A stretch of 19,929 nt of DNA from an uncultured archaeon (lineage in GTDB: Archaea > Asgardarchaeota > Lokiarchaeia > Sigyniarchaeales > SOKP01). Shown piece after piece: positions 1-19,929 of this stretch. Every line of letters begins with the position of its first letter. Within the stretch, counting starts at the first letter, position 1. The notes below the pieces were generated by a model. The model was not told where the DNA came from and searched no databases. It saw only the letters and a list, made by a program, of their open reading frames with translations. Location of the stretch: assembly GCA_964583985.1 (NCBI GenBank), contig CAZOYD010000063.1:1-19929 (forward strand). The letters are read 5' to 3'. The position numbers and the translations under genes are program-made.

Positions 1-1
1 T

Positions 2-376
2 GAAAGGACTTTCTCTAACAACTAAGATAAGTTTTCTATGTTCTTTAATTGTTACATCTGCTGCTCTAGTAATCAAGTTTTCCGCATAGCCATTAGCAAC
101 AGCCGCTAAAGTTTTCATGGAACAAGGAATTATAATCATTGCATCATTTTTATAAGAACCACTGGCAGGACCTGCCGTTAAATCATTGACTTCATAATAT
201 TTATCAGTTAATTCAATTAAATCCTTAATTTTAAAATCTGTTTCAATGTTTATGATTTTCTCCGCGATTTTCGATATAATTAATTCTGTTTCTAATCCAT
301 ATTTCTTCAATTGTTGGAGTAAAATTACCGCTAAACCAACGCCACTAGCACCTGTAATTGCAACGAGAATTTTCAT
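2..376 (-). CDS. ubiX: Flavin prenyltransferase UbiX (partial; runs off the left edge; not in the ORF track)
   Basis: Manual translation from ATG at 376: MKILVAITGASGVGLA...GPASGSYKNDAMIIIPCSMKTLAAVANGYAENLITRAADVTIKEHRKLILVVRESPF. This carries the UbiX motifs (ITGASG, SGS, PCSMKTLA, NLITRAAD, RESP). An archaeal SD, AGGTGA, lies just upstream (plus-strand tcacct 384-389). Confidence 0.96.
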   Translation of the reverse strand, partial: MKILVAITGASGVGLAVILLQQLKKYGLETELIISKIAEKIINIETDFKIKDLIELTDKYYEVNDLTAGPASGSYKNDAMIIIPCSMKTLAAVANGYAENLITRAADVTIKEHRKLILVVRESPF

Positions 377-411
377 AGTATTATCACCTTTTATATAAAA
401 ATTAATAGTAG

Positions 412-1479
412 TTAGAATTTTCTTTCTAATACAAAATTTAGTAAATTTTCAAAAAATTCTTTCTCGGAGTCATTTATAACTGGTCCTAATTGCTCAAGTG
501 CGCCTTCTGCTTCTTGATAATATTTAACTGCAAGTTTTTTACAAGAATTGATTGCATCCGCATCCTTGAATAGTTCTCTTACTTCTTCGACATTTTCATC
601 GGTAATCATTGATTTCGAAAGTAAATTTACCAAAAAATCCTGCTTTTTTTCATCTAAACGGTTCATGGCTTCGATTAATAAACAGGTTCTTTTTCCTTCA
701 CGAATATCTCCATCTGTAGGTTTCCCTGTTACTTTTTCGTCCCCAAATGTTCCTAAAATATCATCAACTATTTGGAAAATGATTCCCAAGTTAATTCCAA
801 GAGTAGATAAAATTCGATTGTACTTATCATCTATGCTAGCATAATTCGCACCGATTAAAATTGATTTTTCTAACAAAGCTCCCGTTTTTAATGAAATCAT
901 TTCAATATAATCTTTCATTTGTAACTTTTTTCGATTAACCATGTCTGTTTCAATCAAGACCCCATCAGCAATATCTATGAACGCTTGCTCGTAATATTTA
1001 ATCGCGTCCAAATTTCGATTCCTATCAAAATCATTAAACAGAAAAGGTTCCAATCCTAAAAAAAAAGTAGTGTCCCCACCCACAATGCCTATTGCATTGC
1101 CAAAATCTGTTTGATTCATTTTTTTTAGGCTATAATTATTATGATACAGTTGAAATCTATAATGAAATGCAGGATTGCCTCTTCTAAAATTGTCCTTATC
1201 AATAATATCGTCATGTACAAGTGAAGCATTATGAAGGAATTCCACTCCTACACTTGGTGTTATGATTTTATCATCTTTTTCATCGTTGAATGCGTTATAA
1301 GTAGCAATACATAGTAAAGGGCGAATTCTCTTCCCTCCTGCGAGGAGATATGTTTTTATCTCTTCATAGTAAGATTTTAAAAATGCATTGTTGATGTTTT
1401 CTAATTTTTTATCAAGAATCGTTCCGATTACACTATTTATCTTTGGAATGTATATTTTTGCATATTCTGTAAATTTCAT
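412..1479 (-). CDS. Trans-isoprenyl (polyprenyl) diphosphate synthase, IdsA/IspB family
   Basis: GGKRIRP, FARM LVHDDIID followed by RRG, KTG and SARM FQIVDDILG, then DIREGK. SD-like AGGTG upstream. Confidence 0.95.
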   Translation of the reverse strand: MKFTEYAKIYIPKINSVIGTILDKKLENINNAFLKSYYEEIKTYLLAGGKRIRPLLCIATYNAFNDEKDDKIITPSVGVEFLHNASLVHDDIIDKDNFRRGNPAFHYRFQLYHNNYSLKKMNQTDFGNAIGIVGGDTTFFLGLEPFLFNDFDRNRNLDAIKYYEQAFIDIADGVLIETDMVNRKKLQMKDYIEMISLKTGALLEKSILIGANYASIDDKYNRILSTLGINLGIIFQIVDDILGTFGDEKVTGKPTDGDIREGKRTCLLIEAMNRLDEKKQDFLVNLLSKSMITDENVEEVRELFKDADAINSCKKLAVKYYQEAEGALEQLGPVINDSEKEFFENLLNFVLERKF

Positions 1480-1495
1480 TTGTTCTACACCTTAC

Positions 1496-2602
1496 TTATA
1501 TCAATTTTTTCACTACAATTTCGGAAGCGCGGTGCGTTTCCCACAATTTTAAAAAATTCTTTAAACTTTCATCATCCTTGAAAATTTTATCTCTCAATAT
1601 TCTCTTTGCCTTTAATATCGTGAGGAATCTCCGATCTAAAGATCTTTCGTATGTAGTTCCCAACCTATCGAGTCTATCTCTTCTCTCGCAAGTCATTATC
1701 GTTTCGATAGCAATTTGACCTGATATCATGGCATAAGGTATCCCTTTTCCGCTTATGGGATCAACCATTCCTCCTGCATCGCCCACAGCAAACACATTCT
1801 CTTCATAAAGTTTCGATCTAAGTCCTACAGGAATCAAGTGAGGCTTAAAAATTTCCATTGTGGAATTTTTCAGGGCTTGCTTTACATATGGAAGCGTCCA
1901 AAACTTGTCAAATTCTTTTCTTGAATTCCTTATCAAATTAATTTGGTTGCCCCACCCAACCGTGATATTGTGGTCTTTTGGAAACAACCATGCATAACCC
2001 ACTTGTATTAAATCCTTGATCCCGAAAAACAAATGAACGGTATCCTTTCCAAGAATTTTATCAATATAAGATTGGGGAGTATTCATTTCTTTAGTAATCG
2101 TTAAAATTACATCTTGACTTTTAAAAAAAGGCCAGCCTAATTGCTTTAGAGTAGGAGAGCAAACACCATCGGCAGCTATTACATATTTTGCTTTATATTC
2201 ATCTTTCCGGGTTGTTATATGATAACCAGCATTAACTTCATTAATTTTAATTAATTGCTCATTGTCTTTTAATATAACACCGCTCTCAATCGCTAAACCT
2301 GTTAAGAATTTATCAAATACATCCCTCCACACAACTGCACCTTTTCCTTTCTTTGAAAAATCTTCACCATCAACGTGATGAAGCTCCAATGATTCAATAA
2401 CACGAGCAATTTTCTCTTCGGGATAGTGAATTTCTTCCACTAACTCCCAAGCCATGGCGCCTCCACAAGCTTTATATCTCCCCTTCTCTGCGAGCGATTC
2501 TTTTTCAATAAGACAGGTGGAATATCCATTTTCCGCAGCAAATTTTGCGGCGATTGATCCTCCTGGACCCGCTCCAACTACAATTATATCAAATTCCTTC
2601 AT
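1496..2602 (-). CDS. Geranylgeranyl reductase family FAD-dependent oxidoreductase
   Basis: N-terminal Rossmann motif VVGAGPGG, KACGG, AADG, GYAWLFPK (YxWxFP) and VGDAGGMVDPISGKGIPYA. First gene of an apparent operon with the prenyl synthase and ubiX (gaps of 16 and 35 nt). Confidence 0.92.
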   Translation of the reverse strand: MKEFDIIVVGAGPGGSIAAKFAAENGYSTCLIEKESLAEKGRYKACGGAMAWELVEEIHYPEEKIARVIESLELHHVDGEDFSKKGKGAVVWRDVFDKFLTGLAIESGVILKDNEQLIKINEVNAGYHITTRKDEYKAKYVIAADGVCSPTLKQLGWPFFKSQDVILTITKEMNTPQSYIDKILGKDTVHLFFGIKDLIQVGYAWLFPKDHNITVGWGNQINLIRNSRKEFDKFWTLPYVKQALKNSTMEIFKPHLIPVGLRSKLYEENVFAVGDAGGMVDPISGKGIPYAMISGQIAIETIMTCERRDRLDRLGTTYERSLDRRFLTILKAKRILRDKIFKDDESLKNFLKLWETHRASEIVVKKLI

Positions 2603-2810
2603 GTGAAATTCAATTTTTTTTATGGATTTGTGTTAAAAAATATATATGATTTAAAAAGAGTTTCACATAACACACACTATTAATTATTGAGAATATTAAA
2701 TGTATGATTTGAAATTGGTGGAAATTTAATTATCATCAAAAAATTGTTCTCCAATATTTAAAATCCTTAAAAAAATGAACACCACTCATATCTTTTTATG
2801 TTTCATTCAA

Positions 2811-2826
2811 CAAAAATTTATATATA
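2811..2826 (+). promoter_or_regulatory. Putative archaeal BRE/TATA promoter for a leaderless transcript of the 7TM gene
   Basis: CAAAAA-TTTATATA, with the TATA element at 2817-2824, about 30 to 23 nt upstream of ATG 2847. No SD is visible. Confidence 0.5.
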
Positions 2827-2846
2827 TTATCTCCCAATGATAAGTT

Positions 2847-3596
2847 ATGAGCTATACACCATTTGATATTCGCGTTGTTCCAATATTCATATATTATATT
2901 GCTCTATCAATATTTGGCATTTTTTTAACGCTGAAGATGTACAATAAATGGAGAGAACGTAAAGTAAATCCCCCCTTATATCTTTCTATTGTATTTCTAT
3001 TTTTAACTTCCGCCTTGGTAATGCTTACCATAGGACTTGCTGAAGCCGTGATCACTGGATATTACATGGAAATCTACCGTTTTTCGCTCCCTTTTGCATA
3101 TGGGATGGTGATAATTGCAGACATTTTTTTGTTTAAATTTATTATCGAATTAGTAAATAAAGGAAAAAAAGCTTTCATTCCGCTAATTATAGTTGGATTG
3201 TGTATCTTTGTCATATTATTTTTACCTTGGAATTGGTGGGGGTTTCCACCCGAAGATTATGCCGGTCTTCTCAATATTCGCTTATATTCAACGTTATCAC
3301 TGGTACTATACTCCTATATAGTATACATTCTAATTGCACGAATAAGCTTAAAATCTGCAAAAATCACAAAAGATGCTACCATTAAACTTGGATTAAAGCT
3401 ATTATTTTACGCAATGATAAGCATGATCCTCTTCTTTCTAATGTTTATCGCTGATACGTTAATGATTATATTATTTCATCACCCAGGATATTCCGAATTT
3501 GTATATATCGCATGGATTTTTGCAGTCCTCTTCTATATCTTCTGTTATATCTCTTTAGTAATGCCTAAGTGGGTTTTAAGAAGAATTAAGGAATAA
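2847..3596 (+). CDS. Hypothetical seven-transmembrane protein (Asgard-type 7TM, no cytoplasmic domain)
   Basis: Seven hydrophobic ~20-aa segments counted by eye, basic cytoplasmic loops (KWRERK, KGKK, KSAKITK) and a final helix ending in MPKW. Confidence 0.8.
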   Translation: MSYTPFDIRVVPIFIYYIALSIFGIFLTLKMYNKWRERKVNPPLYLSIVFLFLTSALVMLTIGLAEAVITGYYMEIYRFSLPFAYGMVIIADIFLFKFIIELVNKGKKAFIPLIIVGLCIFVILFLPWNWWGFPPEDYAGLLNIRLYSTLSLVLYSYIVYILIARISLKSAKITKDATIKLGLKLLFYAMISMILFFLMFIADTLMIILFHHPGYSEFVYIAWIFAVLFYIFCYISLVMPKWVLRRIKE

Positions 3597-3600
3597 TAGG

Positions 3601-3620
3601 TTCTTTTTTTATTTTTTTTA
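3601..3620 (+). terminator. Oligo(T) archaeal terminator candidate
   Basis: TTCTTTTTTTATTTTTTTTA directly after the 7TM stop codon, in the 25-nt gap between convergent genes. Confidence 0.5.
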
Positions 3621-3621
3621 T

Positions 3622-6420
3622 TTACTTCATCATCTTTTTAGTTTTTATTCTGAATGTAGCAATGACGTTGGGATCTAATAAAATTTCTATAGAATTTGCT
3701 AAAACTTTAGTAATTGTTGCTTTTATCTCTCTCTCAGGCGCTTCTTCTAAAAAATTTACAATTTTAGCTTCCAAAATGGACATTTTTTCATAAAACCTCA
3801 ATTCACCATTCTCGGAAGATGATGAGATGTTGTATACTCGCACAATTATATCATTACCTTTATCTGATTTTTTCAATGCACTTAGGATGATGTTCGAATT
3901 ATTAATCTCAAGAAAACTTAATTCAGGAGGGAGATAGGAACCGATAGTTTTCTCGAGAGGTTTATCAAAATACGATAATATCCCGAATGGTTTTATTACA
4001 GCCTTATCAGCGGCTCTCATTGAAGAACTTACAATTGATGGGAAAACCACCTTGAGAGGATTGTTGATTTCTTTTCCAGCGTGATGAATTTTAGCATCAA
4101 TCCAATTAGAAGCTCCTTCTTGAGTAATCATGGTAATTTCAAATACATGCTTACCAATGCATTGAGCCTCAGGAGTATTTAAATCAGGTCCAGCATTGCT
4201 AGCTCTTGTAGTTAAATCGTGTCTTGATAACCACTCAATGCATCTCAGTAATGTTATTGCAAGTGTAATCGTTTCGTCAGCATTTTTTAACGCTTCGTAT
4301 TCAGGTAAACCCTTATTGATCACGGCAAACGTTCGTTCATTGGTGCTAACAGAGACAAAATCCTTTTGATGATTTGTTGGTAAGGGTTTTTGAGCCCATT
4401 TTTCAGCGATGGGAAGATTTATGTTTCTTGGAATCACGTAAAAATGGCTATCACAATCCACTATCTTGGTTTTCATCTTAGTAGGAAATAACACTCTAAT
4501 ACGATGGTCCTTGCTGTTATTCTCAAGTAAGACCTTGAAATCAATACGCTTAATACCTCTATATAAAGTAATGTAAATTGATATCAAGTTAGGAACAAGA
4601 CAAGCATCTCTACTATATCTATCCTCAGTTAAGGATGATGGCAGATTCAAATTTGATTCAATCTTAATCGTTTTTTGGGAGAACCCATCAATATAGGGTT
4701 CTATATTCAAAAGTTCAAGGTCTTCAGATGAAAAATGTAAATCTGTTTGATTTTCTTGAGGGGCTGCAAAGTCATATTCATCACCCCAATCTCCTACATC
4801 TTCAAAGTAGCAGACATTTTCATAGATTTCATTAATTTCTTTATCTAAAACTTCGATGATCCCTTTTGAAGAAATCTGCACCTTATAAAATTCATTTTCA
4901 ATGGAATTTTTGGTCAAGCTCAATAATGAATCTTTTATTTCGAATTCTTCTGCTACTTGGTCAGGGATCAAGTAGAACACCTTATACCCGCAAGCTGGTA
5001 CTTCCTCTATAAAACTACAGAAATGACTCATCGAAAAGACCGTTTGATATCGTGGTTCTTCACTTACGTGTCTCACTTGATACGGGATGGATTTCCCCTT
5101 AGAATCCGCTATAATGAAATCTCCCGGTGACTTTATTGTAGCATTCTTCACGTGTGAAAAGATGTTAAAATGAATGATGTCCTTTCTTTTCCATGGAAGG
5201 GGATTGTAAACAATAAATGGAATTTTATTTTCAGTAGTATCATATTTTATCAGATCCATAAGATATAACGAGGTATTTTTGAATATTTCTTCTCCTATTT
5301 GCTCAGCCCAATCAAACCTGGTTTTCATTTCATCATGAACTTGGTCGATAGAGCACCCACAGATACTATCATGAGGATGATTTTTGATTAACCATTTTAG
5401 TCCAGTAAGAATATAACCTTGCGGGTACCTAAATTCATTGTAATCATCAAGTGCCCAGGTTATCGCAGCAAGAGGTTCAGTATATTTTTCATATAAATAT
5501 TCAATCGATGTATTTCGTTGTTTTATCCACATTCTTGCTGAAAGTACGCCTGATAATAGGTGAGCATGTTTGCCACCCCTAAGTTCTCCTTGAAATGAAT
5601 TCAATTTTGGTTGAGAATCTAAAATTTTACTGACAAAATATTCCACATCATTTTGTTCCATGAATTTTTCAGGATGTTTTTTATTCCATTGTCTCACGAT
5701 TTCAGGAATTTCTGGTTTAGCTTCATGATGATCTGAACCACTATTAAGAAGAATAAAAGGCGTAGCAGTATATTTCTCAAAGTACGATATGACTCTTTTC
5801 ATTTTAGATAACGCTGCCTTATATTCTCCGTTAATTTTTTTTATGCTTATATCAGCGACAGATCCATAACTCAAAATCAATAGAACACCCAGAATTGACG
5901 CTGCATTTCCAGGAGAATTCCACCAAAATTCTACATTTAAGTTATTATCTTCAAATTCATTACCAAAACCCCTCCAAAATAGAACCGCGGGTAGTTCGAA
6001 TCCACTCAAAATTTGGGGTAATTGTGCGATGTGGCCGAAGGGGTCCGGTATGTAGCCTGCTTTCATCACCTTGCCATATTTTTGAGAGAGTTGATAACCA
6101 ATTTGCAAGTTTCGAATTAAAGATTCACCACTGACTAAAAATTCATCGGGTAAAACATACATTGGACCGATTGATAACCGATTTTCTATGATATAAGTCC
6201 TGATTTCTTGCTTTAACTCCGGACGGACTTCCAAATAGTCTTCTAGCGGTATAACTTGTCCATCTAACATAAAATTTTTGTAGCTTGGATCCGTTTTTAA
6301 GATGTTCATTAATTTATCCATCATTAAAACTAATCTTGCTCGATATTCTTGAAAGGGGAGATACCATTCACGGTCCCAGTGAGTTTCAGGCACTATAATT
6401 ATATGAGTCGAATTAACCAT
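3622..6420 (-). CDS. Glycoside hydrolase family 38 alpha-mannosidase (MngB/AMS1-like)
   Basis: ETHWDREWY (Zn ligands), LDGQ, PDEFLVSGESLIRNL, YIPDPFGH (nucleophile Asp) and HPHDSICGCS. The 932-aa length is typical of the family. Confidence 0.95.
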   Translation of the reverse strand: MVNSTHIIIVPETHWDREWYLPFQEYRARLVLMMDKLMNILKTDPSYKNFMLDGQVIPLEDYLEVRPELKQEIRTYIIENRLSIGPMYVLPDEFLVSGESLIRNLQIGYQLSQKYGKVMKAGYIPDPFGHIAQLPQILSGFELPAVLFWRGFGNEFEDNNLNVEFWWNSPGNAASILGVLLILSYGSVADISIKKINGEYKAALSKMKRVISYFEKYTATPFILLNSGSDHHEAKPEIPEIVRQWNKKHPEKFMEQNDVEYFVSKILDSQPKLNSFQGELRGGKHAHLLSGVLSARMWIKQRNTSIEYLYEKYTEPLAAITWALDDYNEFRYPQGYILTGLKWLIKNHPHDSICGCSIDQVHDEMKTRFDWAEQIGEEIFKNTSLYLMDLIKYDTTENKIPFIVYNPLPWKRKDIIHFNIFSHVKNATIKSPGDFIIADSKGKSIPYQVRHVSEEPRYQTVFSMSHFCSFIEEVPACGYKVFYLIPDQVAEEFEIKDSLLSLTKNSIENEFYKVQISSKGIIEVLDKEINEIYENVCYFEDVGDWGDEYDFAAPQENQTDLHFSSEDLELLNIEPYIDGFSQKTIKIESNLNLPSSLTEDRYSRDACLVPNLISIYITLYRGIKRIDFKVLLENNSKDHRIRVLFPTKMKTKIVDCDSHFYVIPRNINLPIAEKWAQKPLPTNHQKDFVSVSTNERTFAVINKGLPEYEALKNADETITLAITLLRCIEWLSRHDLTTRASNAGPDLNTPEAQCIGKHVFEITMITQEGASNWIDAKIHHAGKEINNPLKVVFPSIVSSSMRAADKAVIKPFGILSYFDKPLEKTIGSYLPPELSFLEINNSNIILSALKKSDKGNDIIVRVYNISSSSENGELRFYEKMSILEAKIVNFLEEAPEREIKATITKVLANSIEILLDPNVIATFRIKTKKMMK

Positions 6421-6552
6421 AATTATAAACTTGTATATTTAATTGGAGAAGGTAATTTAAATTGGTTTAAATGGTTTTTTAAAAAAGGAATTTAGTTATT
6501 TTTATCGGAATTCAGAAAAAAACTAATAAATTGCCCGATATTACCGATTATT

Positions 6553-7227
6553 ATGCAAAAAAGTATCAAAATTTTAACTAACCGACCTCTCCTTGCAGCA
6601 TGGGCAGGTATGATTGGACCCATTCTCTTCGGTGTTATATTCACAGTTGAGAGTTAGCTTCGTCTCGGTTATGACCAATTTGAAATGTATATCAGTGTAC
6701 TGTCGCTTGGTCCACGCGGTTGGATTCAAATTGTGAATTTCATTGCGTTCGGTACGCTTTTTCTCGTGTTTTCATGTGGTATTGCCACTGAGTTTCGAGT
6801 AAAAAAAGCATCGCGGGTGGGACCCATGCTGTTCGTAATCATTGCGATTTGTTTATTTTTTTCTGGTCCTTTCGTAATGGATCCCATGGCTAACTTTTCA
6901 GACCAGATGACTTGGCATGGCATAATACATAATATCTTAGGAGTAATCGTGTTTTTACTCTCCCCTGTTAGCTGTTTTGTATTCTTGCGCCATTTTCGTA
7001 AAGATTCAAATTGGCAATCGCTTCGATCATGGACTTTTGCGGCGGGAATGATCATTACTGGAGCAGTTGTGGTGCTAGCCATCGCGCAAAAAAGTGCAAT
7101 AGTAGCGCCTAATGCATTAACGGATTGGACGGGTTTTATTCAACGAATAGCACTTATCACGTACTTATGTTGGTTATTCACCTTCGCATTGGTATTCAGA
7201 AAGCAAATTAAAAGGGATAATAGATAA
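6553..7227 (+). pseudogene. DUF998-family membrane protein interrupted by an in-frame TAG at 6655-6657
   Basis: The frame of ORF 6685..7227 extends upstream to ATG 6553: MQKSIKILTNRPLLAAWAGMIGPILFGVIFTVES*LRLGYDQFEMYISVLSLGPRGW. That extension supplies the first TM helix and the (P)GY...IS.L motif of DUF998. The downstream part has FVMDP and HGIIH and a GFIQR motif. Confidence 0.75.
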
Positions 7228-7256
7228 AAAAAATCGTTGGATATTCACATTAGTAT

Positions 7257-8765
7257 TTAAATTATTGATTTTCCCACTACACTTTTATGAGGTTTTTTTC
7301 CTAATAATCTCAATAAAGATGGTACCATATCTGTCGTTTTACAATATGGCAACTCCGTTGTTGGGAGTTCTGGCGATCCACCAATTATAAATGGCACGAT
7401 CATTGATTTTCGCAAGCAAATGTCGTGGGAGTATTGATGAGGAGCGACAGTTTTACCATGTTCATAACTGAACCCATCTATTCCTAAAGTGGATATGATG
7501 ATATCGCACGAGCGGGGATTTTTGAAATATCGTGGTATTTGATCAATTATCATTGGAAAATCTATGTGATTGGTTCCTTCCAACCAAGAGTTAATATCAT
7601 GAAATTTTCCATTTAATAAGACAGCGGAACGTTCATCGCGTTCATATCCATATAATTCGAGATTTTCGAAAACATATTTCGTTTTCTGATTCTTTCCATG
7701 GTCTTCATATTCAATTCTTCCTTCATGAATCTGGAATCCCTCATCTCGATATCGTATATGGATCGTTCCTTTATCTGGAGTGTTGCTATCATCACGATAA
7801 TACATGTATTTTACCCCAGGGATCTTCCAAAGCGTTTTAAATATATCAATATTCGATTTACCGGTTCTACTTAGTTTAAAATCTTTCATCTCTTCGATGG
7901 TTGGATGGAGGTGCCAATTTTTTCCATGAAAATTAAAAAACCCAACGCACCCAAAATTCGCATCAAAATCCCCAGTACCATTCTTAGGATTATATTGTGT
8001 CAGTCCCACTTCATTAAAAAACGGCTCAAGATCATGCATCTTCTCTGTTTTGTAATTTCCATGATCAGAGATGATCCCTATTGCTGTCGAATCGTTATAT
8101 CCTGTTTCTTTTAGTGTTTGGATAATATTTCCAATACCGGCATCTGCTTTAATTATTTCGTTTATATATTCTGGATGATCAAAGCCTCTATTGTGCATCA
8201 AATCATCGGTTTTAGGAACATACGCAGCAGTGACGATGGGAGCTTCATCAAATTGGAACTGCTTTGGGTTCTTAAATGTGTTTTCAACTGTTTTAAGAAT
8301 CGAAGCGGTGGTGTATTCCTCCGGGGGAACAAATGTTGACCCGCGATTAATCAAGTTCAAAGAACTCAGAAAATTACCTTCTCCCGCTTGTTCAAAAATG
8401 GTCTTAACATTTACCCCGATATCCGTATTTATCTTGCGGATATGTCGCGCAGTACCGTAATTATGGATTGCCGGAAATCTCTCTTCTTCTGTCGGAGGAT
8501 CAGATCTTCCAACCCAATGATACAACGGAATACCACTTCCATCTTTTGGGTAATACCCCGAATAAGCTCCTAAAAGGATATTGCTATAACATGGAAATGT
8601 AATGCTTGGAAAGGATGTGACACAATTTTGGCAAGAGATCCCATCCCGTGCTAATTTAGCTAAGTTTGGAAGCTTACCATTGTGCATCAAATCAAATAGA
8701 TGGGATGCTCTCACATCATCCATCAAAATTAAGATAACACGATCAATGGCTCCTTTATTAGTCAT
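7257..8765 (-). CDS. Alkaline phosphatase superfamily protein (type I phosphodiesterase / nucleotide pyrophosphatase-like)
   Basis: ILILMDD, TSFPSITFP (Thr nucleophile), DDLMH, IISDHG and C-terminal SHD metal-ligand motifs. Confidence 0.9.
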   Translation of the reverse strand: MTNKGAIDRVILILMDDVRASHLFDLMHNGKLPNLAKLARDGISCQNCVTSFPSITFPCYSNILLGAYSGYYPKDGSGIPLYHWVGRSDPPTEEERFPAIHNYGTARHIRKINTDIGVNVKTIFEQAGEGNFLSSLNLINRGSTFVPPEEYTTASILKTVENTFKNPKQFQFDEAPIVTAAYVPKTDDLMHNRGFDHPEYINEIIKADAGIGNIIQTLKETGYNDSTAIGIISDHGNYKTEKMHDLEPFFNEVGLTQYNPKNGTGDFDANFGCVGFFNFHGKNWHLHPTIEEMKDFKLSRTGKSNIDIFKTLWKIPGVKYMYYRDDSNTPDKGTIHIRYRDEGFQIHEGRIEYEDHGKNQKTKYVFENLELYGYERDERSAVLLNGKFHDINSWLEGTNHIDFPMIIDQIPRYFKNPRSCDIIISTLGIDGFSYEHGKTVAPHQYSHDICLRKSMIVPFIIGGSPELPTTELPYCKTTDMVPSLLRLLGKKPHKSVVGKSII

Positions 8766-8897
8766 GAGTAGTAATATTCATCATGGTTAAAAACCATTTT
8801 TTTTTACTTGTTGCTTTTTTTCTTATTGATTGTATTCTTTCATAGCTCGATGAGTGAAAGCAAAAAATATTTCTAATATTGACTATTTTGTTTATCA

Positions 8898-9995
8898 ATG
8901 AGTCAAGTTGAAGAACAAAATTTCGTCGTAGGGATCTTTGGAGATAATTTCGAACTAAGGCAACTCATAGGACAATCCTTAGGTGCTCCGGGTACAAAAA
9001 GCGATCTGCTTTTTTTTAATCGCTTAGATATAGCATTAAATCACGTGTTTTGTGCCATAACCCCTGTTGATTATCCTGACAAAATTAAGCCATTTTTACA
9101 AGCATTATCTATTTCGAACATCCATATATTAGTAATCGACCTCGAAAACGGCTTGAATGCCACCATAGGGGAAATTCTCGTTGGTCTGGATTTATATCAC
9201 AGTTTATTTAACACTAAAGTTTTAGCTGTTATAGATAACATCAATTCCAAGACGGAGTGGAAATTAGCTGAAATCAAAGCAAAACTTACGACCATCCTAA
9301 AAACAACAAGTCTAAATGATACGGAAATCATCGAAATTAGGCATAAAGAAGATTATGCCAAGTTGAAAATGAAGATTGTTGAATTAGGCTCAGAGATAAA
9401 AGAACCCCCTTCTATAAATAATGTCAAAACTAAAGTGTTAATAGACCATGCTTTTCCTGTGAAAGGAATCGGAACTGTAATATTAGGTGTAGTTAAAGAA
9501 GGAACTATTTCTGCAGGGCAAATGGTAGAGATCGTCGGGTATGAGGACATGAATAGGAAAGTTATAATTAGGAGCATTCAAAAACAGGATAGGGTGTTTA
9601 AAACTGCCCAAGTTGGAGATAGAGTGGGATTAGCTCTTAAAGGAAACATTTCACCCGAGGATGTAGACCGTGGCAATCTAATCGCAAGTCAAGGGATGTT
9701 TGTGAACGAAAAAAAAATAAATGCCATCGTCCAAGTTAATAAATTTTATGTTCCTAACGGAGGTACTGTAAAACCTTCTGATGGGATTCAATATTTTGGA
9801 ATGGTAGACCTTAAAATGTCTCCATTAAAATTCGAATCAGGAGAAGAAATTAAACCCGGAGCGTCAGGAAATGTCGTGCTTCACTTTGAAAAAAAGCTTT
9901 ATCATGATGGAACGGGTCTTAAAGGTATTATTACAGAACTTAATAAATTTAATGGTAAATTAAGAATCCTTGGATTTTTCCATCAAGTAATGTAG
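8898..9995 (+). CDS. Archaeal SelB-like translation factor (aSelBL) with degenerate G domain
   Basis: EF-Tu/SelB domain II signature IDHAFPVKGIGTVILG...IRSIQ...GDRVGLALKG. The N-terminus is shortened, lacks an intact GxxxxGKT P-loop and has GAPGTKSD and YPDKIKP, as in aSelBL. Confidence 0.82.
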   Translation: MSQVEEQNFVVGIFGDNFELRQLIGQSLGAPGTKSDLLFFNRLDIALNHVFCAITPVDYPDKIKPFLQALSISNIHILVIDLENGLNATIGEILVGLDLYHSLFNTKVLAVIDNINSKTEWKLAEIKAKLTTILKTTSLNDTEIIEIRHKEDYAKLKMKIVELGSEIKEPPSINNVKTKVLIDHAFPVKGIGTVILGVVKEGTISAGQMVEIVGYEDMNRKVIIRSIQKQDRVFKTAQVGDRVGLALKGNISPEDVDRGNLIASQGMFVNEKKINAIVQVNKFYVPNGGTVKPSDGIQYFGMVDLKMSPLKFESGEEIKPGASGNVVLHFEKKLYHDGTGLKGIITELNKFNGKLRILGFFHQVM

Positions 9996-10013
9996 ATAGA
10001 TTTATGAATTTGA

Positions 10014-10937
10014 TTAGCTCGAATAAGATCTTAGTAAATTTAGTACAATTTGATTCACCAATTTCTCTATGACTTCTTTATTAAAAGTTTGAGAAGCACA
10101 AACTAACGAGTCAAGGTTTTTTAATTTTATGAATAATTTCTTTTGGATCATTCTTAAAAATTTATCTTGTAAATAGATCAAATAAGGTTCTCCATCTTTA
10201 TATTCTTGAGCTTTGTCGACTTTTGTAATGTGATAATATATCCTGTAGGATTCATAGATCAAGTTTACATCAAAATCCTTAGTTTTTGATTGTACGATTA
10301 TATTTTTATTCTTATCTGTCAAAAAGCATATAGACTCTGAATAAAGTTCGAGATTTCGATCCAGAATCTCTTTCAATACAAGAGTTTCTTTTGAGAGGCT
10401 ACTTAATATTTGTGATATTGCGTCTTGAAGGCTATATAAATAATTCTCTGCAATACTGGTAAAATAGATATCTGGTTTTACAGGAAGATTGATAATATTT
10501 TGAATTTGAAGCGTGAATATCCTTAGATTATTTCTTATTTCCTCGGGAATCAAATCAATTTTATGAAATAAAACTATAAATTTCGGATTTTGACCATCAC
10601 TTGTTGCAATCTTATAGATCTCACTGATTTCATCGCTAATTTCTAATGAAAAGTTATGCCAGAGATTATAATCTAGTATGTATATTACCGCATCAACACT
10701 CCTAAAAACATATAGGGTTTCTTTTTCATCTATTATTAGATTAGCTAGTTCTTGACCGGATGTATCAAATATAGTTAATTCTAAATCTAACCATAAATAA
10801 TTATGAGTTTCTATTCCTCGAGTAGGCTGAAGAGCAGTTCCTAACATGGTTTTAGGATCCATTCCTTCGAAAATTATGTCCTTTACGGTAGTCTTGCCTA
10901 CTCCCGCCCTACCTAAAAAAAGCAATTTTTTAGCCAT
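10014..10937 (-). CDS. Rag/Gtr1-like small GTPase with C-terminal roadblock-like domain
   Basis: G1 GRAGVGKT, G2 PTRG, G3 DTSGQ, and the Rag-diagnostic G4 HKID and G5 TSI. A ~120-aa C-terminal alpha/beta region (ICFLTDKNKNIIV) resembles roadblock. Confidence 0.88.
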   Translation of the reverse strand: MAKKLLFLGRAGVGKTTVKDIIFEGMDPKTMLGTALQPTRGIETHNYLWLDLELTIFDTSGQELANLIIDEKETLYVFRSVDAVIYILDYNLWHNFSLEISDEISEIYKIATSDGQNPKFIVLFHKIDLIPEEIRNNLRIFTLQIQNIINLPVKPDIYFTSIAENYLYSLQDAISQILSSLSKETLVLKEILDRNLELYSESICFLTDKNKNIIVQSKTKDFDVNLIYESYRIYYHITKVDKAQEYKDGEPYLIYLQDKFLRMIQKKLFIKLKNLDSLVCASQTFNKEVIEKLVNQIVLNLLRSYSS

Positions 10938-11174
10938 GATGAATTACTTCCTTCAAATTATCATTTTTAATGATGAAAGAAATATCGAAAAACTATCCAA
11001 TACAATAGTCATTTTTCTCTTATTTAAATTTAAATAGTAGAATGCTAAAGTTTCTCTCTTAATGAAATTTAGACAATAGTTAATTTCTATCTTTTTTTTG
11101 CCTGAAAGAATATTAAATTAGTAGATTATCTTTAAATTATATATATAATAGAATAAATCTCTACTCACGCAGAG

Positions 11175-11226
11175 TATTTCATCAAATAAACCTCCACAGT
11201 GGTTTTTTTATTTGAATCATTAAATA
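11175..11226 (-). promoter_or_regulatory. Putative eukaryote/Lokiarchaeota-type SECIS element in the 3' UTR
   Basis: Minus strand reads UAUU-UA-AUGA-U-UCAAAUAAA-AAAA-CCACUGUGGAGG-UUUAUUUGA-U-GA-AAUA. It shows an AUGA/GA core, a U.U pair, a perfect 9-bp stem, unpaired apical adenines, a possible CCA/UGG mini-stem and a short lower helix UAUU/AAUA. AUGA begins 13 nt after the TAA of a gene with an in-frame TGA. Confidence 0.72.
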
Positions 11227-11233
11227 AGATTTA

Positions 11234-12160
11234 TTATTCATTGCAATCAATTGATTCAAACGAATTTATTTTGATGAAGGCTTCCTCTTGTTTATTTCGT
11301 TGTTCTGATTTAACAGATCTATTCACTTGTGATAAATATTTCATCGCATTAGTTTTCCCATTAATTATATTCTCAATTAATTCTTCTTTACTGAGACCTC
11401 CAGAGATGACAAGAGCGGTTTGAAAAGACTGATCCGGTTCTAAAGTTTTGAATTTAATTTGTAACGCAGATAAAATTTCTCCTGGTTTGCCATAAAGTGT
11501 ATTTGAAAGATTTAATTTTTCAGTATTAATATTAAAATCCTTAGTTAGACACGTTTCATAATTCGTTGATTTGGAGATAGGAGAAAATCCCGCATGAAGT
11601 CCAGTATCGTCAAATTGATATAACACATCGTGTTCTTCATCATAACCGGAAGAATCATTATCGAACCCATCCAATCCATTGATATCGAAATCAAATACGA
11701 AATACATCGAAAATTCTGTTAAATTATAGTCAGAAATGTTTTTTAAGGTAAAGAATGTGTTTATGTAAGGTATTTTTGGTTTATTAAAGATATCGATATA
11801 AAGTCTAATCAGAGAATGTTCTTTCTTAAACTCTTGTTTAAGTATTTTTTTTTCACTCATCAATTTCTTCAAGTATTCCTTAATGTCAAAATCAAGGGTG
11901 ATTCTATTAATAAAAGTGCCAATTCGAGTGTTAACCATTTTGTAGATAGGTGTAGGTTCGATATTTTTTAGAACCACTGGAATTGTCCCGATATTTTTAC
12001 CAATTAATTTAAAACTAAACCAAGGACCAGCCATTTCTTGTTCTGTTAAATAGAGTATGTATTTGTTCATGTATGTTATTTCTTTAATTGAAAACCCCAT
12101 CAAATATCCAGCAGTATTTCAAGTTGCTAAAATTTCGTTGAAACTAACCTTTAATACTAT
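11234..12160 (-). CDS. Hypothetical beta-rich protein; candidate selenoprotein (in-frame TGA at 12121-12119; ORF-track version is 11234..12103)
   Basis: The 289-aa ORF is solid. The frame continues upstream as (I/M)VLKVSFNEILAT-TGA-NTAGYLMGFS to an ATA at 12160, which lies 9 nt downstream of SD AGGAGGT. A SECIS-like hairpin follows the stop. The extended protein would be 308 aa. Confidence 0.7.
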
Positions 12161-12169
12161 TTTTAAAAG

Positions 12170-12177
12170 ACCTCCTT
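12170..12177 (-). promoter_or_regulatory. Strong Shine-Dalgarno sequence (AAGGAGGT)
   Basis: Plus-strand acctcctt. It is spaced for a start at about 12160, not for the TTG/ATG at 12103/12100. Confidence 0.7.
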
Positions 12178-12275
12178 AAATTGTATTTTATGAATTAATA
12201 ATAAATGATGATATTTGATAATAATTAATAAAACCCTAAAAAAACATTTGGGTTAATTTTAAAAAACTAAATGGT

Positions 12276-13253
12276 CTAAACCTTTTCAATGAATCGATAA
12301 GCTATGTATAAGAAGGCTTCGTTGACATTTTCTCCACTTTTTGCACTTGTCATAATAAAATGAAATCCATACCGTTTTGCGATGTTTTTAATATCCTCTT
12401 CTGATGATACAATCTCATCTTTTAAATCGGATTTATTTGCTACTATTACCATGGGAATGTTTGAAGGTACAGCCTTTTTAATGTCATCATACCAATTATC
12501 AATACTCACGAGATTATTAAGTCTAGTTCGATCGACGACAATAAAAGCACCACTTGCTCCTTCATAAAATCTCTTGCGATATGGACTCATTGCGATTGAT
12601 TGGCCTCCAATATCCCAAATTACAAAATTTAAGGTCGTTTCTTCTCCCATAACAATGGTTTTTTTAGTTATATCAACTCCAATGGTGCTAATGTAAGTAT
12701 CGGTAAAATTATTTTCAACAAATCGTTTGATGAGTGAAGTTTTTCCTACTTGATAATCACCAGTTAAAATAATTTTCGAAGTGAAAATTCCTTTAGGTAA
12801 TTTACCCCCTCGAGTTTTGGATAAAACCTTAATAATTTCAGGAATTTCTATAGAGATGCTTTCATGACCCTCTAAAAGCAATTCTATTTTCCCTGCAATA
12901 TGCTCTGAAAACACTCTCAGTTCAATATCTGGGGTATTTGGATCTGCAATGGTAGTTAAAATTGAATGAGGCCCCATACTACAATAGGCAAACTTCTTAT
13001 CGGCCATGGAGGTAACATTAAAAAAGTTATTTTGTGTTTGGTATTCCGTCTTAATTCTATCAATGTAGATATCTAAAAATGCTGAAATAGCTCCTATAAC
13101 TAAATCTGTATCTTGTTCATCCTTCATTTTACTCTCAGATGCGATGATAAATCCATCTCGGTCACATATAGCAACCGCAGCAGCTCCATCAACATTAAAC
13201 ATATAATTCTCAAGTATTTTTTTTAAAAGATCGATATTTGGGAGATTCTCCAC
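12276..13253 (-). CDS. Roadblock/LC7-like domain fused to a Rab-like small GTPase
   Basis: N-terminal NVDGAAAVAICDRDGFIIAS roadblock signature. The C-terminal GTPase has G1 GDYQVGKTS, switch I YISTIGVD, G3 WDIGGQ, RFYEGA, G4 NKSD and G5 TSAK. GTG start with a GAGGG SD. Confidence 0.92.
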   Translation of the reverse strand: MENLPNIDLLKKILENYMFNVDGAAAVAICDRDGFIIASESKMKDEQDTDLVIGAISAFLDIYIDRIKTEYQTQNNFFNVTSMADKKFAYCSMGPHSILTTIADPNTPDIELRVFSEHIAGKIELLLEGHESISIEIPEIIKVLSKTRGGKLPKGIFTSKIILTGDYQVGKTSLIKRFVENNFTDTYISTIGVDITKKTIVMGEETTLNFVIWDIGGQSIAMSPYRKRFYEGASGAFIVVDRTRLNNLVSIDNWYDDIKKAVPSNIPMVIVANKSDLKDEIVSSEEDIKNIAKRYGFHFIMTSAKSGENVNEAFLYIAYRFIEKV

Positions 13254-13408
13254 TTAAAACCCTCTTATTTTGAATGATATGAGTCAAATTATACTTAAAA
13301 TAATATAAAAAATACTATTAGAAAAATGTTAGGATCGGTTTATTTCAATCCACTCATTATCCCCATAACATACATGTTTTTATCAATGCTTCCTATATTT
13401 AAAGCAAG

Positions 13409-13555
13409 ATGGAAATTAACGATAAAAAACAAGAAGAAAATATTGTGAAGATTTTAGACCGAATGACAATTCTCTTCAAACAAGTTGGTTTGGATGATTT
13501 ATTAGAAAAGAGCGAAAATGTTTTAAAAAAATATCATAAATCCAAAATGAAATAA
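13409..13555 (+). CDS. Small hypothetical protein A (48 aa; below the ORF-track cutoff)
   Basis: MEINDKKQEENIVKILDRMTILFKQVGLDDLLEKSENVLKKYHKSKMK*. Aligns without gaps to the next small ORF. Confidence 0.75.
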   Translation: MEINDKKQEENIVKILDRMTILFKQVGLDDLLEKSENVLKKYHKSKMK

Positions 13556-13662
13556 ACTTCAATGTTAATATCCTAATAATATCTGAAATACCATTCAGAT
13601 GTCTTAAAAATCGCATCTTCATAATACTCTCTTTTAAATTACTATTTAATTGAGATTTTACT

Positions 13663-13824
13663 ATGATTGAAGAATTAAAATTACCAACTGCTGAAGATAA
13701 TAAAATCGAAGAAATTCTTACAAGGGCCGTATCTTTATTTAAAAGAACGGGTCTTTCGGATTTAGCCGAGAAATGGGATAAGATATTAAGAACGTATACG
13801 ACTAAAAAATTAGCGGAGTTCTAA
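13663..13824 (+). CDS. Small hypothetical protein B (53 aa), paralog of A
   Basis: MIEELKLPTAEDNKIEEILTRAVSLFKRTGLSDLAEKWDKILRTYTTKKLAEF*. TATA-like TTTTAAAT at 13632-13639 (-31 to -24). Its stop lies 1 nt from the convergent methyltransferase stop. Confidence 0.78.
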   Translation: MIEELKLPTAEDNKIEEILTRAVSLFKRTGLSDLAEKWDKILRTYTTKKLAEF

Positions 13825-13825
13825 A

Positions 13826-15706
13826 TTAAGAAACCTTAAATTCTTGAGAAATATATCTCCGTTTCTCCTCTGAAATCTCATATAGATCAAACACGAGAGA
13901 GTTTATTTGGTTTTCTGAATTTATTAGATCGTCCGGATTCATTAATATTTTTTTAACTAAACTGATTATTTCTCTTGAACACTTTTTTTCATGCTCAGTT
14001 TGAGGAACTTTAATTGGTAAATTCTTTATTTTTTCAATAAGAATTCTGGGAAACAGTTTCTTGTAGGAACTAAAAGTCTTACAATAATAATAAGAAAGTA
14101 AATGAGAATTTATTAGACCCAACAAATAATAGTTATTGAATTCTTTAATATCTGACTTAAGAATTCTTAAATTATAGAAAGATTGCGATGTAAGTAAATT
14201 GGAATCGTATGTGGCACAAATTAACTTATTTTGGTTCAATTGCCTAATGATAATTCGGTCTTTATATAAACGGTTATTTTTATAATTAATTCCATTCTTT
14301 TTAATGTTAATATATTTAATTTCATTAACTTTATACCTATTCATACTAAATAGAAATTTCTGATAATCTAATCCTCCTTCAAGGGGGATCTCATCTGTTA
14401 TAATTGTTTCTAAAGACTCAAGATTTATGAGATTTCTACAAACTGGGCAAATCAATTCTTTTTTAGGAATGGGGAAATATTTTTGACAGACTTGACAATA
14501 CACGATTTTCCCCCCCTTCCCAAGCTCAATTCCTCTACTTAAAATAATGTGATAACTTGCATCATTCATCAAGTTTCCAAGTTTTGGGAAATTTTCGTTT
14601 AAATGATCTATAATCTTCACATCAATAGCATTCAGATATATTTGGAACTTAAAGTCAAATTTCTCAATTAATTTTTGATTTAATTCCCTCGTAGAATGAC
14701 GATCCCCATTCATCTCTTTAATGCTAATGAGATTCTCCATTCTTTTATTACCATCTTTCTCTTTTTTGAGGATTAATATCACATTAGAAACAACGGGATC
14801 TTCGAATTGAGAACCCACAATGCATATTTCTCTTATTTTTGAATGCTCATATACATACTTCCGTATGATTCTCCTATTAGAAAGTGCTAATATTGAATCA
14901 GGAATAATGTAGCCAAGTGAACCGTGGTCTTTTAAGATATTTAGCCCTATTTCAATAAAGATTTGATAATAATCGTATTGACCAATATTGGTTTCCAAAT
15001 TACTCTTTTCGATCATTTGTCTATGTTGTCGAGTTATATCTCTAATAAATAAATATGGTGGATTTCCAACTATATAATCATATTCTTCTTCATTAGAAAG
15101 GCTTAATGCATTGATGTTCTTAATATTAAAGCATTCTAATTGATAATTTGGCTCTTTTTCATAGATTACTCTTATTATGTCAAATACAGAAAGAAATAAG
15201 TTTAATTGACAGAGGATACAGGCAATTGGATTTAAATCTATGCCAAAAATATTGTTTCTAATTTCAGCCAAAATTTTTTTAACGGTTTCTATAGAAATAT
15301 CTTTTAATTCTTGATTTTGGTAAGAAATTAAGAGGGATTTCTTAAGGGTTTTCGAAGATACAATTAAAAAACTCCCAGCTCCACAACTAATATCAATTAT
15401 TTTTTTATGTCGAATTATATTATTATATGTATATCCAATACTTTCTAAGATATGATTCACGATGACTCTCGGGGTATAAAATTCTCCAAAATTCTTTCGG
15501 TATTCAAGGTCCACGGTCTTTTCATAAATATCTCCGATTAAATCAATATGATTTGGAGTTGAGTCATCAAATTCTGTGTTCATTATTTTATTGAACACTA
15601 GTAAGAGTAAATCTTCTTGATTTTCACTAAGAGATGTGATGTCATATAAATCTTTTAATATTGAGAATAACCCTTTTTCCCTGATAAAATCATTAAATGT
15701 AATCAT
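13826..15706 (-). CDS. N6-adenine DNA methyltransferase, gamma class (Eco57I/TaqI-like with C-terminal TRD)
   Basis: GEFYTP, motif I DISCGAGSFL, FGIDLNP, motif IV IVGNPPY, GYIIPDS and a TaqI_C-like region (RIIIRQ...YLLGLINS...IKNLPI). Confidence 0.92.
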   Translation of the reverse strand: MITFNDFIREKGLFSILKDLYDITSLSENQEDLLLLVFNKIMNTEFDDSTPNHIDLIGDIYEKTVDLEYRKNFGEFYTPRVIVNHILESIGYTYNNIIRHKKIIDISCGAGSFLIVSSKTLKKSLLISYQNQELKDISIETVKKILAEIRNNIFGIDLNPIACILCQLNLFLSVFDIIRVIYEKEPNYQLECFNIKNINALSLSNEEEYDYIVGNPPYLFIRDITRQHRQMIEKSNLETNIGQYDYYQIFIEIGLNILKDHGSLGYIIPDSILALSNRRIIRKYVYEHSKIREICIVGSQFEDPVVSNVILILKKEKDGNKRMENLISIKEMNGDRHSTRELNQKLIEKFDFKFQIYLNAIDVKIIDHLNENFPKLGNLMNDASYHIILSRGIELGKGGKIVYCQVCQKYFPIPKKELICPVCRNLINLESLETIITDEIPLEGGLDYQKFLFSMNRYKVNEIKYINIKKNGINYKNNRLYKDRIIIRQLNQNKLICATYDSNLLTSQSFYNLRILKSDIKEFNNYYLLGLINSHLLSYYYCKTFSSYKKLFPRILIEKIKNLPIKVPQTEHEKKCSREIISLVKKILMNPDDLINSENQINSLVFDLYEISEEKRRYISQEFKVS

Positions 15707-15791
15707 ATCAATTTGATAAAATCAAAATATTAAACGTTTTATTAATTATAACTATGTAGATGCTATATAATTGATCTTATTAAGTGGTGTA

Positions 15792-16301
15792 ATGATGGAG
15801 ATTGCCAAAAAAGATACTTTGAATTTAACAGAAAGAAAAGCTGTTAATGAAATTTGTTTCAAACCTATTGGTATAATACATACTCCTTTTAAGACGTTAA
15901 AGGGGATTCCAATTCAATCAAGCATGTCAGACGTTGAAGGAAGCATTGAGATCTTTCCTGAATATAAAGCGGGTTTGCAAGATTTAGATGGATTTTCACA
16001 TATCTATTGCTTATATTTCTTTGATATGGTAAAACTGCCAGTACCTCTTCAATCTAAACCATTTTTAATCGATAAAAAAATAGGAGTATTTGCCATGAGA
16101 ACCCCATTTCGTCCAAATAGGATAGGACTTTCGATTTTACAAATGTTATCTTTGGAGGATAACCAGATCCATGTAAAAAATGTCGATATATTAGATAAGA
16201 CTTATATATTAGATATTAAACCTTACATCTCTGAATTTGATTGCCATAAGGTGGAAAGGATTGGATGGTTACAAGATAATATAAAAAATAAGCTCAGCTA
16301 A
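15792..16301 (+). CDS. tsaA: tRNA t6A37 N6-methyltransferase TrmO/TsaA (single-domain archaeal type)
   Basis: FKPIGIIHTPF, GLQDLDGFSH, GVFAMRTPFRPNRIGLS and ILDIKPY. The start is more likely ATG 15792 or 15795 (after GGTG) than TTG 15771. Confidence 0.92.
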   Translation: MMEIAKKDTLNLTERKAVNEICFKPIGIIHTPFKTLKGIPIQSSMSDVEGSIEIFPEYKAGLQDLDGFSHIYCLYFFDMVKLPVPLQSKPFLIDKKIGVFAMRTPFRPNRIGLSILQMLSLEDNQIHVKNVDILDKTYILDIKPYISEFDCHKVERIGWLQDNIKNKLS

Positions 16302-16429
16302 ACCAAATGAAAAAATGCATTTTAAATTTAAAGGTCATTATATATCAAATTAATATTTATATGAAGTCGTTTAATATCATTATTGATATAGAATATTCAA
16401 TTAAAAATCTCCTAAGATGATCACTTAGA

Positions 16430-17524
16430 ATGATTGCATTCATATACATTATAGTTCATTTATCAATAATTACCTTAAGTTTAATTACATTATATATAGA
16501 GAAGAAGAAATATAAACCCGAAAAGAATTTTCTATTTACAACTATTCTCGGGTACTTTCTCCAATCTATTTATTTCATAACTTTCATTCTTGCGACATTT
16601 ACTTTATTTAATCAAGATACAGCTCTCGTTTTTTGGTACTTATCTATATTTTTCCAAATTGCTTCGATAACATCATGGACCTCGTTTTTCATTCTTGAAT
16701 TACATAAAAATAGTCGATTTAAAATCATAGTCATTTTAATATATATCTTCTTTAGTGGTATTATTTTTGGATTTCTATATGATTCTCACTCGTTTAATTC
16801 TTCAATAATTGATGATAATATTAGTTATTCCTTTGTAAATCCTTTATTGTTAATTATGGTTATATCTTTTAATTTCAGTATAGCAATAGTTATGATAATA
16901 TCTCAAATTAGAGGTTATTCAAATTATCATGATGAAAAATTAGGGCAATTATATTATTTCTACACTAGTATGTATTCAACAATTATAATTTTATATTCCA
17001 TATTTTTAATCAATCAAAACGCATGGATCAAAAACGTTCATATAATCTTTTATTTACTTAATAATTCTTTTTTACTTTATATGGTAATAAAAAAACCCTC
17101 CCTTTTTAGAGTATTTACCAATAAACTCTATGATTTCATTATATTTCATAAATCAGGCATTTTACTCTATTCATATGATTTTGAAACGAAACAAGAGGTT
17201 GAGGAATCATTATTAAAAGGTAGTATTTTGATTGGAATTAACCATATTCTTTCTCATTTTTCTAATTTAGAAAATCAGGTTAGCGTGATAAAGATGAGTG
17301 ATCGCGGTATAATATTTAACTTTAATAATGAGCTTGGTTATGCAACTTTACTTATAGCAAAGCATAAGAATTCAATTTTAGAAAAAGCCGTGAATGAATT
17401 TAATATAAATTTTGCTAAGAATAACTTGGAGACATTGACCAATATTAAAGGTTTAATTGATGTTTCTAAATTTAGGAACACGTTTCAACTAATCCAAGAA
17501 TATTTTAAAGAATTTTTAGTATAA
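16430..17524 (+). CDS. 7TM membrane protein with C-terminal longin-like cytoplasmic domain (paralog 1)
   Basis: Seven hydrophobic segments, a KKP linker, then a ~135-aa domain starting FIIFHKSGILLYSYDF. That start matches the beta-hairpin '..hh...G..hh...F' opening of longin folds. Confidence 0.78.
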   Translation: MIAFIYIIVHLSIITLSLITLYIEKKKYKPEKNFLFTTILGYFLQSIYFITFILATFTLFNQDTALVFWYLSIFFQIASITSWTSFFILELHKNSRFKIIVILIYIFFSGIIFGFLYDSHSFNSSIIDDNISYSFVNPLLLIMVISFNFSIAIVMIISQIRGYSNYHDEKLGQLYYFYTSMYSTIIILYSIFLINQNAWIKNVHIIFYLLNNSFLLYMVIKKPSLFRVFTNKLYDFIIFHKSGILLYSYDFETKQEVEESLLKGSILIGINHILSHFSNLENQVSVIKMSDRGIIFNFNNELGYATLLIAKHKNSILEKAVNEFNINFAKNNLETLTNIKGLIDVSKFRNTFQLIQEYFKEFLV

Positions 17525-17652
17525 TCTTTATCTTTTTTGATTTTATTATTAACCAAATTCTTATAAACTACCATTTCTTCTATATTTAGAGAGGAAACTC
17601 AATAATATTTCGAAATTCGAATTTATTATCAAGTGAGAATATAGAAATTAGA

Positions 17653-18807
17653 ATGATAATGGATGATATTACTTCAATCTCGTTATTACTAGGCTATTTC
17701 ATTATGGCTGGTTTTACTTGTTATACTATATTCCATATCATCAAAAATCGTAAGGCTTTTGGTACTGATTTGATAGCGTATTTGAATTCTGCTACCATTT
17801 TAAGTGGGAATCTACTTTATTCAACATTTTTCATTTTTTCAATAATATTTCACTTTTCTGAAGAGATAAATTTAGATTTTTGGAAAGTATCGATAATTTT
17901 CGCAATTTTGTCGCTAATAATTACTACTTTTATTTATTCTTTCTTTATAGAATATCGAAAGATTCAAATTATACCTTTTTCAATCATTATTTTACTTTTC
18001 GGTTTAGTTTTTGGATTACTTCTTAGAAAAAATTCTATACTATTAAATGCACCCCCATTGGATCCCATTCCATTTATTATCCCGGATGTATCATTAATAA
18101 ATTTTCAATTTGAATTGTATACTGGAACTGTAATTATAATAACTGAGATTTCTTTACTTCTTTATTTATCCTACATTTCTTTAACGATATTAAGAAAAAC
18201 TAAAAGTTTGGAGAATAGTTTACCGTTATTTTTGAATACGATAATATTCGCTTTTCCTATTATCATGTATATTTTCTATATACTTATGCAAAAACCCTTA
18301 TTGAAAGAATTACACATAACATTGTTGTGGATAGCAAGTTGTACCATGAATATCATGCTTATCAAAAAGCCAGAAATTTTTTTTATTCTTCCAAACAAAA
18401 TTTATTCAATAAACATTTATCATAAGTCGGGAATTCTTTTATATACTTACAATTTCGGTGAGCTAGGCAGTCAAAGAACAGATTCCACAATTTGGGGTAA
18501 CATCTTAATTGGATTAAATCATATTCTTAGCGAATTTATAAATGTTAATGATAAAATTGATGTGATTAATACTAGAAATACTGATGTAATTGTTAAATAT
18601 GAAATTGAGGCAGGTTATGCCTTAATTGTAATAACCAATAGAAAAAACAAAATTATTGAAAGTTTAATAGAGCCTTTTTCTCAAGAATTTAAAAGCATTT
18701 ATAAAAAAGAACTGAATGATATTCAAGATCTCAATAGAATCATTGATGTGTCAGATTTTATTAATACTGAAGAAATTATAAAACATCATTTCGAATTATA
18801 TTTGTAA
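17653..18807 (+). CDS. 7TM membrane protein with C-terminal longin-like cytoplasmic domain (paralog 2)
   Basis: Same architecture as paralog 1. Shares KKP, HKSGILLY.Y.F, G.ILIG.NHILS.F, GYA and IDVS.F.NT with it. Confidence 0.78.
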   Translation: MIMDDITSISLLLGYFIMAGFTCYTIFHIIKNRKAFGTDLIAYLNSATILSGNLLYSTFFIFSIIFHFSEEINLDFWKVSIIFAILSLIITTFIYSFFIEYRKIQIIPFSIIILLFGLVFGLLLRKNSILLNAPPLDPIPFIIPDVSLINFQFELYTGTVIIITEISLLLYLSYISLTILRKTKSLENSLPLFLNTIIFAFPIIMYIFYILMQKPLLKELHITLLWIASCTMNIMLIKKPEIFFILPNKIYSINIYHKSGILLYTYNFGELGSQRTDSTIWGNILIGLNHILSEFINVNDKIDVINTRNTDVIVKYEIEAGYALIVITNRKNKIIESLIEPFSQEFKSIYKKELNDIQDLNRIIDVSDFINTEEIIKHHFELYL

Positions 18808-18853
18808 TGTAAGCATATAAAATATATATCCAATTGATAATTTCAATTATCAA

Positions 18854-19402
18854 ATGTCACTAAATTTTTGTCCCAAATGTGGTTTCAAGTTAGATGAGAA
18901 TTCTACGAATTGTGGAGAATGTGGATTGGATTTGACAACTAGAATTGAAAAAACCAATCAAAATTCTTCTCAAGAGATTCAAACTGACATTTATGCTGAT
19001 TTTCTCGAAAGATCATTAGCATGGTTTATTGATATCATAATTGTACTAGCAATAGTAATCCCTCTATCTATTTATGTTAATTTTGGATTATTTTATGTTT
19101 ATACTAATATTTATCTCTTTACTATTGGCTTTTTTTATTTTTGGCTCTTTGAAATTCTAAATAAAGGTCAAACTTTAGGGAGAATGGTTGTTAAAATCAG
19201 AGCTGTTGATGAAAAAACCTTAAAACCAACAAAACCGATAAGATATTTTATTAACAATGTGACTAAGCCAACACCTTTTTTGCTATTTGATCTTCTTCTC
19301 GGAATTATTGCTAACATTAATTCAACGGGATTTGTCAAGAAAAGATTAAGATTCGTTCAAAATATCACTGAAATTGCAATCATTAAGGTCAAAAAACTCT
19401 AA
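18854..19402 (+). CDS. Zinc-ribbon + RDD family membrane protein
   Basis: FCPKCG...CGECG zinc ribbon, followed by the RDD motifs ERSLAWFID and GQTLGRM..KIRAV. Confidence 0.88.
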   Translation: MSLNFCPKCGFKLDENSTNCGECGLDLTTRIEKTNQNSSQEIQTDIYADFLERSLAWFIDIIIVLAIVIPLSIYVNFGLFYVYTNIYLFTIGFFYFWLFEILNKGQTLGRMVVKIRAVDEKTLKPTKPIRYFINNVTKPTPFLLFDLLLGIIANINSTGFVKKRLRFVQNITEIAIIKVKKL

Positions 19403-19518
19403 TTAGGACTTTTAATTTTTTTATTTTTGCTAAATTACTAATTCTCTAACATGTAAACCTTTTTTAATGTGGTTTGCTATTCCTTGTATGATATATAGAT
19501 AATAATACATGTAAGAGG

Positions 19519-19743
19519 ATGAAAAAAATCGTGAATAAGATGGAGATTCAAGATAAGGAATGGGCTAAAGATTGGCAAATCATTGTATCGATTTTCGAAA
19601 AAATAGATGAATTGGAGAATTTATTTTCGAATTTGGATGTTTCATACTTACGAGAAATTCAACAAAAAATCCTAATCCTTAATCTTGAAAAATATGGATG
19701 GTCATTACAAAATTACATTATTGAGAAATACTCGCGGGCTTAA
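19519..19743 (+). CDS. Small helical hypothetical protein
   Basis: 74-aa ORF with protein-like composition (charged/amphipathic, three Trp). The start could be ATG 19519 or 19540. Confidence 0.7.
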   Translation: MKKIVNKMEIQDKEWAKDWQIIVSIFEKIDELENLFSNLDVSYLREIQQKILILNLEKYGWSLQNYIIEKYSRA

Positions 19744-19887
19744 ATCGTAAATTTTTTCTATCACAAAATTGCTTTTTAAGCATTCTTCTTCTTTAAAATC
19801 AATAAGATTATATTTAAAAGGTAAAAATTCTAATCTACTAATTATTACCATAAAATATTAACTTAATTAGACTATTAGGTAATAAAA

Positions 19888-19929
19888 ATGAGTGAACAAT
19901 TTAGTAAAGGTCAAAAAATAGCTTTTTCG
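19888..19929 (+). CDS. Start of a gene truncated by the window edge (MSEQFSKGQKIAFS; resembles GPH/MFS transporter N-termini)
   Basis: ATG preceded by AGGT and open to the end of the window. Only 14 codons are visible, so the product is a guess. Confidence 0.45.
   Translation, partial: MSEQFSKGQKIAFS

What the first reader, a model, noticed from the sequence alone, without database searches (positions are those of the whole stretch)
11175..12177. Candidate unrecognised selenoprotein: SD, in-frame UGA and 3'-UTR SECIS all on one gene
Seen in sequence: (1) The perfect SD AAGGAGGT (12177-12170) has no canonical start near it, but it sits 9 nt before an in-frame ATA at 12160. (2) From that ATA the frame reads VLKVSFNEILAT-TGA-NTAGYLMGF and joins the 289-aa ORF, so a single TGA at codon 14 is the only interruption. 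(3) A SECIS-like hairpin begins 13 nt after the stop. Established: Lokiarchaeota encode selenocysteine and use eukaryote-like AUGA/GA SECIS elements downstream of the CDS. Their familiar selenoproteins are redox enzymes (SelD, HdrA, VhuD/VhuU, peroxiredoxin-like). Inference: this gene encodes a 308-aa Sec protein of a family unlike those. It has no CxxU/UxxC motif and a beta-rich sequence. Standard gene callers would truncate it and hide the Sec residue.
Basis: partly seen in the sequence, partly recalled or inferred. Interest (0 to 1): 0.92.

Follow-up and report, generated by a model that had tools for sequence, protein, structure and literature searches.

The report
Overlooked Asgard selenoprotein gene with SECIS
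A gene that databases list as a 288-residue hypothetical protein of Loki-type Asgard archaea really starts 20 codons earlier at an AUA codon and almost certainly reads a UGA stop codon as selenocysteine, which adds a widespread protein family to the short published list of archaeal selenoproteins.

Summary
Observation confirmed and interpretation supported. The minus-strand gene 11234-12160 has a strong SD, an ATA start, one in-frame TGA (codon 14) and a structured 3' UTR element.

- **Conservation:** all 32 same-genus genomes with a match, and 14 of 14 sampled family genomes, keep the TGA. Codons on both sides show the same third-position variation as the downstream gene.
- **Sec/Cys pairing:** the TGA aligns with the second Cys of CxxC in one family of the same order. 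It aligns with the U of CxxU in at least three other Asgard lineages.
- **RNA element:** it fits the published Asgard type II eukaryote-like SECIS model and shows compensatory changes. It has the same AUGA-stem-AAAAA-stem-GA layout as elements behind VhuD and VhuU selenoprotein genes of this genome.
- **Machinery:** tRNA-Sec, SepSecS, an EFsec-like gene, a PSTK-like gene and Sec-containing SelD are present.
- **Protein:** a stand-alone beta-supersandwich with no Pfam family. In two families of the order its gene follows a Roadblock-Ras GTPase gene.
- **Function:** unknown. My best guess is a selenol-based redox centre.
- **Novelty:** the family is absent from the published Asgard selenoprotein lists I could read.
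- **Earlier scan notes:** the scan had already flagged it in other genomes (e1-5564738, e1-5528912, e1-4857868, e1-5498827).

The parts
12170..12177 (-). Shine-Dalgarno sequence AAGGAGGT
   Evidence: Read. GGAGGT is kept 7-9 nt before the start codon in all 26 same-genus loci that include this region and in genus g18.
12158..12160 (-). Probable non-canonical start codon ATA (AUA)
   Evidence: The codon is ATA in 25 loci, ATC in 1 and ATT in 1. In 9 loci a stop lies two codons upstream, so no ATG, GTG or TTG is available. Other genera of the family use GTG or TTG at or near this place. The start has not been shown experimentally.
11234..12160 (-). Full coding sequence: 308 codons including Sec14, plus TAA stop (11234-11236)
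   Evidence: Translation. Entropy by codon position is 0.45/0.18/1.03 for codons 1-20 and 0.47/0.24/1.12 for codons 21-50, against 1.33 in the upstream non-coding DNA. The AF2 model has pLDDT 88.9 and pTM 0.88.
12119..12121 (-). In-frame TGA, codon 14, read as selenocysteine
   Evidence: Invariant TGA in 25/25 aligned genus loci. '1 TGA' is reported in every same-genus match and in 14/14 other genomes of the family. It aligns with Cys in the CxxC family f2 and with U of CxxU in f4, f12, f21 and g20.
12098..12100 (-). ATG of Met21, the start used by all database gene calls
   Evidence: The best 120 database proteins are 260-289 aa long, so none includes the 20-residue extension. The 50%-identity representative matches query 21-308. 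No SD precedes this ATG.
11243..11245 (-). Codon of Cys306, invariant near the C-terminus within the order
   Evidence: Invariant column in alignment A2 across f1, f2 and f4. It is missing in the shorter f12 and f21 forms.
11155..11232 (-). Whole 3' UTR SECIS-like element: outer helix, K-turn core, upper stem, A bulge, ministem and side hairpin
   Evidence: Model R1 matches 11150-11232 at 90.5 bits, E 4e-17. On 26 distinct orthologous sequences 95.5% of cells are paired. Eight pairs show changes on both sides, against 1.2 in shuffles (0/500). Slid controls pair only 28-54%.
11217..11220 (-). AUGA, 5' half of the SECIS core
   Evidence: Invariant in alignment A1. The same motif sits at the same distance from the stem in the VhuD and VhuU elements of this genome.
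11207..11215 (-). Upper stem, 5' arm (pairs with 11182-11190)
   Evidence: Helix 2 is 100% paired, and 4 of its 8 pairs show compensatory double changes in L014 and L025.
11194..11206 (-). Unpaired A run (11203-11206) and apical ministem CCA-CUG-UGG (11194-11202)
   Evidence: The A run is invariant or nearly so. The ministem sequence differs between loci but stays complementary: CCA/TGG, TCA/TGA, CCC/GGG, CCT/AGG.
11179..11190 (-). Upper stem 3' arm (11182-11190) and U-GA, the 3' half of the core (GA at 11179-11180)
   Evidence: Invariant TTTGATGA block in A1. G.A/A.G tandem geometry is inferred from the sequence and was not tested.
11164..11174 (-). Side hairpin CUC-loop-GAG inside the 3' strand of the lower part
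   Evidence: Helix 4 is 98.7% paired but nearly invariant, so covariation says little. It is not part of the published SECIS models.
12276..13253 (-). Upstream neighbour on the same strand: Roadblock/LC7 + Ras-family GTPase
   Evidence: Pfam Ras 1e-36 and a weak Robl_LC7 hit. It lies directly upstream of the orthologue in the genus loci and in 8 loci of family f2, at 45-50% identity. Pfam confirms it in a complete f2 genome.

Best explanation
The gene at 11234-12160 (minus strand) encodes a 308-residue selenoprotein.

**How it is translated**
- Ribosomes are recruited by a strong SD and start at the near-cognate AUA codon. This step is inferred.
- UGA at codon 14 is decoded as selenocysteine by Sec-tRNA(Sec) and the archaeal EFsec.
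- Recoding is directed by a type II eukaryote-like SECIS that begins 13 nt after the stop codon.

**The protein**
- It is a stand-alone beta-supersandwich.
- Sec sits at the tip of the first beta hairpin, in what is ancestrally a CxxU/CxxC motif.

**Likely function (inferred, not shown)**
- The selenol is a redox-active centre.
- In this lineage, which has lost the first Cys, it probably cycles through a selenenylsulfide with the invariant Cys306 on the flexible C-terminal tail.
- The protein probably works together with the Roadblock-Ras GTPase encoded just upstream.
For: **Shown**
- TGA is conserved in all 32 same-genus genomes with a match, at 68-91% protein identity, and in 14/14 further genomes of the family.
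- The coding signature runs across the TGA.
- Sec/Cys pairing holds. Family f2 has CxxC with Cys at this column. Lineages f4, f12, f21 and genus g20 have CxxU.
- The 3' element is supported by compensatory changes. The covariance model built from it finds nothing in the Cys-form (f2) loci, nor in the CxxU loci of f4.
- A pattern scan of the genome found 16 hits, against 4 in the reversed control. The hits include the elements directly behind three 2-Sec VhuD genes and a VhuU gene.
- In lineage f12 the stop codon overlaps the AUGA of a hairpin whose 7-8 bp stems differ completely in sequence yet stay paired.
- The machinery is present. tRNA-Sec scores 59 bits and ARAGORN reads a tca anticodon. 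SepSecS scores 467 bits next to it. There are also an EFsec-like gene, a PSTK-like gene and SelD with its own TGA.
- Fold: pLDDT 88.9. Z 18-20 to the N-terminal supersandwich domains of GH15, GH94 and GH116 enzymes.
- The Roadblock-Ras gene is a conserved neighbour in families f1 and f2.
Against: - There is no direct evidence of selenium incorporation or of the N-terminus.
- Rfam SECIS models give no hit even at E <= 10. The same was published for Loki SECIS elements (PMC4989117).
- AUA initiation is not an established archaeal start.
- The model is least confident at both ends, which hold Sec14 and Cys306 (block pLDDT 61-68). I could not measure their distance.
- The GTPase neighbour is not found next to the f4, f12 or f21 genes.
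- Families f2 and f4 have four Cys/Sec positions, which would also fit a metal site.
Confidence: 0.85

Rival explanations
1. The Sec/Cys residues are metal ligands rather than a redox pair. The N-terminal CxxU/CxxC knuckle, a Cys before the GPWF motif and the C-terminal Cys would form a Zn-, Fe- or Ni-type site, with Sec as one ligand. The gene would still be a selenoprotein gene.
For: Families f2 and f4 each have four conserved Cys/Sec positions: CxxC/U, a Cys next to the conserved Gly of GPWF, and the C-terminal Cys. A database group has CxxCxxC and no C-terminal Cys. Lineage f12 has CxxUG, which resembles a knuckle motif (the resemblance is from my own knowledge).
Against: This genus and two sister genera keep only Sec14 and Cys306, which is too few for a tetrahedral site. 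One f12 locus has also lost the first Cys.
Confidence: 0.2
2. Two products are made. A Sec-containing long form starts at AUA and a Sec-free short form starts at the invariant AUG of codon 21. The weak start plus the early UGA would then act as a selenium-dependent gate.
For: Met21 is ATG in 25/25 genus loci, while homologues in other families have Phe or Arg there. The UGA lies only 13 codons from a near-cognate start.
Against: No SD or other recognisable signal precedes AUG21. The hairpin holding residue 14 is part of the predicted fold, strands 3-14 and 18-30. Purifying selection on codons 1-20 equals that on the rest of the gene.
Confidence: 0.12
3. The TGA is a true stop. A conserved 13-codon upstream ORF precedes a 288-aa protein that starts at Met21, and the 3' RNA is a terminator or another regulatory structure.
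For: All public gene calls start at Met21. Rfam finds no SECIS.
Against: Codons 15-20, between the TGA and Met21, are conserved in the same frame with synonymous changes. Homologues have one uninterrupted ORF with Cys at this column. Four other lineages carry TGA at the same column, and in f12 and the sister genera of f1 a SECIS-like element of their own follows the gene. The RNA shares its layout with the elements behind the known selenoprotein genes of this genome.
Confidence: 0.03

Closest known systems
Lokiarchaeial selenoprotein genes with eukaryote-like SECIS (lokiSECIS; Asgard type II eSECIS-like model, typical of selD). Sources: Mariotti 2016 PMC4989117, Huang 2024 PMC11227280.
   Same: - 3' UTR element close to the stop.
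- AUGA_GA core.
- Upper stem of 8-9 bp.
- Run of unpaired A, 3-bp ministem and 3-5 nt apical loop.
- No SBP2 is needed according to those papers.
- The Sec machinery is present in the genome.
   Different: - The protein belongs to none of the seven listed families: SelD, FrhA/VhuU, HdrA, FrhD/VhuD, Prx-like, AhpF-N and DsbA-like.
- The RNA carries an extra conserved side hairpin and a covarying outer helix, which make a three-way junction.
- The start codon is AUA.
- The UGA lies only 13 codons from the start.
N-terminal beta-supersandwich domains of GH15 glucoamylase/glucodextranase, GH94 phosphorylases and GH116 glucosidase (1lf6, 1ulv, 2cqs, 8rf9, 7w2t), and more distantly galactose mutarotases
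   Same: The fold matches over residues 1-280. Z is 18.6-20.4, rmsd 2.4-3.2 A, with 212-233 residues aligned. Mutarotases score Z 12-13.
   Different: - Sequence identity is only 11-14%, and there is no Pfam hit.
- The protein stands alone, without the catalytic (alpha/alpha)6 domain of those enzymes.
- It carries a Sec/Cys motif on the first hairpin, which I do not know from those domains.
Thioredoxin-fold CxxU/UxxC selenoproteins, such as the Prx-like and DsbA-like families listed in review PMC13188914
   Same: The ancestral motif is CxxU/CxxC, with Sec/Cys exchange between lineages.
   Different: The predicted fold is an all-beta supersandwich, not a thioredoxin fold. In this genus the motif is reduced to a lone U.
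Genes with near-cognate AUH start codons behind a strong SD, such as bacterial infC with AUU (recalled from my own knowledge, not tested here)
   Same: An AUA/AUC/AUU codon at normal SD spacing, with no canonical start available.
   Different: I know of no established natural AUA start in archaea, and here it is inferred from comparative sequence only.

Membership tests
Selenoprotein gene (UGA recoded as Sec) | In-frame UGA conserved among orthologues | tested here: met
   TGA in all 32 same-genus genomes with a match, in 25/25 aligned loci, and in 14/14 other genomes of the family.
Selenoprotein gene (UGA recoded as Sec) | UGA aligns with Cys in homologues | tested here: met
   Column 14 of A2 is invariant Cys/Sec. 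Family f2 has CxxC. Lineages f4, f12, f21 and g20 have CxxU.
Selenoprotein gene (UGA recoded as Sec) | Protein-coding constraint on both sides of the UGA | tested here: met
   Entropy by codon position is 0.45/0.18/1.03 for codons 1-20 and 0.47/0.24/1.12 downstream. Codons 2-5, 12, 15 and 18-20 show synonymous changes.
Selenoprotein gene (UGA recoded as Sec) | Genome encodes tRNA-Sec, SepSecS, PSTK, EFsec and SelD | tested here: met
   tRNA-Sec scores 59 bits (cut-off 47) with a tca anticodon. SepSecS scores 467 bits. SelD scores 184 bits and has its own TGA. The EFsec-like gene (233 bits) and the PSTK-like gene (158 bits) fall below the curated cut-offs of bacterial or methanogen models but are the best full-length hits.
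Selenoprotein gene (UGA recoded as Sec) | Selenium shown in the protein | not testable with these tools
   This needs 75Se labelling or mass spectrometry.
Asgard type II eSECIS-like element (Huang 2024 model) | Core GA_[G/A]A (usually AUGA_GA), upper stem 7-15 bp with at most 2 mismatches, bulge, ministem 2-8 bp, apical loop 2-6 nt, within 600 nt of the stop | tested here: met
   Read from the sequence. AUGA / U-GA core, 9-bp perfect stem, AAAA bulge, 3-bp ministem, 3-nt loop and 3-nt 3' bulge. AUGA lies 13 nt after the stop.
Asgard type II eSECIS-like element (Huang 2024 model) | Structure maintained in evolution | tested here: met
   95.5% of cells paired, 8 pairs with changes on both sides, 0/500 shuffles reach this. 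The alignment was fitted to the model, which favours the structure.
Eukaryotic and bacterial SECIS families of Rfam | Match to an Rfam SECIS covariance model | tested here: not met
   No SECIS family among the matches at E <= 10 over 10500-12700. Published Loki SECIS elements also fail such models.
Seven reported Asgard selenoprotein families (SelD, FrhA/VhuU, HdrA, FrhD/VhuD, Prx-like, AhpF-N, DsbA-like) | Sequence membership in one of these families | tested here: not met
   No Pfam family at E <= 0.1 and no NCBIfam family at E <= 0.1. The fold is a beta-supersandwich.
GH15/GH94/GH116 N-terminal supersandwich, galactose mutarotase-like fold | Structural match over the whole domain | tested here: met
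   Z 20.4 (8rf9_A, 2.6 A, 229 aligned), 20.0 (1ulv_A) and 19.5 (1lf6_A). Foldseek E 1e-7. This shows a shared fold only, not a shared function.
GH15/GH94/GH116 N-terminal supersandwich, galactose mutarotase-like fold | Sequence-family membership (e.g. PF06165) and an attached catalytic domain | tested here: not met
   No Pfam hit. The protein ends after two to three short helices at residue 308.

The most novel reading that the evidence does not exclude
The gene is one half of a selenium- or redox-sensing switch for an Asgard small-GTPase module. A weak AUA start followed at once by a UGA would make synthesis of the full protein depend on Sec-tRNA supply. Internal AUG21 might give a Sec-free form. 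The selenol on the first hairpin would report redox state to the Roadblock-Ras GTPase encoded upstream. [quoted passage not shown]
Probability: 0.15. Interest if true: 0.85.

Novelty: new member of a known kind. Interest (0 to 1): 0.7.

Why it matters
- Archaeal selenoproteomes are thought to be very small. Seven families are listed for all Asgard archaea, all found by homology to known selenoproteins (PMC11227280, PMC13188914).
- This adds a lineage-specific family with a non-thioredoxin fold. It is present as Sec in at least four Asgard lineages and as Cys in others, and every public gene call I saw truncates it.
- Homology-driven surveys therefore undercount Asgard selenoproteins.
- The gene supplies new SECIS variants for the archaea-to-eukaryote SECIS question. 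These are a three-way-junction type II form here and a stop-overlapping type I form in another lineage.
- It gives a well-supported comparative case for AUA initiation in an archaeon.
- It ties a selenoprotein to a Roadblock-Ras GTPase gene.

Tried and rejected
- **Rfam scan:** at E <= 10 it found no SECIS family, only chance snoRNA and miRNA rows.
- **Model R1:** built from this gene's element, it finds only this element in the genome. The weak hits on C28, C16, C27, C10 and C1 lie behind no TGA-containing gene. It is therefore family-specific and cannot serve as a general SECIS finder.
- **SelD 3' UTR:** I could not draw a convincing SECIS by eye.
- **Family f4 (CxxU):** a relaxed pattern scan over 640 nt found no eSECIS-like element. 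Only a conserved GC-rich 6-bp hairpin sits right after the stop, and its role is unresolved.
- **Family databases:** Pfam and NCBIfam gave nothing for this protein or its distant relatives.
- **Protein tree:** four well-separated clades, but the deep order is unresolved (82/41 support). One origin of Sec cannot be told from several.
- **Neighbour genes in f4 and f2:** they are not paralogues of this family. The PhoU-like neighbours in f2 and f12 are unrelated to each other.
- **Atlas look-up:** The short form gave only hypothetical-protein clusters and weak GH94 leads.
- **AUH starts elsewhere in the genome:** the survey gave two candidates. I mis-framed one (C44) and did not pursue it.
- **Model coordinates:** not available to scripts, so the Sec14-Cys306 distance was not measured.

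Full report
**1. Observation**

On the minus strand the window reads AAGGAGGT (12177-12170), a 9-nt spacer, then ATA (12160). Thirteen sense codons follow, then TGA (12121-12119), six more sense codons, and ATG (12100). From there the ORF runs to TAA at 11236-11234.

AUGA begins thirteen nt after the stop. It is followed by a perfect 9-bp stem, an A run, a small apical stem, and U-GA on the 3' side. The region folds better than its shuffles, with z = -2.95.

**2. The upstream 20 codons are coding and the TGA is kept**

I searched 60 related genomes in six frames with the extended protein. Matches covered residues 1-308 with exactly one TGA in every one of the 32 same-genus genomes that had a match, at 68-91% identity.

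At the nucleotide level, 25 aligned loci show an invariant TGA. Codons 2-5, 12, 15 and 18-20 show purely or mostly synonymous variation. Entropy by codon position is 0.45/0.18/1.03 for codons 1-20 and 0.47/0.24/1.12 for codons 21-50. The non-coding DNA further upstream scores 1.33.

A profile search of 120 genomes of the phylum found the TGA form in 14 of 14 other genomes of the same family, including three further genera.

**3. Sec/Cys pairing and range**

The column of the TGA has different residues in different lineages:

| Lineage | State at the TGA column |
|---|---|
| Family f2 of the same order (three complete genomes) | second Cys of CxxC, uninterrupted ORF with a normal ATG |
| Family f4 | CxxU |
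| Sister genus g20 | CxxU |
| f12, a lineage of about 242-aa proteins | CxxU in 6 of 7 loci read; one (L078) has lost the first Cys |
| f21 | CxxU |
| This genus and two sister genera | first Cys lost, lone U |

The automatic atlas labels the f12-like proteins mostly Thorarchaeota. All five f4 and f2 genomes I tested have a tRNA-Sec.

The family is small. It has 34 representative clusters at 50% identity among 1.84 billion proteins. Public calls are truncated right after the TGA in every lineage that has it.

A protein tree separates the clades well but does not resolve their order. The number of Cys/Sec switches therefore stays open.

**4. The RNA**

Twenty-seven orthologous 3' UTRs share one element. 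Its parts, in order, are:
- an outer helix;
- AUGA;
- an 8-9 bp upper stem;
- a run of A;
- a 3-bp ministem;
- the 3' arm;
- UGAUGA;
- a small side hairpin;
- the closing strand of the outer helix.

On an Infernal alignment 95.5% of cells are paired. Eight of 19 pairs show changes on both sides, against 1.2 in shuffles (0 of 500 reach this). Sliding the partners drops pairing to 28-54%. That alignment is fitted to the model, which favours the structure. The double changes in the upper stem are already visible in the plain MAFFT alignment.

The element meets each criterion of the published type II eukaryote-like SECIS model for Asgard archaea (criteria). Model R1 finds nothing in the loci of the Cys-form family f2, nor in the CxxU loci of f4.

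I ran my own pattern scan of the whole genome for AUGA-N-stem-AAA...stem-N-GA. It gave 16 hits, against 4 in reversed sequence. The hits include the elements directly behind three VhuD-like genes with two TGA each and a VhuU-like gene. This element therefore shares its layout with the SECIS elements of known selenoprotein genes in the same cell.

In lineage f12 the gene's TGA stop overlaps the AUGA of a hairpin. Its 7-8 bp stems have unrelated sequences in different genomes but remain paired, and the loop starts G(U)AAA. That loop motif is the one Huang et al. report for Thorarchaeia.

**5. Machinery**

| Component | Location | Score |
|---|---|---|
| tRNA-Sec | C27 | 59 bits, tca anticodon |
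| SepSecS | next to tRNA-Sec | 467 bits |
| EFsec-like gene | C27 | 233 bits |
| PSTK-like gene | C53 | 158 bits |
| SelD with in-frame TGA | C24 | 184 bits |

**6. Start codon**

In nine genus loci a stop lies two codons before the ATA. No ATG, GTG or TTG occurs between it and the TGA.

The first codon is ATA in 25 loci, ATC in one and ATT in one. It always lies 7-9 nt after GGAGGT. Genus g18 has the same arrangement. Genera g19 and g20 have GTG or TTG there instead. Families f2 and f4 have ATG or GTG and no such GGAGGT with normal spacing.

AUA initiation is therefore the only reading that fits, but it is inferred.

**7. The protein**

The AF2 model (pLDDT 88.9, pTM 0.88) is one beta-supersandwich followed by short helices. 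Its closest solved relatives are listed below.

| Chain | Protein | Z | rmsd (A) | Residues aligned |
|---|---|---|---|---|
| 8rf9_A | GH94-type domain | 20.4 | 2.6 | 229 |
| 1ulv_A | GH15 glucodextranase | 20.0 | 2.4 | 212 |
| 1lf6_A | GH15 glucoamylase | 19.5 | 2.9 | 216 |
| 7w2t_A | GH116 glucosidase | 18.7 | 3.2 | 233 |
| 2cqs_A | GH94 cellobiose phosphorylase | 18.6 | 3.0 | 227 |
| 3mwx_A and similar | galactose mutarotases | 12-13 | about 3.3 | about 200 |

Sequence identity is 11-14%, and no Pfam or NCBIfam family matches.

Sec14 ends the first strand, at the hairpin tip. Invariant residues include a DFD..G motif and, within the order, Cys306 three residues from the C-terminus.

The gene directly follows a Roadblock-Ras GTPase gene in this family and in f2. 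It does not in f4, f12 or f21.

**8. Mechanism**

- **Shown:** the gene structure, the recoding signals and the machinery.
- **Inferred:** Sec insertion at UGA14 directed by the 3' element; AUA initiation.
- **More weakly inferred:** a redox role of the selenol with Cys306 as partner, and cooperation with the GTPase.

A metal-site reading is the main functional rival, because f2 and f4 have four Cys/Sec positions. A true-stop reading is excluded for practical purposes by sections 2-4.

**9. Known and new**

Mariotti 2016 ran de novo searches in the first Loki metagenomes and found only HdrA, VhuD, VhuU, PrxL and SPS. Sun 2021 found HdrA, Prx and MvhD. Huang 2024 searched 409 genomes by homology to known selenoprotein families and lists seven families. 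A 2026 review repeats that list.

This family is in none of these papers. The recoding mechanism is the known one, so I class the finding as a new member of a known kind.

Earlier notes of this scan, which I read after my own tests, describe the same family in other genomes and agree.

**10. Limits**

- There is no experimental evidence.
- The SECIS of f4 is unresolved.
- The function is unknown.

Noticed in passing
G000:C52:7962-8162 (+), locus L058:663-863: A 66-codon ORF encodes one predicted membrane helix followed by GGG-U-GC. It has an in-frame TGA, and its TGA stop is followed at once by a type I AUGA-stem-AAAAA-stem-GA element. Matches with exactly one TGA occur in 13 of 24 same-genus genomes (counting this one), at 32-76% identity. 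It looks like a second unlisted small selenoprotein. Earlier scan notes describe similar membrane micro-selenoproteins.
   Followed up: partly
window 8898-9995 (+): A 365-aa EF-Tu-family protein whose best NCBIfam model is SelB (81 bits, positions 64-263). Its P-loop is degenerate and it has only EF-Tu domain 2 in Pfam. It may belong to the archaeal SelB-like (aSelBL) group. In several genus loci (e.g. L012, L013, L026) it sits just downstream of the selenoprotein gene; in L012 the two genes are convergent.
   Followed up: partly
L080 (G100:C6:672500-683500), genes at 5233-5991, 5998-6495 and 6541-7875: In lineage f21 the CxxU homologue is followed by a GcvH-like gene and then by a convergent SepSecS gene (410 bits). 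This hints that the family could be tied to selenium metabolism in some lineages.
   Followed up: no
L031, L034, L037 (family f4), first 40 nt after the stop: The three CxxU genes of family f4 lack an AUGA_GA element by my scan. They share a GC-rich 6-bp hairpin (CCCAAG / CTTGGG, 5-nt loop) right after the stop. This may be a different kind of recoding signal.
   Followed up: partly
whole genome G000: GGAGGT precedes a canonical start of an ORF of 80 or more codons at only 81 of 1109 sites. A full SD is therefore rare in this genome, and its strict conservation before the ATA start stands out.
   Followed up: partly
G000:C11:13194-13670 (-), C13:36124-36618 (-), C23:20787-21263 (-), C43:2119-2304 (+): Three VhuD/MvhD-like genes with two in-frame TGA each, and a VhuU-like gene. 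Each is followed within 22 nt of its stop, or overlapping it, by a type I SECIS-like element with an 8-bp stem and an 11-nt loop that starts AAAAA.
   Followed up: partly
window 10014-10937 (-): A Gtr1/RagA-like GTPase gene lies directly downstream of the SECIS. It is present there in only some genus loci (L016-L018), so it is not a fixed partner of the selenoprotein gene.
   Followed up: partly

Follow-up and report, generated by a model that had tools for sequence, protein, structure and literature searches.

Does a hairpin on the minus strand, just behind the stop codon of a gene annotated as a hypothetical protein, act as a selenocysteine-insertion signal (SECIS), and which protein would such a signal serve? 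The question is raised by the window, a stretch of 19,929 nt (contig C63) from a lokiarchaeial genome of 3.8 Mb, 138 contigs, and 31.7% G+C, whose genes include GTPases of the Roadblock-Ras and Gtr1/RagA types. Very probably, the hairpin is a genuine SECIS, one of the eukaryote-like elements known from Lokiarchaeia, and we consider it highly probable that the element functions as an Asgard (Loki-type, eukaryote-like) SECIS of type II, similar to that of SelD, co-transcribed as part of the 3′ UTR of a 308-codon gene (12160-11234, minus strand). Eukaryote-like elements have been known in Lokiarchaeia since 2016, and both lokiSECIS and type-II elements have been described (Mariotti et al., 2016, PMC4989117; Huang et al., 2024, PMC11227280); the "eukaryote-type" label of the original prediction is therefore not new in itself. 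The RNA is of a published kind, and it is the attached selenoprotein family that appears to be undescribed.

Architecture and conservation of the element

The element occupies positions 11155-11232 of the minus strand (78 nt, with both strands of the closing helix included) and begins 13 nt behind the TAA of the upstream gene. It is composed of four helices: the closing or lower helix P1, the upper stem P2 standing over an AUGA-U/U-GA core, a ministem atop P2, and a hairpin on the 3′ side called P3. P1 is formed by AAAUCU (11227-11232) and AGAUUU (11155-11160), and in the window copy it can be extended to 10 bp (11235-11226 with 11161-11152), where it overlaps the stop codon. The 5′ half of the core, A-AUGA-U (11216-11221, with AUGA at 11220-11217), places U11216 opposite U11181 of the 3′ half, U-GA (11179-11181, with GA at 11180-11179). 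In P2, UCAAAUAAA (11207-11215) pairs with UUUAUUUGA (11182-11190) over nine perfect base pairs. The apical region of 16 nt (11191-11206) opens with AAAA (11206-11203), continues with CCA (11202-11200) and UGG (11196-11194) around CUG, and closes with AGG. P3 (11163-11175), as predicted by RNAalifold, consists of ACUC (11175-11172), the loop UGCGU, and GAGU (11166-11163).

The core, the perfect stem, and the AAAA run with its CCA-CUG-UGG ministem had all been proposed in the original prediction, which placed the stem at exactly these minus-strand positions; each of them holds up, the two helices also in the orthologues, where the stem covaries and the ministem keeps its complementarity across varying sequences. 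RNAfold and covariance analysis, suggested there as a check, likewise gave a positive result: RNAfold predicts both hairpins in a 96-nt stretch (−19.5 kcal/mol, z = −2.79, a fold equalled by 1 of 200 shuffles), and all four helices carry compensatory changes among the orthologues.

Orthologues of the upstream ORF are found in 32 of the 35 other genomes of the genus, with 67-90% amino-acid identity, and the 3′ flanks compared are those of 32 same-genus loci, the window's own included. The mean pairwise identity of the element is 76%, vs 36% for the next 80 nt and 50% for the third codon positions of the gene; as judged from the alignment, the element is under purifying, strong structural selection. 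A stem conserved without its core had been named beforehand as the pattern that would speak for a terminator or stability hairpin, and the opposite was found: AUGA and the 3′ GA are invariant in 32/32 orthologues. The base 5′ of AUGA is A or G, the spacer U.U is replaced by G.U in one genome and by U.G in another, and U11222, which could pair with A11178, is invariant in the 32-locus alignment.

The helices vary in sequence and keep their pairing. P1 is present as a helix of 6-10 bp in 32/32 loci, vs 4.6 bp for shuffled flanks, and is built from at least five sequence types (AAAUCU/AGAUUU, AAGUCC/GGACUU, AAACC/GGUUU, UUCAUUCC/GGAAUGAA, and UAUCC/GGAUA), with two-sided changes at all six pairs. 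P2, mostly 8 bp long in the orthologues, pairs in 100% of its cells and shows compensatory double changes at 4/8 pairs, for instance UCAGGUAA/UUACCUGA at locus L008 and UCAAAUUU/AAAUUUGA at locus L019. The A-run at the start of the loop is kept in all orthologues. The ministem stays complementary through the variants CCA/UGG, UCC/GGA, CCC/GGG, UCAA/UUGA, and CCU/AGG, with 82% of its cells paired in a model-guided alignment in which some rows are misaligned. P3, with the consensus CUC-NGCGN-GAG, is paired in 92.7% of its cells, and its closing pair covaries among AU, GU, GC, and UA. Over the whole model-guided alignment, pairing extends to 92.9% of cells, and double changes are seen at 12 of 21 pairs. 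These counts overstate independence because the orthologues are close kin and the changes are not independent events, but the pattern they form is unambiguous. None of 500 shuffles reached the observed values of pairing and covariation, and with the 3′ partners shifted by one to three columns, the pairing fell to 27-53%.

The lower part of the element differs from the original prediction, in which a weak helix UAUU/AAUA closed the core and overlapped a second small hairpin at 11176-11162, so that the two folds might compete. The UAUU/AAUA helix exists in this copy and is not conserved in orthologues, the true lower helix being P1, and the idea of competing folds was dropped for that reason. 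The second hairpin itself is present, as P3, where it forms a conserved arm of a three-way junction that also occurs in SelD elements. A covariance model of the element itself (R1) matched 11153-11233 with 90.6 bits as the sole strong match in the genome, the further matches in the genome being weak (18-28 bits) with unconvincing folds; the full sequence family is thus specific to this gene.

The upstream gene and its UGA codon

Under translation table 11, the gene appears as an ORF of 289 aa (11234-12103) that opens six codons past an in-frame TGA. The frame is best read, from the alignments described below, as a gene of 308 codons (11234-12160, minus strand; 308 aa) with a putative ATA start at 12160-12158, UGA (Sec) as codon 14 at 12121-12119, and TAA at 11236-11234. 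A Shine-Dalgarno sequence, AAGGAGGU (12170-12177, minus strand), stands 9 nt before the ATA, and GGAGGT is kept upstream in the orthologues. The proposed start is a non-canonical ATA, a point against the SECIS reading; it aligns with the ATG of the Cys-containing homologues, each 13 codons before the U/C position, and two orthologues have TTG and ATC, respectively, in its place.

The in-frame UGA is conserved at 30 orthologous loci and, in addition, at L051 and L052. The frame around it encodes the conserved peptide (I)VLKVxFNEILAT-U-NxxGYLMGFSIKE, in which the substitutions among orthologues are of the amino-acid type (F/W, N/H, E/D, I/V, and L/F). Seven homologues from one other family of the order, three single-contig genomes among them, have no stop in frame and carry cysteine in the motif M-x-[IV]-x-[IV]-D-[FY]-E-T-[IV]-C-x-x-C-K-E-K-G-Y, where the UGA aligns with the second Cys of CxxC. 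Similarly, three homologues from a further family contain CxxU with an in-frame TGA (...F-D-Y-V-C-x-x-U-K...), and the UGA of the window aligns with their U. In an alignment of 20 sequences, position 14 (U or C) is an invariant column, as is C306, which lies 3-4 residues from the C-terminus.

The element and the codon go together: the element stands behind 32/32 UGA forms of the genus, and neither R1 nor a loose pattern scan detected it at any of the seven Cys-form loci. SepSecS and a Sec-containing SelD are present in the checked genomes of the two other families, so the Cys forms are not explained by loss of the Sec trait. No AUGA..GA element was found within 430-500 nt behind the three CxxU homologues, and the Sec forms of this protein family thus do not all use an element of the candidate type. 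The three CxxU forms (L044, L045, and L046) end in ...EC, followed at once by a conserved, covarying hairpin, (C/A)CCAAG-UWGCC-CUUGG(G/U).

The genome of the window has, on the evidence of its gene content, a full Sec machinery, comprising tRNA-Sec, SepSecS, a candidate EFSec, and a Sec-containing SelD. The tRNA-Sec scores 59 bits against an Rfam cut-off of 47, the SepSecS gene (466.7 bits) directly adjoins it, and a candidate ORF of 485 aa of the SelB/EFSec type is located on the same contig; the SelD gene contains one in-frame TGA.

The probable SECIS places the gene, which every annotation gives as a truncated "hypothetical protein", in a selenoprotein family. Its database relatives are all called "hypothetical protein", the nearest of them being labelled Promethearchaeota or Lokiarchaeota archaeon; the listed entries are 260-289 aa long and cover 84-94% of the query, from which it follows that they were called from after the UGA.

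Relation to known SECIS elements and alternative readings

The published lokiSECIS consists of AUGA, 9 bp, an 11-nt loop of the form AAAAA..AG, and GA (Mariotti et al., 2016). A genome-wide pattern scan, another check proposed with the original prediction, was run with a strict pattern (ATGA, a spacer of 0-1 nt, at least 9 perfect bp, a loop of 8-20 nt starting with AAA, and GA) and returned eight matches in the 3.8-Mb genome vs a mean of 0.5 in eight first-order Markov simulations. Of these, at least three immediately follow genes recognisable as those of selenoproteins, namely VhuD/FrhD genes on C11 and C13 (with CLKUGYG...VVGU motifs) and an FrhA-like gene on C43, and with slightly looser settings, a canonical element was also found behind a PrxL-like gene with WUNRU on C77. 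The canonical elements behind the VhuD/FrhD, PrxL-like, and FrhA-like genes indicate that this genome uses the published lokiSECIS. The strict matches at C37:23304, C6:26251, and C10:7403 have no obvious TGA-containing gene directly upstream, and may be chance matches or further unrecognised SECIS elements; the copy at C10:7403 is laid out like the candidate, with a U.U spacer and a 16-nt loop.

The candidate shares with the type-I lokiSECIS of HdrA-VhuD, VhuU/FrhA, and PrxL genes the AUGA/GA flanking a stem of approximately 9 bp, the A-rich start of the loop, the G as the last loop base, and the place near the stop codon. Type I, however, has a fixed 9-bp stem directly flanked by AUGA/GA without a spacer and an 11-nt loop ending in (A)G, whereas the candidate departs from this pattern in its U.U spacer, its 16-nt apical region with a ministem, and the additional helices P1 and P3.

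The candidate agrees in every feature with the type-II eSECIS-like model, which specifies GA_[G/A]A, with lengths of 7-15 bp for the upper stem and 2-8 bp for the ministem, and with 4-12 nt in the bulge and 2-6 nt in the apical loop (Huang et al., 2024). The core 5′-(A/G)UGA...(G/A)A-3′ is represented by AUGA (11220-11217) and GA (11180-11179), the upper stem (7-15 bp with at most two mismatches) by nine perfect base pairs, the ministem and bulge by CCA/UGG around CUG with AAAA plus AGG, and the unpaired adenines by AAAA (11206-11203); the required 3′ UTR location is seen in its place 13 nt past the TAA of a gene whose in-frame UGA aligns to Cys.

The original prediction had compared the layout with a form-2 eukaryotic SECIS rather than the GAA/A type of methanogens, and the type-II ministem layout bears this out. 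Form-2 eukaryotic SECIS and the candidate have in common the AUGA/GA quartet-type core, a non-Watson-Crick N.N pair by helix II, unpaired adenines, a ministem, and the 3′ UTR location, but helix II is shorter in the candidate and helix I is interrupted by P3. The Rfam SECIS families gave no match at the gathering score or at E values up to 10, and no other Rfam family gave a meaningful one; by those models, the element resembles a eukaryotic SECIS without being a member. The euryarchaeal (methanogen) SECIS is similar in its 3′ UTR location and presumably in its dependence on an archaeal EFSec, and differs in having the asymmetric GAA_A bulge, a GC-rich lower stem of 10 bp, and a GC upper stem of 3 bp, which are all absent from the candidate.

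The closest counterpart is found behind SelD, for which type-II elements have been reported (Mariotti et al., 2016; Huang et al., 2024). For SelD, 3′ UTRs from 28 genomes of the genus were analysed by RNAalifold, which gave a closing helix, AAUGA-N, a 6-bp stem carrying UAAAA and a ministem, N-GA, and a second hairpin directly adjoining the 3′ strand of that helix, with 11/16 pairs covarying. The order of parts (P1, core with P2, P3) is common to the candidate and the SelD elements, and single-sequence folds of the SelD elements of two other families in the order have, by inspection, the same three-arm layout. The candidate thus has the features of the SelD/SPS-type lokiSECIS (AUGA..GA separated from the stem by one base on either side, unpaired adenines, a ministem, and a place just after the stop) and, in comparison with the 28 SelD loci, also the closing helix P1 and the hairpin P3 between the 3′ GA and P1. 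It differs in its longer upper stem (8-9 bp vs 6 bp in SelD), in the unrelated sequences of P1, P3, and the ministem, and in serving another, unlisted gene family. In the text of the two lokiSECIS papers, neither a three-way junction nor a P3-type hairpin was found mentioned.

A covariance model built from the 28 SelD elements alone (R2) had the candidate as its top match in the window, with 26.2 bits and E 4e-4 (filters off), the next match scoring 11.9 bits, and its alignment runs in register through P1, AAUGA, P2, UGA, and P3. A filtered R2 search of the whole genome listed only SelD itself and not the candidate, so this test is positive and not overwhelming. The SelD-type SECIS is not private to SelD, as its closing helix, K-turn arm with ministem, and 3′ hairpin can also serve another gene. 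The idea that the SelD-type element is tied to a UGA near the start codon was rejected, since VhuD, which is served by type I, also has U near its N-terminus. Six SelD loci (L061, L063, L064, L073, L078, and L083) have UUGA in place of AUGA in the 5′ core (e.g., CUUUGAUAUAAGC), a variant absent from those named in the available text of Huang et al. (2024).

Among other explanations, the one that survives best takes the element as a conserved K-turn or three-way-junction structure of the 3′ UTR that binds an L7Ae-family protein and acts, without relation to Sec, in the stability, localisation, or translational control of the mRNA, with the upstream TGA as a true stop in a conserved 5′ leader. 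The AUGAU/UGA core is indeed identical in sequence to that of box C/D-type K-turns. A leader of this kind is, however, hard to reconcile with a pre-TGA region that shows conservative substitutions and lines up with coding sequence at the N-termini of the Cys homologues, where an invariant Cys faces the U, and the distribution of the element (all 32 UGA forms, none of the seven Cys forms) and the same architecture behind SelD, an established selenoprotein gene, also make this explanation improbable.

A transcription terminator or a hairpin stabilising the 3′ end of the upstream gene is very improbable and was rejected. Such a structure would suit the position 13 nt past the stop and the stability of the hairpins, which is high for AT-rich DNA (z = −2.79), but no T-run follows the element, the sole UUU sitting within the 3′ strand of P1. 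Moreover, the invariant unpaired AUGA, GA, and A-run and the four-helix architecture common to the SelD element are not needed for stability. Least probable is a small box C/D-like guide RNA gene placed behind the ORF by chance, which was rejected since, despite AAUGAUU resembling box C and UGAUGA resembling box C′, the defining combination of RUGAUGA and CUGA with single-stranded guides is missing: no conserved CUGA (box D or D′) occurs in the 32-sequence alignment, the would-be guides are mutually paired and covary as helices, and Rfam scans returned no snoRNA or sRNA family. The SECIS reading, on the other side, is supported by the invariant core with covarying stems, the UGA-to-Cys alignment, the Sec machinery, the SelD-like architecture, and the match of the model built from SelD alone.

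Proposed mechanism and proposed selenoprotein family

The SECIS would fold as a three-way junction in which the base of P2 forms a K-turn-like core and its tip presents the unpaired adenines and the ministem. The sequence is compatible with a K-turn motif, having an (A/G)AU bulge, GA/GA, and the U.U pair, and the core would contain the sheared pairs G11218.A11179 and A11217.G11180 together with U11216.U11181. P1 and P3 probably set the geometry of this core as a three-way junction, which would resemble the arrangements known as "k-junctions". The core would recruit EFSec with Sec-tRNA(Sec), either directly or through a putative K-turn-binding protein, a route considered here because SBP2 is not known in Asgard archaea (Mariotti et al., 2016; Huang et al., 2024). 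The UGA of codon 14, approximately 900 nt upstream, would then be read as selenocysteine and not as a stop. Beside that of the SelD elements, the candidate provides another, independent alignment from which the features recognised by the archaeal Sec apparatus can be defined.

The protein itself has no match in Pfam or NCBIfam for any of the 20 family members. An AlphaFold2 model built from the 20-sequence alignment is confident and mostly beta (pLDDT 88, pTM 0.87), and in Foldseek, it resembles the N-terminal beta-supersandwich domains of GH94 cellobiose phosphorylase, GH116, and GH15, with E values down to 4e-8 and TM scores of approximately 0.5 on the query. A protein-language look-up gave the same weak beta-supersandwich lead and placed the table-11 ORF with clusters of Asgard hypothetical proteins. 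The predicted fold is a beta-sandwich that is not of the thioredoxin type, with Sec14 closing a short N-terminal strand of the model and Cys306 lying in its C-terminal tail.

The gene directly upstream (12276-13253, minus strand) encodes a Roadblock/LC7-Ras fusion GTPase, which is a neighbour in 28/30 loci of the genus and in 6/7 Cys-form loci. This conserved neighbourhood suggests that the GTPase and the beta-sandwich protein form a functional pair. The predicted Sec site is unusual in belonging to a beta-sandwich protein that is not of the thioredoxin type and whose gene is linked to that of a eukaryote-like small GTPase. The neighbourhood of the downstream gene of the Gtr1/RagA type (10014-10937) is not conserved. 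A broader reading, which we offer as speculative and rather unlikely as a whole, would combine these points: the candidate and its SelD counterpart would constitute a "junction" class of their own among Asgard SECIS elements, where the P1/P3 three-way junction takes the place of the lower helix of the K-turn, and the gene would encode a new Asgard-specific selenoprotein, with a beta-supersandwich like the N-domain of GH94/GH116, Sec14, and an invariant C-terminal Cys, that acts as a redox-sensitive partner of the upstream Roadblock-Ras-like GTPase.

A 2026 review counts 11 archaeal selenoprotein families, nine of which are named in its text; it gives SelD, FrhA, the MvhA/VhuA/VhuU group, FrhD, HdrA, and FdhA, and describes Prx-like, AhpF-N-like, and DsbA-like proteins as exclusive to Asgard archaea (PMC13188914). 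The family of the window gene is absent from the families listed there, and a full-text literature search for novel Asgard selenoproteins returned nothing matching. The family appears undescribed on the grounds that it has neither detectable similarity to any Pfam or NCBIfam model, those of the listed families included, nor a match in the literature. What the element exposes is therefore a selenoprotein family outside that list, which is conserved, limited to Asgard archaea in database searches, and cut at the UGA in public annotation. Published selenoproteome surveys are homology-based, and surveys of this design would miss the family of the window gene.

Two further observations concern the Sec trait of this genome. 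At C52:7964-8200 (plus strand; locus L098:365-600), an ORF of 66 codons encodes an N-terminal membrane helix followed by NPIDEGGG-U-GC with an in-frame TGA, and its terminal TGA is directly followed by a canonical lokiSECIS (AUGA, 9 bp, AAAAAUGAUGG, GA). The ORF, its in-frame TGA, and the SECIS are kept in two other genomes of the genus, with a compensatory change from C-G to U-A in the stem, and the ORF is probably, from these features, another unannotated small selenoprotein. In addition, the window contains at 8898-9995 (plus strand) a gene for a protein of 365 aa, approximately 1.2 kb from the SECIS and convergent with the Rag-type GTPase gene. Its best NCBIfam match is SelB (TIGR00475) with 81 bits, far below the cut-off; EF-Tu domain 2 is present and the N-terminal G domain looks degenerate, and the protein may be a putative SelB-like paralogue.
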